In this document: positions 1-64,000 of the stretch, piece after piece
How the letters are laid out: each line of letters begins with the position of its first letter
How positions within the stretch are numbered: position 1 is the first letter of the stretch
DNA from: Terriglobia bacterium
GTDB lineage: Bacteria; Acidobacteriota; Terriglobia; 20CM-2-55-15
Direction of reading: 5' to 3'
Length of the DNA: 64,000 nt
Assembly (NCBI GenBank): GCA_965198225.1
Contig: CBDAOY010000005.1
Coordinates: 800,001-864,000, forward strand
Program-made: the position numbers and the translations under genes
The notes under the pieces: generated by a model
The model's input: the letters and a program-made list of their open reading frames with translations, nothing else
What the model was told of the DNA's origin: nothing
Database searches by the model: none

Positions 1-276
1 CTCCTTGACGAACTCGATGCGTACGCCGCGCCCGGTCAGCGTGCCCACGATGCGCCGCAGGTCGTCCAGGTTGCGAGCCAGCCGATCCATGCTGTGGACC
101 ACCACCGTGTCGGTTTTGCGCACGAAGGCGAGCAGCCGTTCCAGTTCCGGACGCTCTGTGTCCCTGCCCGAAGCCTGGTCGGTAAAGACCTGGTCGAGGG
201 GGAGCTGCTCCAGTTGGCGTTCCGGGTTCGGGTCGATGCTGCTCACCCGGACGTAGGCGATGCGTTGGCCTGGCAC
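1..276 (-). CDS. tnpR: Tn3-family serine resolvase, N-terminal part (runs off window start)
   Basis: Manual translation from GTG 276: MPGQRIAYVRVSSIDPNPERQLE...VVHSMDRLARNLDDLRRIV...RIEFVKE; AGGAGG RBS upstream; Tn21/Tn5053-like. Confidence 0.9.
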   Translation of the reverse strand, partial: MPGQRIAYVRVSSIDPNPERQLEQLPLDQVFTDQASGRDTERPELERLLAFVRKTDTVVVHSMDRLARNLDDLRRIVGTLTGRGVRIEFVKE

Positions 277-294
277 GGCGTTCCTCCTGCTGCG

Positions 295-420
295 AATCTG
301 TCAATAAAGAATCTAAGACCGTGGGCGGGGCGTGTAAATCAATGCAACACACGAGCCTAGTTCGACGCGATTCGGGGGGTTGCTTGACATCAGTTTAGGG
401 TATACATCAACCTGACATGC
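295..420. promoter_or_regulatory. Probable res site / tnpR promoter region
   Basis: AT-rich region upstream of tnpR with TGTCA...TGACA-type imperfect palindromes (TTGACATCAGTTTAGGGTATACATCAACCTGACA). Confidence 0.55.
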
Positions 421-749
421 TCAATGGAGGCCTGCAACCTCCGGCAAAAGGACCTCGGCGTCCTGATCGGATCCCAGTCTCATGCCTCGGAGGTGCTCAA
501 CCGTCGCCGTCCGCTGACCCTGCCAATGATCCGGCTTGTCGGCTGAATGGAACCTTCCGGCCGACATGCTTGTGCGCGAGTATGCCCTCAGAGCCGGGCC
601 ATAGAGGCTTCACCAGTGCCTTTAGGAGTGGGAAGTCAAGCCGTTTATGAACATGGGATTAATTGCACCATGTTATTTCCTGACCCGGCGCCCAATGTGA
701 GCTGCTTTTCAGCGGCCCTGAAGCACTTACTCTCGCTAAGACCTTACCA

Positions 750-2071
750 CTACGATTTCAGATCGAAGCGGTCCAGGGTCATCACCTTGGTCCATGCCTC
801 AACGAAGTCATGCACGAACTCTTCCTGCGCGTCGTCCGCGGCATAGAACTCAGCAACAGCGCGCAGCTCAGAGTTAGAACCAAAGATCAAGTCAACCGGA
901 GTAGCTGTCCACTTGAGCTCGCCGGTGGCGCGATCAGAGCCCTCGTAAATGCCCTCGGTGGATGACTCGGTCCACTGGGTTGACATGTCGATCAGGTTGA
1001 CAAAGAAGTCGTTGCTCAGTGTGCCAGGACGGTCTGTGAACACGCCGTGAGCAGAGCCTCCAGCATTGGCATTCATCGCTCGCATGCCGCCGACAAGTGC
1101 GGCCATTTCAGGAACGGTCAGGTTCAGCAGAGCCGCCTTCTCCACCAGCATTTCCGCCGGAGATCGGGGGTTAACGCTGGCGAAGTAGTTGCGGAACCCA
1201 TCCGCAGTCGGCTCGAGCAGAGCAAAGGAGTCCACATCGGTCTGCCCCTCGGAGGCGTCCATGCGACCAGGTACAAAGGGCACATCCACGTCGACCCCGG
1301 CCCTTGCAGCCGCTTGCTCAATGGCAACAGCACCTCCGAGAACGATCAGGTCGGCAAGAGAGATTCGCTTGCCGCCTGATTGCGCGCTGTTGAAATCACT
1401 CTGGATCTCCTCCAGGGCCTCCACCACGCGGTCCAGTTCAGCCGGATCGTTTACAGCCCAGTCATTCTGGGGCGCGAGACGAATACGGCCCCCGTTGGCG
1501 CCTCCGCGCATATCGGTCCCGCGGAAAGTGGATGCCGAGGCCCAGGCGATCCTGACTAATTCAGCGGTAGACAACCCGGAATCAAGAATCTCAGCTTTCA
1601 GCTCGACCGCATCCTGTGCATTGATCACGGTGTGATCCACTTCAGGAATGGGGTCTTGCCATACGAATTCCTGGTCCGGTACCAGATCACCGAGGTAACG
1701 CGACGCCGGACCCATGTCGCGGTGAGTCAGCTTGAACCAGGCCCGGGCGAAAGCGCCTTCGAACTCTTCCGGGTTCTCGAGCCAGCGCGAAGTGATCTCA
1801 CGATAGGCCGGGTCCACCTTCAGTGCAAGGTCGGTGGTCAACATCATTGGCGCATGCCGTTCGGACGGATCGCGGGCATCCGGCACTAAATTCGATGCAG
1901 CCCCGCCAGCGGGCTCCCACTGGATTGCACCGGCAGGGCTTCGAGTCTGCACCCACTCATAGGCGTACAAAGTTTCAAGGTAGTTATGGGTCCAGGCTGC
2001 GGGGTTGATCGTCCACGCACCTTCCAGGCCACTGGTGATCGTGTCGCCGCCATTGCCACTGTCGTAGCTGT
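750..2071 (-). pseudogene. katG: Catalase-peroxidase, C-terminal ~440 aa only (N-terminal heme region lost)
   Basis: [73 protein letters not shown]; 5' end replaced by IS256 sequence. Confidence 0.93.
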
Positions 2072-2748
2072 TTACCTTCGAGAGGCATCGGTTCGCAGTC
2101 GCAGAGCAGAGAAGGGAGACTTCCACTGGATTGGTAGTCCGCAGATGTTTCCACTGCTGTTTGGGATAGTTGTAAAACGTCACCATCCGATCCCAGTCCT
2201 GGTCGATCAGATCAGCCGCTGCCTCCAGTCCTCTCTTGCCACACCAATGTTGGAATCGTCCTTTGACTTGCTCGGCTTCCTGCCGTGTTTCTGCATAAGG
2301 GATCTGCCGCAACATCAACAACGCCGCTTTGTGCCGACCCTTGGGGATCTTAGCCAGCAAGTTGACGATGCGATGATTCCAGCATCTCTGCTCGTCGGCT
2401 TCTGGGAAAACGTTGCGCAACGCTCCCCAGATCCCCAGATGCCCGTCAGCCATCACCAGTCTCGGTGGGTTCATCCCCCGCTCTTTGAGATCCCTCAGCA
2501 CTTCGGACCAGCTCTGGGTCGATTCTCGATAACCACTACTGACCGACACCACCACTTTAGTGCCATCACTTAAAGCGGCGATCACTACCAGGATCACGGC
2601 CTTTTCCTTCTCCAGCCCTGCTTTGATGTACACACACCTCGGCGGTCACCCAAAACCGGCCAATGGTGGTCACCTGAAAACCGGCCAACGAACATAGATA
2701 AGCCCGGGACATTGACACCGACGGGAAGCCGAAACAGGCTCCGTCGGC

Positions 2749-4144
2749 ATGAGCAATGTCTTGAGCACAGAAAAGAGAGAGCAAGTTGTTGCATTGGGGC
2801 GGCTTGGATGGCCGCTGCGTCGGATCGAACAGACCACCGGCGTGCGTCGTGAGACGGCCAGTGCGTATCTGAGAGCGGCCGGAATCCCCATTCGGCCGCC
2901 CGGGAGTTGGGGCCGGCGACCGGCAAAACCGGCCAACGAGGTGACCACCGACCCGGACGGCGTAAATGGTGTCGTTGAGGGGTTTGGCGGTTCCGATACT
3001 TCAAAACCGGCCAACGAAGTGACCACCGACCCGGAGGCCGAGAATCCGGTCTCGGCAGAGTCGTCGGCTCCCCCTCCAAGCCCACCGTCGGGCAGTTCCT
3101 GCGAGCCGTACCGGGAGACCATCCAACAGGCGCTGGAGCGTGGCCGCAACGCGATGGCGATCTGGCAGGACCTGGTCACGGATCACGGTTTTGTCGGCAG
3201 CTACGAATCGGTCAAGCGTTTCGTTCGCAAACTCCGGGGAGTGCGATCCCCGGAAGCGGTCGGAATCATCCAGACCGGAGCTGGAGAGGAAGCGCAGGTC
3301 GACTACGGGACCGGACCGATGGTCCGGGATCCGAAGACGGGCAAGTACCGACGGACGCGGCTGTTCGTGATGACGTTGGGCTACAGCCGCAAATCGGTCC
3401 GGCTGCTGACGTTCAAGTCCAGTTCCCGCATCTGGGCCCAGTTGCACGAGACCGCGTTCCGCCGACTCGGCGGCACTCCCCGCCTCATCGTGCTGGATAA
3501 CCTGCGCGAAGGCGTGATCGTCCCGGACCATTACGACCCCACCCTGAATCCGTTGTTTCGAGATGTCCTGACCCATTACGGCGTGGTGGCCATGCCATGC
3601 CGGGTGCGCGATCCAGACCGCAAAGGCAAAGTCGAATCCGGTGTCGGGCACGCCCAGAAGACCCCATTGAAGGGACAGCGCTTCGAGAGCCTCGACCAGG
3701 CCCAGGGGTATCTGGATCGCTGGGAAGTCCGATGGGCCGACACCCGCATCCACGGCACGACCAAGCGGCAGGTGGCGGCCATGTTCGCCGAAGAGAAACC
3801 ATCTCTTAAGCCGCTGCCGATCGAACCGTTTCGCTATTACCAATTCGGTGAACGTGTCGTCCATCTCGACGGTTGCGTCGAAGTCGAAGCCGCCTATTAC
3901 AGTGTACCGCCGGGCTGGATCGGACGGGGTGTCAAGGTCCAGTGGGACACGCTTCACGTCCGGATCCTGGACCCAAACACCTATCCACTCCTCCGCGAGC
4001 ATGTCCGCCAGAAGCGGGGTGGATACCGTGTCCGTGCTGAAGACAACCCGAAGAAAACCCCGTTAACGACGGTGCAACTGCTGGCCCGAGCCCGCCGCGC
4101 TGGCACCCACATCGGCACACTCTGTGACGCCATTCACCGCCGAC
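2749..4144 (+). pseudogene. istA: IstA transposase of IS21 #1, interrupted
   Basis: EAQVDYG, LIVLDNLREGV, DRKGKVESGVG; frame broken at 4145 by IS21 #2. Confidence 0.88.
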
Positions 4145-4593
4145 TGCGTATTCCGCCGATCATGAACGCCAGTTCCGGGCAACGTGAACACGGATTCCGG
4201 TGATGGTGAACGCTCGCCGGAGCGAAGCGACGATTAGGGTCTCAGTTCTTGCCTCCAGAGTCCAGGGTTGCAGTCTTGATCCTCGTTTCCCATGGTCGTG
4301 TTACGGAGCCGCCGCCGGGTCTGTGGGAACTGTGCGAAAGCCGGAGCGTTGGTTGCGGAGGCTTTTGCAAACAGCGGTGGGAATGATTCTGAAGAAGTCG
4401 GCCGAAGGCCCTCCATATTCATTTCCACGGCTGTGGCAGTTTCCACAGGCCACCTGTTGCGGGAGCATCCTGCAGCCCGGAGCGGGTGCGTACGTGCCGG
4501 TTCCTGCAATTACTTCGCGCGAGGGCGACCGAGGAGCGACGATTCGGTTCCGGTCCGAGCTGGAGTAGCCCCTGAGCCAGGATGCCGTGACAG

Positions 4594-5349
4594 TCATCGG
4601 GATACCTTCGACTTCTTCGGTGCGGATTTAGTCTGCCGCATCGACGCCCCCTTCAGTTCGATCCGGTGCGCGTTGTGTAAGAGACGGTCGCAGATGGCAT
4701 CGGCCTGGTTCGGATCACCGATGACGCCGTGCCAGTCCGAGACGGGGAGTTGGCTGGCGATCAGGGTCGAAGAGCGTTCGCTGCGTTCCTCGATGACCTC
4801 GATCAGGTCGCGGCGTTCACTATCGCGCAGAGGCGCCAGGAGCCAGTCGTCGATAGCCAGCAGATCGAGCTTGCCCAAACGTGTCAGCAGTCGGGTATAA
4901 GAGCCATCGCCGCGACCGACCCCCAGGTCGTGAAGGAGGCGTGGCATGCGGGTGTAGGCGGCGGCGCAGCCGCTACGGCAAGCCCGCTCGACGAATGCCG
5001 AGCACAGGAAGCTCTTTCCGATGCCGGTGGGCCCGGTCACGATCAGATTGTGCCGCTCCGAGATCCACCCACAGGTTCCCAGAGCCAGGACTTGGGAACG
5101 GTCCAGGTCCCGTCGATGTTTGAAGTTGACGTTTTCCAGTGAAGCCGGATAGCGGAGCTTGGCCGAGCGGAGACGGCGGGTGAGCTTGCGCTGCTCACGG
5201 GCGGTCCATTCCGCATCCACGAGCAGACCCAGCCGTTCGTCAAAGCTGAGTTCCGGGTACTGGGATGACTGGCGTTGTTGGGTGACGGCCTCGGCCATCC
5301 CGGCCAGTTTCATGGCGTGCATCTTCTCCAGGGTTTGTTCAATGAGCAT
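4594..5349 (-). CDS. istB: IstB AAA+ ATPase
   Basis: Walker A GPTGIGKS, Walker B LLAIDDW, ADAICDRLLH. Confidence 0.93.
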   Translation of the reverse strand: MLIEQTLEKMHAMKLAGMAEAVTQQRQSSQYPELSFDERLGLLVDAEWTAREQRKLTRRLRSAKLRYPASLENVNFKHRRDLDRSQVLALGTCGWISERHNLIVTGPTGIGKSFLCSAFVERACRSGCAAAYTRMPRLLHDLGVGRGDGSYTRLLTRLGKLDLLAIDDWLLAPLRDSERRDLIEVIEERSERSSTLIASQLPVSDWHGVIGDPNQADAICDRLLHNAHRIELKGASMRQTKSAPKKSKVSR

Positions 5350-6901
5350 GGAAGAGGTCCTCCTCGGGGTTGGTGTAGTAAGCGGCGCCACGGATGTTGG
5401 CGTGATGCGGCGTCGGATCGATTTCGGTGTCCTGGAACGGCAACCGGTCCTGGGCGGATGCCAGGATGTTCTTGACGGTGCGGTAGCTGTAAGAGTTCAA
5501 GCGCAAGGCCCGGGCGCTGGCGGCCTCCAAACGGTCGGTGCCGTACTGGCGGCCCAGCCGCATCAGTCCCAGGCAGGCGCGGTAGCCTTGTTCCGGATGC
5601 GGCCGGCGATCGAGAATCCCGGCAACGAGCCGGCCTGTGTCCGGACCGGCTTGTTGTGCCCAACCGATTAACCGCGACGGGGTCCACTCGGCATGGGCCC
5701 GGTGCGCGCTGGGCATGTGCTCGGGAAGGGTCGAGGGCTGGCGGTCATAGCGGCGGCGATGGGACGCTACCCGCCGGTTCTTGAAGTAAATCTCGACAAT
5801 ATTGGCCGTATAGCGGGCTTCCAGCCCCTCCCCGCGCAACTGGTACGGGACGCTGTAGAGGTGGCTGTCCACGTCCACGTGGTAGTCGATGTTGGCGCGG
5901 CAGATCTTCCACTCGGCGGCTTCATACCGGCCCGCCGGCAACGGCTGTAAGGCCGGCCGGTCCAGCCGTTCGAACAGCTCCCGGCGGGATGCGCCGAGTT
6001 GTTGCATCGGCCGCCGGTTCAGTTCCACCAGCAGTTCGCCGATGGCGGTGTTGAGCGCCCCCAGACTGAAGAAGGTGCGATTGCGCAGCCGCGCCAGGAT
6101 CCAGCGCTGGGCGACCAAGACCCCAACTTCGACTTTCGCCTTGTCCCGGGCCTTGCGGGGCCGGGCGGGAATGACCACGGCGCCGTAGTGTTGGGCGGCT
6201 TCTTGATACGTGCGGTGGATACCCGGTTCGTACCGGCATGGAACCGTCACGCCGCTCTTGAGCTGGTCGGGGACCCAGATCCGGCCGGATCCACCAAAGC
6301 ACTCCACCATCCGGTTGTGCGCGCCGATCCAATCGTGGAGTTGTTGGCTCGGCAAGGCTTCGGCGTAAGTGTAGTTGCTGGCGCCCAGCACGGCCACGAA
6401 CAGCTCGGCGGCAACGGTGTCGCCGGTCCGGGGGTTCACCCAGTGCGGTCGCTTGCCCGAGAAGTCGATAAAGACCTTCTCCCCGGCGCGATGCACCTGC
6501 CGCATTGAGGGCCTCAGCTTCTTGGCCCAACGCCGGCAGATCTCACAGAACCGGCTGTACCCGTATCCGTCTGGATGCGTTTCCCGATACTCTTCCCAGA
6601 GCAGATGCAGGGTGACGCCGACCCGCTTCAGCTCCTGGTGGATGTGCTCCAGATCCGGAGGCACACGCTCTCGAGAAGTCGATCCTGAGGGCGGGAACAG
6701 CCGCGCTTCCAGCGCCGTATCGTCCAGCTCCACCGGTAGTGGCCAGGCCAGACCCGCCCGCCTGCTCCGTCCCAGGTACTCCGACACCGTTCCCAGGCTC
6801 ACCTGGCACGCACCTGCGATCGCCCGATGGCTGAACTGCTGCTCGTACTTGAGTCGTAGAATCTCGCGTATCTGTCTCATCAGTAGTCGTTTCGTTGCCA
6901 T
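5339..6901 (-). CDS. istA: IstA DDE transposase
   Basis: MRQIREILRL HTH, GEKVFIDFSG, VPDQLKSGV, RDKAKVEVGV. Confidence 0.93.
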   Translation of the reverse strand: MATKRLLMRQIREILRLKYEQQFSHRAIAGACQVSLGTVSEYLGRSRRAGLAWPLPVELDDTALEARLFPPSGSTSRERVPPDLEHIHQELKRVGVTLHLLWEEYRETHPDGYGYSRFCEICRRWAKKLRPSMRQVHRAGEKVFIDFSGKRPHWVNPRTGDTVAAELFVAVLGASNYTYAEALPSQQLHDWIGAHNRMVECFGGSGRIWVPDQLKSGVTVPCRYEPGIHRTYQEAAQHYGAVVIPARPRKARDKAKVEVGVLVAQRWILARLRNRTFFSLGALNTAIGELLVELNRRPMQQLGASRRELFERLDRPALQPLPAGRYEAAEWKICRANIDYHVDVDSHLYSVPYQLRGEGLEARYTANIVEIYFKNRRVASHRRRYDRQPSTLPEHMPSAHRAHAEWTPSRLIGWAQQAGPDTGRLVAGILDRRPHPEQGYRACLGLMRLGRQYGTDRLEAASARALRLNSYSYRTVKNILASAQDRLPFQDTEIDPTPHHANIRGAAYYTNPEEDLFHAH

Positions 6902-7050
6902 CACAGCCTCCTGTGCTGCAGGAGAACCTGACGGCTCCAAACTTCGCTACCAACGAGTGTTCACGATCCCCGGAATCCGCGTTCAGGATGCCCGGAATCG
7001 ATGTTCACGATGGATTGGAATCAGTGTTCAGGATGGGCCGGAATACGCAA

Positions 7051-7837
7051 CCGACAAGGGGAAGCTGCGGTCCGCCGCATCCTGGGTGTGCTCTCCCTGG
7101 CCAAGAAGTACGGTGTCTCCGCCGTGGAGGATGCTTCGGCTGCGGCACTGGAACTCCACGTCTACGAGTATCGTTTCGTCCGCCGCTATCTGGAGCTGGT
7201 CTCTCGTCTGGTCTCGGATGAACTGGACCGTCGCAGCATCCGGTTGTTGGAACGGCGTCGGAAACAGGCCCGGTTCCGCGATCCCCAGAAGACGCTCGAC
7301 TCCTTCGACTTTACTTTCAACAAGAAGATGAATCGTAGTCTGGTCTTCGACCTGGCGACGGGCGCCTTCATCTCCAGGCACGACGATGCCTTGTTTCTCG
7401 GTCCTCCTGGCACCGGCAAGAGTCATCTGGCTCAGGCCATCGGCTTGGCTGCGATTGAGCAGGGCTATCGGGTCGTCTACCGTGAAACTCATGCGCTTCT
7501 CGACGACATCGCCGAAGCCACCATTGACGGTACCCGAAAGGAGTGCATGGAAGCTTTGGCGACGGTCCCGCTGCTGATCATCGACGATCTGGGGATGCGG
7601 AAGCTTCCTCCCACTGCAGCAGAGGAACTCCTCGAGATCGTGATGCGACGCTATGAACGGACCAGTACGTTACTGACATCGAATCGACCCGTCCAAGACT
7701 GGGGAAAACTACTGGGTGATAGCGCCGCCGTCACAGCCATGCTGGACCGGCTGCTCCATCACGGCCACATCCTCAAATGCGGCCCTCGGAGTTGGAGGAC
7801 TAAAACGGGCTTGCCGAGTCCAGTCCCAAAGAGGTAG
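7051..7837 (+). pseudogene. istB: IstA C-terminus fused in frame to N-terminally truncated IstB (IS21 #1)
   Basis: QGEAAVRRILG..RRYLE continues istA, then LVSDELDRR..GPPGTGKS..LIIDDLG..AMLDRLLHH of IstB with no stop/start between. Confidence 0.8.
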
Positions 7838-8750
7838 AACAACACCGTCCCGGGCCATCCCCGTTGGCCGGTTTTGAAGTGACCACTGAGGCACCGTCTG
7901 CCCACAGATACACCACTTCCAGATCGTCCAGCCGACGGCTTTGCCAGGCCTCCATTTCTCCCTGCCACTTCTCCTTCAACCGGGCTACGGTGCTGGGGGA
8001 CAGCGGCGCTTCTTCCCCTAAAAGCCCTCTTAAGGCCAGATCGAAATCCCCCTCGGCCAGACCATGCAAATAGAGTTCTGGAATCAAGTCTCGTACCTCT
8101 TGCGTCCGCTTGGCAAACAGCGGCAAGACCCGGCTCTCAAAACGCTCTTCCAGATCCCGCACTCGGGGACGCCGCAGCTTGATCGTTCCGCAACTCAGCG
8201 TCAGTCGCCGCTCCTTACCGTAGCCGTTGCGATAGCCCCCGGGTGCGTCCACTTCTCGGCGACGCTCATTCTTTCTTCGTCCCAGCAGCTGTGTCACTTC
8301 ATCCTCCAACAGTTCCTGTACGTAAAACTGGATCTGCTCTCGCACCCACTCTTCCAGCTGTTCAAAGCAGACTCTTGACTCCACACTTCGATCAATGTTC
8401 TTCTTGCTCATGGCGGTGTGACTCCTTCCTTTCGGGCTCTTCCGCCCGGGTTTTTATTTCACCCGGAAGGATAATCACCGCCTATGCTATTTACACACCT
8501 TTTGAGGGTAGCTCCTGGACAGGAGCGAAGCTTGACAGCTCGGACTGTTGTGTGTGAGCTGTGGCGCGGATGGCGAGAACCCCCACGATCGTCGTGCAGA
8601 CTGCAACGACTGGCAGCCCACGATACTTGCTTCGTAACATTGACGACCTCCTACCGCTTAGTCTGCGCCTGGCGTGCTGATCCGTCTAAGACTTTGTTTC
8701 TATCTTCCGAATAGGCATTTCTATCAGCATGAAGACCTACGATTTCACTC

Positions 8751-9133
8751 TCAGACGCCAGCCCGCATCAGCGGAAACACGACGTGTGGAACTGGCTGAT
8801 CTAGAGTGACGTCGATAGTCGCGGTTGGCCGATCCGGTGTCGTTTGTCCGTATTGTTGTGGCACGTAGGCCGCGTGTTGAGCCTGAAGTCGGTAGCGCCC
8901 GGGCTCGAGTTCCTCAATCCGAAAACGCCCCCCGCCCCGCTTCTTGTGTCCCACTCGGCCCGACTTTCTAGTCGGGTGAGAACTAGTCTCGCACCCCGGA
9001 CAGGCTGACCCCCGGAGTCCAGGGTCACGCCTGAAATTGATCCTACCTGCGGTTCCGCCAAAGGTTGCTGTGCCATCCCCGCAGGGGTAACTACCAGCAG
9101 ACAAAGGAGGGTGGCCAGAATCGATCGGATCAT
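8751..9133 (-). pseudogene. Secreted carboxypeptidase-regulatory-like domain protein, frameshifted and truncated
   Basis: Signal peptide MIRSILATLLCLLVV, GSISGVTLDSGGQPVRGA; second frame GRFRIEELEPGRYRLQA..YGQ. Confidence 0.6.
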
Positions 9134-9378
9134 AGTGCCCTCATTTGTCGGTTACCAACCTCATTCCTTCTCTCCGGTCCGCGCGAAACCTTATTCGGTA
9201 AGACTTCCCTCTTTGTCCCAGCCGGAGCGCGAAGGCATTTGGGGTCGCCCCGGCCGTGCCGATCCATAGGTGGGACCGTACAGGACCGGGAAACAATGGT
9301 CGGCGCGCAGCGGGAGGAAAGTACGTGACCCGGCCCGTGGGTATGACGCCATAAGCACTAGCGGGGAGAGCCGTGACT

Positions 9379-9570
9379 TCAGGGTGCAACGATCATGTAT
9401 CCAGGCGTCTCGCCCACGTTCTGAATCTCGTTGATTTTCTTGCCCGTCAATATATCGATGACGACAACGCTTCCAGCGTTCAAATTGGTCGCGTACAGGT
9501 ATTTCCCGGCAGGATCTATGGCGAGATTTCGGAACTTATCCGCAGTCCTGATCCGTGGCAGCCGCGCTAA
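9379..9570 (-). pseudogene. Beta-propeller (YVTN-like) C-terminal fragment
   Basis: RNLAIDPAGKYLYATNLNAGSVVVID..GETPGYMIV. Confidence 0.5.
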
Positions 9571-9747
9571 ATCGTCCCACATCACTCCTCCAATCACTGT
9601 AGTCGCTTTAAGCGCGCTTAGAAAGTGGCCAAAAGTGTGCCCCGCAATATCGTTGAAAGGATTTCGATTTGAGAGAAAATGGAAGGGGAACGGCCACGGC
9701 ACTCGTGTCCAGCAACCGGCGGAATCTTGGAGAAAGGAGCGCAAAAG

Positions 9748-9993
9748 ATGGTAGAGGAATATCGGCTGCATCTTCAGATCAGGCGAGTCGAAAATGGCCA
9801 GCACCTCGCTACCTCAGATGATCTTCCTGGTCTGGTCGCTCAAGGGAGAACCGTGGCTGAAGCGGCTGAAATTGCTAGAGATGTGGCAAGGAAACTCATC
9901 GAATCCTACCGGGAACATGGCGATCTTCTTCCGAAGGGGCTGCATGCCATGGATGCGGAGATCGTTGAGTTAGACGTTCCCGTAAGCGGCTGA
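9748..9993 (+). CDS. hicB: HicB-family antitoxin
   Basis: ATSDDLPGLVAQGRTVAEAAEIARDVA; coupled TGATG to hicA. Confidence 0.85.
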   Translation: MVEEYRLHLQIRRVENGQHLATSDDLPGLVAQGRTVAEAAEIARDVARKLIESYREHGDLLPKGLHAMDAEIVELDVPVSG

Positions 9994-10217
9994 TGGGTCG
10001 GCTGGCAGGTTGTACTGGCCGCCAGGTGACCCGCAAATTGCGGCGGTTGGGGTTTGAGTTCGACCGGCAAGCACGAGGAAGTCACGAGATCTGGTGGAAT
10101 CCTACTACGCGCCGTCGAACCACTGTTCCCAATCACCCTGGAGATTTGCCGGAAGGAACGTTATCGGCGGTTCTGAAGCAAGCAGGTGTAACAACAGAAG
10201 AATTCCTTGAAGCATAG
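9993..10217 (+). CDS. hicA: HicA-family mRNase toxin
   Basis: LRRLGFEFDRQARGSHEIW..TTVPNHPGDLPEGTL. Confidence 0.9.
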   Translation: MGRLAGCTGRQVTRKLRRLGFEFDRQARGSHEIWWNPTTRRRTTVPNHPGDLPEGTLSAVLKQAGVTTEEFLEA

Positions 10218-10680
10218 GATTACCCAGGAGCTAGAAAACGATAGCTCTTCCTGCCGTGGATGGCATGGAGCACCTTCGGGGCGAGCGGGGGCCAGTTCCT
10301 CGACGGACCGGAAGTGCCGGATCCAGAGCAGTTGGACCTGAAGCGATCAGGCAGTGTCCGACTTGAAGGGTTCGTTGAAATAATTGGGCTATGTCGTGAT
10401 TCTTTGGGGTTTCTGTGAGCCCCAGAGTGCCCGATTTGATCGACCGATGAAATCGTACATAATGGTCGGGTGAACCTCCGGGCCATCGCCGTCTATCTCC
10501 GGGTATCCACGAGCCGCCAAAACCTCCGATTCTCAGGAGCCCGAACTCCAGACTTGGCTTCAGACCAACGCCGGCAGCGCTCTACGGCCACCTCAACCCC
10601 TACGGGAAGTACCCGCTTCGACTTGGACGAGGACCTCCACGGAGCCGCATTGAGACCGCTAAGGACACAAGGCGACGCCC

Positions 10681-10697
10681 CTTAGCGTTGGATTTTG
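10681..10697 (-). repeat. Inner 17 bp of a Tn3-family 38-bp terminal IR (5' exon of intron 1)
   Basis: Joined with 18879-18899 gives rc GGGGTCGAGTCCGGCAGGGGGCAAAATCCAACGCTAAG, exactly 38 bp with GGGG...CGCTAAG consensus. Confidence 0.8.
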
Positions 10698-11188
10698 GTG
10701 CGCCGTGAAAGGCGCCATTCCCCAGCGGGTGCGAACCCCGCCCGGCAACTGTCGCTCCAGCCGGTAGCAGTCGGAGCGGACGATGGAGGTAACGACATCG
10801 GCTGAAGCACTCCGATGACAAAGGGCCGCCCTGGGCGGTTCAGCGACCACGCGGGCCGCAACGATGTGAACGCTGCGCAGGCCTCGTAACGAAGCGATGC
10901 GGAAGCCGATCCGCCCGGAATACGGGGAAGGCTGCCAGCGGTCGGGAAGCGAGCGACGCGAGCACCGACCGGTTCCGCCGGGGTAGTAGCGGCGGCACGT
11001 GTGGAAGGGGGGGATGGACGCAACACGGGAAGCCCTGCCGGTGGCGTGGCATGCGCCAACCGACAGCCCGCGAGGGTCAGGTTGGGCCGACAGGGTGGCG
11101 GAGAGGTCCGCAGTACCAGGGAAGCCGGGTAATGCCGGTGGAGGGAAGGGACCTCAGTTCGAGAGCAGCGCATGACGGAGGAAGGGAC

Positions 11189-12415
11189 ATGAGGACTGGC
11201 GAGAGCCTAACAGCCTCGGAGAGAGTTCAGCGACTCCAGACGGCGCTACATGCGAAAGCGAAGGAAGCTCTGGGCTTCCGGTTCTACTCTCTGAGCGACA
11301 AGGTGTGGCGCGACGACGTGCTCGCAGTCGCCTGGCAGGCCGTGCGCCGCAACGGCGGCGCGGCCGGGGTGGACGGCGAGACGGTCGGAGACATCGAGGC
11401 GCTTGGGGTAGACCGGTGGCTGGGAGCACTGGCGCGGGACCTGAAGGAAGGGACCTATCGGCCGCATGCGGTTCGGCAGGTTCTCATCCGAATGCCGAAG
11501 AAGCAACGAGGGAAGTTCCGGCCGTTGGGCATTCCGTGTCTCCGGGATCGGGTGGTGCAGACGGCGGCGATGCTGGTGTTATCGCCGATCTTCGAAGCCG
11601 ACCTGCAACCGGAGCAGTATGCGTACCGGCCGGGCCGAGACGCGCATGATCGCAGGACGGGCCACCGGCGATCTGGTGTTACGCGCGTGCCATCGGCTGC
11701 TGAGGACGGGCCACCGGGAGGTGGTGGACGCCGCCGCACGAACCGGGCGCGTCACGAGCGGAAGGGGACCCCGCAAGGGTCTCCGATCTCGCCGCTGTTC
11801 AGCAACATCTACATGCGGCGCTTCATTCTGGGCTGGAAGGTGCTGGGCTACGCCCGGCACTTCAAGGCGGAAATCGTCAACTACGCGGATGACTTCGCGG
11901 TTCTCTGTCGCGCGCCGGCAGCGGTAATGCTAGCGGCGGTCGAAGCCCTGATGAAACGTCTGAAGTTGGCGATGAACGTTGAGAAGACCCGCTGCTGCCG
12001 GGTGCCGGAGGAATCGATGACGTTCCTCGGCTACCGGATTGGTTGCAACTACCGGCCGGACACGGGTACCGCCTACATAGGCACACGTCCGAGCCGGGAA
12101 AGCGTCCAGAGCATCTGCCGTCGTGTGAGCGAGTTGACCACGCCGCGTCACGCGCTCCTGCCGCCGGAGGTCGTAGTGGGACGCCTCAACCGGTTGCTGA
12201 CCGGTTGGGCGAACTACTTCACCCTGGGACAGGTCAGCCCGGCCTACGAGGCGATTGACCGGCACGCAACTCGGCGGCTGCGCCAGTGGCTCTGCCGTAA
12301 GCACAAGGTGCGGACCGGGAAACACGTGCGCTTCCCGGTCGAGCGGCTCTGGTCCGATTACGGGCTCACGCATCTTGCGCCGCGTACGGCGAGCTTTCCG
12401 TGGGCGAAGGCATGA
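11189..12415 (+). pseudogene. Intron 1 reverse transcriptase/maturase with internal deletion
   Basis: AAGVDG, RPLGIP..DRVVQ, GTPQGSPISPL, NYADD, domain X; the RT3 segment between AYRPGR and GTPQG is largely missing. Confidence 0.85.
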
Positions 12416-12867
12416 TCTCGTCCGAGAGCCGGATGCGGGAAATCTGCATGTCCGGTTCGATGAGCGTTGCGCCTTGCAAGCGCATGAGATCCAGTCGCCT
12501 GAGATGGCGGCCGTGGCAGAGCCTAGCCGGCAGCCACGTACCGAGTCTTGCGTGGTGGTCGGTGACGGACACTGCGAAGCGTAGACAGGGAGGGAGTAGG
12601 CCGGAACACCAGTGAACGGAAAGATAGCCCCGAAATCGAACGTGGTTGAAGTAGCCGACCCTGTCGCTCTAGGGGGAAGGCGGAATCGCAGGGCACGCAA
12701 TGGCAAGTGCCCTGGGGTGCTTCCGGGGTTCGTACCGCCGGCATGCAACCAAGGATTTCATGGGAACAAGGGAGATCCGTCAGGTTCAAGCGGAGCTTGT
12801 AGGGTTGGACAAGCCAACAACGCGAGGAAGACCCGAAGGCCTGTCGGAAGTCAGACTGGCTGATAGT

Positions 12868-13771
12868 GCGTGCCTGGCAGCACGCGTTTCCGGCGGGTTA
12901 AAGTCCCGCTCGGCCCGAGGCCACGGGTCGATATCCAACAAGTGGGGGTAATGCCTCACTGGCCGAAGTGTAGACAGGTAGTGCAGATGCCTAAACGGGC
13001 ACGAAGGCGAAAGCCGGATACGGCCAAGGCAAAGCTGGAGCCAGCTACGGAAACTTTGGAGGGCAGGGCGCCCACCGCGAGGTGGGGTCTGAAGGGCATG
13101 AGGAGAACCACCGGGTCGTAATCGACGGGAGCCATCCCGAGGATGAACCGGTCGGCCAAAGATGGGGAATGGTCGAGCCCGCACTATTGGGGCGAAGGCG
13201 CATTGGTTCCACCCCATCGCACCAAGGTGTGTGCGGGCGACACGGTGGAGAAGAGACGCGAGTGACCCAGGGAGGCCTGGTATCGTCCGAGCGGAAGGTA
13301 AGGTCGAGATGATGTGGCACCCGCAGACGAAAGGGCGGGCAACCGAGAAGACAAACATCGACCTAGAGCCCTGCGCGGTAGGTGCGGATATAAGCGAGAG
13401 CGAAATTCCGGCCGACGCGGTGTCAGGAATCGGATCGGGGAATAGTACTCAGGAACGAGACGGCAAACATAAGGTCTCGGATCGTTGCTTCGAGCAGCGG
13501 CGCTGGCGGGTCCAAAAGGCCCGTTGGAGGGGGAAGTCCCCGTACTCAGTCGTGAATGTGCGAGCGATGGGAAACGCGGAGATATCGTGAACTTGGATAG
13601 TTCCCTTAGCGAAAGACCCAAACGCGGTACGAACGAAGCCGCCACCTGCCGCCACACAGCGAATTCCGAACGAGGAGCAACTGAGGAAAGCGGCTTGCGG
13701 GAAAACCGCACGAGCCGTTTGATTGAGCGGACGGTGGAAGGGCCGATCGGCCCGACCACTTTCGACTCTAC
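12868..13771 (+). ncRNA. ORF-less group II intron 3 (~904 nt)
   Basis: 5' GCGTG; EBS1 loop ACTATT 13183-13188 followed by GAAGG; DV GAAAGCGGCTTGCGGGAAAACCGCACGAGCCGTTT; 3' CTCTAC; no RT ORF. Confidence 0.85.
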
Positions 13772-14096
13772 ACTCAGGAACGAGACGGCAAACATAAGGT
13801 CTCGGATCGTTGCTTCGAGCAGCGGCGCTGGCGGGTCCAAAAGGCCCGTTGGAGGGGGAAGTCCCCGTACTCAGTCGTGAATGTGCGAGCGATGGGAAAC
13901 GCGGAGATATCGTGAACTTGGATAGTTCCCTTAGCGAAAGACCCAAACGCGGTACGAACGAAGCCGCCACCTGCCGCCACACAGCGAATTCCGAACGAGG
14001 AGCAACTGAGGAAAGCGGCTTGCGGGAAAACCGCACGAGCCGTTTGATTGAGCGGACGGTGGAAGGGCCGATCGGCCCGACCACTTTCGACTCTAC
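13447..14096 (+). repeat. Tandem direct repeat of the 325-bp DIII-DVI half of intron 3
   Basis: 13447-13771 and 13772-14096 appear identical by eye (ACTCAGGAACGAG...CGACTCTAC). Confidence 0.92.
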
Positions 14097-14198
14097 ACTC
14101 CGAGGTCGGGAGAGCCGATCACATGGGGAAGCGGCCAGCAGAAGTGGACTCGTTCTTGGGAAACATGAGCTCCATGCAACGGGAGGATACGGTCCTCT

Positions 14199-15545
14199 AT
14201 GCAACGAGAGGAACAACCAGTCATGGAAACGAAACTGGAACGAATAGCGGCGAAAGCTCGGAGTGAGCCAAAGCTCCGGTTCACGTCACTGGCGCATCAT
14301 GTCACCCGAGAGCGTGTGTGGAAGAACCTGTGTCAAGTGCCCCGCAACACGGCTCCCGGATGTGATGGTCAGAGGGTACCGGAGGCGAAGGAGGAATTCG
14401 GAGTCTGGGTGGAGCCAATGCTCCAGTCTGTTCACCAGAAGGGATATCGCGCTCCGCCGATTCGGCGGGTGTATATCCCCAAGCCCGGCAAGCAGGAGAA
14501 ACGTCCCCTGGGCGTGCCCTGTGTTCAAGATCGGGCCCTTCAGCGCAGCGTGGCCGAGGTATTGGTCGCCATCTACGAGCAGGACTTCTTGCCCTGTTCC
14601 TTTGGTGGCCGGCCTGGGCTGGGCGCCCACAATGCACTGGCAACCCTCCATGAGGTGATTTCCGGATGCAAGGTGAGTTGGGTGTTGGAGGCGGACTTGA
14701 AGAACTTTTTCGGGAGTTTAGACCATGGATGGCTACTCCGCTTTGTGGAGCATCGAGTCGGAGATCCGCGGATCATCAGTCTGATACGACGATGGTTAAA
14801 GGCGGGCGTTTTCGAAGACGGGGAATTGCATTCGAACGAAGAGGGAACCCCGCAAGGTGGGTCGATCAGCGTTCTGCTGAGCAATCTGTACCTGCATTAT
14901 GTGCTTGACCTGTGGTTTGACCGGATGGTCCGGCCACGCCTGAAGGGTGAAGCGTATCTGGTGCGGTACATCGACGACTTTGTCGTGTGTTTCCAATATC
15001 GGGACGATGCGCTTCGTTTCCAGAACGTTCTGCGCAAGCGACTGGGAAAGTTTGGACTGGTTCCGGAGCCGACCAAGACGAAGCTCGTCGAATTCGGCCG
15101 CTATGCCCAGCGCGATGTCGTCCGGCGCGGGAGAAAACGTCCAGAGACGATCTATTTTCTGGGCATGACCCTGTACTGTACGCGTAATCGCAAAGGCAAT
15201 TTTAGAGTGGGACTGCGAACAGAGAAGTCTCGACTTCGACGCAGTCTGGCTCATCTACGCGGCGTGATGAGGCGAATGCGTCACTTGCCGGTCCGGGAGC
15301 AAGTGCACAATCTGAACCGAGTCTTGCGCGGGCACTACGCCTACTATGGCATTGCCGGGAACCTCCGGGCTCTGCAGCACGTCGCTCGGGCCGTGGAACG
15401 TTACTGGCGCCAAATGCTCAGCAGTCGTAGTCGTGCAGGCTTCGTCCGGTGGGAAGTATTCAACCGGATTCAGCTGCACTTTCCGTTACAGCGTCCCAAG
15501 TTGGCTCTCCGCTATCGGGAGTTCCAGTCTCTCGCTGTGCTGTAA
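14199..15545 (+). CDS. Intron 2 reverse transcriptase/maturase (no endonuclease domain)
   Basis: RPLGVP..DRALQ, LEADLKNFF, GTPQGGSIS, RYIDDF, domain X (LRGHYAYYG). Confidence 0.93.
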   Translation: MQREEQPVMETKLERIAAKARSEPKLRFTSLAHHVTRERVWKNLCQVPRNTAPGCDGQRVPEAKEEFGVWVEPMLQSVHQKGYRAPPIRRVYIPKPGKQEKRPLGVPCVQDRALQRSVAEVLVAIYEQDFLPCSFGGRPGLGAHNALATLHEVISGCKVSWVLEADLKNFFGSLDHGWLLRFVEHRVGDPRIISLIRRWLKAGVFEDGELHSNEEGTPQGGSISVLLSNLYLHYVLDLWFDRMVRPRLKGEAYLVRYIDDFVVCFQYRDDALRFQNVLRKRLGKFGLVPEPTKTKLVEFGRYAQRDVVRRGRKRPETIYFLGMTLYCTRNRKGNFRVGLRTEKSRLRRSLAHLRGVMRRMRHLPVREQVHNLNRVLRGHYAYYGIAGNLRALQHVARAVERYWRQMLSSRSRAGFVRWEVFNRIQLHFPLQRPKLALRYREFQSLAVL

Positions 15546-15631
15546 ATCCAATTCTGAAGAGCGCAGTGCGGGAAATCCGCACGCTGCGTTCTGTGGGAGC
15601 CGGAGGCGGGCAACTGCCTCCGGCCACCCGG

Positions 15632-17038
15632 GCGGATTCGGGCGCCGATTTTGAGAAGCTTCAGACGGATGGTCCCGCACTGGGCATGGGCCATCGCGGT
15701 ATCTTTGAGCCCGAGGCGTCGCAGGGCATGCATGAGCATGTACGCAGCTGAGGAGAGATAGAGCCGGAGCTGATTGGCGCGCATGGTCGCCGCGCTGGTC
15801 CGGTCCGCAAATAGGTCCAACTGCTGTTCCTTGATACGGTTCTCCATGTCGCCCCGCGCGCAGTAGAAGTCCTCATACAAAGCGCGGGCTTGGAAGCGTT
15901 CCGGCGGCAGGGAGGTCACGATGAATCGGGGATTGGCGCCCTTGTCCAGGAACTCCGCCTTGCCGACGACGCGTCGCGCGCGGGTCCAGCTGTTTAGAGT
16001 CCGGTACTGGAAATCCTTAAACACCCGCGCCGGTTTCCCGGTGGCGTTAAACTCCGCTTCCGCCTGAACCATTTCTTCAGCGATTTCTTGCTTGAGACGA
16101 CTGTTCTTGGCCAACCCGATCACATAATCGACCGGATGGGATTCACACCAGGCGAGCAGTTCATCCCTGCAAAAGCCCGAGTCGGCCCGGATGATGATCG
16201 ATACTGTGGGCCACACCTGTCGGATCTGACCGACGATGCGCTCTAACTCATCCACCGCTCCGTCGGCCCCGTCAATGTTGGAACGCCGGAGCCGGGCGCA
16301 CAGCAGATGTTCTCCCGAGAAGATGTACAACGGCAGGTAGCAGTAGTTGCCGTAGTAGCCGTGAAAGAACCGTCCTTCCTGGTTGCCATGGATCGTATCG
16401 TCGGTGGCATCCAGGTCCAGAACGATCTCAGAGGGCTCCGATTCGTGGGCCGCGATAAACGCGTCGACCATCCACCGGTCGATCTTGTCGCCATCCATGG
16501 CGATCTTCTTGTACCGCTCCTGGCCATCGACCTGCTCTGCGGTCAGTTCCAACCGGTTCAGCGTGCACTTGCCTGCCAACGCCTTTCCCCGGTCTCCGGC
16601 CTGCCGCCGGTTTTTTCCCAGTGGATCGGCCTTCTCCACCGCCACGGCCAGCATCGGATCGGTCCGTAGCTGGTCGTGGTCGTTCAGGTCCTCATAGCCC
16701 AAGCACAGTCCATAAATCCGCTGGCCCAACAACTCCTTCACGCTGTGTTCGATCAACCTCGGGTCCCGGTGATCGGTAAAACACTGCTCCAGTCCGGCGA
16801 TCAAACCCGTCCGCTTCTCGACTTCCCTCAACAGCAGAACACCCGCGTCGGAGGTGATCTTTCCGCCGTCGAATCGCGCCTTCACTTTCCGTTGAAAAAG
16901 TCCGTGAAATTCGAACGTGGCTTGCTTACACTCTGTTCTCATAAGGGCCGTCTCCGTTTGGGTTTTTAAACGTTTCTCGTCAAACGCTTTATGCCAAACA
17001 GGGCGGCCTTTTCTGGTCCTATCCGTGAAATATAGGGG
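15632..17038 (-). mobile_element. IS1380-family element, transposase 15632-16942 truncated at C-terminus
   Basis: FDGGKITSDAG, LGYEDLNDHD, IVLDLDATDD, IRADSGF, YCARGDMENRIKE; one terminus near 17038, the other replaced by intron 2 3' end. Confidence 0.9.
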
Positions 17039-18769
17039 CTAGCCGGCAGCCACGTACCGAGTCTTGCGTGGTGGTCGGTGACGGACACTGCGAAGCGTAG
17101 ACAGGGAGGGAGTAGGCCGGAACACCAGTGAACGGAAAGATAGCCCCGAAATCGAACGTGGTTGAAGTAGCCGACCCTGTCGCTCTAGGGGGAAGGCGGA
17201 CACTCCGAGGTCGGGAGAGCCGATCACATGGGGAAGCGGCCAGCAGAAGTCGACTTCGGATCTTGGGACTCCCGAGCTCAATGCATTCCGGGACACGGGT
17301 CTATGCAACGAGTCGGCTACAACGTCCAGATCGCTGAAACGACACTGAGCACGAACCTGATCGCCGAACAGCAGGTCGGAGTGAGCCAAGGTCTCCGGTT
17401 CTCGGTCACTGCTCGCATCATGTCACGGCGACAGCGGTCGTGGAAGAACCTGTGGCAAGTGCGACGCAGATCGACGGTCGCGGATGTGATGGCTCTACAA
17501 GTATCGAAGACGATTGAGGACTTCGAAGCCGCCGTGGAGCCAATGCTCCTAGTCTGTTCCAGAAGCCCGATATCGGCGCACGGCCAGATTCGGCGGGTGT
17601 ATATCCCCAAGCCCGGCAAGCAGGAGAAACGTCCCCTGGGCGTGCCCTGTGTTCAGCGATCGGGCCCTTCATCGCGCAGCGTGGCCGAGGTATTGGTCGC
17701 GCATCTACGAGCACGTACTTCTTGTCAGTTACTTTGGTGGCCGGCCTGGGCTGGGCGCCCGCAATGCAGAGGCTGCGGTCATGACGCGATTTCCGGATGT
17801 ACCAAGAACACCTATCGGCGCATGGACGCGACTTCGAAGAACTTTTTCGGAAGTTTAGACGATGGATGGCTACTCCGCTTTGTGGAGCATCGAGTCGGAG
17901 ATCCGCGGATCATCAGTCTGATACGACGATGGTTAAAGGCGGGCGTTTTCGAAGACGGGGAATTGCATTCGAACGAAGAGGGAACCCCGCAAGGTGGGTC
18001 GATCAGCGTTCTGCTGAGCAATCTGTACCTGCATTATGTGCTTGACCTGTGGTTTGACCGGATGGTCCGGCCACGCCTGAAGGGTGAAGCGTATCTGGTG
18101 CGGTACATCGACGACTTTGTCGTGTGTTTCCAATATCGGGACGATGCGCTTCGTTTCCAGAACGTTCTGCGCAAGCGACTGGGAAAGTTTGGACTGGTTC
18201 CGGAGCCGACCAAGACGAAGCTCGTCGAATTCGGCCGCTATGCCCAGCGCGATGTCGTCCGGCGCGGGAGAAAACGTCCAGAGACGATCTATTTTCTGGG
18301 CATGACCCTGTACTGTACGCGTAATCGCAAAGGCAATTTTAGAGTGGGACTGCGAACAGAGAAGTCTCGACTTCGACGCAGTCTGGCTCATCTACGCGGC
18401 GTGATGAGGCGAATGCGTCACTTGCCGGTCCGGGAGCAAGTGCACAATCTGAACCGAGTCTTGCGCGGGCACTACGCCTACTATGGCATTGCCGGGAACC
18501 TCCGGGCTCTGCAGCACGTCGCTCGGGCCGTGGAACGTTACTGGCGCCAAATGCTCAGCAGTCGTAGTCGTGCAGGCTTCGTCCGGTGGGAAGTATTCAA
18601 CCGGATTCAGCTGCACTTTCCGTTACAGCGTCCCAAGTTGGCTCTCCGCTATCGGGAGTTCCAGTCTCTCGCTGTGCTGTAAATCCAATTCTGAAGAGCG
18701 CAGTGCGGGAAATCCGCACGCTGCGTTCTGTGGGAGCCGGAGGCGGGCAACTGCCTCCGGCCACCCGGT
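17039..18769 (+). pseudogene. Second, 5'-truncated copy of intron 2 with deletion and chimeric segment
   Basis: 17039-17200 matches 12523-12685; 17860-18769 matches the 3' part of the first copy; ends ACCCGGT. Confidence 0.85.
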
Positions 18770-18878
18770 GCGACTGGAAACGAAGCCACGGCGAGGAGTG
18801 AGGCACCGGAATCGGCGAAAGCCACCGGCAACAGCTACCCCCTTTGCCTACCGCCACCGCGCCAGTCGTCGACTCTAC

Positions 18879-18899
18879 CCCCCTGCCGGACTCGACCCC
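18879..18899 (-). repeat. Outer 21 bp of the Tn3-family IR split by intron 1
   Basis: CCCCCTGCCGGACTCGACCCC immediately after the intron 3' end. Confidence 0.8.
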
Positions 18900-19037
18900 T
18901 TCCTACATCGAGGTGGAGCAGCCCCACAATAGCTTCAACGAGTTCGCCTGCGGCGCACTTGGAAAACCGCATCAGATTTTCTGGTTCCCCTCAGTTTCCA
19001 GCTGGAAGCTCAAGCCGCCGGGGGGGGAGCAACGCTG

Positions 19038-19391
19038 TTAATCCAGGAGCGTCGTCTGTTTCTTGGCCGCTGGCTGCGCATAGGTCAGTCCGAAGACGTT
19101 ATCCGTCAGCCATCGCCGGAATTCCTCGTTGTCTGTGAACTGCTTGAAGAGCTGCATGTCGTCGTTGAGCACGGCGGTCATCACGCGCCTCAGAGCTTCG
19201 TCATGTTCGATCCGGGCGTTCTGCCTGTCGGAGTTTTCCCTGGCGTTGCGGTAGGCAGTGTCCTCAGCAACCTTGGCCGGAATCTCCTCCGTAATGAGGC
19301 GGCGGACGCGGTCCTCGTCTTCCCAGGAGATATCCCTGAACTGGTCGTTGAAGGCCTTGAGGATGCTCGAGAGACGGTCGAGTTCAGGTTC
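19038..19391 (-). pseudogene. hsdR: Type I restriction endonuclease R subunit, C-terminal fragment
   Basis: Manual translation EPELDRLSSILKAFNDQF..NSDRQNARIEHDEAL..QLFKQFTDNEEFRRWLTD. Confidence 0.7.
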
Positions 19392-19394
19392 CGA

Positions 19395-20660
19395 TCGCGG
19401 CGAACACGCATCCGGATCACGACACGATCGCGGCGTTTCGGAAGCGGTTTCTGAAGCAGTTGAAGCCGTTGTTCGTGCAGATTCTTCTGCTGGCGCGGAC
19501 GATGGGATTTTTGAAGCTGGGGAAGATCAGTCTGGATGGGAGCAAGGTCGAGGCGAATGCATCGAAACATAGCGCGTTGAGCTGGGGGCACGCGACGGAG
19601 TTGGAAGAAGAGTTGAAGGCCGAAGTCGCGCGCCTGATGGAGTTGGCGGCGGCGGCCGACGCGGAAGTGCCGGAGGGAATCGACATCCCGGCCGAACTGA
19701 AGCGGCGCGAGGACCGGCTGAAAGCGATCGCCGAGGCGAAAGCGAAGATCGAGGCGCGCGCTGCGGAACGCCATGCGGCCGAGCAGGCCGAGTAGGAGGC
19801 CAAGATGGCCCAACGCAAGGCCCGGGCCAAAGCGACCGGGAAACGGCCGGGAGGCAAGCCGCCGCAACCGCCCCAATCGGGCGTGCGCCCGAACGACCAG
19901 ATCAATCTGACCGACGAGGAATCGCGCATCATGCCGGCGGGCGGGAAGAGTTTCCAGCAAGCCTATAACGTGCAGGCGGGGGTCGACACCGAGACCCTGC
20001 TCATCGTCACCGAATCCGTCACAACGCACGCCAACGACAAACAGGAATCGAACCGGCGCTCGGGACTCTCGATGCACTGCCTCAACCGCTGGGAAAGGTC
20101 GAGGCGATACTGGTCGACAATGGCTACTACAGCGAAGGGAACGTGAAGGCGTGCGAAACGGCCGGCGTGATGCCCTACATCGCCATGGGCCGTGAGCGCC
20201 ATCATCCACCGGTGGAACAGCCTTGGACCGAACCGCCACCGCTGTCGCCCGACGCGAACCCGGTCGACGCCATGGCCCATCGGCTATCGACGATCGAGGG
20301 CCGGGCCGTTTACGCTCAGCGCAAATCCACGGTCGAGCCGGTGTTTGGAATCGTCAAATCCGTGCTGGGATTCCGGCAGTTTCACCTCAGGGGACTCGAC
20401 CCGGTATCCGGTGAATGGACGCTGGTCAGCATCGCCTGGAACCTGAAACGCCTGTTCAATCTCTCCGGGCAGGTCTCCTGCCCGACTGATCCCCGCTCCA
20501 GCCGCCCGTCCGGACGCCAAAAACGCGACTCCGGGCTCCTGCGTGGATCTCCGGCGTCCGAATCCGGCTCTCTCTTGCGACGTCTCAGGTCGATGGTCTC
20601 GTCAATGTTCAATCACACGCTCGGAGACGCGCCGTTGCTACGGTCAAGTCCGACAGGCTG
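19395..20660 (+). pseudogene. IS1182-family element, 5'-truncated, with stop and frameshift; relative of 43556-45156
   Basis: HPDHDTIAAFRKRF, ISLDGSKV, QINLTDEESRIM, RKSTVEPVFG; end AAGTCCGACAGGCTG-CTAG. Confidence 0.88.
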
Positions 20661-20754
20661 CTAGGGTAAAGTGTTTACCCAAGCAGGAGGGGTAAGGGGT
20701 AACAGCGGGTTACGAAGCGGGGTCCGACACATGGCGTATCCGTCGGTCGACGCA

Positions 20755-21516
20755 CTACCACTGGGCTGGATCCTGCCTGTAGAAACCTCGAAGTTGGTCG
20801 TAGAGTTCCTGGTGACGTCGACGTAATTCGCGGGGACGTTCGAAGAAGCATTCGGTCGCTACCGCAAAGAACTCCGAAGGGCTCTCGGCTCCGTAAGGGT
20901 CGAGTACACTCGGGCGGCCCAGGTCGGCGGCGTTCTGAAGTTCTCCGTATTCGTGCTCGAATACCCGCACCCATTCTCGCCACTTGTCGCGTCCTTCCAG
21001 AGGCGGGGTGCCGTCCCCCGCGCCGGATTCGTCGTCGAGTTGGTGAGCGAACTCGTGGAATACGACGTTTTCTCCTTCCGCAGGGTCATCCGCACCCCGC
21101 CGGACGTCCTTCCAAGAGAGAACCATGGAGCCCCGGTACCAGGATTCGCCTTCGCGCACTTCTGTGCCTTCTTCGACCAGGTAGTCTCCGTGGTGGCGTT
21201 CGCTTGGCGCTTGGTAGGCGTGCGGGTAAACGAGAATGCTTTCCAGTTGCGGGTAATAGTCGGTATTCCGGTGTAGCAGAAGGACCGAGGCATAGGCGGC
21301 GATCGTGACTCGTATGCGATCGTCGAGCTCCAGACCTCCGCAGCCTTCAAAGCGCTTTTCTTCGAGGAAGATCTGGATGTGCCCTCCCAGCTCGTCGCGA
21401 TCCTCTTCGGGAAGCCGCGAGTAGATCGGGAGCGCTTCAAGCACCGAACTCCAGGCCAAGGGAAACGGACTCGCCCGGATCCTCGCGCGCCGCTTATTTC
21501 GAAACCAGCCGAACAT
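20755..21516 (-). CDS. MtfA/M90-family zinc peptidase
   Basis: FLEEKRFEGCGG, ILVYP, NVVFHEFAHQLD, YGAESPSEFFAVATECFFE. Confidence 0.88.
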   Translation of the reverse strand: MFGWFRNKRRARIRASPFPLAWSSVLEALPIYSRLPEEDRDELGGHIQIFLEEKRFEGCGGLELDDRIRVTIAAYASVLLLHRNTDYYPQLESILVYPHAYQAPSERHHGDYLVEEGTEVREGESWYRGSMVLSWKDVRRGADDPAEGENVVFHEFAHQLDDESGAGDGTPPLEGRDKWREWVRVFEHEYGELQNAADLGRPSVLDPYGAESPSEFFAVATECFFERPRELRRRHQELYDQLRGFYRQDPAQW

Positions 21517-21517
21517 A

Positions 21518-21721
21518 TCAATATATCTCCGGATAAATGTCGAAGAATGCTTCGAGACTTTGAGCGAGTTGCTTCTGGATACTGCTCGGGTCTCCGTTAA
21601 GCAAGTGCATGCTGACACGGGCAGTCTTCCCGTTTTTTAACTTAACAACCGCATCCTCGACAGCATCCAGATCCTCAGTTGGCAACAGCCGCAAACCATA
21701 GATCAAAGCCAAATCAGCCAT
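21518..21721 (-). CDS. Small hypothetical protein (67 aa)
   Basis: ATG with GGAGAAGG RBS, natural-looking composition, adjacent to the peptidase gene. Confidence 0.6.
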   Translation of the reverse strand: MADLALIYGLRLLPTEDLDAVEDAVVKLKNGKTARVSMHLLNGDPSSIQKQLAQSLEAFFDIYPEIY

Positions 21722-22105
21722 ACCTTCTCCTCAATTTCTGCCGACGGTCGCAACGCAATCGACACCCCACCGTCTGGGCTCAAAAAGGTTGTTTAGACTC
21801 GACGGACTTGGGCCTCAGTTCATGCGACCGTCAACATGTCGCCCATTGATGAAGTGGGTGCAGTGGACCGCAGCCATTGGATGCTCAATATGGCGGCCAA
21901 AGTGGTCTGGTTTGTCGCATAGCGGATGTTCCGGTTGATCGACCATATCGTGCGACCTCATTTGCTGGCAGTGAGGACGCCGTAAAACAGCTAGGAGCGC
22001 GTCGATCTATTAGACACTGGCAAGCGGCGCGTTCCAAGGATCTCACGTTTCCAACTTCATATCCCACGGGATTGCGGTCTGAATTGGGGGTAACATAAAG
22101 CGCCT

Positions 22106-24850
22106 ATGATCGCAGTCTTTCTTGCTCTCTTTGCCGGGCTCACAGTCCACCTGCCCCAGTCGGTCGCGGACCTGACGCTCGTCGTTGTCGACGATTCAGG
22201 GAAGGTTGTCTATAAACTTCCGGCGCCCGAACCCGGCGAATACAGCTTCGACCTTGCCGACGGCGCCTACACGATCCGCGCGATGGTTCGAGACACCGTC
22301 CTCGCGTCGGTTCCCGAGATCAAGGTTCCCGAGATCCTGTCGATCGAGGTGACCTTCCCGCAGGGCGCCGGAGCGGCCGAGGCTGCGAACCGGCCCGCTC
22401 CCACAGGTGCGCGTCGCAATCAGAACATCCAGGTCAACCTGGTCGACAACCAGGAGCTGACAGAGTCTCTCGGCCGGCAGGGAGCGCAGGTTTCCCCGAT
22501 CACGGAGTTCAGTGCGGCCCAGGGCAACTACGCCATCGAGCTGGGCGGCATCGGTCGCCAACCGCAGATACTGCGCGCCGCGAGGGCGAGCGGAATGCGC
22601 GGAGAATTCTACGGGACGCACAACAACAACATCCTGAACGCGCGGACGTTCTTCCAGGTGGGGGACGTCAAGCCGTCCCGGCGAAATCAATACGGTTTCC
22701 GCATCGGAGGGCCCCTGGGCTCGGACCGTCTCTCGTTCCTGCTGACGTTGGAGGAGACACGCGAGTCCGGCTTTGTGAACGGGAACGTTCTTGTGCCCAT
22801 GCCGGGCGACCGCACGGCCCTGGCCGAAGACCCGGCGATCCGCGCGCTCATACAGAGTTGGCTCGACGCCTATCCGGTGGAGGCGCCGAACCGGCCCGAG
22901 ATCGACCCGAACCTCCTGAACACCAATGCCCTTCAGGTCGTCCACAACACCGGGGGCTCGTTCCGGATGGACTGGGAAGCGGACCCGGGACGCCGCTTCT
23001 CGGCGCGGTACTCGCTGAACGACAACTTCATCGATTCCTTTGAGTTTGTTGTCGGCCAGAACCCGAATCAACGATTGAAGCCACAGACGGCGAGTTTGGC
23101 GTGGGAGGAGGCGCTTTCCCCCCAGACCACACTGCGGGTCGGCGTGAATTACGTCCGCGCCAACGTCGATGTCCTCGTGCCCCCGGGCTCGGTGGGTCAG
23201 TGGGTTCACTTCGGCCGGGACTTCGAGCATCTTGGCCCCTCATGGGATTTCCCAATTCACCGGGCCGACAACAGCTTCCAGTACCTTGTCGCCGGGGCCA
23301 CTAGTCTTGGCCGCCACCAGTTCGACTGGGGCGCCGAGGTCATCCGGACGCAGGCCAACGAGTTCCAGGCCGACGGATCGCGCGGGATGATGCAGTTCGG
23401 CAACAACTACGGCCGTTCTGCGATCGACAACTTCCGACACGGGGCGCCGTCGCGCTATTCGATCGTGATCGGCGAGCTCTACCGGGGGTTCCGGCGGTGG
23501 GATGTCCACGGGTACGTGAACGACCGGTTCGCGCTGACGCCGAACCTGACCGTGTCGCTCGGGCTGCGTTACGAGTTCGCGGGCAAGCCGACGGAAGTCA
23601 ACAACCTGACCGAGTTCCCCTACGATTCGGACGCGAACAACTTCGCCCCGCGAATCGGCCTGGCCTGGTCGCGCGCGCGGACGGTCGTCCGCGCAGGCTA
23701 CGGCATTGCTTACGGCAGGATATTTCCGGCCACGTACCGCGTCGGACGCCTCAACCCTCCGGCGGTCGTCCGGATCGACGCCAACTTCCCCGATCCGTCC
23801 ACCGCCGACGGCACCGGACCCAACCTGCTGGAGCCTCTGCGGGGTCTCGACGTGAGCGGGGCGAACGCGCGGTCCGCGCTCAATCTGCTCTACCCCGACC
23901 TGGTCACGCCCTACATGCAGCAGTACGCGCTGGAGATCGAACAGGAGCTGGCGGGCGATTTCAAAGTCACGGCGGCGTACGCCGGCAGCCGCATGTGGAA
24001 GCTGATCCGAAACACGCGCTCGAACCGCGCACGGCGCGTCGACGGCGTACCCACGAAAACCAGCACGATCAACCTCCGGCGCCCAGACTCCCGATTCCTC
24101 TCGGTCGGGCAGATGCGGAACGGCGCGCGCGCCTATTTCGATGCGGCGCAGCTGCGCTTCGAGAAGGTCATGGGGCAGGGCTTCTTCCGCGGGACGTACA
24201 CTTTCAGCAAGGCCCTCGATACCGGCGCCGATTTCTCCTCGACGGCTGTCGGGAAGGACGAACAGCGAGCCCAGATCGAGGCTCTGGCCGACATCGATCT
24301 GAAGCAGCACAGCCGCTTCGACGCTCCCCACGCGTTCACACTGGCATACGCCCATCGCCTGCCGCGCTGGCTCGGCGGCCTGACGCTGTCCGGCTCGACG
24401 ATCCTCAAGGACGGCACGCCGTTTAACGTCGAAACCGGGACCGACGCACCGCCGTTCGGCAACGCGGACGGCGAGCGGAGCGACCGCCCGTCGATCCTCG
24501 ATATCAGCATCCTGGGAGCGAGCGTCGACGATCCCGACACGGCGCTCAGCATCCTGCGCCGGGACGCCTTCGACGCGGAAGCCGGGTTCCGAGAAGGCCA
24601 CGGCAACTTGGCCCGGGGGGCGTTCCGGAAGGACGGGACAACGAACTTCAACGTCGGTGTGTCGCGCGCCTTCGCGCTTTCCTCCGATCAGACCCGGACG
24701 CTGCTCATCCGAACCGAGTTGATCAACGCGTTCAACCACCCGCAGTTCGACAGCCCGAACTCGAACCTCACCTCCCCGTCGTTCGGACAGATCACCAACA
24801 CACTGAACGACGGCCGGATCATCCAGGTCCACGTTCGCTTCAGTTTTTAG
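22106..24850 (+). CDS. TonB-dependent receptor, Oar/Acidobacteria type
   Basis: LNARTFF, RRNQYGFRIGGPL, TVSLGLRYE, NNFAPRIGLAW, NAFNHPQF, FGQIT, C-terminal F. Confidence 0.88.
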   Translation: MIAVFLALFAGLTVHLPQSVADLTLVVVDDSGKVVYKLPAPEPGEYSFDLADGAYTIRAMVRDTVLASVPEIKVPEILSIEVTFPQGAGAAEAANRPAPTGARRNQNIQVNLVDNQELTESLGRQGAQVSPITEFSAAQGNYAIELGGIGRQPQILRAARASGMRGEFYGTHNNNILNARTFFQVGDVKPSRRNQYGFRIGGPLGSDRLSFLLTLEETRESGFVNGNVLVPMPGDRTALAEDPAIRALIQSWLDAYPVEAPNRPEIDPNLLNTNALQVVHNTGGSFRMDWEADPGRRFSARYSLNDNFIDSFEFVVGQNPNQRLKPQTASLAWEEALSPQTTLRVGVNYVRANVDVLVPPGSVGQWVHFGRDFEHLGPSWDFPIHRADNSFQYLVAGATSLGRHQFDWGAEVIRTQANEFQADGSRGMMQFGNNYGRSAIDNFRHGAPSRYSIVIGELYRGFRRWDVHGYVNDRFALTPNLTVSLGLRYEFAGKPTEVNNLTEFPYDSDANNFAPRIGLAWSRARTVVRAGYGIAYGRIFPATYRVGRLNPPAVVRIDANFPDPSTADGTGPNLLEPLRGLDVSGANARSALNLLYPDLVTPYMQQYALEIEQELAGDFKVTAAYAGSRMWKLIRNTRSNRARRVDGVPTKTSTINLRRPDSRFLSVGQMRNGARAYFDAAQLRFEKVMGQGFFRGTYTFSKALDTGADFSSTAVGKDEQRAQIEALADIDLKQHSRFDAPHAFTLAYAHRLPRWLGGLTLSGSTILKDGTPFNVETGTDAPPFGNADGERSDRPSILDISILGASVDDPDTALSILRRDAFDAEAGFREGHGNLARGAFRKDGTTNFNVGVSRAFALSSDQTRTLLIRTELINAFNHPQFDSPNSNLTSPSFGQITNTLNDGRIIQVHVRFSF

Positions 24851-25114
24851 GAACGCCGCTTCGTCCGCCGGAGCGAGCATCACCGTGACAGGTTCAGCGG
24901 AACCGCAGGCCAGGCCTCGTCGGGAACACTCACTTTTACCGATGCGTCCGGTCAACCGCTGGCTCTACCCATCACCCGAGCCCAACCCTGAGAGGCTAGG
25001 GCGTGTGTGGAACAACGGCCAGCGGATAGCCGTGGCCGGCCGGCAAGGCAGGGGTGCCCACTGGAGAAGCCGCAGTCAAGGCGGCGTGTTGTCGTTCTGG
25101 AGCCGGACAATAGT

Positions 25115-25260
25115 TACCTGAACCGCCCCGGGTTTTCCGGCGTACTGGTCGTAGAGAATGACGTTGTCCCATTCGATCGGGCTGACGTGCTGGAGCAGGG
25201 TTGCGTCAATGCCTTCCTTGGTGACAGCCCTCGTTCACACCGTCCGCGTGAGTTGCTTGG
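25115..25260 (-). pseudogene. Tn3-family transposase extreme C-terminal remnant
   Basis: HVSPIEWDNVILYDQY motif on the minus strand. Confidence 0.55.
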
Positions 25261-25312
25261 CTAGCCAATTGGCTTCGAGACGGAAAGAGCATGGCCAGGT
25301 GTCTACCTTTTC

Positions 25313-25936
25313 TTGGACGCCGCCTTGAAAACCGTCGCTTACCTCCGCGTCTCCACTCGTTCGCAGGACCTCGCCAACCAGAAGCTGGCGATCCTCGAGT
25401 TCAGCCAGAAACGCCGATTCCCGATCGACCAATTCATCGAGTCCCGGATCTCGTCGCGCAAGAGTCCGCTCGAGCGCCGCATTGACGAGATGTTGGGGAC
25501 GCTTCAGCCCGGCGACCGTCTGCTGGTCAGCGAGTTGTCGCGGCTCGGCCGCAGCCTCTCTCAGGTGATCCAGCTCGTGGAGACCCTGGTCCGGCGCAAG
25601 ATCCGCTTCATCGCCATCAAGGAGGCGATCGAGTTCGACGGCAAGCAGGACCTGCGGACTAAGGTGATGATCGCGCTGTTCGGATTGTTTGCCGAGGTCG
25701 AGCGGGACCTGATCTCAGAACGGACCAAGGAAGGACTCGCCTCTGCCAAAGCCAAGGGGAAACGGCTCGGCCGACCCAAGGGGGCCTTGGGAACATCCAG
25801 GCTCGACGGCAAGGAGCAAGACATCCGGGCGCTGTTGGGCAAGGATGTCTCCAAGGCCTCGATCGCCAAGATCCTGAACGTCTCCCGCTCCGCCCTCTAC
25901 CACTTTATCGAGACCCGCAAGATCGCTCCGGGCTGA
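25313..25936 (+). CDS. Serine recombinase/resolvase
   Basis: AYLRVST, VSELSRLGRS, AEVERDLISERTKEGL, LGRP, C-terminal HTH; exact start uncertain. Confidence 0.92.
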   Translation: MDAALKTVAYLRVSTRSQDLANQKLAILEFSQKRRFPIDQFIESRISSRKSPLERRIDEMLGTLQPGDRLLVSELSRLGRSLSQVIQLVETLVRRKIRFIAIKEAIEFDGKQDLRTKVMIALFGLFAEVERDLISERTKEGLASAKAKGKRLGRPKGALGTSRLDGKEQDIRALLGKDVSKASIAKILNVSRSALYHFIETRKIAPG

Positions 25937-25973
25937 CCCCAAGGCTCGGACCGCACTTATGTTGTATTTCAAC

Positions 25974-26166
25974 GTGCACCGTGAGAAGGCGCCAATCCTC
26001 AGCGGGTGCGAATCCCGCCCGGCAACTGTCGCTCCAGTCGGTAGCAATCGGAGCGGATGGTGGAGGTAACAACATCGTCTGAAGCACTCCGATGACAAAG
26101 GGCCGCCTCGGGCGGCTCAGCGACCACACAGGCCACAACGCGAGTAAACGCCGAGCAGGCCTCGTA
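25974..26166 (+). pseudogene. 5' fragment (domain I) of an intron-1-family group II intron
   Basis: GTGCACCGTGAGAAGGCGCC... closely similar to 10698-10888; cut by IS110 end. Confidence 0.85.
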
Positions 26167-27304
26167 TGTGGACGCCCCCCTGGTTGGCAAGCCTGACTTC
26201 GAACCGAGGATCGGTGGCATTCAGGTCAGGTACGGTCGTATGTGCGGCCTCTTGATGCGGCACTTGCTGGCCGCGGGCCCGTATGGTGTTCGTGAGATCG
26301 GATCCAAATCGAAACGACGGGCTCGATGGCCCTTCGAGGCCTACTGGTTTTTCCGATCCCGTCTTGTCGACCGTTTGCCCCTACCTTGTCCGACGTCCTG
26401 CTTGCACTCTCCAGTTGGAACCTCCGTGGCCCGTGTCCATCCGCCCAGGCTGCCAGCCGAACGAGTTCCTCTCTCTTCTCCGCGTTTCTGATCTCGCCGA
26501 CCCTTCTTCGCTCCACTGATCTGACTCGCAACCCTACGCTGTAGCCGCAACGGCCTTTGTCATTCCCCGTGCCCTGTAGCTCTCCACCTTCACCGTCATG
26601 GCCCAGATGATGCGTGCCATCCTGTTGGCCAGAGCCACCGCAACCACCTTCCTCGGCTTTTCGTCCAGCATCCGGCCAAGCCAGGGATCGGGGACCTCCC
26701 TCCGCCGGATGGCACTCGAGATGACCGCCGTCGCCCCCAGGCACAGGAGCCTCCGGATGTCGCGCTGTCCCATCTTTGTGATCCCCCCCAGCCGTTGGCG
26801 ACCACCCGTCGAGGATTCACGCGGCGTGATCCCGACCCATGCCGCAAAGTCACGTCCATTACGGAAGCTCTCCATTGGTGGCGCGAACGCGTGCACCGCC
26901 ATTGCCGTGAGCTCTCCCACCCCTGGGATCGTCATCAGGCGCCCGAGCGCCTCATCTTCCCTCACGATGTGCCGGATCTCCCGGTCCAGCTCATCGATCT
27001 CCGCATCCAGATCGTGGGTCCGCTCGATGAGGCGGCGTATAGCGGGAGGCACCAGCGCCGGGAAACACTCTTCACGCTCCGCGAACACCTCCTCCAGCCT
27101 CCCGACGTTGTGGGTCCCAAGCGGAGCGACGAGTCCGAACTCCGCGAGATGACCCCGCAGCGCGTTGATCGTCTGTGTCCGCTGGTGCACCAGCATTGCC
27201 CGGGCCCGGAACACCACCGATCGTGCCTGCTCCTCCTCGGTCTTCACGGCCACGAACCGCATCGTCGGCCGCTGGGCCGCCTCGACGATCGCTCCCGCGT
27301 CGTT
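26165..27304 (-). mobile_element. IS110/IS1111-type element, 5'-truncated; recombinase 26534-27304 plus downstream non-coding region
   Basis: MRFVAVKT, NALRGHLAEFG, TIPGVG, SSTGG, VALANRMARI; right end GGGGGCGTCCACATA. Confidence 0.88.
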
Positions 27305-27342
27305 GGGGTCATCGCAAGGTTTGTACCTGAAATTACTCTAAG
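27305..27342 (+). repeat. Tn3-family 38-bp terminal IR
   Basis: GGGGTCATCGCAAGGTTTGTACCTGAAATTACTCTAAG (38 bp); truncates the IS110 gene. Confidence 0.75.
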
Positions 27343-27349
27343 GGAGGAT

Positions 27350-27738
27350 CTGGCGAATAATTGGACTGCGGAGCCTCGTTGATCAATCCGATCAGGATGC
27401 TGCGGCCCTCGTCGGTATGGAATGCCGCCCGGGCGGCGAGATCAATCGCCGTTCCCCTGTCGTCGGGCACGAAGGGCCGCAGCCCAAGGTGCCGGATGGC
27501 CAACTGCCTGTGGGACGAACGCGTCGCGTTCCGGGTGCCGTAACCAGCCAGGGCCGAGGTGACGAAGAAGCGCGATATGAATCGCCAATCCAAGCCGGTT
27601 TTCAGCGCTTCTCCGCGTGCAGATCAGATCCAGATCGTCATCGGCCAGAACGTAATTCCGTTCCAGCGAGGCGGTGTCGGAGAGAACCCCGAACAAGGTT
27701 TCGCGAACGGAGGCCGACACTAGATGTCGTGAAGCCAT
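27350..27738 (-). pseudogene. Tn3-family transposase N-terminal (DUF4158-like) remnant
   Basis: YVLADDDLDLICTRRSAENRLGLAIHIALLRH. Confidence 0.7.
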
Positions 27739-27864
27739 GGCATGTCCCAAAAATGCTGGGGTCTATTTTGAGACTGCCCATAATATAGAAACGAATAAAG
27801 AGACACTTCGAAAGCCCGGAATGGAGGTGAAATGGCCCATCCTGAAACCGTCCCTGAAACGAAC

Positions 27865-29580
27865 CAGACTGTGTGAAAAGTCCAAGTCGTGGATCGCTGA
27901 TCCGGCAACACCGAAGGGCAAGCACGATGACGGACCCGTGGCGACGCAGATCACTCGGGGCTGCCAGCCTTTTCGGTGGCGTGAGGTGTTGCTGTGACTG
28001 GGAAACGCGGGATGGAGGCGGATTGTTGCGCCAAAAACAGGCGGATTACCCGGTCAAACCGCTGCGACGGCAATCAAGGCGGGAATTCCTACGAGGTTGA
28101 TTGCGCGGCGCATGTTGTAGGCCAAGGCGGTGAGGCTGAACTCCCCGCGGACATTGCCGAGTCGGCGCGTCAGGAACGCGCCTTGGCCCATCCACTGCTT
28201 GATCGAACCGAAGGGATGCTCGACCGACTCCCGGCGACGATCCATCACCTCGGGCCGGGCGGCGAGACGGTTCGCCATGCGCTCCATCGTTGCTTCGTTC
28301 TCGAAGCGCGTGATGCGCCGATAGGTGTTCTTGGTACATCGTTCGCGTAGACCGCAGCCTCTGCATGCGGCGCGGTTGGCGTAACTGACAAGATACGTGC
28401 CTGTGCGCGACTTACCGACGCTTCCGCGATACAACGGCACCAGGCGCTCACCAGCGGGGCACCGGTAGGTGTCCGTGGAGTCGTCGTATTGGAAATCGGA
28501 CTTCGGAAAGTGGCCACTGCGTCTGGCCGTGCTCCGGTCGGGCTTCGGAACGTAGGGCGTGATCCCGGCGGCTTCGCAGTCCTCAATGTCTTCGATCTTG
28601 TAGTAGCCTCGGTCCGCGACCGCGTCGATCTCGTCGACAGCCAAGTTCTCCCGAGCCGCTGTGGCCGTCTCCGCGAGCAGACCGAGGTCCGAGACCTTGC
28701 TATGGACCTGCTGTTCGGCGATCAGGTTGTGCTCAGTGTCGACAGCGATCTGGACGTTGTAGCCGACTCCGACCCGTGTCCCGGAATGCATTGACCGGGA
28801 GTCCGGATCCGTAAGCGACAGCTGGGCTTCTCCGGTATCGTCCAGCGTCTGCCGATGCCCCTCCAAGGTCTCCTTTCTCTTACGGATCGATGCGATCTTC
28901 TCCTGAAGATCCGCCACGGCAGCCGCTCTGCCGCCGGCATCATCCGCGTCGGCCTCGTTCACCTGGTCGAGGTAGCGGTCGAGTCGGTCGTCGATACGCT
29001 GCAGGTCCGTCTTCAGCTTGGCCCGCGTGAAGTTGCGGTCCCGGTGGTTCACCGCCTTGATGCGCGTGCCGTCCACGGCGATCAACTCCCGCCCGTACAG
29101 GTCGAGTTCCCGGCACAACCGCACGAACCGCCGAAACACCGCCCGGAACGCATGCCGATTGTCGCGCCGGAAGTCGGCGATCGTCTTGAAGTCGGGCTTC
29201 AGCTGGCGTAGCAGCCAGATCGCCTCGAGGTTGCGATGCGTCTCTGTCTCCAGCCTGCGGCTCGACCGAATACGATTCAGATACCCGTAGATATACAGCT
29301 TCAGCAGATCCGCGGGATCGTAGCCTGGACGGCCCTTGTCGTTGGGCCGAACGCGCTGGAATCCAGCCGCCTCAAGGTCGAGACCGTCGACGAATGCATC
29401 AATGAAACGGACCGGGTTGTCCGGTCCCACGTAGTCGTCCACAGTATCGGGCAGAAGCAGAAGCTGGGAACGGTCTTCACCGGTGATATGTGCCATGACA
29501 CATTTTACCAACCGCCATGGGGAACCTGATGCCAGTTCACCGACTCCCGCCCGGCTGTCGCCGACTTTTCACACAGTCTG
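27865..29580 (-). mobile_element. IS1182-family element, intact (transposase 28054-29511)
   Basis: IRs CAGACTGTGTGAAAAG / CTTTTCACACAGTCTG; 4-bp GAAC duplication; PDFKTIADFRR, AVDGTRI, VEHPFG. Confidence 0.95.
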
Positions 29581-29611
29581 GAACGTTAAAGAGACGGACG
29601 GCCCGGCCCGC

Positions 29612-30145
29612 AACGGTGACATCCTCGGTTATGCCCGGGTCTCGACTGCGGCACAGGATGCCGCCAGCCAGCAGGATCGGCTGCGGGAGGCCGGCGCCAT
29701 TCGCGTGTTCGTCGACGTGATTCTGGATGTTTACGAGGAGCCGGACGACGAGATACCCACCGACAGTGGAACGTACGACGAAACGTACTGGCGTGAAAGG
29801 TCCAAAGAGGCACTGGAAGCTGCCCAGTATCTTTTTGAGCTCACGAGTTCCGTCTACACCGATCCTGAACTGCGATACAACAAGATCGCAATCGTTATCC
29901 GATCTCGAATGCACGCGGGATATAACCAGTTATCTATACGAAAAGGTGCTGGAAAGAATGTGCTCTTGAGATTCAGATACGGCGCGAAGCGTGATGAGAT
30001 GCAGGAGTTGCTTGAATCTAACGGCATTAGCTTCCAAGAACGTCGATCCGCTTTCAGATTCCAAATGACAACGGAGATGGTCAAGAGCAAGCGCGAGATG
30101 CTTGAACAGATCGCTCGGCTGAACAAGGAATGGTGGACCCACTGA
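29612..30145 (+). pseudogene. Resolvase N-terminal fragment fused to unrelated C-terminal fragment
   Basis: GDILGYARVSTAAQD then an abrupt switch to lower-GC sequence. Confidence 0.6.
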
Positions 30146-30853
30146 CAAGAAGATGCGGCAGCCAGTCTCCTTTTGTTACACCATTCTGGGCGGGTCGGTG
30201 AAAGCGATCCGCGTCGGAATACGCATCCCAGTTGCGGCGGCGCGAGCCGAATGCCGGTTTCCTCGCCCTGGAGCGTGGCCGCGCCCATAAGCGAGCGGAA
30301 AAGCAGAGCGCAGACTCGATCGTCGATGCGGAAGTTGTGTTTGCGTGCTACTCGAGGATGGCGGGGGGGCAGAGTCGTAAAGATGGCCCCTTCGAATTGC
30401 AGTCCGATAACCGAGACTCCCTGATCGCAAGACATGGTCGCGGATCCTTCGCTGAAGCCGTCTGGTATGGGAATGGCCTCGTCTCGGTCACGCGCTTCAC
30501 TGCAAGTCCAATCCCCATTCCCGTTGGCGTCCCAGTACGCGAAATCGTCCTTCGTTTGTCCCTCCGCCGCCACCAATGCCCCGGCCGCCAGAGTCACACC
30601 CAGCACACGGGTCATTTTCCGAAGCTATGCCGCTGGCCAGGCTCGGTCAAGTAGGCGAGTATCTGTCATTGGGTTCTCCTTCGCTGCTGTGTTGCCTGAC
30701 CCATATCAATAGAGAAACAGAAGGGATTATTGGCTCCGCGCTGGATCGTTTTTGGCCCAGATCTCCCGATCCACCAGTTCACCGCCCGAGATCGCACACA
30801 AGGCACCACAATGATGTACGATAGAGTGTTCAACAAAAGAAAAGGACACGATC

Positions 30854-31141
30854 ATGGCTCAGGCGAACGTGACCAAGAGCGAGCGAGTAAATCTAAGGCT
30901 CAACGCGACGGCGAAGCTGCGGATCGAACGGGCGGCTTCGTTTGAAGGGAAAACCGTCAGCGGCTTTATTGTGTCGAGCGCCCTGGAAAACGCAGAGAAG
31001 GCCATCCAGAAGCACGAAACGATGGCTCTCGACCAGCGTGATGCCAAGCGCTTCTTCGATGTCATCATCAATCCGCCAGCCTTGAACAATAGACTCCGCA
31101 CGGCTATGGATGAGCATGGGAAACGCGTTGCCTCGCGATGA
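30854..31141 (+). CDS. DUF1778 (TacA/AtaR-like) antitoxin
   Basis: KSERVNLRL..IERAA..VSGFIV..F...NPP. Confidence 0.88.
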   Translation: MAQANVTKSERVNLRLNATAKLRIERAASFEGKTVSGFIVSSALENAEKAIQKHETMALDQRDAKRFFDVIINPPALNNRLRTAMDEHGKRVASR

Positions 31142-31641
31142 GAGACCTGGACGCGCTCATTATAGAGCCGCTCGGGAAGCGACATGACCGAGCGGCTTTT
31201 TCTTGTGGGCTTCCAGAATTAGACCGCTACCTTGCTCGGCAGGCTGGGCAGGATGTTCGTCGTCGTATTGCCAGGGTGTTTGTCTGCACTACCGATGGTT
31301 CCAATACCATCCTCGGCTTCTACACGTTGAGCGCCCTCGCGATAGACCTGAGTTCTCTACCCGAAGAGCTGTCTCGAAAGCTACCCCGACATCCGGTGCC
31401 CTGTGCCCTTATCGGTCGACTTGCTGTCGACCAGTCAGTACGGGGGCACGGTTTGGGGCGTATGCTTCTCGTCGATGCGATCAAGCGAACCATGGGCGCT
31501 AGTGACGTTATGGCAATCCATGCCGTGATCGTAGATGCCAAGAATAATGCAGCGAAACAGTTCTACGAGGTGTATGGTTTCGCCCCGATGCAGGACGATC
31601 CCATGCGGCTCTTTTTACCGCTCGGCTCGATCCCTCTTTAA
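31138..31641 (+). CDS. GNAT acetyltransferase toxin (TacT/AtaT-like)
   Basis: HDRAAFSCG..LDRYL, LIGRLAVD..GHGLG, VDAK..FYEVYGF; ATGA overlap. Confidence 0.9.
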   Translation: MRDLDALIIEPLGKRHDRAAFSCGLPELDRYLARQAGQDVRRRIARVFVCTTDGSNTILGFYTLSALAIDLSSLPEELSRKLPRHPVPCALIGRLAVDQSVRGHGLGRMLLVDAIKRTMGASDVMAIHAVIVDAKNNAAKQFYEVYGFAPMQDDPMRLFLPLGSIPL

Positions 31642-31839
31642 GATCACTCAATTTCTGACCTAGGAGCCTGCGCCGTAGGAGGATTTTCGACTCGGCGACT
31701 TACGCGAGATGGCGATCAATCGGCATCGGTGACCGGGGAATGGGCGTTTTGGACGACGCCGCGCCGCTGGGTGCGCCACAGGTGCTTGAATCGGCCCTCG
31801 TTCAGCCTGATTTGCGGGCGGTATGCCTGTCATCAGGCT

Positions 31840-34714
31840 TGATTTCGATAACGTAAAAAGGATCCACCAAACGGGGTTCTGATCGAGGAAACGGGACCCA
31901 CCCCTGATAGCCTCCCCCGGCGAGTGCCTGGATGAACCGGCACGGCGGAGGGAGGATAAGGAGTTGTTAGGGATGGATCAGTACGAATGGGTCAGGACCG
32001 CACATCGGGTTTACAAGAAAAGCATTCGACAGATCGCCCGGGAGACCGGGCACACGAGACGGACGGCCCGGAAAGTATTGGCCGGGCAGGATCCGAAGTG
32101 TCGGCGGGAGAAGGAGCCGGCCTGTCCGGTGATGGATCCGGTGGCCGGGATCGTGGAGGGCTGGCTGCGGGCCGATCGGGAGCAGCCGGCCAAGCAGCGG
32201 CACACGGCGCACCGCGTATGGCGGCGCCTGGTCGATGAGCATGGGTTCACCGGAGCCGAGCCGACGGTGCGCCGGTGGGTCCGGGAACGGAAGATGCGTT
32301 TGGGCTGGCACCGGCCGGGGGCGGTGGTGCCGTTGGATCCGGAACAGGCATTGGAAGCCGAAGTGGACTGGGGCACGGCCTGGGTCCGGATGAAGAGTGA
32401 AGACGTTCAGGTCAAACTGTTCTGCATGCGGAGCCGGTACTCGGGCAAGTCGTTCGTGCGGGCGTATCCGCGGGAATGGCAGGAGATGTTCCTGGACGGT
32501 CACATCCGGGCGTTCGACTGGTACGGCGGCGTATTCCCGACCGTGGTCTTCGATAACCTGAAGACAGCTGTGAGGCGGATTCTGAGGGGGAAGGCCCGGA
32601 TCGAGCAGGACCGGTTCACGGCGTTACGAGCCCACTACACCTTTGAATCGCGGTTCTGTAATCCGGCGCGGGGCCATGAGAAAGGGGGTGTGGAGGGCGA
32701 AGCCGGTTACTTCCGGCGCAATCACCTGGTGCCGGTGCCCAAGGCTCGGGACCTGGCGGATCTGAACGCGCAGCTGTTGGCCGGTTGCCGAGCCGACGAG
32801 GGGCGCAAGATCGGCGGCCGGGTGCAGACGGTGGGTGAAGGGATGCAGATCGAACACCCCCATCTGCTCGCGTTATCGAGGGAAGGTTTCTCTCTAGGAG
32901 CCTGTCGGGAATTGGCTCCCTCGAAGCAAGAATCAACAACTTACGAGCCATCCCTGGCCTGTAAGTTGTTGATTCTTGGTTGCAGACTTCTTATTCCCGA
33001 CAGGCTCCTAGCCGAGGACAGCTTTCCACGAGTCGACGGTAAAGGCTGTGTAGGGGTGCGGAACAACTTCTACTCGGTGCCGGTCAAGGCCGGAACCGCG
33101 GTGCGGGCCAGCGTATTGCCGGCTTACGTGAAGGTCTGGCACGATGGCCGATGCGTGGCGCGGCATGAGCGCGGTTATGGAAACGGCCAGCAGTTCTTCA
33201 ATCTGGAACACTATCTGGAGGTGTTGGAGCGGAAGCCGGTCGCGCTGGCCGGGAGCAAGCCTCTGGAGCAATGGCGGCAACAGGGTCGATGGCCGACCAG
33301 CTATGACCAGTTCTGGCAGAGGTTGATCGCGCGTCACGGGAAACAGAGTGGGACCCGCGAGATGGTGGAGTTGCTCCTAATGGGTCGGGAGCACGGCTAT
33401 CGCGAGTTGGATGCCGCATTCCAACAAGCCCTCGACTTGGGATGCTCCGATGCCGCCGCGGCGCGCTATCTGATGACCGAGGCCCGACTCGGCCAGCCGG
33501 CGGCGCCGCGGCTGGAAGTGGCCGCACTACGCGCCTACGAACGGCCCCTGCCCGAGGTAAATGCCTACGATGCACTGCTCACCACGGAGAGGGTCTGATG
33601 TCGGCCGCAGCCCACGCCGTGGAACAGGCAACGATTCAGCAGTACTGTAAAGCGCTCCGCACACCCACGATCGGAGCGCAGTTTGTGGCCCTGGCCGAGC
33701 AGGCTCAGCGGGAAGACCACACCTACACGCGGTATCTGGAAGCCTTGCTGGCCATGGAAGTTGAAGAGCGAGAACACGGTGGCTCGCCGGATTCAAGGCG
33801 CGCGTCTGCCTCGCATGAAGACGCTCGAAGACTTTGACTTCTCGCAGTCGAAGGTTCCAGCGACCCGCATCCGTGGACTCGCTGACGGCGGATATTTGGA
33901 ACGCGCCGAACCCGTCGTCCTGATTGGGGAATGTGGAACCGGCAAGACGCACCGGCCACAGGACTATGCGTGGCCGCGTGCCGGCAGAAGAAGCGTGTTC
34001 GCTTTGCGACGGCCGCCGGCTTGATCAACGAGCTCGTCGAAGCCCAGCACAACAACCAGCTCCGCCGGGTCCTGGCCCGATGGTTCCGATACGAATTGAT
34101 TGCCATCGACGAAGTCGGCTACGTCCCGATGGCGGACCTGGGCGCGGAACTCCTCTTTCAAGTCATCTCGGAACGTGCGGAGCGGGCCACGGTGATCCTG
34201 ACAACGAATCTACCCTTCTCGGAATGGACCCAGGTGTTTCCCAATGTGCGGCTCTGCAAGGCGCTGCTGGACCGGATCACCGATCGCGCACACATCATCG
34301 AGACCGGGGCAGAATCCTACCGCTTCCGTCGCACATTGGAGAACCGACAGAAACCGCGGCGTCCGGCCGGAACGGAGAAACCGGCGAAAAAATCCAGATC
34401 CTGAGGATCGGGCGGATCCCTGATCGTCGATTCCCGGGGATCCTGGAGCAAAGAATTCCTGTTGAAAACCTCCACGGAGGCAAAAGAAAGAAAAAAACCA
34501 AAAAGAAAGAAATTCGGAGCCCTGATGGAAATGACGCCTGAGAGGAAATCCGCACAAGACGCCGATTCCCTCTCAGGCTTGGAAAAGCTTCGCAAACAAC
34601 GCTCAGCTTTCCCACATTCCCACAGGCCCGGCGGTCATCCACAGGACCTTACTAACCCAAGGGGTGGGCCAAATCAGATGATCAAAAGTGGGCCAGACCG
34701 GGTGGACAAACCCA
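31840..34714 (+). mobile_element. IS21-family element #3 (istA 31964-33598 with MITE; istB 33598-34404 frameshifted)
   Basis: EAEVDWG, FDNLKTAV, HEKGGVEG; ist[10 protein letters not shown] and AIDEVGY in different frames; TG..CA ends, no duplication seen. Confidence 0.85.
32898..33007. mobile_element. 110-bp MITE with CTAG target duplication
   Basis: GAGCCTGTCGGGAAT...ATTCCCGACAGGCTC IRs, CTAG both sides, internal inverted repeat. Confidence 0.88.
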
Positions 34715-34749
34715 GCAACTCTGGCCGCCCGCATCACCGGCATTCTTGA

Positions 34750-35270
34750 AGATGAAGGGCTTTCGCCAGACCCCGCGAAGCGGGTTCCCGGTCTGGCTTG
34801 AGAGTTGCGTCGGCCAACCAGGTCCCCGCCACCGACGCCAGCCGGGGCAGGAAGTCATTGTAGGTCTCCCCGTTTTCCCGCCTCACGATCGACCGCATCG
34901 CCGCGTTCGCTTCCAGCGTCGACGCATCCACGCCGATCGTCTTGCCGTCGATCAGGCCGGCCCCGGCCAGCCATCGCAGCATCCAGGAGAACACCTCCCC
35001 ATGGGTTTCCAGATCGATCCGCCGACGGGTCCGCGACACCGTCGAATAGTCCGGCACCGATCCGGTCAGTCCTGTTCCCAGAAATTCCCGCAGGCTCAGC
35101 GAATCGGCGCAGCGCCAAGCGATTCCACGTTCCGAATCGAGGCCTTCGAAGTAGCCGACCAGCTGCATCCGGAATACCAGCCCCAGCCGACCACACGGAA
35201 ATAGGTGAAGTCGGTCTGCCAGAGTTCGTTCACACCGCGGGTGGGATGCTGGAAGTGGTCGCAGCCTTTC
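34750..35270 (-). pseudogene. Fused transposase remnants (IS1182/IS5-like plus IS3-like)
   Basis: GYFEGLDSERGIAWRCADSLSLREFL..IGVDASTLEANAA; adjacent NELWQTDFTYFRVVGWGWY. Confidence 0.7.
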
Positions 35271-35536
35271 CAACACGATCCGGACCTTCTTCTCAGACGA
35301 GTAGGGGTTACGATAGCAAGGGGTACCGCCCAGATTGCTGCAAAAATGTGTGTCCAGTGAAGGCTGGCATGTTCAGTGGGAGGCAGTCCCACCGGGGTAG
35401 AAGTCAGAGCCCCGGAGCTTGAGTTGTATCTGTGGAGGAGACGAAGAGTTATAACCGAATCTGGTTATGAGGAGGGAATCGACACCTCGGACATGCTGCT
35501 CTCCCTCGCCGGGTTATGGGCTTCGCATAAAGGCCA

Positions 35537-36247
35537 CTACGCTGGCGCGGGAAGAGCCGGCGTCGAGAAGGTAATCGCGGTAATGGCCTTGATGCTTCGG
35601 GCTCCGTACCGGAAAGGAACAATGAGACGAAGCGGTGCGCCGTGCCGTGGCGCAATCGGTTCGTCATTCATCATCCATGCAAGCATCACCTGGGGGTGTC
35701 GGAGCGTCTCCACGGATTCGTCCGCGTAGCGTCCGTCCGAGCCGACGACACGGCAATAATGCACTTCGGGTAAAAGGCCCAGGATGTCGGTAAAGTCGGA
35801 GAAACGGACGCCGGTCCACTTGACGATCCCGCGGGGGTTCGGCGCTCCGCACTGCAGGAGAAAGGTCCCGGACACCCGTGGCAGCGGCTCCAGATCCGAA
35901 AACTGCAGTGTGCCGCCCAGCCGAGCCATGCCGCGGGTATCGACTCGGATCGCCATCCGCCGGTAGTCGAACTCGATTTCAGGGGCCTGGCGGCCCGGGG
36001 TTCGCCACATGAGCGGGTCCGTGATGGGGCCCGCCTCGCTCTCGGGGTGTTCCGGCGCTGAGCCATCCGCATTGAGTGGAAGGGATGCCGGAAAGCCTTC
36101 CCGCCTCGGTCGTTCCACGAGCTGGTCGGGCCAGTCTTCCTGCATTCGAGCTTTCCCCGTCAGGGCTTCGGGCTTAATTATCCCCAGCGACAAGCCCGCC
36201 AGTGTCGAGCCTGAGATCGCGATTGCTTTACGTCGTGAGATCGCCAT
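35537..36247 (-). CDS. Tat-exported molybdopterin-dependent oxidoreductase (sulfite oxidase/MsrP fold)
   Basis: SRRKAI twin-arginine, LQC, WTGVRF, LAWMMNDEPI..HGAPLRLIVP..YGARSIK. Confidence 0.8.
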   Translation of the reverse strand: MAISRRKAIAISGSTLAGLSLGIIKPEALTGKARMQEDWPDQLVERPRREGFPASLPLNADGSAPEHPESEAGPITDPLMWRTPGRQAPEIEFDYRRMAIRVDTRGMARLGGTLQFSDLEPLPRVSGTFLLQCGAPNPRGIVKWTGVRFSDFTDILGLLPEVHYCRVVGSDGRYADESVETLRHPQVMLAWMMNDEPIAPRHGAPLRLIVPFRYGARSIKAITAITFSTPALPAPA

Positions 36248-36665
36248 GCTGGAACCTCCTCTTTTTGAAAGAAGCGGACTTTTCCGGAAACCGACGCCGA
36301 TCAATCAAAGCGCCGTCACAAAATTGTATGTAGAATCTTCCTCTTTGAGACTCTGAACGTCAAGGTCGGAGACCCCATACAACAACAAGGCAGCAAAAAC
36401 GGCGGTAGTGGGTCAGTTTGAAATTGAGGTTGATTAGGCTCGATCAAGCCTCAGGGATGATCCCGGCCCGGCCGAGTCCCATAGCTTCCAACAGATGTCT
36501 CCGGATCGGTTCGACCTTCCTCGAAGCGTCGTCTCAAGCAAAACGCATCTGCCAGCATCCGGAGCCATCGATCAACGGATTAACCGAAGGTTCCGGAGGG
36601 GCACGAGCAAATGGCCCTCACAGGCTTCTATGTATGCCTCGTGTGCAGGGGAACCGGACGCCGAT

Positions 36666-37454
36666 CTACTTTTCAGCGACGATGTAAACCACAAAGGTGT
36701 CGTCCGCGTCGCCTTCCTCGGAGGGAGTAAACTCTCCGTTTCCTTCCTCAGTCTCTTCGTCGGTGCCTTCCCAGTAGACAGTGGCACGCTGGAATCCTGC
36801 TTCGAGCAGCAGCTCCCGAATCTCGGGCAAAGTCCAGAGCCTCAAGTCATAGGTAAAGGCATTCTTGATCTTTGAGCCGTCGGGGAAGCTGAAGTGGATG
36901 TGGCATAGCATGTCACCGGTGATGGGGTTGTAGACTTCCTGGTCCCAGATATAGATGAACCGCTTCAGCTTCGTGCGTGCGCGCATTTCCCGGTGCGCAT
37001 CCGGGCCCCCGAAGGCATCGAGCATGAAGAGACCGTCATCCAGAAGCCCGTCGTAGACGTTCTGGAAGTACTGTCGTAGCAAGTCCCGGGTCTTGAAGAT
37101 CCAGTAACTGAAGTTCATCGCCAACACGATGTCGACGGGCGCGCATGACACCTCCATCACATTGGCGTTGATGAGTTCGATGCGCTCCCGAGCTTTGGCG
37201 GTCAGTTCTGCGATGTGATGCTCGCACCCCCATTGCTGAACGTCAGCATCCAGATCGACGCCGATCGCGTGGTTGGCTCTTCGCCGGCGAACCCACTCGC
37301 ACGACGTATTCGCGCTGCCGCAGAAATCCTCGCGCAGCCACTTTGCCTTACGCCGGCGCAACTGGCGATAGGTGTCGTCGACGAAGTCGATTTCGGCATC
37401 CACACACTGGACGGCGTCCTCGTATAGGAGGCGCCGGTCGGAGCGCTGGGCCAT
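36666..37454 (-). CDS. Class I SAM-dependent methyltransferase
   Basis: LYEDAVQ, LREDFCGSA, AIGVDLD, AMNFSYW, RLWTLPE. Confidence 0.8.
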   Translation of the reverse strand: MAQRSDRRLLYEDAVQCVDAEIDFVDDTYRQLRRRKAKWLREDFCGSANTSCEWVRRRRANHAIGVDLDADVQQWGCEHHIAELTAKARERIELINANVMEVSCAPVDIVLAMNFSYWIFKTRDLLRQYFQNVYDGLLDDGLFMLDAFGGPDAHREMRARTKLKRFIYIWDQEVYNPITGDMLCHIHFSFPDGSKIKNAFTYDLRLWTLPEIRELLLEAGFQRATVYWEGTDEETEEGNGEFTPSEEGDADDTFVVYIVAEK

Positions 37455-38007
37455 TGTCGCCCCTTTCTTTTTTCTGGAAAACGTGGACTTTGAGGGCATG
37501 CTGGGTGTCCTTCCGAATGATTGCCGGTGTTTATGACTGGCCCACAGTGACCGCCCCCGGGGGGAAACGATCAATCGTAATCCATCGAGAGCCGGCGCGG
37601 TCGTCGAGGCACGAGATAGTCCGGTCTTGCAGTTTGACCTCGCATGAAGCTGGATAGTGACGCCGATTTTGAGACTCACGAGAATGAAGAGGAGAAATGT
37701 GGGCAGAGCCGAGCATCATGGCGGGATCTCGACGGGGACTGGCCGGCATTGTGACGTTAATCGGATTTACAGCGAAATCGTGGTCACGGTTTTCATTTTC
37801 AAGGAGTTGGCCTCCAAGACGAGAAGTAATGGATGCAGAAGTTCCCCGGCGGTATCGACGGCAGCACCTTCGGGATTGTTCAAGTGGGGGTCATTCCCCC
37901 ATTAGTGTCCCCCTCCGGGATGGGTGAAACCCCTCGCCTTTAGGCGGACCGTGCGTGCGAGAGGGACGGTGTACTGTCATAAGGTCGCCGTCTCATGGAG
38001 GCCGCGA

Positions 38008-40563
38008 AACCTTGTTGCATGGATCATCCCGAAGGATGCCTTATCATCGTGTTTTTCAACACCGGGGATAACTTAGATGCCACATAAGTTTAACGCAGCC
38101 CGACGGCACAAGTTTGATAAGGCGCAGTATCGGGTGATCAACTGGGCGGAATATAACGAGAGCCTGCGCCAGCGGGGTGATCTGACGATCTGGGTCAGTG
38201 AGGAGGCTCAAAGTGTGTGGAGCGCGCCGCGCCGCACGTCACGGGGTGGCCAGCGGAGATACTCGGATCTCGCGATCGAGACATGCCTGACGCTGCGCAC
38301 GGCGTATCGGCTTGGGTTGCGACAAACGCAGGGGCTGATGGGTTCCATCGGCACGCTCATGGGGCTGGATATACGGGTGCCGGACTTCTCCACACTGTCG
38401 CGTCGTGCAAACGGCTTGAGCATCGCTCAGGTGATGAGGCAAGCCGGGTCTGTGGCTGTCCATCTGGTGGTGGACAGTACCGGCCTCAAGATCTTCGGCG
38501 AAGGGGAATGGCTCGCGCAGAAGCATAAAATCAAGGGAATACGCCGCCGCTGGCGCAAACTCCACCTCGGACTGGACCTGGCCAGCGGTGCGATTGTTTG
38601 CGCCAATCTGACTCACGATGACGTTGGAGACAGCACTGCATTACCTGATGGGATGGACTCCTCCTTGATGACTGAGTCGGCATCGTAGTGCCAAAGTCAT
38701 TGTGAAGCCTCGCGATGGTGCGGGCTAAACACGAGGACGTGTAAACAAGAAGGAGTCCGAGATGAAGAGTAAAACGATCGCAGTGGATCTGGCAAAGAAT
38801 GTTTTCGAGATTGGGATTTCCGACCGCCCCGGGCAGATGACGAAGACATACCGTTTAAGCCGGGGAAAGTTCTTGTCGTTTTTTGCGAATCAGGAGCTGG
38901 CGACGGTCGTGATGGAAGCCTGCAGTGCCGCCCATCACTGGGGACGAGAGATCCAGAAACTGGGGCACACAGTGGTACTGATTTCACCGCAGTATGTCCG
39001 GCCCTACGTACCGAGGAGTAAGACGGATCGGGCGGATGTAAAAGGGTTGCTGGAGGCCCACCGGAATGCCGATATTCGGGCGGTACCCATTAAGACGGTG
39101 GCGCAACAGCAACTCACCGCCCTGCACCGCATCCGGTCGACCTGGATGCGGACCCGGACGGCGCGCATCAACATGGTGCGGGGGCTGCTGGGAGAGTTTG
39201 GGCTCGTGCTGCCGACGGGAGCCCGGCGGCTGGTGCCCGGAGTCATGGGGTTGATCGAAGATGCGGATGTTGAGATCCCCATGACCGTACGCGTCATGTT
39301 CTCGGAAGTGTGCACCGAAATCCGCGAGCTGGAGGCACGCATTCAATCGGTGGAGCGGGAGTTGGAAGCCCTGGCCCGTCAGATGCCCGAGGTGGCCCGT
39401 CTGCGCTCGATCCCTGGAATCGGGCTGTTGACTTCCACGGCGATGGTAGGTTTTGTCGGTGACCCCCGACGGTTTCGATCCTGTCGCCACTTTGCCAGTT
39501 ATCTGGGACTCACCCCGCGTGAGCGTTCGAGCGGAAACCGGCGTCGGCTGGGAGCGATCAGCAAACAAGGCAACGTCTACCTGCGGATGCTGCTCATACA
39601 CGGTGGCCGCACTCTGCTATGGAGTGCGCATCGAAAAGGGGCGCAACCTTCGGCTCTGCAGAAATGGGGTCTCCGTCTCCACACACTCCGCGGGCACAAC
39701 ACGGCCACGGTTGCTTTAGCCAACAAACTGGCCCGCACGGTTTGGGCCGTCTGGACACAGGACACGGCGTACGAGGCTGACCGACGGGCGGCCTGACACC
39801 ATGACTGTAGGAACATCCTTTCAGTAGACTGCGACGACGTTCGAGTTGATGACGTACCGGTCAGACCGGCGCGGGGAAACGCCGGAGAAGCCGTGGCCCC
39901 TGGAGGCCGTTTACCCGGTTGGCACCCCGCGCGCGAATTTCATCATGGCCCGGAACTCAAACGTTCCATTCGAGAGGCCGAAGATACGGATGCAGTCGAT
40001 CTGTCACTCAACTCGAAAATCAAATATCAGGATGCTGAAAAGAATCTTCGGGAAAAGGATATGGGACAGCTGCGCCTACTTGACAGGAGGAGTCCAGATA
40101 CGGCTCCTGGATCAACTCGATGCCCCGGTCACGGGCTTTCTGGCTGACGGCGCCTATGATGGAGCTCTACACGAGATCTGCTGAGGGAACGGTATGGGGA
40201 GACCCTGGATGTGGTTATACCGCCGCCAAAGAACGCAGTGATCCGACCGCAATCGGCGCGGGATCCAACCGATCGGGATCGCCATATTGCTCAGATCCGC
40301 AGCAACGGACGCATGGCCTGGCAACTGGCCACAGGGTACAACCAGCGCAGCCGGATAGAAACGCAGATCGGCCGTTGGAAGAGCGTCATCGGCCCCAAGC
40401 TCAAATCCCGCAGCTTCTCCAGGCAAATCACGGAGATCCAGGTCGGCCAGAAAGTTCTGAACACAATGACCGCACTCGGACGGCCTGTGTTCGAACGTAT
40501 CGCCTGACGCTACCGCTTGGGAAAGGGCGAATTCCATCTCCGCCCCGATCCATGCAACAACGC
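38008..40563 (+). mobile_element. IS5-family (IS903-like) element interrupted by IS110
   Basis: IRs TTGTTGCATGGATC / GATCCATGCAACAA; NWAEYNESLRQRG, VDSTGLK, WRKLH; 3' part ADGAYD, GYNQRSRIET. Confidence 0.9.
38646..40099 (+). mobile_element. IS110/IS1111-type element, intact (recombinase 38762-39796)
   Basis: AVDLAKNVF, VMEAC, KTDRAD, SIPGIG, RSSG, VALANKLAR; subterminal IRs TGGACTCCTCC / GGAGGAGTCCA; ~300-bp downstream non-coding region. Confidence 0.92.
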
Positions 40564-40838
40564 TCAGCAGTACTGAACTCGACGCCGAGGCGCACAACGC
40601 GATGGCGGAGAGCATGAACGAAGGTCCGGCGTAAGCGGTTTCGGGGATTTGCTTCCTGGGGATGCGCTGCTCTTACCGCGACGCGATTCCATTCACAATA
40701 TGAGGGAGGACGGACCGCGACCGGCCCGCTTCTGGAAGCTCCGCTCATTGCCGAACCGGCGACTTGCAGGCCGGCGCCCTAAACGCCCTCGTCCGGGTGG
40801 GCTTGCGGCCGCTTCACATTTCCGTCGCGTCCGTGGGC

Positions 40839-41435
40839 TCAAGCGCCCGGGCTGTTCCAGATACACTTCATGAAGTTGAATCGCTCTCCGTCCGCCGCGT
40901 CCCGGAATGCATACCGCGGATCTTCCTTTTCCTCCGGGATCGTGTAAGGCAAGCGATATCCAAGCCACACGGCTTTGAACGGATCGAACTCCGGGCGCGT
41001 TCCGGTCTCTAGCAGCTCCAGTATGGATTCTTCGGCTCCAACTCGCGTGCTGCGCGTCGTCAACGGGCTGTTCAGCAGGACCAACAGGTGCCCGCGTCCC
41101 CGCCGCCGGGCCAGTTCACGGTACTTCTTGCGCTTGCGTTCGACCAGATCCCGCGCTCTGACTCCCATCACCGCATCGGGTTCCCAATATCCTCCGCCCA
41201 CGTTTCCGGGCTCCGCGCCCCACAACCACTTAGCTTCGTTCGAGTTGTAATAGGCGCCTGTAACCTCTCCCCAGGAGGTCATGACAGTTCCATCGCACCT
41301 TCGAATGTGGAAGTCGATGTCGGGTGGATCTTCATCGGGCCGGGTCGAACGAACCTCGGCGTCCATATGCTGCCCCAGCGCAACAGCCCAGCAGCTTCCC
41401 CAGTAATCCTCGTGTTGACGTTTCATATTGGACAT
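40839..41435 (-). CDS. Hypothetical protein
   Basis: 198-aa ORF; PD..EV spacing weakly PD-(D/E)xK-like; no family recognised. Confidence 0.45.
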   Translation of the reverse strand: MSNMKRQHEDYWGSCWAVALGQHMDAEVRSTRPDEDPPDIDFHIRRCDGTVMTSWGEVTGAYYNSNEAKWLWGAEPGNVGGGYWEPDAVMGVRARDLVERKRKKYRELARRRGRGHLLVLLNSPLTTRSTRVGAEESILELLETGTRPEFDPFKAVWLGYRLPYTIPEEKEDPRYAFRDAADGERFNFMKCIWNSPGA

Positions 41436-41572
41436 TGGTGTGTATGCGCCCGCAGGGACTCAAACGATATCCAGCCGGGCATTTCTGAAACCGGAGCAGG
41501 CAGTCCAGCAGTTCCGTCGCGACTTGAACGTGGGCGCAGATGCTTGTAGCCGGTCTGTTTCAACGCGTCGAG

Positions 41573-43090
41573 GGTTATGTTTCAGAGTCTCTGCAAAAAG
41601 GTCCTGAGATAGGAACGGGCCAGGGTATCTCCGAGAAGTTGTTAATGGACAACTTTGAAATCAAGGAGAAGAACCGATGGCCCGACCCGAGATTAAGCGA
41701 AAGGGAGTGGATTGGAAAGGATTGTTGAGTGAAGACCGGGATCTGATCAAGAGCGCGGTTAAGGAGGTCGTTGAGGAGATTCTCGAGGCGGAGATGGAAC
41801 AGACCGTTGCGGCCGCCAAGAGTGAGCGGACCGCCGGGCGGACCGGGTATCGGAGTGGCTATTACCGGAGGGACCTGGTCACGCGAGTGGGCAAGCTGGA
41901 GTTGCGGGTACCGCAGGACCGGGCGGGCCAATTCAGCACGGAGGTGTTCGAGCGGTACCAGCGGAGCGAGAAAGCCCTGGTGGCCAGCTTGGCGGAGATG
42001 TACGTGCAGGGAGTGTCGACACGGAAAGTGAAGGCGATCACCGAGGAACTGTGTGGGCATGAGTTTTCGGCAAGCACGGTCAGCCGGATCAATAAGACAT
42101 TAGATGGGGAGCTGAAGAAGTTCGCCACCCGAGAGCTGGAGGAGGCGTATCCGTACCTGATTTTGGACGCGCGCTACGAAAAGGTGCGGGAAGACGGGGT
42201 GATCCGGGCCCGGGCGGTCATGGTGGCGATCGGAATCAACTGGGATGGCCGGCGCTGCATCCTGGCTGTGGAGTTGGCGGGACGGGAAAGCACCAGCAGT
42301 TGGCGGGAGTTGCTACTGAATCTGAAACAACGCGGCCTGTGCGGAGTGGACTTCGTGGTGACCGATGATCATGCCGGCTTGAAGAGAGCGATCGCGGAAG
42401 TGCTACCCGAAGCGATCTGGCAACGTTGCTACGTCCACTTTCTGAGAAATGCGCTGGATTATCTGCCACGTAAAGCCGATGACGATTGCCTGCAGGAGCT
42501 GCGTTGGCTCTACGACCGGCGGAACCTCCAGGAAGCGCGGCAGGACCTGGCGGGCTGGTTGACGAAGTGGCAGGGGAAGTATCCGAAACTCTGCGACTGG
42601 GTCGAAGAAAACATCGACGAGACGCTGAGTTTCTACACCCTGCCGCTGCAGCATCACAAGCACATGAAGTCGACCAACATGCTGGAACGGCTCAATGAAG
42701 AGATCAAGCGGCGCACCCACGTGGTGCGGATCTTTCCCAACGCAGCGAGTTGTCTGCGATTGGTTCGAGCACTGGCCACCGAGATGCACGAGAACTGGAT
42801 CGAAGCGATCCGTTATCTGAATATGGATTTGCTCAAGGAGCACAAGAAGGAATGGCACCGATCGACGACAGCGGCGTAAAACCCGTCAGCAAACGTGAAC
42901 CCGAAGATCGACTGGCGGGCCGATCGTCGCTCACAGCACATCCTGGAGCAAAATATTCTGCGGACCGATGTTCGTGGAGGCCCAAGATTCCCACGGAATG
43001 TGGAAAAGCTTCGCTCCGCTCCGCTTTTCCACATTCCGAATCGCCACCAGCTTTCGGAGATTACTTTTGCAGAACTTGACGCACACAACT
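41573..43090 (+). mobile_element. IS256-family element, intact (transposase 41677-42879)
   Basis: 8-bp duplication GCGTCGAG; imperfect IRs ..CTGCAAAA; YVQGVSTRKV, ILDARYEKVR, WQRCYVHF, STNMLERLNEEIKRR. Confidence 0.95.
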
Positions 43091-43189
43091 GCGTCGAGCT
43101 GGAGGCTGGGTTCTGGTCATCCGCTCCGACCCGGACATAGCCGCTCCGGCTCGCCATACGGTATCCCTCCCTTGTCTTGCCCGCCTTCG

Positions 43190-43290
43190 CTCAAGACATT
43201 GCTCATACCGACGGACCCTGTTTCGGCTTTCCGCCGTTGTCAATGTCCCGAGCCTTACTCTTCGTTGGCCGGTTTTGGGTGTCAGCGATC
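43190..43290 (-). pseudogene. Left-end remnant of an IS21 #1-family element
   Basis: Reverse complement resembles 2650-2765 (AAAACCGGCCAACGAA..GGGACATTGACA..ATGAGCAATGTCTTGAGC). Confidence 0.6.
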
Positions 43291-43555
43291 CCGGCTTTCA
43301 CCCTGAACTGGTCCAACCTCCGGGCTTCTTGGCGGCACTTTCCAACGCGCTCTTGACGGCGGCCGCGTCAAGGCATCCACGCTCAATCATCTGGGCTACA
43401 AAATCCACAACATCCTCCACTTCAAATACTGGAGAGCCACCCGGTCCATATCCCATTTTGAGCCTGCCGCCTCGCTTCCTCGTGTCCTTGTAGTAGGGGT
43501 TCCGACAGTAACGGAGCAAAATCGCACGTTTAGGGGCGCTCTTGGGACCGCCTAG

Positions 43556-45156
43556 CAGCCTGTCGGACTTTTGGGACCGGAATTGGACGCCAGGCATGCC
43601 AGAAACAGGGGCATGAGCGAACGATTCCGAGCGGTCGATCGAGACACGCCGTACTTGTTGCCGCCGTCGGTCCAGGACTGGCTTCCGGAAGAGCACCTGG
43701 CGCGGTTCGTTGTAGAGGTGGTGTCGAAGCTGGACCTGCGTGACCTGGAGAAGGAGTACGCGGGGCGGGGTTCGAAGGCCTACCATCCGGAGATGCTGCT
43801 GGCGTTGCTGTTTTACGGATACGCGACGGGAGTGTTTGCGAGCCGGAAACTGGAACAGGCGACGTGGGATTCGCTGGCGTTCCGATATATCGCGGCGAAC
43901 ACGCATCCGGATCACGACACGATCGCGGCGTTTCGGAAGCGGTTCCTGAAGCAGTTGAAGCCGTTGTTCGTGCAGATTCTTCTCCTGGCGCGGACGATGG
44001 GGTTTTTGAAGCTGGGCAAGATCAGTCTGGATGGGAGCAAGGTCCAGGCGAATGCATCAAAACATAGCGCATTGAGTTGGGGGCACGCGACGGAACTGGA
44101 AGAACGATTGAAGGCGGAAGTGGCGCGGCTGATGGAGTTGGCGTCGGCGGCCGATGCGGACGTGCCCGATGGAATGGACATCCCGGCCGAACTGGAGCGG
44201 CGTGAGGACCGTCTCAAAGCGATCGCCGAGGCGAAAGCGAAGCTGGAAGCGCGGGCGGCCGAACGCCATGCCGCTGAGCAAGCCGAGTACGAGGCCAAGC
44301 GGTCCAAACGTGAAGCTCGGGTCAAACAGCAGGGACGGTGTCCCGGCGGGCGGGCCCCCCAACCGCCGGCACCGGGAGTGCGGAACAGCGACCAGATCAA
44401 TCTTACCGATGAGGAATCGCGGATCATGCCGGCGGGCGGGAAGAGTTTCCAACAGGCCTACAATGTGCAGGCGGGCGTCGATACCGAAAGCATGCTGGTG
44501 GTCACCGAATCCGTCACCACACACGCCAACGACAAACAAGAAGTCGAGCCGACACTAAAGGCGCTGGAAGAACTCCCAGGACCACTTGGACGAGCCGAGG
44601 CGATACTGGCCGATAACGGTTACTACAGCGAAGCCAACGTCCGGGCCTGCGAGGCGGCGGGCGTGACGCCGTACATAGCGATGGGACGCGACCGCCATCA
44701 TCTGACGGTGGAACAACGTTGGGCCGAGCCCCCGCCTGGGGCGCCCGATGCGGGTCCGGTCGACGCGATGGCGCATCGGTTGTCGAGCGTCGATGGCCGG
44801 GCCATTTATGCCAAACGCAAGTCCACCGTCGAACCGGTATTTGGAATCGTCAAGTCCGTGTTGGGATTTCGGCAGTTTCACCTCAGGGGACTCGACGGGG
44901 CATCCGGAGAATGGACGCTGGTCAGCATGGCCTGGAATCTGAAACGGCTCTTCAATCTCACTCAGCAGTCCCCTCCCACAGCCGATCCACGCTCCAACGC
45001 CCGATCCTGGCCGGAAAGCCGCCTGGCTGGACCGCTGCACAAGCCCGTGGATCCAAAATCACAATCACTTTCGACGCTTTTCTTGCGAATGACCTCGGCA
45101 ATGTTCAATTATCGGATCGTCGATGCTCCACTGTCATTGCCAAGTCCGACAGGCTG
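43556..45156 (+). mobile_element. IS1182-family element, intact
   Basis: IRs CAGCCTGTCGGACTT / AAGTCCGACAGGCTG, CTAG on both sides; ~515-aa DDE transposase. Confidence 0.93.
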
Positions 45157-46446
45157 CTAGTAGCTGGAATGATCTTTGGAGTCGTGCCGGCATTGCGAAC
45201 GATGCGTCCGGATCTGATCGAAGTACTACAGGCGTCGGGCAGGGGAACGTCGATCAGCCGGGGGGTGCGGCGATTGAGCGACTTCATGGTCGCCGCTGAG
45301 GTGGCCCTGGCGGTCGTCCTGCTGGTGGGGGCCGGTCTGATGGTGGGCAGCCTCCTTCACCTGCTCGACACGAATCCGGGATTCCGGAAGAGCAACGTCG
45401 TGTCCGCGGTCGTGTCGCTTCCCCGGGCGCGGTATCCGGGACGTGAACAAATGCGACAGTTCTACGGCGACCTGGTGGGGCGTCTCGACGCGCTTCCCGA
45501 CGTCGAATCAGCCGGAGCCGTTTCGGCACTTCCGATGAGCGCGGTCGGAACCGACTTCAATCTTCCGTTTACCCCGCCGGGCCAGGAGATTGCTTCACCC
45601 AGCGAGAGACCGCGCGCCGGAACCCGCATCGTTATCCCGGGTTACTTCCGGGCGATGGGCATCCCGCTCATCAGAGGCCGCGTTCTCGACGAGTTCGACG
45701 GAAGGGAAGACGCGCGCCGTGGCGGGCTGATAAACGAGACCATGGCCCGCCTCTACTTCCGGGAGGTCGAGCCCCTTGGTCAGGTTCTCGCCGTACCGAT
45801 GATGGGCGATATCGAGATCGTCGGCATCGTCGGCGACGTCCGCCACGAAGGCCTGCAGGCCGAAGCCGGTCCCGAAATCTTTGTCCCGTTCAACGTGTTT
45901 CCCCAGCCCGAGATGCACGTTGTAGCCCACGCGACCGGCGATGCGAACAGCATGATCTCGACGATCCGCTCACAGATTCTACAGATCGACCCTCAGCAGC
46001 CGATCACCGAGTCTTCGAGTATCGAACGGTTGCTCTCGACATCGATCGCGCAGCCCCGTTTCAACATGGCGCTGCTGATCGGCCTGGCTTTCTGCGCCGT
46101 GGTGCTTGCCGCCGTGGGCATCTACGCCGTTGTTTCATACGCCGTGGCGAGACGGACGATGGAGATCGGGGTCCGGATGGCGCTTGGGTCGAGCCGGGAC
46201 CAGACGCTCAAGCTCATCGTGGGTGAAGCCCTACGCGTTGTCGCGGTCGGCGCTGCTATCGGTCTGGCCGGGGCTTTTGGCCTGGTTCGCCTGATCCAGA
46301 GCCTGCTCTACGAGGTCCAGCCAACGGACCCACCGACCTATGTCTCGGCGGTCTTCGTGGTTGTCCTCGTTGGCCTGATGGCCGCGATCGTCCCCGCCGT
46401 CCGCGCGACACAGGTGGACCCGGTCGTCGCGCTGCGCGAGGAGTAA
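45157..46446 (+). pseudogene. ADOP/MacB-type ABC permease, 3' half only
   Basis: AAEVALAVVLLVGAGLM, PGF, PGYFRAMGIPL, RRTMEIGVRMALG, VDPVVALREE; truncated by IS1182. Confidence 0.88.
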
Positions 46447-46692
46447 GGAATTCACCGCCCGCTTGGACGCGGGCTTCTCCAGGACCCCCTCCCCTCGATC
46501 TGTTTTGGATAAGGATGGTCCGAAATAGCATCTCGCTACGTGAGGTGGGCTCACACAGCCGGTGAGTCGCTCTTACCTCTTATGGAAGATTTTCTGTGGA
46601 AGCACTGCGAGATTGTGAGGCTCCAGCACGTATATTTATTGAAGGACTTACGGCAAGCGGCCGAGGACCTGGTTTCGACAAGGAGTTGAGTT

Positions 46693-46893
46693 TTGACAAA
46701 ACTGTTTCGTTCCCAGACCGACAAGAAGATTGCCGGCATCTGCGGCGGAATCGCGGAGGCCTACGTGCTCGACTCGAATCTGGTTCGAGTCGCCCTGGTT
46801 TTCCTTGGACTCGCTACCGGAGGGATACCCTTCCTGATTGCTTATCTGGTCGGTTGGATCATCATCCCAATCGGTTCTCGACACGTCGAATGA
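46693..46893 (+). CDS. PspC-domain membrane protein
   Basis: KLFRSQTDKKIAGICGGIAE..LVR..AYLVGWIIIP. Confidence 0.88.
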   Translation: MTKLFRSQTDKKIAGICGGIAEAYVLDSNLVRVALVFLGLATGGIPFLIAYLVGWIIIPIGSRHVE

Positions 46894-47846
46894 CACCCAA
46901 GCGACCGCGTCGCGTCCGTATCGGCATCTCGACCTGCCTGCTCGGAGACCGGGTCCGCTATGATGGGGGCCACAAGCGCGACACCTTCCTCGTCGACCGT
47001 TTTGGGAAATATGTCGAATGGGTGCCTGTCTGTCCCGAGGTAGAGGCGGGGATGTCGATACCCAGGGACTTCCTCCGACTGGTCGACGTCGGCGGGGAGG
47101 TTCGGATGGTCGCGCCGAACACGGGCCGGGACCACACGGCACAGATGCGGCGTTTTGCCCGGGCGCGCGTGCGGACGCTGTCGCAGGAAAGTCTGTCCGG
47201 GTACATCTTCAAGCGCAGTTCGCCGTCCTGCGGCGTCGAGCGGGTCAAGGTCTACAGAGACGGAATCCCAGGCGGAAGGGGCCGCGGCCTGTTCGCCTCG
47301 GCGTTGATCGAGGCGAGCCCCACCCTGCCGGTGGAAGAAGAGGGGCGGTTGAACGACCCCCGGCTGCGGGAGAACTTCGTGTCCCGCGTCTTCGCGCACC
47401 ATCGCTGGCACGAGTTGGGTCGAAAAACCCGCAAGGCAATGATGGAATACCACGCCGCACACAAATTCGTGTTGATGTCGCACAGCCAGCAGGGCATGCG
47501 GCGGCTGGGTGCGATGCTGGGCGGGGCAAAGGAGTATCCCGGAACGCGGGAGCTGACGGACGCCTACTGGGCGGAGTTCTCCGAGATCATGAAGCGAACG
47601 CCCTCACGCCGCAATCACACGAACGTGCTGCAGCATATCGCCGGGTTCGTTTCCGACAGGATCGACGCCGAGGATCGTGCGGAACTGCAGCAGGCGATCG
47701 AGCACTACCGACTGGAGCTGACGCCCTTGATCGTCCCCGTGACCCTGTTGCGTCACTACGTGCGGCGGCTGCGGATCGGGTACCTGCAGGGCCAGGTCTA
47801 TCTCGATCCGCACCCGGATGAACTGATGTTGTTGAACCAGCTGTGA
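46890..47846 (+). CDS. DUF523 + DUF1722 (YbgA-like) protein
   Basis: GISTCLLG..VRYDGGH, VCPEVE, SPSCG, EEEGRL, NVLQHIAG, YLDPHP. Confidence 0.9.
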   Translation: MTPKRPRRVRIGISTCLLGDRVRYDGGHKRDTFLVDRFGKYVEWVPVCPEVEAGMSIPRDFLRLVDVGGEVRMVAPNTGRDHTAQMRRFARARVRTLSQESLSGYIFKRSSPSCGVERVKVYRDGIPGGRGRGLFASALIEASPTLPVEEEGRLNDPRLRENFVSRVFAHHRWHELGRKTRKAMMEYHAAHKFVLMSHSQQGMRRLGAMLGGAKEYPGTRELTDAYWAEFSEIMKRTPSRRNHTNVLQHIAGFVSDRIDAEDRAELQQAIEHYRLELTPLIVPVTLLRHYVRRLRIGYLQGQVYLDPHPDELMLLNQL

Positions 47847-48331
47847 GCCTCGTCAGGAAGATACTCGCGGGCATTCTTATCTTCACCGTGATCGGCTACG
47901 GCGGCGTCCTCGTCGTTGTCGTGTCTTCACCTGAACCGCCATCGGGTTCCCACGACGGGCTGCTCCCGTGCCCGGAAAGTCCGAACTGCGTGTCGAGTCG
48001 CGCCTCAGCCGACGATTCGACCCATTTCATCGAGCCTTTCCGATTCCAGGGACTTACCGAAGAGGCCTGGACGGCTTTGAAGTCGGGCGTGTCGTCGCTG
48101 CCGCGAAGCACGATCGTGGGCGAGTCTTCGGGTTACCTGCACTTCGAGGTAAGAACGTTCATTTTCCGATTTATCGATGATGTCGAGTTCCTGCTCGTTG
48201 CCGACGAACAGACCATCCATATGCGGTCTGCCTCGAGGCTGGGCTATGGTGACCTGGGGGTGAACCGAAAGCGTGTGGAAACGATCAGGCAGATGCTGGA
48301 TCAGACCCGGACGTTCCGACGCCAACCGTGA
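47843..48331 (+). CDS. DUF1499 family protein
   Basis: LPCPESPNCVSS, FIDDVEF, RSASRLGYGDLGVNRKR. Confidence 0.9.
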   Translation: MSLVRKILAGILIFTVIGYGGVLVVVVSSPEPPSGSHDGLLPCPESPNCVSSRASADDSTHFIEPFRFQGLTEEAWTALKSGVSSLPRSTIVGESSGYLHFEVRTFIFRFIDDVEFLLVADEQTIHMRSASRLGYGDLGVNRKRVETIRQMLDQTRTFRRQP

Positions 48332-48846
48332 AGACATTCGAATTCCGCAACGAGATCTGGATTCCACGAACATCGAACGAAATCTTTGGCTTCTTTTCCG
48401 ACGCCGGCAATCTGGACTATCTGACCCCGGAGTGGCTGCACTTCCGAATCCTGACACCACGCCCGATCGCCATGGCGGAAGGCACGGAGATCGACTACTA
48501 CCTGCGGCTTCGCGGGCTGCCTCTCCGCTGGCGGAGCCGGATAACAACGTGGGATCCCCCGAATCTCTTCGTCGACGAACAGGTCCGCGGTCCCTATAGA
48601 AGTTGGATCCATGAACACCACTTCCGACCGACCGACGGCGGCACCATGGTCGAAGATCACGTCCGTTACGCCGTCTGGGGAGGCGTCGTCGCAAATCGAC
48701 TTCTGGTCGCACGCGACTTGGCGCGCATCTTTGCATACCGTAGCCGGCGGCTGGCCGAGCACTTCCCTCCAAATGACGACGCGGCTTCGACTCGACTTAC
48801 GGCTGCTCACTCACAAGCCCTTGATTCCAGCAGGCAACGTGACTAG
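48328..48846 (+). CDS. SRPBCC-family protein
   Basis: FFSDAGNL..LTP, FVDEQVRGPYRSWIHEHHF, IFAYR. Confidence 0.85.
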   Translation: MKTFEFRNEIWIPRTSNEIFGFFSDAGNLDYLTPEWLHFRILTPRPIAMAEGTEIDYYLRLRGLPLRWRSRITTWDPPNLFVDEQVRGPYRSWIHEHHFRPTDGGTMVEDHVRYAVWGGVVANRLLVARDLARIFAYRSRRLAEHFPPNDDAASTRLTAAHSQALDSSRQRD

Positions 48847-48882
48847 TATTCACACTTCATTCCAGAGGTTCGACCGTAGCCC

Positions 48883-49185
48883 ATGCATCTGACGCCAAGA
48901 GAAATCGAGAAGCTGATGATCTTTACCGCCGGGGAAGTCGCACGCAAACGCCGCGGCCGCGGGCTGAAGCTCAACTACCCGGAGGCGGTGGCGCTGATCA
49001 CGTCGGAAGTCCTGGAAGAGATCCGCAACGGGAAGACCGTTGCGGAGTTGATGGAGTTCGGAAGGACGATCCTGAAGGCCGATGAAGTGATGGAAGGCGT
49101 GCCCGAGATGATCCCCGAGATCCAGATCGAAGGAACGTTTCCGGACGGCACGAAGCTGGTTACGATTCACCACCCGATCACTTAG
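48883..49185 (+). CDS. ureA: Urease subunit gamma
   Basis: [34 protein letters not shown]. Confidence 0.97.
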
Positions 49186-49195
49186 AGAATCCCCG

Positions 49196-49564
49196 ATGAT
49201 TCCAGGCGAATACCAACTCCGGGACGAAGCGATCGAGGCGAATGCGGGCCGGGATACCGTCCGGTTGGAGGTTTCCAACCTTGGCGACCGACCCGTCCAG
49301 GTTGGCTCCCACTGCCATTTCTTCGAGTCCAACCGGTGGCTCGCGTTCGATCGCGAGAGAGCCTACGGGATGCGCTTGAACATTCCCGCCGGAACTGCGG
49401 TTCGCTTCGAGCCGGGCGACACGCGGGAGGTCGATCTTGTTGCGCTGGCCGGCGACCGTGTCGTGCACGGGATCAACGGGTTGGTGAACGGCAAGCTGGA
49501 TGATGCCGAGGTGAAGGCCCGTGCTCTTGCCGCTGCTGCTGCCTTCGAGAGGAAACCGGAATGA
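49196..49564 (+). CDS. ureB: Urease subunit beta
   Basis: [31 protein letters not shown]. Confidence 0.97.
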
Positions 49565-51264
49565 AGATCGACCGGTCCAGTTACGGGGAACATTTCGGAC
49601 CCACCACGGGCGATCGGGTGCGGCTCGGGGATACCGACCTGTTCATCGAGGTCGAATCGGACCACAGCGTCTACGGTGAGGAGGTCAAGTTCGGCGGAGG
49701 CAAGGTCATCCGCGACGGCATGGGGCAATCCGCGTCAGCGTCCCGCGAAGCCGGCTCTCCCGACCTCGTGATCACCAACGCGCTCGTCATCGATCATACG
49801 GGTATCTTCAAAGCCGACATCGCCGTTCGCGACGGCAGGATCTCCGCAATCGGCAAGGCCGGGAACCCCGACATCATGGATGGCGTTACCGAAGGGATGG
49901 CGATCAGCGCATCCACGGAGATTCTCGCGGGCGAGGGACGCATCGTCACGGCCGGCGGTATCGACGCCCACATCCATTTCATATCGCCGAATCAGATTCC
50001 GGAGGCATTCTATTCCGGCGTCACGACCCTGATCGGCGGTGGCACCGGGCCCGCGACGGGGACGAACGCGACGACCTGCACGCCCGGCCCGTGGAACATC
50101 CGACGCATGTACGAGGCGTCTGAGGCATTCCCGCTGAATTTTGGCTTTCTCGGGAAGGGGAACTCTTCGCTGCCAGGAGCTCTGGAAGAACAGATCCGAG
50201 CCGGCGCTCTCGGCCTGAAGCTCCATGAAGACTGGGGAACGACGCCGGCGGCGATTGATCAATGTCTGACAGTCGCCGACCGGTTCGACGTCCAGGTCGC
50301 GATCCACACCGATACGCTCAACGAAGCCGGGTTTGTAGAGGACACGATCGCTGCGTTCAAGGGAAGAACGATCCACACCTACCACACCGAGGGCGCCGGG
50401 GGCGGCCATGCTCCCGACATCATCCGCCTCTGCGGCGAATCGAACGTCCTGCCCTCCTCGACCAATCCCACGATGCCCTTCACGCGGAACACGATGGACG
50501 AGCACCTGGACATGCTGATGGTGTGCCACCATCTGTCGGCATCCATCCCTGAAGACGTCGCGTTTGCCGACTCGCGGATTCGAGCCGAAACGATCGCGGC
50601 CGAGGACATCCTGCACGACATGGGTGCTTTCAGCATCATGGCCTCCGACTCCCAGGCCATGGGCCGGATCGGTGAAGTCATCTGCCGGACCTGGCAGACA
50701 GCCGACAAGATGAAGAAGCAGCGCGGACGTGTCGACGAAACCGGTGACAATGACAACGTCCGGGCCAAGCGCTACGTGTCGAAGTACACGATCAACCCGG
50801 CGATCGCACACGGCATTGCCGGAACGGTGGGATCGGTCGAGGTCGGGAAGATGGCGGACCTGGTTCTGTGGAAACCGGCCTTCTTCGGCGTGAAGCCGGA
50901 GGTCATCGTGAAGGGTGGGTTCATCGCGGGGGCTGCCATGGGTGATGGGAACGCGTCGATCCCCACGCCGCAGCCCTACGTCTACCGGCCGATGTTCGGC
51001 CATCATGGCCAGGCGCTCGATTCGACTTCCGTGCACTTTGTTTCGCAGGCCGGGGTGGAGACCAACGGGCTCGACGGACTGCGCCGCAGACTCGACCCCG
51101 TCCGCGGCTGCCGTACACTCGGCAAGAAAGATCTCAAGTGGAACGATGCGACACCCAATATCGAAGTCAACCCGGAGACCTACGAAGTGCGCGCCGACGG
51201 TGAGCTGCTGACCTGCGACCCGGCCGAAATACTTCCCCTGGCGCAACGTTACTTCCTTTTCTGA
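49561..51264 (+). CDS. ureC: Urease subunit alpha
   Basis: [46 protein letters not shown]. Confidence 0.98.
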
Positions 51265-51265
51265 C

Positions 51266-51718
51266 ATGACGGTGGTCGAACACGTGGCACGGGAGTACGC
51301 GCTTCAGGGAGAGCCGTCCGGTTATCGGCGGACCACGATGACGCTCCCACTTGAAGAGCGTCAGAAGACACACGGTCGACGGCGGTCCGACGACGGGATC
51401 GAATTCGCGATCTCACTCGAGCCGGGCCTGACACTCGGGGACGGGGACTGTCTGCTTCTCGAAGACGAGCGGGTCGCTGTCGTCGTCCGGGAGGCCGCCG
51501 AAGCGGTGTATGTCGTCCGTCCGCGGTCCGCACGGGAGTGGGCGTATTTCGCGTACCAGATCGGCAACCGGCATCAGAAACTCATGATCAGCGAGAAGGA
51601 ACTGGTGTGTTTGCAGGACCCGGCCGTCCGGAGCCTTTTCGAACAGTTGCATGTGGAGTACGTCGAGGACAGCAGACCCTTCACCCCGGCTACAGTAGCG
51701 GGCCATCATAGCCACTGA
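51266..51718 (+). CDS. ureE: Urease accessory protein UreE
   Basis: AYQIGNRH, His-containing C-terminus, position in the cluster. Confidence 0.88.
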   Translation: MTVVEHVAREYALQGEPSGYRRTTMTLPLEERQKTHGRRRSDDGIEFAISLEPGLTLGDGDCLLLEDERVAVVVREAAEAVYVVRPRSAREWAYFAYQIGNRHQKLMISEKELVCLQDPAVRSLFEQLHVEYVEDSRPFTPATVAGHHSH

Positions 51719-51740
51719 ACGGAACGCACCGCGAAGTGTA

Positions 51741-51806
51741 AGTGCGCTCTATGAGCGCACAGAAGTCTCGAGTTTGAAGATGTGCGGTCATAGACCGCAC
51801 CTACAC
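51741..51806. repeat. REP-like palindrome pair, copy 1
   Basis: GTGCGCTCTATGAGCGCAC and GTGCGGTCATAGACCGCACCTAC (GTAG foot on minus strand). Confidence 0.75.
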
Positions 51807-51825
51807 CGTTCTGGAGAAAACGCCG

Positions 51826-52512
51826 TTGGACTCAACTCAATTCCTCCAGATCCTCCAGCTTAGCGACGGCCTTTTCCCGATAGGGGCGTTCGCGTTTTCC
51901 GACGGACTGGAGACAGCTGCCCAGCGTGATGAAGTCGTGGATGCGGACGATGTTCGTGTCTGGCTCGAACATTATGTCCGTGACGTTTTCGGAAATTCGG
52001 AAGGACCCGCGCTCGTACAATCCATGGCCGCTTTTCCGGAGGACTGGAAGCGGCTCGAGCGGCTGGACCGCGAACTGACCGCGCTGAGACCTTCATCAGA
52101 GACGCGTGCGAGCAGCCGATCGCTGGGCCTTCGTCTGTTGAAAACGTGCGTCGAGCTCCATCCCGGTCGGGGTCTGGAAGACCTGCTGGAGCGAATCGGG
52201 TCCGGGCAGTGCCATGGAAACGTGGCTCTCGTGCACGGCGCCGTGTTCCGCGCGTTGGGGTTCGACGAAAAGGAAGCGCTCCTCGCGTTTGCGTACTCCC
52301 GTCTGTCGGGAACTGCGTCGGCGGCATTGAGGCTTGCCCCGGTCGGGCAGCAGGAGATACAGGGGGTTCTCAGCAACGTTCTTGGGCGCGTCCCGGACGT
52401 CGTGGACCAGATCCTGCGAAACCCCTTGAGATGCATGACGTCGTTCGTTCCCGTGATGGACGTTGCCCAGATGGAACACCGACATCTCTACAGCCGCCTG
52501 TTCCGGTCTTGA
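51826..52512 (+). CDS. ureF: Urease accessory protein UreF
   Basis: LQLSDGLFPIGAFAFSDGLE, HLYSRLFRS. Confidence 0.93.
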   Translation: MDSTQFLQILQLSDGLFPIGAFAFSDGLETAAQRDEVVDADDVRVWLEHYVRDVFGNSEGPALVQSMAAFPEDWKRLERLDRELTALRPSSETRASSRSLGLRLLKTCVELHPGRGLEDLLERIGSGQCHGNVALVHGAVFRALGFDEKEALLAFAYSRLSGTASAALRLAPVGQQEIQGVLSNVLGRVPDVVDQILRNPLRCMTSFVPVMDVAQMEHRHLYSRLFRS

Positions 52513-52533
52513 GTTTGGGAGAGACACCCCCGT

Positions 52534-53400
52534 ATGGATATCACCGTCCTCGTCAACCAGATCTTCTTCCCCTTCTGCATCATCACCATCATGTTCGCTC
52601 TCGGAACGACGCTCGAGGGCGCAGACTTCAAGCGGGTGGCGTTCAAGCCGAAGCCCGTGGTCCTGGGTCTCGTCGGGCAAATGATCCTGATGCCAGCGAC
52701 GGCGTTCTTGTTTACCGTTTTCGTCCCGATGGACCCGGCGGTCGCGATCGGTCTGATCATTCTTTCGGCCTGCCCCGGTGGCGTGACGTCCAACGCGATC
52801 GTCTTCGTTGCCCGCGCCGACCTTGCCCTGTCGGTGACGCTGACAGCGCTGTCGAGCAGCCTCACGACCGTCACCGTTCCGTTGATCGTGTCTGCGGGCC
52901 TGCGGCTTCATGCCGGCGGCGGACAGGAATTCTCGATGCCGGTGCTGGACACGATGATCCGGCTGTTCCTGTTCACGATACTGCCCATGTCGATCGGAAT
53001 GTCTTTCAAGCGGTGGGCTCCTGCCATCGAAGCCGCATGGCGCAAATCGCTGCGCCTGTTCACCCTGCTCGTGATGATCGCGATGGTCTCGGTGGGAACT
53101 TTCACGTCGGTGGATTTCCTGGCGAGCAACCTTTTCGGCATGGTTCTCGCGACGCTCGGACTCGTAGTCATGACGATGTCGTTAGGCTACCTGCTGGCCC
53201 GGATCTTCCGTCTGGACAAACAACAGGGAGTCACGATCTCGGTGGAAGTTGGGGTGCAAAACGTGGCAGTAGCGCTCGTCGTTGCCATGACGATCCTCGA
53301 TCGCCGCGAACTGGCCGTGACGCCGGGGATCTACGGTGTAATCATGTATGTGGTAGTTACGATCTTCCTGGTGTCGATGCGGAGGAGAAAACGCCTATAA
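52534..53400 (+). CDS. Bile acid:sodium symporter (BASS/SBF) family transporter
   Basis: MFALG, GLVGQ..MP, ACPGGVTSN, ALSVTLT, EVGVQN. Confidence 0.88.
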   Translation: MDITVLVNQIFFPFCIITIMFALGTTLEGADFKRVAFKPKPVVLGLVGQMILMPATAFLFTVFVPMDPAVAIGLIILSACPGGVTSNAIVFVARADLALSVTLTALSSSLTTVTVPLIVSAGLRLHAGGGQEFSMPVLDTMIRLFLFTILPMSIGMSFKRWAPAIEAAWRKSLRLFTLLVMIAMVSVGTFTSVDFLASNLFGMVLATLGLVVMTMSLGYLLARIFRLDKQQGVTISVEVGVQNVAVALVVAMTILDRRELAVTPGIYGVIMYVVVTIFLVSMRRRKRL

Positions 53401-53454
53401 CAGGCCACTACCAGTGTGTAGGGACCGCTCGCCTGCAACCGGAGAAACAATGCA

Positions 53455-54093
53455 ATGAGAAAGCCCGTGCGTATCGGAATCGGAGGACCTGTTGGTTCGG
53501 GAAAAACCGCTCTTGTGGACTGTCTCTGCAAGAACATGCGCGACGACTACCGTCTAGGGGTCGTGACGAACGACATCTTCACCCGCGAAGACATGGAGTT
53601 CCTTGTCCGGAGTGAGGCTCTGCCGCCAGACCGGCTGATGGCGGTCGAGACCGGCGGTTGTCCGCACACGGCGATCCGTGAGGACGCGTCGCTGAACTTC
53701 GAGGCGATCGAGAAGATGGTTGCCCGGTTTCCGGACCTGGAGATTCTCTTCCTGGAGAGTGGGGGAGACAACCTTGCTGCCAGCTTCTCACCGGAGCTGG
53801 TCGATGCCTCGATATACGTCATCGACGTGTCGGGCGGCGACAAGATCCCACGGAAGGGCGGCCCGGGCATCACGCGCTCCGACCTCCTGGTCATCAACAA
53901 AACCGACCTCGCACCGCATGTCGGCGCAGATCTGGGGGTCATGGACCGTGATTCCCGAAGGATGCGCGGGGACCGGCCGTTCGTGTTCACAAACTTGAAG
54001 ATGCAGGAAGGCGTCGACGGCGTCGCGTCCTGGATCCGTCGCGAGCTCCTTTTTGAAGATGTCGAGCTTTCCTCTTCCGTCTCCCGAGCCTGA
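53455..54093 (+). CDS. ureG: Urease accessory GTPase UreG
   Basis: [35 protein letters not shown]. Confidence 0.97.
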
Positions 54094-54931
54094 GGGGCGG
54101 GTCAACCCTCTACCTGTCCGAGACGTCGGGCGGTCCGGCCGTCTCGACATGCGCTTCAGCGTCCGACGTGGCCGGACGGTCCTGGGCCGTCTGTATCACG
54201 AATCCCCGTTCAAGGTGACCCGGGCGCACTATTCTCCCGCCTCCTCCCTGGCTCGCGTGATCGTGATGCACTCGAGCCCCGGCCTATTCGGAGGCGATCG
54301 GCTGGAGGCGCGGATTCACGTCGAGGCCGGCGCCCGGGCCCTCGTGACCTCGCAGTCGGCGATGAAGATCCACCCTTCCGGTATCGCGCCGGCGTGCCAG
54401 TCGCTTCGAATCGCAGTCGAGACCGGCGGCGAGCTGCACTACTACGTCGACCCGGTCATCCCATTTGCCGACAGCCGCCTCCGGCAGGACATCCGGGTTG
54501 AACTGGGAACCGGTGCCCGTTTCTACTATTGGGATGGACTGATGGCCGGCCGCGTCCGAAGAGGCGAGAGCTGGCGCTTCGCCGAACTACGCTCGGAGAC
54601 CTCGGTCTTTGTAGATGCCGAACTCGCCTACCTGGACCGGTTTGAGCTGCGAGGATCCGACGAGTCTCCCACGGGGCGATGGGCGATGGACCAGCACGGG
54701 TACATGGCGACCGCGGTCGCTTACGCTCCATCTATCGACGAGGAAAGACTCGCATCCATCCGTTCCGACATCGTCTCGTCGGACGATTGCTTCGCCTGCG
54801 GCCTCGACGTTCCTTTCGAACGACTAATGATCGGCCGTTTCCTGGCAGACAACGGAGCAACCTTCAGAAAGGCCAGGGAACGCTACGAGCTTACGATTTC
54901 CCGACATCTAGTAGCCGAGCCAGATTGTTAA
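54053..54931 (+). CDS. ureD: Urease accessory protein UreD/UreH
   Basis: [36 protein letters not shown]. Confidence 0.88.
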
Positions 54932-54937
54932 GTGTCG

Positions 54938-55000
54938 GTGCGCTCTATGAGCGCACGTCCTCGCAATGAGACAATGTGCGGTCATAGACCGCACCTACAC
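54938..55000. repeat. REP-like palindrome pair, copy 2
   Basis: Same two palindromes as 51741-51806 with a different spacer. Confidence 0.75.
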
Positions 55001-55014
55001 GAGTAGCGATTCCC

Positions 55015-56202
55015 ATGCTCTGTCCCGTAGACCATCACGACTTGACCGACCATGGTTCCGGCCCTCTGTGCGTTGGTTCTTGTTCCGAATGCAACGGCCT
55101 CTGGATCAGTCACACCAGTCTCGTAGCCTTCAAGAGTCTCGAACGACTTGTTGACGACCCGGACTTCCGGGAGTCTCTCCTCGCGGTCAATCGGTCGCCG
55201 GACACTTCATCAAATGAGCGATCTTCCGAGTCGCTTCGGTGCCCGTCCTGTTCCGTGCCGCTGGAGGAACGCGAGACCGGTGCTGTGGTGGTCGACGTCT
55301 GTCTCAGGTGCGGTGGGATGTGGCTCGAAGCCCGCGAGTTGGATAACCTCCTGGGTCCCTACGCAGGCGACGGAACTCCGCCAGGCGAGCCGGAGACAGA
55401 TGTCCATGCTCCCGAGGAGCCTGCCGAGCGGTTCGATCGACTTTCCTTCGACACCCCGTTCAGCCACCGGTTTGCACTGCCTTCGGCGTTCGTCATCGCA
55501 ATCGTCATCAACGCCACTCCGTTCGTCTTCTTCTTCGTTCCGCTTCACGTGTGGACCCATGAATTCGGCCACGCGACCGTCGCCTGGCTTAGCGGGCGTC
55601 GAGCGCTGCCGTTGCCTTTCGGGTGGACCAGTGTTCAGTTTGATCGATCGACGATCGTCTACATCGCGCTGGCTTTCCTGCTCGCCGTTTTGTTCCACAC
55701 CGCCTGGCGGGAACGACTCCGTTGGGCCATGGGGCTCGCGGGCGCGTTCCTGCTGTTGCAGTTCTACATGACCTGGATGGTCTCGCCGTTGACGATCGAA
55801 TTGTGGATCACCTTCGGCGGTATCGGCGGGGAGTTCTACCTCAGCGCGTTTCTTATGGCCGCCTTCTATTTCCCGATGCCGGATCGGTGGCGCTGGGACT
55901 TCTGGCGTTACCCCGTACTCGTCATCGCCGCGAGCACGTTCTGGGACAGTTTCATCCAGTGGCATCGCATTCGAGCGGGCGAAGCGCAGATTCCTTGGGG
56001 ATCGATCTTCGGGGAAGGGGATGCAGGCGGAGACATGAACACCCTGGCCTTCCAGTACGGGTGGGGAAGCGAGCGTATCATCGATACGTACAATCGACTC
56101 GGTGAGTTCTGTCTCGTGGTCCTGATCTCCGTGTACGTGGCGTTCTTCCTGAAGAACCGGGCAAGGACAGGGACCAGTTCTGGGAATCGCAAGACGGGGT
56201 AA
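55015..56202 (+). CDS. Tandem zinc-ribbon (zf-TFIIB-like) + M50-like membrane metallopeptidase
   Basis: CSECNGLW, CPSC..VDVCLRCGGMWL..EL, HEFGH in a TM segment, GDM. Confidence 0.7.
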   Translation: MLCPVDHHDLTDHGSGPLCVGSCSECNGLWISHTSLVAFKSLERLVDDPDFRESLLAVNRSPDTSSNERSSESLRCPSCSVPLEERETGAVVVDVCLRCGGMWLEARELDNLLGPYAGDGTPPGEPETDVHAPEEPAERFDRLSFDTPFSHRFALPSAFVIAIVINATPFVFFFVPLHVWTHEFGHATVAWLSGRRALPLPFGWTSVQFDRSTIVYIALAFLLAVLFHTAWRERLRWAMGLAGAFLLLQFYMTWMVSPLTIELWITFGGIGGEFYLSAFLMAAFYFPMPDRWRWDFWRYPVLVIAASTFWDSFIQWHRIRAGEAQIPWGSIFGEGDAGGDMNTLAFQYGWGSERIIDTYNRLGEFCLVVLISVYVAFFLKNRARTGTSSGNRKTG

Positions 56203-56236
56203 GAGCTTTTGTGATCAACAGATAGAGAAAAACCGC

Positions 56237-56265
56237 TTGACCGTCCTCGGGGCGACACTTATAAC
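56237..56265 (+). promoter_or_regulatory. Sigma70-type promoter of the porin-urt operon
   Basis: TTGACC-17 bp-TATAAC. Confidence 0.65.
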
Positions 56266-56277
56266 TCTTACATCCCA

Positions 56278-56425
56278 GCACAACGGCGTGCGGCGGGTGC
56301 GACACTGAAGTCTTCGGCCGATCAGTCGGTCCGAGGACTTTTTTTGTACGCGACACCGAAGTCTTCCATTGGACATCGACGTCCTGGCGTGAGCGGAAAG
56401 CTCTCACTCAGGGCGTTTTTTCTTT
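56278..56425 (+). promoter_or_regulatory. Two tandem ANTAR-type dual-hairpin antiterminators
   Basis: Hexaloops AACGGC/ACTGAA and ACCGAA/ATCGAC (A1,G4) on short stems; each second hairpin overlaps a terminator stem + U tract. Confidence 0.8.
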
Positions 56426-56451
56426 TCTGGTGAAAGTCTGGAGGACATGAG

Positions 56452-57519
56452 TTGATGAAACGAATTCTGTTGAGACGACTGATCTTCTGCGCGCTGCTCG
56501 CGACAAGGCTGGGCCTTGGCGCGACGACGGTGAACGGACAGGCTAAGATCGAACTCGACGATGGGCGTTGGGTCAGTGTAGGCGGAGGTATCCGCGCCAC
56601 GTTCCGGGCGGCCGAGCAGCCCGGCGGTTCTTACACGAACGAGGTCGACCTCGATAACGCCCGGCTCTACTTCAACGCACAGGCTCACGAGTCCTTCCTC
56701 GTCGAGTTGAACACCGAGTACGTGCAGTCGACGTCAGATATCAAGGTGCTGGATGCCGTGGCGAAGTTCGGGCCCAAAGAGTACTTCAACGTGTGGGCAG
56801 GCCGACATCTGCCGCCATCGGACCGGGCCAATCTGGACGGACCGTTTTTCCTGTCGGCCTACGAGTACCCGGGCCTCGTGTCCCGCTATCCGGCGATTTT
56901 TGCGGGCCGTGACGACGGGGTTTCCGTTTCGGGACAGGTCGATGGCGGAGTCTTCAAGTATGCATTCGGTGTGTACAAAGGGATTCCAGCGATCGTCGGC
57001 CAGGACGACAGCTCGCTTTACGCCGGACGCTTTACATACAACTTCCTGGATCCGGAGCCCGGTTACTACACCAGCAGCAGCTACTATGGGGCAAAGGACG
57101 TCCTGGCTGTCGCGTTCGCGGTCCAGTTTCAGAACGAAGCCATCGACGGGCCAACGGCTGCTTTCGAGAACTTCCGTGGCTATAACTTCGACGTCCTTTT
57201 CGAGAAGAAGATGCCCAACGACGGCGTGATCAGCCTCGAAGGCGCCTACTACGACTACGATCTCGGCGCCGCGGCCGGCGGGGGTGACGCCTATCTGGCT
57301 CAGGCAGGCTACCTGCTTCCGCCGAAGGTAGGGCCCGGTCAGTTTCAACCCATGATTCGCTTCCAGGAATTCGAAGGTGATTCCATGTTCGATGCCGGAG
57401 TCAACTACGTTATCCGTGGGCATAGCGCCCGTCTGTCGCTGATGTATTCCAGGAGCGACCTCAAAGCCGATGGCGGTCAACGAAATCGCTTTATCCTGGG
57501 CACTCAATTCCAGTTCTGA
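56452..57519 (+). CDS. Outer-membrane porin (FmdC/OprO-P-like) of the urea uptake operon
   Basis: Signal peptide, NARLYF, beta-strand pattern, C-terminal QFQF, position before urtA. Confidence 0.75.
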   Translation: MMKRILLRRLIFCALLATRLGLGATTVNGQAKIELDDGRWVSVGGGIRATFRAAEQPGGSYTNEVDLDNARLYFNAQAHESFLVELNTEYVQSTSDIKVLDAVAKFGPKEYFNVWAGRHLPPSDRANLDGPFFLSAYEYPGLVSRYPAIFAGRDDGVSVSGQVDGGVFKYAFGVYKGIPAIVGQDDSSLYAGRFTYNFLDPEPGYYTSSSYYGAKDVLAVAFAVQFQNEAIDGPTAAFENFRGYNFDVLFEKKMPNDGVISLEGAYYDYDLGAAAGGGDAYLAQAGYLLPPKVGPGQFQPMIRFQEFEGDSMFDAGVNYVIRGHSARLSLMYSRSDLKADGGQRNRFILGTQFQF

Positions 57520-57555
57520 TACTTCCCGAACAGCTTTTATAGGAGAAAAAACGAA

Positions 57556-58818
57556 ATGTTCAGTCGCACTCTCAAAGGAAACCGCCGTCCGCGGTCGGTC
57601 GGCGCTTTCGTCGCCCTTATGGCGCTCGCGCTCATGACGGTTTCGGCATGTACCACGCGGGTCGAGCCGGTCAAGGTCGGTGTTCTGCACTCCTTGACCG
57701 GAACCATGGCAATCTCGGAAACGTCACTGCGCGACGTCGTCCAGATGGCCATCGATGAAATCAACGCCGAAGGCGGCGTCCTGGGTCGGCCGATCGAGTC
57801 CGTCGTCGTCGACCCGGCCTCCAACTGGGACCTCTTTGCCGAGAAGGCTCGCGAACTGCTCGTCCAGGACGAGGTGGCCGCGATCTTCGGCTGCTGGACG
57901 TCGGTCAGCCGGAAATCCGTCCTGCCGGTCTTCGAGTCCTACAATGGCCTGCTGTTCTACCCCGTTCAGTACGAAGGCGAAGAGCAGAGCCCCAATATCT
58001 TCTACACGGGCGCAACTCCGAACCAGCAGTTGATCCCGGCGGCCCAGTACCTGATGGGCCCCGAAGGTGGGGAGAAGAAGAAATTCTACCTGCTCGGCAC
58101 CGACTACGTGTTCCCGCGGACGGCTAACAAGATCCTCAAGGCCTTCCTGCTCGCCGAGGGCGTTCCCGAGGAGAACATCATCGAGGAGTACACCCCGTTC
58201 AGTCACGCCGACTACCAGACGATCGTCGGAAAGATCAAGGACTTCAGCCAGGACGGGGATGCGGCCGTGCTTTCGACGATCAACGGCGACAGCAACGTTC
58301 CCTTTTACAAGGAATTCGCCAACCAGGGGCTGACCTCGGCCGACATTCCGATCATGGCCTTCTCGGTCGCGGAAGACGAACTGCGTTCGATGGAAACCGA
58401 GCACCTCGTGGGGCACCTGGCGGCTTGGAACTACTTCCAGTCGATCGATATCCCGTCCAACAACGCTTTCGTCGAGTCCTTCAAGGCGTATGCCGAGGCG
58501 AAGGGACTGCCCGGTGGCCGATCCCGTGTGACCGACGATCCGATCGAAGCGGCCTACTTCGGGGTGTACGTCTGGAAAGCTGCGGTCGAACGAGCCAACT
58601 CCTTCGAGGTGGACGCGGTGCGCGAAGAGGTCCTCGGGCTGGAGTTCGACGCCCCGGGCGGCCCGAAGAGGATGCACGCGGAGAACCACCATACGTACAA
58701 GCCTGTGTATATCGGCGAGATCCTGGCCGACGGCCAGTTCGACGTCATCTGGGAGACCCCCGGGCTCGTCGAGCCTGAGGCGTTCAGCCGGTATCTCCAG
58801 CAGGCCAGCAACCAGTAG
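57556..58818 (+). CDS. urtA: Urea ABC transporter substrate-binding protein
   Basis: VGVLHSLTGTMAISE, FGCWTSVSRKSVLP, LLFYPVQYEG, GDSNVPF. Confidence 0.95.
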   Translation: MFSRTLKGNRRPRSVGAFVALMALALMTVSACTTRVEPVKVGVLHSLTGTMAISETSLRDVVQMAIDEINAEGGVLGRPIESVVVDPASNWDLFAEKARELLVQDEVAAIFGCWTSVSRKSVLPVFESYNGLLFYPVQYEGEEQSPNIFYTGATPNQQLIPAAQYLMGPEGGEKKKFYLLGTDYVFPRTANKILKAFLLAEGVPEENIIEEYTPFSHADYQTIVGKIKDFSQDGDAAVLSTINGDSNVPFYKEFANQGLTSADIPIMAFSVAEDELRSMETEHLVGHLAAWNYFQSIDIPSNNAFVESFKAYAEAKGLPGGRSRVTDDPIEAAYFGVYVWKAAVERANSFEVDAVREEVLGLEFDAPGGPKRMHAENHHTYKPVYIGEILADGQFDVIWETPGLVEPEAFSRYLQQASNQ

Positions 58819-58828
58819 GCGCGCTGGC

Positions 58829-60502
58829 GTGAAGAGGGCGTTCCTTCCCGCTCTGATCTCTGTTTCCCTCCTGTGGGTGACCTGCGCCGAGACCCTGGCG
58901 CAGGTGCCCGCGGTGAGCGCGGACATGCGGAACGCCCTATTGAACGTGATCAGCGCTGACCCCGAAGCGCGGCAGAGCGCCATCGGCGAGATTGCCGCCT
59001 CGAAGGAGGCGGTCCTGGTCCCGGCGCTCGAGGCTTACAGCGCCGGCCTGCTCGAACAGCGGGCGGACGGTCTTTTCGTCATCTACCGGAGCCGTGTCGA
59101 GGTCCTCGGCGAAACCCTCTATCCTCTCGTCGACGCCTTCACGCTCGAACCCATAATCGCGCCGGATGGAGACCCCGCTTATGCGGGGCGACTCTCCGGC
59201 GATATGTTGCGGGCGGACGCTTCGGCCCGACGGCTGCTGGGACCCCTGATCTCGGAGCTGTCGATCTACCATCCCGATCCAGACCGGCGCAGCGCGGCCA
59301 TCGTCGATGCCGCGACCCGGAGCGATCCTGAACTGCTCGACGAACTGAAGTCGCAGCTCGAGGCCGACGATGGCGGGCCCTTCACGAGGGTGCTGAGTGA
59401 ATCGATCGCAAGGATAGGCCTGGTTCACGGGGATGCCTCGGCCCGGGCGACCGCGGTCGAAACACTCGCCGAGCTGGGTTCGAGCCGTGGCGTGGGAGAA
59501 CTGCGGCGCAGCCTGGAGGCCGCCGAAACCGATGGAGACGCCGCTTTTGCGGCGCGCGTTGAAGCGGCGCTCGGGGAGATCGAATCCTACCAGCAGAAGG
59601 TCCGACTGGCACACCACACCTTCGCCGGACTCTCGCTGGGCAGCATTCTGATCCTTCTGGCGCTGGGGCTGTCGATCATCTTCGGGCTGATGCGCGTGAT
59701 CAACCTCGCCCACGGCGAGTTCATGATGGTGGGCGCCTACACGACCTATGTCGTCAGCGAGATCTTCAAGGGATGGCTGCCGCCGGGCGCTTTTGACTAC
59801 TACTTCCTCGTCGCCCTCCCGCTGGCGTTCCTGGTGGCGGGTTTCGTCGGCCTGCTTTGTGAGGTGTTCGTCATCCAGCATTTGTACGGGCGGCCGATGG
59901 AGACGCTGCTGGCGACCTGGGGTATCAGCCTGTTGTTGATCCAGAGCGTGCGGGTCATTTTCGGGGACACAACGTCGCTCACACCTCCGGGATGGCTCCA
60001 GGGCGGGTGGGAGGTGGCGCCCGACCTGGTGTTTCCGCTCAACCGGGTGTTCATCATCGTCTTCTGTGGCGGCGCGATCGCGGCCGTGTACTTTCTCGTT
60101 CTGCGCACGAAGTTCGGCCTGTTGCTCCGGGCGACGACACAGGATCGTGAGATCGCCTCCACACTGGGAGTCCGCACGCGCAGGATCGACGCGCTGACAT
60201 TCAGCTTCGGTGCCGGCCTGGCCGGGCTGGCCGGGACGGCCGTGCCGCTGTTCGACAAACTCAACCCGAACCTGGGGCAGAGCTACATCGTCGACAGTTT
60301 CATGGTGGTCGTCGTCGGGGGAGTTGGAAAGCTGGCGGGGGTCATCAGCGCCGGCGCCGGCCTCGGCTTCCTGACGAAGTACATCGAACCGTGGCTCGAG
60401 GCGGTGTACGGGAAACTGGCGGTGCTCGGCCTGATCATCCTGTTCCTCCAATGGCGTCCCTCGGGGCTCTTCCCGCCCAGAGGGCGTATCGCCGAAGACT
60501 AG
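58829..60502 (+). CDS. urtB: Urea ABC transporter permease with N-terminal periplasmic HEAT-like domain
   Basis: GLSLGSIL, VINLAHGEFMM, ETLLATWG, DSFMVVVVGGVG. Confidence 0.93.
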   Translation: MKRAFLPALISVSLLWVTCAETLAQVPAVSADMRNALLNVISADPEARQSAIGEIAASKEAVLVPALEAYSAGLLEQRADGLFVIYRSRVEVLGETLYPLVDAFTLEPIIAPDGDPAYAGRLSGDMLRADASARRLLGPLISELSIYHPDPDRRSAAIVDAATRSDPELLDELKSQLEADDGGPFTRVLSESIARIGLVHGDASARATAVETLAELGSSRGVGELRRSLEAAETDGDAAFAARVEAALGEIESYQQKVRLAHHTFAGLSLGSILILLALGLSIIFGLMRVINLAHGEFMMVGAYTTYVVSEIFKGWLPPGAFDYYFLVALPLAFLVAGFVGLLCEVFVIQHLYGRPMETLLATWGISLLLIQSVRVIFGDTTSLTPPGWLQGGWEVAPDLVFPLNRVFIIVFCGGAIAAVYFLVLRTKFGLLLRATTQDREIASTLGVRTRRIDALTFSFGAGLAGLAGTAVPLFDKLNPNLGQSYIVDSFMVVVVGGVGKLAGVISAGAGLGFLTKYIEPWLEAVYGKLAVLGLIILFLQWRPSGLFPPRGRIAED

Positions 60503-60504
60503 CC

Positions 60505-61992
60505 ATGCAGCTGCCGCAGCGTCTGAAGTTCGAATTTCCCTCCGTTCGGTCCCCCTACCCCGAGGTTCAGCGGTTTCGGGAGCGGGCCGTCGTCGCGCTC
60601 CTGGTGTTTGCCTTTCTCGTCGTGCCGGCGATGAACCTGGCCGGAGTGATCGAGCCGCATGACCTCAACCGTATCGGGCGCTATCTCTGTTTTGCGATAG
60701 CGGCGCTCGGGCTCGATTTGATTTGGGGGTTTACCGGCACGCTGTCGCTCTGCCACGCCCTTTTCTTCTGCATCGGCGGTTACGCGATGGCCATGCACCT
60801 GAGCCTGCCGGCGGGTGGCGGGGACGTCCGCCCGGAATACAACAACATCCCGCAGTTCTTCTTCTTCAACAACGTCGACACGCTACCCGCGTGGTGGGAG
60901 CCGTTCTCGTCGCTGCCGTTGACCGTGATCGCCGCCCTGGTGCTACCCGCCGCCCTCGCCCTGGCCCTGGGGTTTTTCATTTTCAGGAATCGCGTCCGTG
61001 GCGTCTACTTTGCGATCATCACGCAGGCGCTGGCCTGGGGCGCGTTCCTGGCCTTTTCACGGAACGAAATGCTGCTCGGGGGGACGAACGGCCTCACGAA
61101 TTTCTACAAGCCACTCAACACCGAGAACACGTGGATCCTCGGCCTGTACCTGCTGGCGGCGACGACCCTGGGCCTGGCGTTCTGGGCCTGCAGCCACATC
61201 ACGCGCTCGCGCCTGGGCCGCGTTCTCATTGCTGTTCGGGACAACGAGACGCGTCTGTATTTCACGGGCTACCGAGCCGACCTCTACAAGGTCTTCGCCT
61301 TTTCAACGGCGGCGTTGATCGGAGGGCTCGCCGGCTTGCTCTACGTGCCGCAGAACGGGATCATCACCCCGAACGTCATGCGCGTGGAGGATTCGATCTG
61401 GATGGTCATCTGGGTGGCGGTCGGCGGTAGGGGTAAGTTGTGGGGCGCGGTGTTCGGTGCGCTGCTGGTGAACTTTACCTACTCGGCATTGACGAGCGAC
61501 ATGCCCAGGGCGTGGCCCTTCATCCAGGGTGCGCTGTTTCTTGCGGTCCTGTTCTTCCCGAACGGGATCGCAGGTTTGTGGGAGCGTCTGGAGAGCGAAG
61601 TCCGATCCGGAGACAGCATCCGGCGCCTCCTGCTCGCTCTCGTGTTCGTCGAACTCTTCCTCATCGTCGACAAACTCGGGTACCTGCCTGGTGCCGGCGC
61701 CAACCTTCTGGTGGCCGGAATAGAAGTGCAGTATCTGGTCATGCTCGCCGGAGCGGCGCTCATCTGTTGGACGCGCGTCGCGCACACGGCCATACCTCTA
61801 ACGGCGCTGGTCTGGTTCATCTTGACCGAAGCGCTCGGCATCATGCCCGGCTCGTTCGACATCGTGAAGTACGCCATCCTGCTCGGTTCAGGGACGCTGT
61901 ACGCGTACCTGCGCTGGTCGGAGTCGCCGAGACCGGGTGCCGATAGACCGGCGTTCGCATCCAGGGTGCTGATGGCGGTGGGACTGAAATGA
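60505..61992 (+). CDS. urtC: Urea ABC transporter permease
   Basis: LGLDLIWG, GVYFAIITQA, GGTNGLT, AVRDNE, WVAVGGRG. Confidence 0.92.
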   Translation: MQLPQRLKFEFPSVRSPYPEVQRFRERAVVALLVFAFLVVPAMNLAGVIEPHDLNRIGRYLCFAIAALGLDLIWGFTGTLSLCHALFFCIGGYAMAMHLSLPAGGGDVRPEYNNIPQFFFFNNVDTLPAWWEPFSSLPLTVIAALVLPAALALALGFFIFRNRVRGVYFAIITQALAWGAFLAFSRNEMLLGGTNGLTNFYKPLNTENTWILGLYLLAATTLGLAFWACSHITRSRLGRVLIAVRDNETRLYFTGYRADLYKVFAFSTAALIGGLAGLLYVPQNGIITPNVMRVEDSIWMVIWVAVGGRGKLWGAVFGALLVNFTYSALTSDMPRAWPFIQGALFLAVLFFPNGIAGLWERLESEVRSGDSIRRLLLALVFVELFLIVDKLGYLPGAGANLLVAGIEVQYLVMLAGAALICWTRVAHTAIPLTALVWFILTEALGIMPGSFDIVKYAILLGSGTLYAYLRWSESPRPGADRPAFASRVLMAVGLK

Positions 61993-62768
61993 TGAGTAGA
62001 ACACAGGAAACATCGACGACGGAACCGGCGGGTAATGGCACGCTGCTGCGGCTAGAGGGAGCCTCCGTCGTGTTCGACGGGTTCAAAGCCCTGGACGTCG
62101 GGAAGTTCGATGTTGAGAGCAACGAACTGCGGGTCGTCATCGGTCCGAACGGGGCGGGCAAGACGACGCTGTGCGACGTGATCAGCGGGAAGACGCGCCT
62201 GTCGAGCGGAAGCGTGATGTTCGATGGCAGTGACATCACGCGCTGCAGCGAATTCGAGATTGCCCGCAAGGGGGTGGGACGAAAGTTCCAGACGCCGATG
62301 GGCTTCGGCAGCTTGACGGTGTACGAGAACGTCGAGCTGGCGCTGCCCGACTCTCACGGTGTGCTGGAGAACATGTGGAGCCGTCCTTCGCCGAAGGTCA
62401 AGGATGAGATCTTCGAGGTGCTGGAAGCGGTCGGTCTGGCTTATTCGTCACGCGTCAAGGCCCACAACCTGAGTCACGGCCAACGGCAGTCGCTGGAGAT
62501 CGCGATGCTCCTGATCGCCAAGCCGAAGCTCCTGCTCGTCGACGAGCCCGCCGCCGGCCTCAGCGATGCGGAGGCGTTCGGAACCGCCGAGCTGCTGCTC
62601 CGCCTCAAAGGACGACATACGATGATCGTGATCGAGCACGACATGGATTTCGTACGGCATCTGGACTCCCGCGTGACCGTGCTCAACGAAGGAAGGGTCC
62701 TGGCCGAGGGACCGATGCAGGAAGTGCAGACGAACCCGCTCGTAATCGAGGCATACCTGGGACGCTGA
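61989..62768 (+). CDS. urtD: Urea ABC transporter ATPase
   Basis: FDGFKAL, GPNGAGKT, GRKFQTP, LSHGQ, EHDM. Confidence 0.93.
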   Translation: MMSRTQETSTTEPAGNGTLLRLEGASVVFDGFKALDVGKFDVESNELRVVIGPNGAGKTTLCDVISGKTRLSSGSVMFDGSDITRCSEFEIARKGVGRKFQTPMGFGSLTVYENVELALPDSHGVLENMWSRPSPKVKDEIFEVLEAVGLAYSSRVKAHNLSHGQRQSLEIAMLLIAKPKLLLVDEPAAGLSDAEAFGTAELLLRLKGRHTMIVIEHDMDFVRHLDSRVTVLNEGRVLAEGPMQEVQTNPLVIEAYLGR

Positions 62769-62774
62769 TAGACG

Positions 62775-63470
62775 ATGCTTCAGATTCAGAACCTGTCGTT
62801 TTCATACGGCGCCGCACTGGTGTTCGACGAGATCGACATGAGCATGCCCGAAGGGAAGGTGACCTGCATCATCGGTCGCAACGGAGTCGGGAAAACGACC
62901 CTTCTGATGAACGTCATGGGTGTCCTTCGACCGACGACGGGTTCCATCCTTCTGGGGGACACCGACATGACGCAAATGGCGCCGGAAGCGCGTGCCCGGG
63001 CCGGCTTGGGGCTGGTGCCGCAGGGTCGACGCATCTTCGGGCGACTGACGGTCGAAGAAAACCTCAGGATCGGTCTCGAGGCGCGAGGCGATGGCATTAC
63101 CGAGGTTCCCGAAGAAGTGTACGACCTGTTTCCGGTCCTCAAGACCATGTCGAACCGGATGGGTGGAGATCTGTCCGGAGGGCAGCAACAGCAGCTCGCG
63201 ATCGCGCGAGCCCTGATCGGTCGTCCCAAGGTACTGATGCTCGACGAGCCGACCGAAGGGATCCAACCAAACATCATCCAGGAGATTGGCCGGGTCCTGC
63301 ACCGGCTCGTCGATGAGCTGAAGATCACGGTCGTGATGGTGGAGCAGTACCTGGCCTTCGTCCAGGACGTCGGTCACCGCTTCTACCTCATGGATCGCCG
63401 TCGGGTCGTTGCCGAGGGGCCTACCGCCGACCTTACTTCGGATCTGATACACAGGCATCTGCAGGTGTAG
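62775..63470 (+). CDS. urtE: Urea ABC transporter ATPase
   Basis: GRNGVGKT, LSGGQQQQLAIARAL, LDEPTEGIQP, VEQY. Confidence 0.95.
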   Translation: MLQIQNLSFSYGAALVFDEIDMSMPEGKVTCIIGRNGVGKTTLLMNVMGVLRPTTGSILLGDTDMTQMAPEARARAGLGLVPQGRRIFGRLTVEENLRIGLEARGDGITEVPEEVYDLFPVLKTMSNRMGGDLSGGQQQQLAIARALIGRPKVLMLDEPTEGIQPNIIQEIGRVLHRLVDELKITVVMVEQYLAFVQDVGHRFYLMDRRRVVAEGPTADLTSDLIHRHLQV

Positions 63471-63504
63471 GGGAGGGGGGAGGGGAACGTAGGCCGTAGG
63501 CCGA

Positions 63505-63875
63505 CTCAATTTGAGATTTCGAATTTCCAATCTCGAATTTCCAATGTGGAATGTTCGTTAGCCAACCTGCAATGACCGCGCACGAATCCGTCTTAGATGC
63601 ATTGCAGATTTTCTGTCGGAAAATCCGCATTGGAAATTTCATCATTGGAAAATGGAAATTGGAGATTGAGTGTAGGTGCGGTCTATGACCGCACACGGCT
63701 GCTGCCAAGACTCCCCTCCTTGGATAGATAAGGAGGGGTGGATGCGCCGCCAGGCGCAGACGGGGTGGTTCGAATTCACCGGGTGGATGCGCCGCCAGGT
63801 GCAGACGGGGCAGTTGAATTTCTGATCAACACCACCCCGGCGCTTCGCGCCACCCCTCCTCAGCTGAGGAGGGGT
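63505..63875. repeat. Intergenic repeat cluster (inverted heptamer arrays, REP copy 3, CCCCTCCT..AGGAGGGG palindromes)
   Basis: (GAATTTC/CAATCTC)n versus (GGAAATT)n; GTAGGTGCGGTCTATGACCGCAC; duplicated GGGTGGATGCGCCGCCAGG.GCAGACGGGG. Confidence 0.7.
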
Positions 63876-63891
63876 GCTTTGGGGGATCGGG

Positions 63892-64000
63892 CTACGTGAT
63901 TTGGATCACGACCTCGCTCTCCCGTTCTTGAAACAGCACCTCGACCAGGCTCGCCCGGCGGTCCAGGACGGCGCGTTGGTTGATGTAGCCCTTGTCGGTG
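63892..64000 (-). CDS. C-terminus of an acyl-CoA synthetase (feruloyl-CoA synthase-like), partial
   Basis: TDKGYINQRAVLDRRA then stop. Confidence 0.7.
   Translation of the reverse strand, partial: TDKGYINQRAVLDRRASLVEVLFQERESEVVIQIT

What the first reader, a model, noticed from the sequence alone, without database searches (positions are those of the whole stretch)
10681..18899. Group II intron inserted precisely in a Tn3-family 38-bp terminal inverted repeat
Seen: removing 10698-18878 joins 17+21 nt into exactly 38 bp, rc GGGGTCGAGTCCGGCAGGGGGCAAAATCCAACGCTAAG, matching the Tn21/Tn3 IR pattern. The candidate EBS1 CGGAAT (10916-10921, followed by GAAGG) pairs with the 5' exon ATTTTG using two G-U pairs. 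A second family member (25974) also begins 18 nt into an IR-like CTTATGTTGTATTTCAAC just after a resolvase gene. Established: IS4321/IS5075 target Tn21-type IRs, and class C introns target attC sites or terminators. Inference: an intron lineage specialised on transposon ends. Because the IR acts as DNA, splicing cannot restore it and the transposon would be immobilised.
Basis: partly seen in the sequence, partly recalled or inferred. Interest (0 to 1): 0.8.

Follow-up and report, generated by a model that had tools for sequence, protein, structure and literature searches.

The report
Nested intron splitting a transposon end
A dead, nested group II intron sits exactly inside the 38-bp end repeat of a Tn3-type transposon, and its relatives in this and other bacteria repeatedly choose transposon end repeats as landing sites, a habit not described in the papers I could search.

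Summary
Removing 10698-18878 joins 17 + 21 nt into a 38-bp repeat. It runs from CTTAGCG, next to a tnpA 3' remnant, to ACCCC. Uninterrupted 38-bp repeats with the identical inner 17 nt exist elsewhere in the genome, one after a Tn3-family tnpA.

The insert is not one intron. An outer endonuclease-less intron (10698-12466 + 18770-18878) carries a second intron in its domain 6 (12467-18769). That inner intron is itself broken by a transposase fragment and a partial duplication.

An unbiased scan over 57 sites ranks it first: 93% of cells paired, against 49% in shuffles. No EBS2 was found.

Most intron copies in this genome lie in Tn3-type repeats. A relative at 51% protein identity sits at the same position in four different Tn3-type repeats on enterobacterial plasmids. 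That position is within about 1 nt of where an IS4321-family element breaks the same repeat. Other relatives occupy ends of miniature elements and IS21-like elements.

Not shown: that the habit holds for the whole lineage, what causes it, or that the transposon is immobilised. I rate it a new variant of a known kind.

The parts
10333..10680 (+). Interior remnant of a Tn3-derived mini-element. It holds a resolvase N-terminal fragment (about 10470-10530) fused to a frameshifted tnpA C-terminal remnant (about 10575-10685, with its TAG stop at 10683-10685).
   Evidence: Three-frame translation and tblastn against this genome's own tnpA C-terminus. The stretch is 95-100% identical to paralogs on C5, C8 and C9.
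10681..10697 (+). Inner 17 nt of the 38-bp Tn3-family end repeat. It is the 5' exon of the outer intron; IBS1 is 10692-10697.
   Evidence: It is identical to the inner 17 nt of uninterrupted 38-bp repeats at C5 762390 and C9 23090.
10698..12466 (+). Outer intron A, 5' part: 5' GUGCG, domain 1 (Rfam RF02003 at 10723-10866), domains 2-4, domain 5 (12426-12458), and the first 6 nt of the domain 6 stem.
   Evidence: Rfam searches and alignment to the un-nested 1994-nt copy C6 7952..5959.
10916..10923 (+). EBS1 loop of intron A (CGGAAUAC). It pairs with exon positions -6..-1 and more weakly to -8.
   Evidence: Top-ranked pairing in the unbiased scan: 93% of cells paired over 57 sites, shuffle maximum 56%. 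Loop swaps track exon changes.
11189..12415 (+). Intron A protein (reverse transcriptase + maturase, no endonuclease domain). It is defective here: about 200 nt of the RT region are replaced by scrambled sequence compared with intact 446-479-aa homologues.
   Evidence: Pfam RVT_1 (in two stretches) and GIIM. Alignment to intact copies.
12467..15634 (+). Inner intron B, copy 1, inserted in the 5' strand of A's domain 6. Contents: RF02005 domain 1 at 12502-12736, a perfect 325-bp tandem duplication at 13447-14100, its protein at 14199-15545, and domains 5-6 at 15557-15633. The last few nt are lost.
   Evidence: In 6 of 6 genome places the 37 nt 12486-12522 follow A's 12485.
15635..17038 (-). Truncated insertion-sequence fragment with a DDE transposase (Pfam DDE_Tnp_1_4). 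The open frame 15512-16942 runs on into intron B.
   Evidence: Pfam hit, E = 3.7e-150, covering model positions 3-408 of 435. Sequence reading.
17039..18769 (+). Inner intron B, partial second copy. 17039-17200 is identical to 12523-12684 and 17200-18772 is 92% identical to 14095-15634. It has an open frame at 17228-18682 and domains 5-6 at 18694-18769, and it supplies B's true 3' end (..CCCGGU).
   Evidence: Self-BLAST, Rfam, and the boundary from the un-nested copy.
18770..18878 (+). Outer intron A, 3' part: the distal and 3' strands of a long domain 6, a bulged branch-site A at 18872, and the 3' end ..CUCUAC.
   Evidence: Fold of the un-nested copy. Recurrent 3' ends. Contigs from other samples join 12466 directly to 18770/18772.
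18879..18899 (+). Outer 21 nt of the 38-bp end repeat (the 3' exon), ending CCCC at the transposon tip.
   Evidence: Found at 3 genome places, each time directly after the intron's 3' end, with flanks that diverge after CCCC.
25956..26166 (+). Second family member, of the subfamily that targets ..UUCAAC. It comprises 18 nt of end-repeat inner part (25956-25973) and the first 193 nt of the intron, downstream of a resolvase gene (25313-25936).

Best explanation
What it is. 10698-18878 is the wreck of a group II 'twintron' that entered the right-hand 38-bp terminal inverted repeat of a Tn3-family-derived mini-transposon. It entered by retrohoming, 17 nt from the repeat's inner end and 21 nt from its tip.

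How the outer intron A finds its site. A has an RT + maturase protein and no endonuclease domain. It finds its site mainly through a 6-8-bp pairing between its EBS1 loop (10916-10923) and the last bases of the 5' exon. No EBS2 pairing is detectable.

Inferred mechanism. By analogy with other endonuclease-less introns, the RNA reverse-splices into the DNA strand that reads inner to outer (5'-CTTAGCG...CCCC-3'). Reverse transcription is then primed by a host DNA end at a replication fork.

Later damage to this copy.
- A second intron (B) homed into A's domain 6.
- B was broken by an insertion-sequence fragment and a partial duplication.
- A's own RT gene was scrambled.

This copy is therefore dead.

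The choice of site is a family habit. In this genome most copies lie in Tn3-type repeats of several different sequences, and EBS1 has changed to match them. A 51%-identical relative occupies the same position in four different Tn3-type repeats on enterobacterial plasmids.

Predicted consequence. The repeat works as DNA, so splicing cannot mend it, and that transposon end should no longer function. This is inferred, not shown.
For: Shown:
- Boundaries and domains of A and B. Contigs from other samples join A's 12466 straight to 18770/18772.
- Tn3 identity of the site: 38 bp, a CCCC tip, inner CTTAGCG holding the stop of a tnpA remnant. An uninterrupted homologous repeat lies behind a PF01526 tnpA. 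A paralogous mini-element has an intact left repeat, about 320 bp of interior, and a right repeat whose inner 17 nt are followed by the intron.
- EBS1/IBS1: 93% of cells paired over 57 unique sites, against a shuffle mean of 49% and a maximum of 56% in 200 shuffles. The loop reads CGGAAU where the exon reads AUUUUG or GUUCCG, and GUUGAA where it reads UUCAAC.
- This genome: 7 of 9 intact 5' junctions have (C/T)TTA(G/T/C) 17-18 nt upstream. 8 of 11 3' junctions reach CCC(C) 18-21 nt downstream. An unoccupied 37-bp site of the second subfamily exists at C5 752392-752356.
- Plasmids: L094, L099, L106 and L105 carry the relative 18 nt from the inner end of four different GGGG...CG/TG-TTAAG/CTAAG repeats. 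L106 has an annotated Tn3-family transposase fragment just upstream. L098 shows the uninterrupted homologous repeat at the end of an annotated Tn3-family transposon. L097 shows it broken 17 nt from the inner end, next to an IS4321-family transposase.

Inferred: the priming mechanism, the order of events inside the nest, and the loss of transposon mobility.
Against: - The exact 38-mer has no uninterrupted copy and no inverted partner in this genome at up to 8 mismatches. Its outer 21 nt agree with the paralog's left repeat at only 11 of 21 positions.
- The window's own left repeat is gone, replaced at 10290-10332, so no target-site duplication can be checked.
- In 78 related loci from other genomes, tblastn with two tnpA fragments from this genome found no Tn3 transposase within 5 kb.
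- Only 15 of 54 loci have an inverted partner that beats all 30 shuffles.
- 7 of 11 plasmid loci fetched show no Tn3-type repeat.
- Three uninterrupted repeats with a perfect or near-perfect IBS1 remain unoccupied.
- Among the 15 joints that read laying listed (37 more were not shown), none was an empty-site joint 10697 to 18879.
- A's domain 5-6 scores 39.3 bits against Rfam's cut-off of 40 in the nested copy.
Confidence: 0.85

Rival explanations
1. A sampling effect plus a simple sequence need, not a specialisation on transposon ends. An intron family only becomes multi-copy, and therefore visible, if its EBS1 happens to match repeated DNA, and repeated DNA in bacteria is mostly transposons. 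In addition the intron or its protein may need T-A-G about 15 nt upstream. Both Tn3 repeats (inner ..CTAAG) and miniature elements that duplicate a YTAG-like target happen to supply that motif.
For: - TAG, TAA or TGA starts at -15 or -16 in 38 of 73 sites. At other offsets the count is 4 or fewer, apart from 8 at -7.
- In two miniature-element families the TAG belongs to the 3-4-bp target duplication, not to the element. Five of 7 elements with both ends visible show identical 4-bp repeats.
- The geometry is reversed in those elements: the 5' exon is the outer side.
- Single-copy sites such as L055, L056, L031 and L085 lack any repeat or TAG.
- EBS1 has been retargeted to dozens of different hexamers.
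Against: - End repeats are only a few percent of a transposon's length, yet the intron is in the repeat, not in the transposase gene. This holds for Tn3-type elements (9 or more different repeat sequences in two distant sublineages), three miniature-element families and two IS21-like elements.
- Four different Tn3 repeat sequences are hit at the same position by one nearly identical enterobacterial intron. Homing to identical copies cannot explain that.
Confidence: 0.3
2. A one-off ectopic insertion. The window's intron landed in a repeat by chance, and the other copies are segmental duplicates of that event.
For: - The window and C5 764624-760112 form a large inverted duplication, 99.7% identical over 1.9 kb.
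- C5 743295 and C6 5959 share the same 45-nt 3' flank.
Against: - Different repeat sequences, with different flanks on both sides, are occupied in this genome.
- EBS1 covaries with them.
- Independent cases exist in other phyla and on plasmids.
Confidence: 0.03
3. The intron-bearing repeat still works, and the intron rides the transposon as cargo. On this view the three loci sharing the outer 21 nt arose by transposition of an element that already carried the intron.
For: The same 21-nt outer half plus intron tail lies at three places with three different outside flanks. The tip GGGG and 21 nt stay contiguous with the end.
Against: - From established knowledge of Tn3 (recalled, not tested): transposase binding needs the inner two thirds of the 38 bp. 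Here that part is 2-8 kb away.
- All occupied elements seen are degenerate, with no intact tnpA next to them.
- Three independent homing events explain the data equally well.
Confidence: 0.1

Closest known systems
IS4321 / IS5075 (IS1111 group of the IS110 family), which insert into the 38-bp repeats of Tn21-type transposons
   Same: Same target class and nearly the same spot. In a Klebsiella plasmid the Tn3-type repeat is broken 17 nt from its inner end, next to an annotated IS4321-family transposase. In a Buttiauxella plasmid the intron relative sits 18 nt from the inner end of the homologous repeat. Both insert in one orientation and split the repeat.
   Different: Those are DNA elements moved by a DEDD transposase. 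This one is an RNA-guided retroelement with an RT/maturase. I placed the IS4321 boundary only from the loss of homology, and I did not find the other repeat half in that plasmid.
Group II introns that home into insertion sequences (E.c.I4 in IS3-like transposase genes, c-Ha.de.I1 in ISPlu15-like elements, RmInt1 in ISRm2011-2)
   Same: Retrohoming into another mobile element, which supplies many dispensable sites and a ride between hosts (PMC3522654, passages and section 8 read). RmInt1-type introns also lack the endonuclease domain (PMC4615759, abstract only).
   Different: In the passages I read, those sites are specific positions within IS elements, for E.c.I4 in IS3-like transposase genes where splicing can restore the message. 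Here the site is the non-coding end repeat, which acts as DNA, so splicing restores nothing.
Class C (IIC) introns at terminators and integron attC sites
   Same: No endonuclease domain, no detectable EBS2, a short IBS1, and a target defined as a class of DNA motif rather than one sequence (PMC4424553, passage read).
   Different: The RNA is about 650 nt outside the open frame and matches the Rfam D1-D4 models RF02003/RF02005. Domain 6 is long. The sites are not behind terminator hairpins. Class membership was not tested.
Class F (IIF) and class E endonuclease-less IIB-like introns
   Same: RT + maturase only, 5' GUGCG, and a long domain 6 stem as reported for IIF (PMC3753933, passage read). 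That paper also found that the apparent EBS2 plays no role in self-splicing in vitro.
   Different: No reference sequences were at hand, so no phylogenetic placement was made. This is a lead only.
Twintrons / introns homing into introns (archaeal introns; c-Ha.de.I1 inside its own copies)
   Same: Intron B sits at one fixed position of intron A in 6 of 6 places.
   Different: B's site is A's domain 6 stem, not the open frame. B is only 28% identical in protein to A.

Membership tests
Group II intron (outer intron A) | 5' GUGYG and domain 1 architecture | tested here: met
   GTGCG at 10698. Rfam RF02003 scores 80.9 bits (cut-off 49) at 10723-10866, and RF02005 matches in part at 10881-10984.
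Group II intron (outer intron A) | Domain 5 hairpin, and domain 6 with a bulged branch-site A 7-8 nt from the 3' end | tested here: met
   The fold of the un-nested copy gives domain 5 with its 2-nt bulge and a long domain 6 with one bulged A 7 nt from the end. In the window, Rfam RF00029 scores 39.3 bits against a cut-off of 40, because domain 6 is interrupted.
Group II intron (outer intron A) | Intron-encoded RT + maturase in domain 4 | tested here: met
   Pfam RVT_1 and GIIM, with no HNH/endonuclease domain. Homologues carry only PF00078 and PF08388. The window copy has a scrambled RT region.
Group II intron (outer intron A) | EBS1-IBS1 pairing that covaries | tested here: met
   93% of cells paired over 57 sites; shuffle maximum 56%.
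Group II intron (outer intron A) | EBS2-IBS2 pairing (IIA/IIB types) | tested here: not met
   No 6-nt window in the first 330 intron nt pairs with exon positions -20..-7 better than shuffles do. Later parts of domain 1 were not scanned.
Tn3-family terminal inverted repeat | About 38 bp, with GGGG at the tip and ..TAAG at the inner end | tested here: met
   17 + 21 = 38 nt. The reverse complement starts GGGGTC and ends ACGCTAAG. The family consensus itself is recalled. The annotated case L098 shows the same form.
Tn3-family terminal inverted repeat | Lies at the end of an element encoding a Tn3-family transposase and/or resolvase | tested here: met
   In the window only remnants survive: the last ~35 tnpA codons and a resolvase N-terminal fragment. 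A homologous uninterrupted repeat follows a PF01526 tnpA at C5 523796-524899.
Tn3-family terminal inverted repeat | Inverted partner repeat of near-identical sequence | tested here: not met
   No match at up to 8 mismatches. The window's left end is rearranged. The paralog keeps a left repeat that is identical in the inner 17 nt but matches only 11 of 21 outer nt.
Tn3-family terminal inverted repeat | 5-bp target-site duplication | not testable with these tools
   The left end is lost in the window. The 3' exon of the paralog's intron was not found.
Class C (IIC) introns | Insertion just behind a terminator or attC hairpin | tested here: not met
   The sites are inside end repeats. There is no hairpin directly upstream in the Tn3 cases.
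Class E / F endonuclease-less introns | Phylogenetic placement of the protein with class reference sequences | not tested
   No reference set was available. The only lead is the long domain 6 (PMC3753933).

The most novel reading that the evidence does not exclude
A widespread endonuclease-less group II intron lineage may be a dedicated parasite of DNA-transposon termini. More than 120 protein clusters at 78% identity or above are on record, from several phyla. It lacks EBS2 and lands a fixed 12-13 nt downstream of a T-A-G. Its sites are within about 12-28 nt of the tips of Tn3-family elements, IS5-like miniature elements and IS21-like elements. In Tn21-type repeats it uses the same spot as IS4321/IS5075. 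It may find these sites because transposon ends are where replication forks or single strands arise during transposition. If so, each insertion disarms one transposon end, which would make it a natural brake on transposons.
Probability: 0.3. Interest if true: 0.8.

Novelty: new variant of a known kind. Interest (0 to 1): 0.62.

Why it matters
In the papers I read, bacterial group II introns land in transposase genes, behind terminators or in integron attC sites. A lineage that lands inside the terminal repeats themselves would be a further target class. Here these are Tn3-type repeats in two distant sublineages, and ends of other transposon families in further relatives.

Three things follow if this is true.
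- It shows convergence between an RNA-guided retroelement and the IS4321/IS5075 DNA elements on the same few bases of a 38-bp repeat.
- Splicing cannot repair a DNA-acting repeat. Each insertion should therefore disable a transposon end, so this is a parasite-on-parasite interaction that may limit the spread of Tn3-family elements.
- The lineage has a freely retargeted 6-8-nt EBS1, no detectable EBS2 and a fixed upstream T-A-G. That makes it a tractable system for asking what, besides base pairing, guides endonuclease-less introns to their sites.

Tried and rejected
1. My first reading, that A ends at 12485 because Rfam drew a domain 6 there, was wrong. Un-nested copies join 12466 to 18770, so that 'domain 6' is part A and part B.

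2. My EBS2 guess (GCAACG near 10858) was rejected. It is conserved among introns with different exons, and the scan finds no EBS2.

3. 'The intron inserts 12 nt behind stop codons of host genes.' Long open frames of 490-1024 aa do end at the -15 stop in 6 loci. In the loci I inspected the stop triplet belongs to the 3-4-bp target duplication of a miniature element. I therefore read it as a side effect and have not excluded other causes.

4. tblastn with two tnpA fragments from this genome found nothing within 5 kb in 78 related loci. Pfam found no family for the long open frames next to L017, L072 and L094.

5. The inverted-partner search is weak for imperfect repeats. 15 of 54 loci beat all shuffles, and two of those (L021, L071) are doubtful.

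6. The other half of the repeat behind IS4321 in L097 was not found.

7. Read laying on four runs (contigs only, mixed organisms) listed no empty-site joint 10697 to 18879 among the 15 joints shown; 37 were not shown. It cannot show splicing or expression. The small shares say nothing about habitat.

8. The class of the intron (D, E or F) was not placed.

9. Literature. Six searches found no report of group II introns homing to Tn3 repeats or other terminal repeats:
- group II intron / Tn3 / inverted repeat / retrohoming
- terminal inverted repeat / homing site / transposon
- MITE / inserted / inverted repeats
- endonuclease domain / new varieties / class E
- IS4321 / IS5075
- Tn3 family / interrupted / IRR

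Subscription journals, TnCentral/TnPedia and the Zimmerly intron database are not covered. Supplementary tables were closed and may hold site lists (for example Tables S2/S3 of PMC3522654).

What I saw of each paper:
- PMC3522654: passages and section 8.
- PMC4424553, PMC3753933, PMC3552965, PMC6542083: passages.
- PMC4615759, PMC4238363, PMC7923331: search listing and abstract only.

Full report
**What is at the coordinates.** The window is G000:C5:800001-864000.
- 10681-10697 reads CTTAGCGTTGGATTTTG and 10698 starts GTGCG.
- The insert ends ..GACTCTAC at 18878, and 18879-18899 reads CCCCCTGCCGGACTCGACCCC.
- Joining the two flanks gives exactly 38 nt. The reverse complement starts GGGGTC and ends ACGCTAAG.

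Rfam finds group II parts at 10723-10866 (RF02003), 12502-12736 and 17013-17221 (RF02005), and domain 5/6 at 15557-15633 and 18694-18769. Just under threshold it also finds 12424-12485. Pfam finds three RT/maturase frames (11051/11189-12415, 14199-15545, 17228-18682). It also finds a DDE transposase on the minus strand (15512-16942). None of the three has an endonuclease domain.

**Anatomy of the nest.** BLAST of the region against the whole genome shows two things.
- The last 106 nt (18773-18878) recur at ten other places, and most alignments stop at 18878.
- Two copies (C6 7952..5959 and C5 ..743295) go straight from position 12466 to the tail.

Aligning the 1994-nt C6 copy fixes the structure. 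Outer intron A is 10698-12466 plus 18770-18878. Everything between, 12467-18769, is an insertion into the 5' strand of A's domain 6 (..GAGCG | GCGACUGG..).

A fold of the un-nested copy gives a standard domain 5. It also gives a long domain 6 with a single bulged A, 7 nt from the 3' end. In the window that A is at 18872.

The insertion is a second intron, B. Its parts:
- domain 1 at 12502-12736
- protein at 14199-15545
- domains 5-6 at 15557-15633

B is cut short at about 15634 by a truncated transposase fragment (to 17038). After that comes a partial second copy of B: 17039-17200 is identical to 12523-12684, and 17200-18772 is 92% identical to 14095-15634. This second copy supplies B's real 3' end. 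B also carries a perfect 325-bp tandem duplication (13447-14100).

B sits at this same point of A in 6 of 6 places where its first 37 nt occur. B's domain 1 loop contains CGCUC, complementary to A's GAGCG just upstream of it. I read this; it is not tested by covariation.

A's own protein is defective here. About 200 nt of the RT region are replaced by scrambled sequence compared with intact copies.

Contigs from other samples also join 12466 directly to 18770/18772. This supports B's boundaries.

**Is the split sequence a Tn3-type end repeat? Yes.**
- The inner 17-mer occurs in five places exactly or with 1 mismatch. Two are followed by the intron (the window and C5 762050). Three continue as uninterrupted 38-bp repeats, CTTAGCGTTGGATTTTG|CACCGTTGCTATCGTAACCCC (C5 762390, C9 23090, C8 82872).
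- A further 38-bp repeat of this form follows a Tn3-family tnpA (PF01526, 400 bits). Its TAG stop lies inside CTTAGCG.
- Upstream of 10681 the window holds the last ~35 codons of such a tnpA, frameshifted, and a resolvase N-terminal fragment.
- The paralogous locus on C5 shows the whole small element. It has an intact left repeat (GGGGTTACGATAGC...ACGCTAAG), about 320 bp of interior, then the right repeat's inner 17 nt and the intron.
- In the window the left repeat has been replaced at 10290-10332 by an inverted piece of a neighbouring transposase gene.
- The window's outer 21 nt occur at three places, always directly after the intron's 3' end. The flanks diverge right after CCCC, which is how a transposon tip behaves.

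Against this: the exact 38-mer has no uninterrupted copy or partner. Its outer half matches the relatives at only 11 of 21 positions.

**Target recognition.**
- The two subfamilies in this genome differ in that loop exactly as their exons differ. The loop is CGGAAU where the exon is AUUUUG or GUUCCG, and GUUGAA where it is UUCAAC.
- I collected 78 related loci from other genomes and 3 plasmid loci. I then scanned every 6-nt intron window in the first 330 nt against every exon window.
- Window 10916-10921 against exon -6..-1 came first. It had 93% of cells paired over 57 unique sites, against a shuffle mean of 49% and a maximum of 56% in 200 shuffles. The pairing fades out by -8.
- No window pairs with -20..-7 better than shuffles, so I find no EBS2.

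**Is it a habit of the family?**

*This genome.*
- 7 of 9 intact 5' junctions have (C/T)TTA(G/T/C) 17-18 nt upstream.
- 8 of 11 3' junctions reach CCC(C) 18-21 nt downstream.
- An unoccupied 37-bp site of the second subfamily exists.
- Resolvase genes or fragments lie just upstream of the window's second copy (25974), of C5 748255 and of C4 145572.

*Plasmids.* The best protein matches are about 50-55% identical. Of 11 plasmid loci fetched, 4 hold one nearly identical enterobacterial intron, 18 nt from the inner end of four different Tn3-type repeats:
- Buttiauxella: CTTAACGTAGGATAATTT|..|CGTTTTCCAAGCGGCCCCC.
- Xenorhabdus, first copy: CTTAACGTATAATAACTT|..|TCGAATTCCAAGCGCCGCCCC.
- Xenorhabdus, second copy: CTTAGCGTGGGATGTTTT|..|TCGATATCCAAACTGACCCC, with an annotated Tn3-family transposase fragment just upstream.
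- Pantoea stewartii: CTTAGTGTAGGATCATTT|, facing a complete opposed repeat 9 nt away.

The Buttiauxella 5' flank matches 1716 plasmid records.
- In a Shewanella plasmid the match is the uninterrupted 38-bp right end of an annotated Tn3-family transposon, with transposase, recombinase and a chemotaxis-protein gene.
- In a Klebsiella plasmid the match breaks 17 nt from the inner end, next to an annotated IS4321-family transposase.

So the intron and IS4321 use the same spot, within about 1 nt. The IS boundary is inferred only from the loss of homology.

The other 7 plasmid loci show no such repeat.

*The 78 loci from other genomes (69-96% protein identity).*
- Two families of miniature elements are hit 12-13 nt inside their outer end. 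One is about 113 bp with GGACAGTGATCGA|TATAAAGTTGCCA ends and 3-bp duplications. The other has CAGCCCGTGGTG|AAACCCCGCG ends and identical 4-bp duplications in 5 of 7 elements.
- A third family (TAGCCCGCAT..TTCA|CCAGTCCG) recurs in this genome and in a gammaproteobacterium.
- L063 and L075 lie in the end regions of elements about 2.6 kb long that encode IS21-like transposases.
- L061-66 lie in a GGGG-tipped repeat with an inverted partner 1 kb away.
- L011 and L017 have Tn3-like 3' exons ending GTACCC(C).

Overall 15 of 54 loci have an inverted partner that beats all 30 shuffles, where about 2 would be expected by chance. The rest are unclassified. Calling the miniature elements 'IS5-like' rests on my recall of that family's 3-4-bp YTAR/TNA duplications.

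**The T-A-G signal.** A stop-like triplet starts at -15 or -16 in 38 of 73 sites. At other offsets the count is 4 or fewer, except 8 at -7.
- In Tn3 repeats it is the inner ..CTAAG, which contains the tnpA stop.
- In the miniature elements it is the duplicated target, outside the element.

That two unrelated kinds of target present T-A-G at the same distance suggests that the intron RNP reads it. This is inference. Single-copy sites lack it.

**How it most likely works.** Shown: the pairing rule, the position in the repeat, and recurrence across repeat variants and phyla. Inferred from what is established for endonuclease-less introns:
- Reverse splicing goes into the strand that reads inner to outer.
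- cDNA synthesis is primed from a DNA end at a replication fork.
- In Tn3-type elements the site lies just past the tnpA stop. Read-through from tnpA would then transcribe the intron without interrupting the gene.
- A repeat split 17|21 loses its contiguous transposase-binding part, so that end should be inert.

None of these four points was tested.

**Novelty.** Six literature searches found several known target types but no report of homing into Tn3 repeats or other terminal repeats. The known types were:
- introns in IS elements, at specific positions in transposase genes where stated (PMC3522654)
- IIC introns at terminators and attC sites (PMC4424553)
- a IIB intron at integrons (PMC7923331, abstract)
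- the idea that an intron can control the spread of its host IS (PMC4238363, abstract)

Coverage is limited to open-access texts without supplements.

Noticed in passing
L001 3183-4217 (= C5 ~608480-609520) and C5 744857-746311: A 344-aa protein that looks like an IS110-family transposase (my reading of the sequence; not run against Pfam) lies between intron positions 11127 and 11128 in two intron copies, on the opposite strand. It may be a second site-specific element that uses this intron as its target.
   Followed up: partly
window 13447-14100: A perfect (100%) tandem duplication with a 325-bp period inside inner intron B, so it is very recent.
   Followed up: no
window 10290-10332: Where the mini-element's left end repeat should be, the window has an inverted 43-bp piece of a neighbouring IS3/IS481-like transposase gene. 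The paralog on C5 (762427-762730) keeps the repeat and the gene in the other orientation.
   Followed up: partly
window 35321-35400 (minus strand): An uninterrupted end repeat of the second type (..CACATTTTTGC|AGCAATCTGGGCGGTACCCC) abuts the last 16 nt of another Tn3-type repeat (TTGCTATCGTAACCCC). One transposon end appears to be inserted inside another's repeat.
   Followed up: no
L009 (C9 19281-19320): Behind an intron 3' end, the outer repeat half is followed by TTAA and its own reverse complement (..GCGCGACCC TTAA GGGTCGCGC..). Two repeat tips lie head to head.
   Followed up: no
L049, L051, L070: Head-to-tail introns. The '5' exon' is another copy's 3' end (..CTCGACTCTAC|GTGCG), or the 3' exon starts with a new GTGCGCC.
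   Followed up: no
window 17249-17842 versus 28297-28819 (minus strand): 80-85% DNA similarity between the start of B's second open frame and a stretch inside a DUF772/DDE transposase frame (28054-29511, minus strand). I have no explanation.
   Followed up: no
window 49707-50005 (minus strand): An Rfam hit to the 5' ureB sRNA family (RF02514), 85 bits and full length. I know this family only from Helicobacter (recalled).
   Followed up: no
window 19394-20511 and 43889-45007: A 1.1-kb direct repeat at 83% identity. One copy lies just outside the transposon tip.
   Followed up: no
L015, L018, L023, L029, L047, L050: Open frames of 490-1024 aa end exactly at the stop triplet 15 nt upstream of the intron. 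Where I checked, a miniature element had inserted at the gene's stop codon.
   Followed up: partly

What the first reader, a model, noticed from the sequence alone, without database searches (positions are those of the whole stretch)
12868..14096. ORF-less group II intron programmed to invade group II introns, including itself
Seen: a ~904-nt intron (5' GCGTG, intact DV/DVI, 3' CTCTAC, no RT ORF) interrupts intron 2 at GATAGT|ACTCC, its DII-DIII linker. Its EBS1 loop ACTATT (13183-13188) pairs with GATAGT (one G-U) and perfectly with its own linker AATAGT|ACTC (13441-13450). The 325-bp duplication begins exactly at that own site, so the first 3' end is joined to the predicted self 3' exon. Established: ATAGTA at the DII-DIII junction is widely conserved in bacterial group II introns, and twintrons and ORF-less introns exist. 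Inference: a non-autonomous hyperparasitic ribozyme that homes to a conserved intron motif, lands beside a maturase it can borrow, and has self-inserted (the duplicated 5' half was then lost or collapsed).
Basis: partly seen in the sequence, partly recalled or inferred. Interest (0 to 1): 0.88.

Follow-up and report, generated by a model that had tools for sequence, protein, structure and literature searches.

The report
Intron that invades introns and itself
A small mobile self-splicing intron that has lost its own enzyme gene sits inside another intron, at a short sequence that most introns of this type share, and it has also jumped into a copy of itself. Nested introns are known, but this shared target makes it an unusually broad parasite of other introns.

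Summary
The sequence observation holds. Window 12868-13771 is an exact 904-nt ORF-less group II intron. It lies in a second intron ("host 2", about 12467-15631) at GATAGT|ACTCC. Its last 325 nt are repeated perfectly at 13772-14096.

The genome holds about 18 loci of this element. These include two 2154-nt siblings that encode an RT/maturase, and three complete self-nested copies, 5'half-[whole intron]-3'half. The window copy is the same form minus one 5' half.

Of 11 distinct insertion contexts, 9 lie at the same position in group II introns of four Rfam D1-D4 families or in the element itself. Two are ordinary DNA.

The EBS1 loop at 13183-13188 is supported by covariation with the flanks.

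- The site is not the DII-DIII linker. It is the conserved (R)UAGUA loop just inside the basal helix of domain III. The true J2/3 lies 13-15 nt upstream.
- The host's maturase is only 32% identical to the element's own. The enzyme more likely comes from the ORF-bearing siblings.

Splicing was not shown. Near relatives in another MAG sit in ordinary genes, so specialisation on introns is not proven. This is a new variant of known twintron biology.

The parts
12467..12867 (+). 5' part of the host group II intron ('host 2'): domain I, domain II, J2/3 and the 5' strand of domain III up to the insertion point
   Evidence: RF02005 at 12502-12736, 137.2 bits. The 5' boundary 12466|12467 comes from an uninterrupted copy of the outer intron 1 and from three different 5' flanks.
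12850..12867 (+). Host-2 target: GUCAGA with J2/3 (gamma candidate A12853), 5' strand of the domain III basal helix CUGGCUG (12856-12862), and loop AUAGU (12863-12867)
   Evidence: Same motif order as in 18 introns of the same Rfam family from other genomes. The helix partner CGGCCAG lies at 14132-14138 after GGGGAAG.
12868..13771 (+). Complete ORF-less group II intron (904 nt; 5' half A = 12868-13446, 3' half B = 13447-13771)
   Evidence: Exact ends from empty versus filled sites. 34 BLAST pieces in about 18 loci of the genome. RF00029 on its last 86 nt.
13183..13188 (+). EBS1 (ACUAUU) in a 9-nt hairpin loop closed by a 4-bp stem
   Evidence: The ACTATT/ACTATG variants track the -6 base of the flank. 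The homologous loop of a 77% identical relative reads CCAAAG beside the flank CTTTGG. The stem shows two compensatory changes.
13430..13447 (+). The element's own target: UCGGA (J2/3; gamma candidate G13432 against last base C13771), helix strand CGGGG (13436-13440), loop AAUAGU|A (13441-13447)
   Evidence: Same architecture as the hosts. The helix partner CCCCG at 13538-13542 follows GGGGGAAG. A compensatory change CAGGG/CCCTG is seen in relatives L080 and L083.
13688..13771 (+). Domain V (13688-13720, AGC triad) and domain VI (bulged A at 13765, 7 nt from the end) of the first copy
   Evidence: Alignment to RF00029; sequence.
13772..14096 (+). Second, identical copy of the 3' half B (rest of domain III, domain IV stump, V, VI). 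Its end at 14096 is the only 3' splice site that would restore the host.
   Evidence: The junction CTCTAC|ACTCAGG is the 3' junction of a self-insertion, also seen at C5 4738, C5 62485, C6 841650 and C8 160059.
14097..15631 (+). 3' part of host 2: rest of domain III, domain IV with the IEP ORF 14199-15545 (RVT_1 + GIIM), DV/DVI 15557-15633. The last base or two are replaced by an insertion sequence.

Best explanation
12868-13771 is a mobile group II intron that has lost its reverse-transcriptase gene. It is a deletion derivative of a 2154-nt intron that still exists in two intact copies in the same genome.

How it most likely moves:
- Shown: the DNA target is recognised by pairing of its EBS1 loop (ACUAUU or ACUAUG) with the six bases before the insertion point (N-R-U-A-G-U), followed by an A.
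- Seen, not explained: further conserved bases at -13 to -18.
- Shown: this roughly 20-nt target coincides with a conserved stretch of group II intron ribozymes. That stretch is J2/3, the 5' strand of the basal helix of domain III, and the (R)UAGUA loop just inside it.
- Shown: in this intron-rich genome the element therefore lands mainly in other introns of several structural families, and in its own domain III.
- Inferred: it moves by reverse splicing and reverse transcription, using the RT/maturase made by its ORF-bearing siblings.

How the window arrangement arose:
- Shown at other loci: self-insertion gives 5'half-[whole intron]-3'half.
- Inferred: the window's arrangement (5'half-3'half-3'half) is that form after loss of one 5' half. 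The loss came by recombination between the two direct repeats, or by resolution of the cDNA on the resident 5' half.
- Inferred: only the distal 3' splice site (14096) would rebuild the host's domain III.
For: Mobility and boundaries:
- 34 BLAST pieces fall in about 18 loci.
- 20 of 20 5' junctions start with GCGTG. 18 of 20 5' flanks end in TAGT.
- 21 of 21 full 3' junctions are followed by A.
- Empty sites: L058 and L060 for host 2; 7 identical empty copies versus 1 filled for a D1D4-3 host.

EBS1:
- 14 copies carry ACTATT and 6 carry ACTATG, of 20.
- All 3 CATAGT sites hold ACTATG copies. All 4 AATAGT self sites hold ACTATT copies.
- The homologous loop of relative L014 is CCAAAG next to the flank CTTTGG|GTGTG.
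- The loop-closing stem covaries: CCC/GGG, CCU/AGG, UCC/GGA.
- Three empty paralogues of one host carry CATACT where the filled copy has CATAGT.

Hosts are introns:
- An Rfam D1-D4 match lies 91-290 nt upstream of the insertion in 9 of 11 loci. The families are RF01999, RF02001, RF02003 and RF02005.

Site anatomy:
- In 18 RF02005 introns of other genomes the 7 bp before AUAGUA pair with 7 bases after GGAGGGAAG. All 7 pairs show compensatory changes in 3-11 sequences.
- The R of UC-R-GA pairs with the intron's last base in 11 of 12 introns: 7 G-C and 4 A-U, with 1 G-U.
- The element's own helix shows a compensatory change.

Motif conservation in unbiased samples:
- TAGTA is found downstream of the Rfam match in 17 of 29 RF02005 loci, 16 of them at the expected distance.
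- It is found in 17 of 27 RF02001 loci, 16 at the expected place after GAAGTCAGC.

Own enzyme in trans:
- Two siblings carry a 479-codon open frame with RVT_1 and GIIM.
- One shared deletion with a 9-nt filler marks the ORF-less copies.
- The host IEP is only 32% identical.
- Precedent for trans-mobilised ORF-less introns: passages of PMC2882425.

Self-insertion:
- Complete nested forms lie at C6 840163-841975, C5 64012-62160 and C8 158737-160383, and in another genome (L013/L031).
- A 5'half-5'half-3'half form lies at C4 150750-152235.
Against: - No splicing evidence. Contigs of two metatranscriptome runs cover the element, but none joins 12867 to 14097 (contigs only, so this is not informative).
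- The DV/DVI match is below Rfam's curated score (36.9 against 40 bits).
- The 5' end is GCGUG, not GUGYG. The 77% relatives have GUGUG.
- The IEP of the siblings has WADD where YADD is usual (read; the usual motif is recalled).
- A single-sequence fold of 13425-13560 does not return the domain III basal helix and is not better than shuffles (z -1.69).
- Most potential targets are empty. 14 self sites are unoccupied, and 7 of 8 copies of one host are empty.
- The six-base pairing cannot explain the restriction to introns. The genome has 469 ATAGTA and 1185 N-R-TAGTA-S sites.
- In another MAG the 92-97% identical ORF-bearing copies lie at CGTAGT or TGTAGT sites with no Rfam intron match nearby. 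One sits in sense inside a response-regulator-like ORF.
- The three-part arrangement of the window could not be checked on long reads.
Confidence: 0.82

Rival explanations
1. True specialisation. The lineage has evolved to use the conserved J2/3-domain III segment of group II introns as its niche. It is an obligate 'intron of introns', recognising intron-specific features beyond the six EBS1 pairs.
For: - 9 of 11 distinct contexts are introns, against hundreds of matching hexamers elsewhere in the genome.
- Conserved G-18, C-16, G-14 and A-13 fall on the J2/3 region.
- Hosts belong to four Rfam families.
Against: - The same distal bases occur in the non-intron site X and in sites L081 and L083 of another MAG, so they define a sequence, not an intron.
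- Of the three 92-97% identical copies in that MAG, the two whose flanks could be read lie in ordinary DNA, and none has an Rfam intron match nearby.
- This genome has 31 maturase matches, so intron targets are simply plentiful.
Confidence: 0.35
2. The 325-bp repeat is a plain tandem duplication or an assembly artefact, unrelated to self-homing.
For: - Only this locus and C5 3834-4942 show the 5'half-3'half-3'half form.
- No read-level check was possible.
Against: - The repeat starts exactly at the element's own AATAGT|A site and ends exactly at its 3' end.
- The same junction occurs in three complete nested copies, which also hold the reciprocal 5' junction AATAGT|GCGTG.
- A paralogous locus (C6 839044-843514) is the same outer intron, host and element, with the four-part form.
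Confidence: 0.05
3. The ORF-less element is spliced and moved by the host intron's maturase (14199-15545).
For: - The host IEP has RVT_1 and, at the cut-off, GIIM.
- It is made from the same transcript.
- Relaxed IEPs that serve several introns are known in T. elongatus (passages of PMC2882425).
Against: - It is 32% identical to the element's own IEP. The T. elongatus cases involve closely related IEPs.
- The element occurs in hosts of four families, in a host with about 290 nt between the element and DV, and in non-intron DNA.
- Two cognate IEP genes are intact.
Confidence: 0.1
4. The many host-2 copies with the element inside arose by movement of the whole twintron as one unit, not by repeated invasion of empty host copies.
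For: - All 6 host-2 copies with a complete 5' part are occupied and none is empty in this genome.
- The host parts are 100% identical.
- A deleted host copy at 17039-18769 still keeps the last two bases of the element.
Against: - The inner arrangement differs between identical hosts: two-, three- and four-part forms and partial duplications.
- An interrupted domain III should cripple the host ribozyme. This is established knowledge on domain III, not tested here.
- Empty host-2-like introns exist in two related genomes.
Confidence: 0.4

Closest known systems
Thermosynechococcus elongatus TeI3 (ORF-less) / TeI4 introns (Mohr, Ghanem and Lambowitz 2010, PMC2882425; passages read)
   Same: ORF-less derivatives of an ORF-bearing intron share one deletion. 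[quoted passage not shown] One family inserts at a conserved site in other introns, and once into an ORF-less relative, forming twintrons.
   Different: There the target is the start of the RT ORF in domain IV of close relatives. Here it is a ribozyme motif in domain III shared by unrelated structural families and by the element itself. Trans-mobilisation is shown there by assay and only inferred here.
Nested introns of Methanosarcina acetivorans (Dai and Zimmerly 2003; the paper is not held; known here from the review PMC4424553)
   Same: Both show repeated site-specific homing of introns into other introns, with ORF-less and ORF-bearing forms, nested arrays, and removal of copies by homologous recombination.
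   Different: By its title, homing there is into related intron ORFs. Here the site is in the catalytic RNA part and crosses Rfam families. I could not read the original.
Lycopodiaceae mitochondrial intron cox1i1149g2, 'invading itself' (Zumkeller, Gerke and Knoop 2020, PMC7049729; passages read)
   Same: An intron has inserted into a copy of itself and into another intron and several further sites.
   Different: That case is a single old event in its own domain IV, where the inner copy is degenerate and unspliced ('zombie'). Here there are several near-identical nested copies at a defined pairing site in domain III, plus recombination derivatives.
Euglena, Porphyridium and Trichodesmium twintrons (PMC4424553, PMC4476101, PMC4649490; passages read)
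   Same: One group II intron lies inside another. The inner one is expected to splice first where it breaks a needed structure.
   Different: The sites reported in the passages read are domain IV (Porphyridium) or domain I (Trichodesmium). No shared cross-family motif is described.
Clostridium tetani C.te.I1 with repeated DV/DVI units (review PMC4424553)
   Same: The window copy has two DV/DVI sets and so two possible 3' splice sites.
   Different: There the repeats give alternative protein isoforms. Here the repeat is a by-product of self-insertion, and only the distal site would repair the host.

Membership tests
Group II intron (ribozyme) | Domain V with AGC triad, 2-nt bulge and tetraloop-type cap, followed by domain VI with a bulged A 7-8 nt from the 3' end | tested here: met
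   RF00029 aligns 13686-13771 over model positions 1-77 and ends on the last base, with E 1.8e-5. AGC, the AC bulge and A13765 were read. Caveat: 36.9 bits is under the curated 40 bits, and the match was not listed in the whole-window scan.
Group II intron (ribozyme) | 5' end GUGYG | tested here: not met
   All 20 copies start GCGUG. The 77% relatives start GUGUG. Deviant 5' ends occur in active introns (TeI4h starts with U; passage of PMC2882425). This lowers the certainty of activity, not of ancestry.
Group II intron (ribozyme) | EBS1 loop in domain I complementary to the last bases of the 5' exon | tested here: met
   Covariation within the family and with a distant relative.
Group II intron (ribozyme) | J2/3 base (gamma) pairing with the last intron base (gamma') | tested here: met
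   G13432 against C13771. The same column pairs in 11 of 12 introns compared. That this column is gamma rests on this covariation and on recalled knowledge of J2/3.
Group II intron (ribozyme) | Domain I match to a curated D1-D4 model | tested here: inconclusive
   RF02001 scores 24.5 bits against a curated 32 at 13071-13178. The G032 relative reaches 32.4 bits.
Group II intron (retroelement) | RT plus maturase ORF in domain IV | tested here: met
   The ORF is absent from the window copy. It is present in two siblings, at a point 24 nt before DV: RVT_1 2.8e-33 and GIIM 1.5e-19, with no endonuclease domain found by Pfam.
Group II intron (retroelement) | Splicing with lariat formation; retrohoming | not testable with these tools
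   Only contigs of RNA runs were on hand and no spliced joint was seen. Mobility is inferred from copies at many sites with matched pairing.
Twintron | The outer sequence is itself a complete group II intron, and the inner one has exact ends inside it | tested here: met
   Host 2: RF02005 137.2 bits, RF00029 46.5 bits, IEP ORF. Empty homologues exist. In the window the host's last base or two are replaced by an IS, so this particular host copy is probably dead.
Trans-mobilised ORF-less intron (T. elongatus type) | One shared ORF deletion, several insertion sites with good pairing, cognate IEP elsewhere in the genome | tested here: met

The most novel reading that the evidence does not exclude
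A bacterial group II intron lineage has taken a conserved piece of the group II ribozyme itself (J2/3 plus the base of domain III) as its homing site. Every group II intron in the cell, whatever its family, is then a potential host, and so is the element. It would be a generalist hyperparasite of introns. It disables each host ribozyme until it splices out. It builds self-nested arrays that only recombination prunes, and it shuffles host introns into chimeras.
Probability: 0.35. Interest if true: 0.8.

Novelty: new variant of a known kind. Interest (0 to 1): 0.62.

Why it matters
Twintrons, ORF-less introns moved in trans, and one case of an intron inside itself are all in print. In the passages I read, the targets are domain IV or the intron's ORF, or one-off sites.

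Here the target is part of the conserved catalytic RNA. This has three consequences:
- One element can enter introns of at least four structural families.
- It cannot avoid being its own target.
- Each insertion should switch the host ribozyme off until the inner intron is removed.

The locus gives a natural system to ask three questions:
- How far can a six-base pairing plus a few distal bases set target choice?
- Can an intron act as a brake on other introns?
- How do nested arrays grow and collapse? Four-, three- and two-part forms, and chimeric hosts, are all present in one genome.

The work also corrects an easy anatomical mistake. The well-conserved (R)UAGUA is inside domain III, not in J2/3.

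Tried and rejected
RNA evidence. I laid two metatranscriptome runs and two other runs on 12300-14500. All are kept as contigs.
- No contig joins 12867 to 14097.
- The only joint listed (13446 to 13772) is the single-copy form, which cannot be told from the tandem repeat.
- One RNA contig carries the flank of the C7 copy.
- Nothing follows about splicing, expression, or the number of 3' halves.

Folding.
- I folded joined flanks of nine sites as single sequences. The minimum-energy folds depended on the chosen window and were not used. They gave the first hint of the domain III basal helix, which I then tested by covariation.
- Folding 13425-13560 alone gave a different pairing at z -1.69, so it gives no support either way.

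Ideas dropped.
- A 5' end two bases upstream (GTGCG at 12866) was rejected because the flanks vary at those two bases and the empty sites fix the boundary.
- A class C (stem-loop-targeting) intron was dropped. The element has a six-base EBS1 with covariation, and its ribozyme is about 900 nt.
- An EBS2 was sought by eye. UCUGA at about 13095 could pair with UCRGA at -17 to -13, but the homologous bases of relative L014 do not fit its own flank, so I make no claim.

Literature.
- Five full-text searches found no report of homing into domain III or J2/3.
- Dai and Zimmerly 2003 is not held.
- Supplements are closed, and figures of PMC2882425, PMC4476101 and PMC7049729 that I could not see may show further insertion sites.

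Other limits.
- Genome G089, marked unpublished, enters only the tally.
Full report
**What is there.**

The window is contig C5, 800001-864000, of a 6.4-Mb, 9-contig genome. Reading 11000-16500 confirms every coordinate of the finding.
- GCGTG starts at 12868 and CTCTAC ends at 13771.
- GATAGT lies before the element and ACTCC after 14096.
- ACTATT is at 13183-13188 and AATAGT|ACTC at 13441-13450.
- 13447-13771 is repeated without a change at 13772-14096.

Rfam places a group II domain I match (RF02005, 137.2 bits) at 12502-12736 and DV/DVI (RF00029, 46.5 bits) at 15557-15633. An RT/maturase ORF lies between them. This is the host, 'host 2'.

Inside the insert, RF00029 matches 13686-13771 end to end when the 904 nt are searched alone. 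The score is 36.9 bits, E 1.8e-5, which is under the curated 40 bits. The four ORFs in the insert have no Pfam match.

**It is a repeated, exactly bounded element.**

BLAST of the 904 nt against the genome gives 34 pieces, which I group into about 18 loci.
- All 20 5' junctions start with GCGTG.
- All 21 full 3' junctions end with CTCTAC followed by A.

Empty sites fix the ends.
- Host-2-like introns of two related genomes read ...CTGATAGTACTCCGAGGT and ...CTGATAGTACTCTGAGGT without the insert (L058, L060).
- A second host family has seven identical empty copies and one filled copy in this genome.

Two loci (C6 345941-343788, C5 503866-501714) hold a 2154-nt form of the element. In it, about 1250 nt replace a 9-nt filler 24 nt before DV. 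These carry a 479-codon open frame with RVT_1 and GIIM and no endonuclease domain. All ORF-less copies that align across the deletion point share that one deletion. So the ORF-less form arose once and then multiplied.

**Target recognition.**

The 5' flanks of the 20 junctions are:
- GATAGT (8)
- AATAGT (4, all inside the element itself)
- CATAGT (3)
- CGTAGT (2)
- CGTAAT, AGTAGT and GATGGC (1 each)

The loop at 13183-13188 exists in two forms: ACTATT in 14 of 20 copies and ACTATG in 6.
- All three CATAGT sites hold ACTATG copies, a perfect pairing.
- All AATAGT sites hold ACTATT copies, also perfect.
- GATAGT sites mostly hold ACTATT, giving one G-U pair.

A 77% identical relative in another family of the same class (L014) has CCAAAG in the homologous loop and CTTTGG before its 5' end. 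The four pairs that close the loop covary among the three sequences. A second relative (L026) does not fit its flank. It lies directly after another intron's 3' end.

Three empty paralogues of one host read CATACT where the filled copy reads CATAGT.

I take EBS1 as shown.

**Where the site lies in the host.**

Rfam finds a D1-D4 match 91-290 nt upstream of the insert in 9 of 11 loci fetched. The matches belong to four families: RF01999, RF02001, RF02003 and RF02005.

To place the site I took RF02005 introns from 150 genomes of the same class and aligned 18 of them around the motif.

The order of elements is:
1. GAAGUC-R-GA
2. seven variable bases
3. (N)AUAGUA(C), unpaired
4. inner stems
5. GGAGGGAAG
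6. seven bases complementary to the first seven
7. CCAAGGRGAAC, followed by the ORF

RNAalifold pairs the two sets of seven. Every one of the 7 pairs has compensatory changes in 3 to 11 of the 18 sequences. The helix therefore closes the last domain before domain IV, that is, domain III.

The R of UC-R-GA pairs with the last base of the intron in 11 of 12 introns for which I could find the 3' end. That is 7 G-C and 4 A-U, with one G-U. This is the gamma-gamma' pair expected of J2/3. That J2/3 is a short linker holding gamma and a conserved G is recalled knowledge.

The insertion point is thus 5 nt inside the basal helix of domain III, 13-15 nt past J2/3. It is not in the linker.

The same layout is found elsewhere.
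- It is read in host 2, in two further RF02005 hosts, and in the outer intron 1 (RF02003).
- It is found in the element itself: UCGGA 13430-13434, CGGGG 13436-13440, AAUAGU|A, then GGGGGAAG and CCCCG 13538-13542.
- Relatives L080 and L083 change CGGGG/CCCCG to CAGGG/CCCTG, a compensatory pair.
- Two RF02001 hosts fit less cleanly, with 4-5 pairs.

In samples not chosen by occupancy:
- TAGTA is found downstream of the Rfam match in 17 of 29 RF02005 loci, 16 of them at the expected distance.
- It is found in 17 of 27 RF02001 loci, 16 of them at the expected place after GAAGTCAGC.

**Not only introns.**

Two contexts in this genome are ordinary DNA.
- Site X (C8 158737) lies antisense in the end of a 234-codon membrane-protein-like ORF.
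- The C5 3834 copy lies beside a methyltransferase-like ORF, and its second 3' half is cut by an IS.
- Neither has an Rfam intron match at E<=0.001.

A scan of 185,579 species genomes for the first 30 bases found two further MAGs, both titled Terriglobia bacterium.
- One repeats the nested copy in host 2.
- The other holds three ORF-bearing copies, 92-97% identical, with EBS1 ACTATG. They sit at CGTAGT or TGTAGT sites with no Rfam intron match. One lies in sense inside a response-regulator-like ORF.

Across the 11 contexts of this genome, G-18, C-16, G-14 and A-13 are kept in at least 9. Site X and two of the other MAG's sites keep them too.

The genome has 469 ATAGTA and 1185 N-R-TAGTA-S sites, so six pairs alone cannot explain the choice of sites. 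The simplest reading is a target of about 20 nt that happens to be the J2/3-domain III consensus. With 31 maturase matches, this genome offers it many times.

Whether the lineage is adapted to introns, or merely finds them, is open.

**Self-insertion.**

Let A be bases 1-579 of the element and B be bases 580-904. The arrangements found are:

| Locus | Arrangement |
|---|---|
| C6 840163-841975 | A-A-B-B |
| C5 64012-62160 | A-A-B-B |
| C8 158737-160383 | A-A-B-B |
| C4 150750-152235 | A-A-B |
| Window | A-B-B |
| C5 3834-4942 | A-B-B |

The inner junctions are AATAGT|GCGTG and CTCTAC|ACTCAGG, as predicted for insertion at the element's own site. Another genome has A-A-B-B in host 2.

The locus C6 839044-843514 is a paralogue of the window's outer intron, host and element. 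It differs by one extra A.

The window form is therefore a self-twintron that lost one A. The loss came either by recombination between the direct repeats or when the cDNA was resolved on the resident A. I cannot tell which.

Fourteen self sites are still empty.

**Recombination also makes chimeric hosts.**
- At C5 889958 and C4 150750 the 5' flank is an RF01999 intron, and the 3' flank is host 2 at 100%. In another genome the same 5' flank has a different 3' flank.
- The 3' flank of the C5 503866 copy is 93% identical to that of the C8 903484 copy, while the 5' flanks belong to different families.

**Which enzyme.**

The host-2 IEP and the element's own IEP share 32% identity. The element also lies in a host with only about 290 nt between it and DV, and in non-intron DNA. 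Its first 795 nt, which include the start of domain IV, are 96-97% identical to the ORF-bearing siblings.

I therefore expect the sibling IEP to act in trans, as shown by assay for T. elongatus (PMC2882425, passages). Because the IEP lacks an endonuclease domain, priming from replication forks is expected (review PMC4424553, passage). None of this was tested.

**Comparison with what is known.**

| Known case | Source read | What it shows |
|---|---|---|
| T. elongatus ORF-less introns | PMC2882425 | Target is the RT ORF start of related introns |
| M. acetivorans | Review PMC4424553; original not held | Nested arrays pruned by recombination |
| Porphyridium | PMC4476101 | Twintrons at a domain IV site |
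| Trichodesmium | PMC4649490 | Inner intron in domain I |
| Lycophyte mitochondrial intron | PMC7049729 | Entered its own domain IV once and decayed |

Five full-text searches gave no case of homing to domain III or J2/3. I file this as a new variant of a known kind.

**Verdict.**

It is wrong on the anatomical label and on the borrowed maturase. It is over-stated on 'programmed'. Interest 0.62.

Noticed in passing
window 10690-12466 and 18770-18890: Host 2 is itself inserted in a third, outer group II intron. That intron has RF02003 at 10723-10866, an IEP ORF at 11051-12415 and DV at about 12426-12458. Host 2 sits just after DV at GATGAGCG|GCGACTGG. An uninterrupted copy of this outer intron lies at C5 744141-743283. 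The window therefore holds three levels of nesting. Other host-2 copies have the 5' flanks CATGAGCG and CGGGAGCG.
   Followed up: partly
window 12467: Host 2 starts with UUGCG rather than GUGCG in all six copies compared.
   Followed up: no
window 15631-17042: An insertion sequence with a 476-aa DDE transposase on the minus strand (DDE_Tnp_1_4, E 3.7e-150) replaces the last base or two of host 2. Four to five further copies lie elsewhere in the genome.
   Followed up: partly
window 17039-18769: A second, damaged copy of host 2 lacks its first 56 nt and the equivalent of 12685-14094. It keeps the last two bases (AC) of the inner element before ACTCCGAGG, so it descends from an occupied copy. 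Its IEP ORF is 92% identical at DNA level to the first, and its RVT_1 match is partial.
   Followed up: partly
window 26000-26143: Another RF02003 group II intron domain I match (82.8 bits), not examined.
   Followed up: no
window 49707-50005 (minus strand): A full-length match to Rfam 5_ureB_sRNA (RF02514, 85.2 bits, E 1.3e-20). This family is an antisense RNA of a urease gene, so the match may only reflect a conserved ureB coding sequence.
   Followed up: no
L026 (G032:C65) about 778-870; loose end at window 12868 in run X16: In a related genome, a 77% relative of the element starts directly after the DV/DVI and 3' end of another copy (...CCGACCCGAC|GTGTG), head to tail. An RNA-library contig shows a similar sequence in front of the element's 5' end. 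This could be tandem DNA copies or a circle or lariat junction.
   Followed up: no
C6 296559, C8 79130, C5 569985 (genome G000): Three empty paralogues of an occupied RF02005 host carry CATACT instead of CATAGT in the domain III loop. This is a change in an otherwise well-conserved ribozyme motif that would also spoil pairing with the invader.
   Followed up: partly
C6 345941-343788 and C5 503866-501714 (genome G000): The IEP of the ORF-bearing siblings reads WADD at the place of the usual YADD of the RT active site.
   Followed up: no

What the first reader, a model, noticed from the sequence alone, without database searches (positions are those of the whole stretch)
25974..26533. IS1111-type element whose putative guide RNA targets group II intron domain I
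Seen: the IS right end abuts intron sequence GCAGGCCTCG(TA) at ~26165. In IS orientation the downstream non-coding region reads ..AGTAGGCCTCGAA-GGGC..GCCC-GTCGTTTCGA.. One loop segment (26335-26342) is the exact reverse complement of the 8-bp flank. The other (26310-26317, CGAAACGA) matches 7/8 the missing opposite flank as preserved in intact intron 1 (CGAAGCGA, 10890-10897). Established: IS110/IS1111 recombinases use bridge/seek RNAs with two short target guides. Inference: an RNA-guided recombinase programmed against a retroelement ribozyme, a target class I do not recall being described.
Basis: partly seen in the sequence, partly recalled or inferred. Interest (0 to 1): 0.8.

Follow-up and report, generated by a model that had tools for sequence, protein, structure and literature searches.

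The report
RNA-guided IS aimed at an intron
A jumping gene of the IS1111 type carries a small guide RNA whose two short guides spell out one conserved 13-base site inside a self-splicing group II intron, so one mobile element uses RNA guidance to land inside another.

Summary
Window 26165-27312 (minus strand) is a 5'-truncated copy of a 1512-bp IS1111-type element. Two full copies lie elsewhere in the genome. Its 369-nt 3' non-coding end encodes a seekRNA/bridge-RNA-like fold. The two guides sit in one internal loop: AGGCCUCG (26335-26342) and CGUUUCGA (26309-26316). Together they specify the 13-mer AGGCCTCGAAACG.

- **Target distribution:** that 13-mer occurs only three times in the 6.4-Mb genome, all in unoccupied copies of one group II intron subtype. 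The other three copies of that subtype carry the IS at exactly this site.
- **Covariation:** across relatives, the guides change together with the flanks (110/156 and 83/100 matched positions; 0 of 10,000 permutations reach either value).
- **Other records:** relatives with the same guides sit in the same intron site in another genome and in a metagenome contig.
- **Nature of the site:** it is a conserved domain I motif of this intron class.
- **Second element:** a second IS1111-type element (37% identical transposase) hits another site in the same intron.

The mechanism is the known one; the target class appears undescribed in the literature I could search. The window copy itself is dead (no left end, no DEDD N-terminus) but keeps an intact guide RNA gene. 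RNA expression and transposition were not shown.

The parts
25974..26164 (+). 5' fragment (first 191 nt) of a group II intron, subtype A. It ends at the IS junction; the rest of this intron copy is missing.
   Evidence: Rfam RF02003 group-II-D1D4-4 at 26000-26143, 82.8 bits. It is 99-100% identical to the same segment of 5 other copies in different genomic contexts. Intron start GTGCAC at 25974.
26157..26164 (+). Right half of the IS target (AGGCCTCG). The last 3 nt, TCG (26162-26164), are the core shared with the IS.
   Evidence: Empty versus occupied sites. The empty-site joint in public contigs skips 1512 nt, with 3 shared letters.
26165..27312 (-). 5'-truncated copy of the IS1111-type element 'IS-A' (positions 365-1512 of the full 1512-bp element). 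The left end and the first 87 codons of the transposase are missing.
   Evidence: BLAST to full copies G000:C4:145763-147274 and C5:746553-748064. There are 19 substitutions in the 1148 shared nt against the C4 copy.
26534..27312 (-). Transposase remnant (residues 88-348) including the stop codon. It holds only the last third of the DEDD domain plus the Transposase_20 domain.
   Evidence: Pfam PF02371 at 2e-21. PF01548 matches only profile positions 94-152. Residues 88-348 match at 95% identity.
26165..26533 (-). 3' non-coding end (right end) of the IS, 369 nt.
   Evidence: No Rfam family matches it at E<=10.
26168..26179 (-). Right subterminal inverted repeat (GTGGACGCCCCC on the + strand). 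Its partner is in the left end of the full copies.
   Evidence: Conserved in relatives.
26221..26381 (-). seekRNA / bridge-RNA-like region, made of a target-binding module followed by a donor-binding module.
   Evidence: Conserved in 15 distinct homologous sequences (A2). In the consensus fold, 96% of cells are paired against 26.5-49.2% when the partner is slid, and 4 pairs show compensatory changes.
26335..26342 (-). 5' target guide, RNA AGGCCUCG. It is complementary to the IS-orientation top strand CGAGGCCT (core plus right target).
   Evidence: It covaries with the right flank in relatives: 110/156 positions, 0/10,000 permutations.
26309..26316 (-). 3' target guide, RNA CGUUUCGA. It has the same sense as the top strand CGTTTCGA (left target plus core), so it pairs with the bottom strand.
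   Evidence: It covaries with the left flank: 83/100 positions, 0/10,000 permutations.
26319..26332 (-). Inner hairpin of the target-binding module (GGGC-CAUCGA-GCCC).
   Evidence: Helix 3; GC to AU/UA compensatory changes at columns 55/70.
26296..26359 (-). Whole target-binding module, from the outer stem GGAUCGG (26353-26359) to its partner CCGAUC (26296-26302).
   Evidence: Helices 1-2 are 97.5-98.3% paired across 15 sequences. Coordinates.
26280..26289 (-). Putative 5' donor guide, RNA ACACCAUACG. It is imperfectly complementary to the left end CG-ATGGAGTG.
   Evidence: Conserved in relatives. A sibling element in L012 reads CUCCAU here, a 6-nt perfect complement to its left end. This assignment is tentative.
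26236..26244 (-). Putative 3' donor guide, RNA CACAUACGA. It equals right end plus core plus the first base of the left end.
   Evidence: for coordinates. It covaries with the right end in 2 relatives: L067 (AUAUACG with end CCATATA) and the inner IS of L012 (AUAGACG with end CCATAGA).
10879..10897 (+). Equivalent region of the window's other intron (subtype B): AGGCCTCG-TA-ACGAAGCG. It is not a target and is unoccupied.
38646..40100 (+). Copy of a second IS1111-type element, 'IS-B' (1455 bp), here inside an IS5-family transposase gene. Two of its 4 identical copies lie in the same intron family at another site.
11127..11128 (+). Empty IS-B target in the window's subtype B intron (…AAGCCG|GGTAATGCC…).

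Best explanation
Window 26165-27312 (minus strand) is a decayed copy of an IS1111-group (IS110 family) insertion sequence that chooses its target with an RNA encoded in its own 3' non-coding end.

How it works:
- **The RNA.** It has two stem / internal-loop / hairpin modules.
- **Target loop.** The 5' guide AGGCCUCG pairs with the top strand of the target (core plus right half). The 3' guide CGUUUCGA pairs with the bottom strand (left half plus core). The two overlap on the palindromic core TCGA. Together they specify CGTTTCGAGGCCT, which is AGGCCTCGAAACG on the intron's sense strand.
- **Donor loop.** The second module carries conserved segments that match the element's own joined ends.
- **Reaction.** The DEDD/serine recombinase would excise the element as a circle. 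Guided by this RNA, it would recombine the circle junction with the target at the CG core.
- **Result.** The insert is 1512 bp, in a fixed orientation (antisense to the intron), flanked by the 3-nt repeat TCG.

The target is a conserved motif in domain I of a multicopy group II intron class. The IS therefore lands only in intron DNA: a repeated site that the host does not need and that the ribozyme's own constraints keep unchanged.

Shown here by sequence:
- element anatomy and exact junctions against empty sites
- exclusivity of the target
- guide-flank covariation
- conservation of the fold

Inferred from published IS1111/IS110 work:
- that the RNA is made and bound by the transposase
- the circle intermediate
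- the strand-exchange chemistry

The window copy itself cannot transpose. It could still supply the guide RNA in trans.
For: 1. Family features in the full copies:
- 348-aa protein with PF01548 plus PF02371. NCBIfam NF033542 'IS110 family RNA-guided transposase' scores 320 bits against a cut-off of 140.
- 96-nt 5' end against a 369-nt 3' non-coding end.
- 12-bp subterminal inverted repeats.

2. Junctions.
- The empty site is GCAGGCCTCGAAACGCAC.
- The occupied site is GCAGGCCTCG|TATGTGGACG…CGTCCACTCCAT|CGAAACGCAC.
- Public contigs from 4 of 4 laid runs contain the empty form, skipping exactly 1512 nt with 3 shared letters.

3. Exclusivity.
- The 13-mer occurs 3 times in 6.4 Mb, all in empty subtype A introns.
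- 3 of 6 subtype A copies are occupied, and 0 of 3 subtype B copies.
- The six copies lie in six unrelated contexts.

4. Covariation in relatives fetched from 68 genome loci.
- 26 distinct 5'-guide/right-flank pairs match at 110/156 positions (permutation mean 48.8).
- 20 distinct 3'-guide/left-flank pairs match at 83/100 positions (permutation mean 39.4).
- 0 of 10,000 permutations reach either value.
- Some pairs do not match (L020, L030, L038, L041, L076 on the right side).

5. Same guides, same target. L013 and L014 (transposase 85% identical, a different genome) and the metagenome contig L084 have the intron flank on both sides. RF02003 lies next to the right end in L013 and L014. L084 was not scanned with Rfam.

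6. Closer relatives (87% identical: L012, L018) have different guides and different, matching flanks.

7. Fold. 25 proposed pairs are 96% paired in 15 sequences, against at most 49.2% when slid. The guides lie in the internal loop.

8. Guide order. The top-strand match is 5' of the bottom-strand match and the two overlap in the target. This is as described for IS1111 seekRNAs in PMC11187229, section 'A seekRNA finds the target'.

9. The target is a conserved intron motif.
- GCCTCG is invariant in 14/14 aligned introns.
- The exact 13-mer is present in 7 of 21 RF02003 loci inspected from relatives.
Against: - No RNA evidence. No promoter-like site was found in 26100-27400. Only one low-depth RNA-run contig touches the guide region, and it belongs to a diverged relative.
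- No circle junction or other sign of current activity was seen.
- The helices are mostly invariant, so structural covariation is modest (4 of 25 pairs).
- 5 of 26 right-flank pairs match at no more than 2 of 6 positions. These may be rearranged loci, or places where my automatic end-calling failed.
- The 5' donor-guide assignment needs a bulge and a mismatch.
- The three occupied introns could in principle descend from one insertion.
- The junction was found in only 1 of 401 sampled genomes of the phylum, the window's own. The intron-targeting lineage is therefore rare in what was searched.
Confidence: 0.9

Rival explanations
1. The guide-flank matches are coincidence. The IS has some protein-determined site preference, and the non-coding end has no targeting role.
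For: No RNA or biochemical data were obtained here. The helices are largely invariant, so the fold rests mainly on conservation.
Against: Both 8-mers occurred within 60 nt of each other in 0 of 200,000 shuffles. Guides and flanks covary across relatives, with 0 of 10,000 permutations reaching the observed match on either side. The architecture and guide order equal those of experimentally shown IS1111 seekRNAs.
Confidence: 0.01
2. There was only one RNA-guided insertion. The three occupied introns arose later, by copying an already occupied intron (segmental duplication, recombination between intron copies, or retromobility of the composite). The '3 of 6 occupied' figure would then overstate targeting activity.
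For: The three IS copies are 98.3-99.5% identical. The intron 5' segments are 99-100% identical. Recombination between dispersed intron copies is plausible in this repeat-rich genome.
Against: The exon-side sequence is unrelated in all six copies (19-33% identity), which excludes segmental duplication. A 1.5-kb insert in domain I should disable the ribozyme needed for retromobility (established knowledge of group II introns, not tested here). The same site is occupied in another genome whose intron variant and guide differ slightly (L013, L014).
Confidence: 0.12
3. The intron is an incidental carrier of a short sequence. The element simply follows any repeated 13-mer, with no specific relation to group II introns.
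For: The second element, IS-B, behaves this way. 2 of its 4 copies lie in the intron and 2 in an IS5-family gene. A relative with the same guides in another genome (L158) sits in flanks that differ from the intron's beyond the roughly 12-nt target, and no Rfam family was found at L158 or at 19 other IS-B-like loci. Close relatives of IS-A target quite different sequences, including sibling ISs.
Against: For IS-A, every occurrence of the target in this genome (6 of 6) is in the intron. Both other records with these guides are also in the intron site. The site is a conserved motif of the intron class across several genera, so it is a stable and transferable target rather than a chance repeat.
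Confidence: 0.2

Closest known systems
IS1111-family seekRNA elements (ISEc11, ISPa11, ISKpn4, ISPst6; Siddiquee et al. 2024, PMC11187229; sections 6, 9 and 13 read)
   Same: - Transposase of 330-350 aa with DEDD and C-terminal domains, and the G-x-x-P-x-x-x-x-(S/T)-G motif (GITPRESSTG here, read directly from P0001).
- Subterminal inverted repeats.
- Long non-coding region downstream of tnp.
[quoted passage not shown]
   Different: The target. The described members go to REP elements, attC sites and other sequences. Here the target is a conserved domain I motif of group II intron DNA. RNA production, co-purification with the transposase and transposition were not shown for this element.
IS621 / IS110-group bridge RNA (Durrant et al. 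2024, PMC11208160; passages read)
   Same: A two-module RNA with a target-binding loop and a donor-binding loop. Each loop reads both DNA strands around a short core, and both are programmable by base changes.
   Different: In IS621 the RNA is encoded in the left end, upstream of the recombinase, and the subterminal repeats are 2-3 bp. Here the RNA is in the right end and the repeats are 12 bp. That paper notes that many IS1111 donor guides sit in a multiloop; here the donor segments flank a GGCC-closed hairpin.
IS1111 members that target other mobile elements: IS4321/IS5075 (terminal repeats of Tn21-family transposons) and the IS1111-attC group (integron attC sites). Titles seen in the reference list of PMC11208160; details recalled.
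   Same: They are site-specific and orientation-specific. They insert into a functional, conserved sequence of another mobile element, which supplies many copies and a ride between hosts.
   Different: The host element here is a retroelement, and the site encodes part of its ribozyme. Insertion should destroy splicing and mobility of the carrier, not just occupy its end or recombination site.

Membership tests
IS1111 group of the IS110 family | N-terminal DEDD (RuvC-like) domain plus C-terminal Transposase_20 domain | tested here: met
   Full copies: PF01548 at 2.9e-15, PF02371 at 1.2e-21, and NF033542 at 320 bits (cut-off 140). The window copy keeps only profile positions 94-152 of PF01548.
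IS1111 group of the IS110 family | Transposase length 330-350 aa and the G-L/x-x-P-x4-S/T-G motif (PMC11187229, section 6) | tested here: met
   348 aa. GITPRESSTG was read in the printed sequence of P0001.
IS1111 group of the IS110 family | Subterminal inverted repeats of 7-17 bp, a few bases inside the ends | tested here: met
   GTGGACGCCCCC / GGGGGCGTCCAC, 12 bp and perfect. It lies 3 nt inside the right end and 5 nt (7 counting the core CG) inside the left end. Conserved in relatives.
IS1111 group of the IS110 family | The longer non-coding region lies downstream of tnp | tested here: met
   369 nt on the 3' side against 96 nt on the 5' side.
seekRNA / bridge RNA-guided recombination | An RNA loop with two guides complementary to opposite strands of the target, overlapping at the core, and covarying with the target among relatives | tested here: met
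   for IS-A. The same pattern is seen by eye in the IS-B family (no permutation test).
seekRNA / bridge RNA-guided recombination | A second loop complementary to the element's own joined ends (donor) | tested here: inconclusive
   The 3' segment CACAUACGA equals right end plus core and covaries with the right end in 2 relatives. The 5' segment fits the left end only with a bulge and a mismatch.
seekRNA / bridge RNA-guided recombination | The RNA is expressed, binds the transposase and is required for transposition | not testable with these tools
   No raw RNA reads of the organism were available. Contigs of RNA runs cannot show it.
seekRNA / bridge RNA-guided recombination | Match to a curated RNA family model | tested here: not met
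   No Rfam 15 family matches 25900-27400 apart from the intron model, even at E<=10. This says only that no such model matched; the library may hold none for IS1111 RNAs.
Group II intron (the target) | Ribozyme 5' domain model, and an RT/maturase ORF in complete copies | tested here: met
   RF02003 at 26000-26143 and at the other copies. RVT_1 plus GIIM in the ORF of the window's subtype B copy. An RT ORF follows the IS in L002.
Group II intron (the target) | The target lies within domain I | tested here: inconclusive
   The site is at intron nt 184-196, about 300 nt before the RT ORF. In the RNAalifold fold of 10 introns it lies inside a closing helix that has compensatory changes (columns 44-48 with 339-343). 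GCCUCG pairs with an invariant CGGGGU. No curated domain annotation was available.

The most novel reading that the evidence does not exclude
IS1111-type RNA-guided elements act as hyperparasites of group II introns. By aiming at an invariant ribozyme motif that the intron cannot change without losing function, they disable intron copies at the DNA level. This would limit intron spread in genomes that carry dozens of copies.

The 3' guide is also complementary to the intron RNA (UCGAAACG), so the same RNA might interfere with intron folding in trans.

Two observations point to a network of RNA-guided targeting among mobile elements:
- two unrelated IS1111 elements hit one intron family;
- two sibling ISs target each other's end and guide-RNA gene (L012).
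Probability: 0.1. Interest if true: 0.8.

Novelty: new member of a known kind. Interest (0 to 1): 0.5.

Why it matters
It adds a natural target class to RNA-guided recombinases: the ribozyme-coding DNA of a retroelement. It also gives a clean natural example of how the guides are re-written. Relatives 85-87% identical in protein carry different guides and sit in different targets.

The choice of an invariant functional motif as the target explains how such an element can keep finding its site across intron copies and across species.

For people who annotate genomes, it explains why these introns are found broken at one fixed position. For people who engineer bridge or seek RNAs, the family offers about two dozen natural guide/target pairs on one conserved scaffold.

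Tried and rejected
- **Rfam, 25900-27400, E<=10.** Nothing matched the non-coding end. The weak snoRNA/sRNA rows are chance-level.
- **Promoter/terminator scan.** No sigma-70-like site on either strand. This is uninformative for this organism.
- **Dinucleotide-preserving shuffle control.** It timed out. I replaced it with mononucleotide shuffles.
- **My first intron reference (C6:838732).** It has an internal deletion and nested repeats. For a while this suggested a second insertion hot spot at its position 313/314. Comparison with the window's intron showed the gap is the reference's own deletion, except for the true IS-B insertion.
- **IS-A in 40 relatives.** No relative above 41% identity was found outside the window's own genome.
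- **Junction pattern in 401 genomes of the phylum.** Found only in the window's own genome. This is 'not found in those searched', not absence.
- **Rfam on 20 IS-B-like loci from relatives.** No family matched, so IS-B relatives there are not in RF02003/RF02005-type introns.
- **IS-C (G000:C4:92214-93570).** Its guides match a non-intron flank.
- **Laid contigs.**
  - Parts of the IS have no cover in the two RNA runs; that proves nothing.
  - One 345-nt contig of an RNA run overlaps L002 1613-1701 with 8 differences at depth 6. It is from a relative and shows neither strand nor ends.
- **Literature.**
  - Searches, and passages read, gave no report of an IS110/IS1111 element aimed at a group II intron.
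  - Supplementary files (for example the target logos of PMC11187229 and Supplementary Table 5 of PMC11208160) are closed. They may list such a target without naming it.
- **Not done.** Structure prediction, complex prediction and the large protein searches were not used, because family membership was already clear.
Full report
**What is at the locus.**
- On the plus strand, a resolvase gene (25313-25936; Pfam Resolvase) comes first.
- At 25974 the 5' end of a group II intron begins (Rfam RF02003 group-II-D1D4-4 at 26000-26143, 82.8 bits).
- Alignment with the other RF02003 intron of the window (10698 onward) shows that the homology stops after GCAGGCCTCG at 26164.
- From 26165 upward, the minus strand carries the right end, the 369-nt non-coding region and the C-terminal 261 residues of an IS110-family transposase. 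Only the last third of the DEDD domain is present, plus Transposase_20.
- Homology to the full copies ends at 27312.
- Beyond that lie a frameshifted Tn3-family DUF4158 fragment (27333-27762, minus) and an IS1182-like transposase gene (28054-29568, minus).
- The window copy is therefore a 5'-truncated, immobile remnant.

**The full element.**
- The same genome has two complete copies, G000:C4:145763-147274 and C5:746553-748064. They are 99.5% identical to each other, and the window copy is 98.3% identical to them.
- The element is 1512 bp counting one copy of the core.
- It has a 96-nt 5' end, a 348-aa transposase and a 369-nt 3' non-coding end.
- The transposase scores PF01548 plus PF02371, and NCBIfam NF033542 'IS110 family RNA-guided transposase' at 320 bits against a cut-off of 140.
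- Perfect 12-bp subterminal inverted repeats, GTGGACGCCCCC, lie 3 nt inside the right end and 5 nt inside the left end, 7 nt counting the core CG.
- These are the defining features of the IS1111 group as listed in PMC11187229 (section 6) and PMC11208160 (passages).

**Exact junctions.**
- Three uninterrupted introns of the same subtype (L004-L006) read GCAGGCCTCGAAACGCAC.
- The occupied ones read GCAGGCCTCG|TATGTGGACG…CGTCCACTCCAT|CGAAACGCAC.
- The insertion is thus precise, with TCG (CGA in IS orientation) present on both sides.
- Contigs of four public runs contain the empty form as a joint that skips exactly 1512 nt with 3 shared letters. This confirms the boundaries independently.
- In IS orientation the target is GTGCGTTT-CG-AGGCCTGC.

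**The guides.**
- The RNA sense of 26296-26359 reads GGAUCGG-AAAAA-CCAG-U-AGGCCUCG-AA-GGGC-CAUCGA-GCCC-GU-CGUUUCGA-U-UUGG-AUCCGAUC.
- The first guide is complementary to the top strand CGAGGCCT (core plus right half).
- The second guide has the sense of the top strand CGTTTCGA (left half plus core), so it pairs with the bottom strand.
- They overlap on the core, and the top-strand match lies 5' of the bottom-strand match. This is exactly the arrangement reported for the seekRNAs of ISEc11, ISPa11 and ISKpn4 (PMC11187229, section 9).
- Its one slip was to take the missing flank from the window's other intron, which is a different subtype. There the site is split by two extra bases: AGGCCTCG-TA-ACGAAGCG.
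- With the cognate flank, the second match is 8/8 rather than 7/8.
- In 200,000 shuffles of the non-coding end, the two 8-mers never occurred within 60 nt of each other.

**Test by relatives.**
- I fetched 68 genome loci and 30 metagenome loci encoding relatives of the transposase, at 32-87% identity.
- The last ~240 nt of the non-coding end is conserved in many of them.
- An alignment shows conserved helices around two hypervariable stretches at the positions of the two guides.
- Automatic parsing gave 40 target loops in 36 distinct combinations.
- **Right side:** in 26 distinct pairs, the six bases beyond the core on the right flank equal the reverse complement of the 5' guide at 110 of 156 positions (permutation mean 48.8).
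- **Left side:** in 20 distinct pairs, the five bases before the core on the left flank equal the 3' guide at 83 of 100 positions (permutation mean 39.4).
- None of 10,000 permutations reached either value.
- **Misses:** L020, L030, L038, L041 and L076 match at 0-2 of 6 positions on the right side. L062 and L075 match at 2 of 5 on the left. Several of these loci are visibly nested or rearranged, and I did not resolve them.
- **Same guides, same target:**
  - L013 and L014 come from a record titled as a Longimicrobiales MAG, with a transposase 85% identical. The metagenome contig L084 is the third case. All three have the intron sequence on both sides.
  - RF02003 lies next to the right end in L013 and L014; L084 was not scanned with Rfam.
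- **Different guides, different target:** closer relatives (87% identical: L012, L018) have other guides and other, matching flanks.

**The fold.**
- RNAalifold on 15 distinct sequences gives two modules.
- With a slightly extended hairpin, 25 pairs are 96.0% paired. Sliding the partner by 1-3 columns gives 26.5-49.2%.
- Four pairs show changes on both sides.
- The covariation score exceeds all 500 column shuffles. That control is known to be lenient for related sequences.
- Most helix positions never vary, so the fold rests more on conservation and on likeness to the published architecture than on covariation.
- **Donor module:**
  - A GGCC-closed hairpin is flanked by ACACCAUACG and GCACAUACGAC.
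  - The latter equals right end plus core plus the first base of the left end.
  - It changes together with the right end in two relatives: L067, and the inner element of L012.
  - The former fits the left end only imperfectly. A sibling element reads CUCCAU there, a perfect 6-nt complement.
  - I regard the donor assignment as likely but not settled.

**The target is the intron, and a conserved part of it.**
- AGGCCTCGAAACG occurs three times in the 6.4-Mb genome, all in empty subtype A introns.
- With the three occupied copies, 6 of 6 sites are in the intron.
- The six copies sit in six unrelated contexts (exon-side identity 19-33%), while their first 190 nt are 99-100% identical.
- RF02003 introns occur in 19 of 40 related genomes searched (14 above the cut-off), with up to 44 copies in one genome.
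- In 21 such loci that I inspected, the exact 13-mer is present in 7, from four genomes. One-base variants are present in most others.
- GCCTCG is invariant in 14 of 14 aligned introns.
- The site lies at intron nt 184-196, inside a consensus closing helix that has compensatory changes. GCCUCG pairs with an invariant CGGGGU.
- This supports 'domain I', though not with a curated model.

**A second element on the same intron.**
- In L003 the same intron copy is interrupted a second time, 240 nt further on, by a 1455-bp IS1111-type element. I call it IS-B; its transposase is 37% identical.
- Its target loop has the same design: GAAGCCG – GGCC hairpin – UUACCCGG. It matches TTACC|CGGCTTC.
- It has four identical copies. 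Two are in introns and two in an IS5-family transposase gene, one of these in the window at 38646-40100.
- Of seven empty CATTACCCGGCT sites in the genome, five are in intron copies.
- Relatives of IS-B show the same guide-flank rule by eye.
- A relative with IS-B's guides in another genome (L158) sits in flanks that differ from the intron's beyond the target, and no Rfam family was found at L158 or at 19 other IS-B-like loci.
- IS-B therefore uses the intron as one carrier among several. IS-A, as far as seen, uses only the intron.

**How it most likely works.**
- *Shown:* the anatomy, the precise orientation-specific insertion with a 3-nt shared core, the exclusive target, the programmable guides and the conserved scaffold.
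- *Inferred from the published systems (PMC11187229, PMC11208160):*
  - excision as a circle that joins right and left ends across the core;
  - binding of the 3'-end RNA by the transposase;
  - pairing of the donor loop with the junction and of the target loop with both strands of the intron site;
  - strand exchange at CG.
- A conserved TTGCCA sits 18 nt before the right terminus in relatives. Together with TA-CG-AT across the junction, it could make a promoter only in the circle, as is known for other IS110-family members. This is my inference and is untested.
- Insertion is antisense to the intron and should wreck its ribozyme.
- The window copy lacks the left end and the catalytic N-terminus, but its guide region differs from the C4 full copy (L002) at only three positions, none in a guide or helix. 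These are window 26348, 26451 and 26465.

**Novelty and limits.**
- The mechanism is the known one. What seems new is the target class.
- I found no paper in the held library that describes an IS110/IS1111 element aimed at a group II intron (searches; passages).
- 'Intron' does not occur in the main text of PMC11208160 or of the 2026 preprint 10.64898/2026.08.14.744561.
- Supplementary tables were closed and may hold unlabelled cases.
- No expression or activity data could be obtained.
- **Verdict:** a real, well-supported, ordinary-mechanism RNA-guided IS with an unusual and biologically sensible target. Interest is moderate.

Noticed in passing
window 38646-40100 (+), with flanks 38077-38645 and 40101-40500: A complete copy of a second IS1111-type element (IS-B, 1455 bp, 344-aa transposase) sits inside an IS5-family transposase gene (DDE_Tnp_1_5 / DDE_Tnp_1). 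An equivalent insertion is at G000:C4:355365-356817. Its left core reads TG while the target has CG, so there is no visible duplication.
   Followed up: partly
L012 2877-5830 (record titled as a Longimicrobiales MAG): Two sibling IS1111 elements are nested and appear to target each other.
- An IS-A-like element sits 31 nt inside the left end of a sibling, and its guides match …GACGGCAT-CG-CAATG….
- A complete copy of that sibling (1390 bp, right end CCATAGA) sits inside the donor-loop region of the IS-A-like element's guide RNA gene. Its flanks there are ATCAAGAGGC-CG-CACATACGAC, and its own guides match them.
   Followed up: partly
window 12502-18769: A second group II intron class is present in two copies.
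- RF02005 lies at 12502-12736 and 17013-17221; RF00029 lies at 15557-15633 and 18694-18769.
- Near-identical RT ORFs lie at 14199-15545 and 17228-18682; the second looks damaged at its N-terminus.
- A 476-aa transposase-like ORF lies between them on the minus strand (15512-16942).
- The first copy starts right after, or inside, the subtype B intron. The region is a stack of nested mobile elements.
   Followed up: no
window 49707-50005 (-): Full-length Rfam match to 5_ureB_sRNA (RF02514, 85.2 bits, model positions 1-292). That family is described from a very different bacterium. The match probably reflects conserved ureB coding sequence read antisense rather than an sRNA.
   Followed up: no
window 27333-27762 (-) and 28054-29568 (-): A Tn3-family transposase N-terminus (DUF4158), split by a frameshift, is fused directly to position 365 of the truncated IS. 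Next to it is an intact-looking IS1182-like transposase gene (DUF772, DDE_Tnp_1_6). What event joined the Tn3 fragment to the IS was not worked out.
   Followed up: no
window 26182-26191 (-) and the same place in relatives (alignment): A conserved CTTGCC/CTTGCA lies at a fixed distance from the right terminus in relatives. With the bases across a circle junction (TA-CG-AT) it would give TTGCCA-18-TACGAT, a possible promoter formed only in the excised circle.
   Followed up: no
L002 1400-1585 and 3074-3250 (intron parts): In two metatranscriptome runs and two other runs, the intron segments flanking the IS are covered at summed contig depths hundreds to thousands of times higher than the IS. 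Relatives of this intron are therefore very abundant in those samples, and probably transcribed.
   Followed up: no
G000:C6:838732-842191: This otherwise uninterrupted subtype A intron copy lacks about 0.8-0.9 kb (the end of the 5' ribozyme part and the start of the RT ORF) relative to the other copies. It is followed by internally duplicated segments.
   Followed up: no
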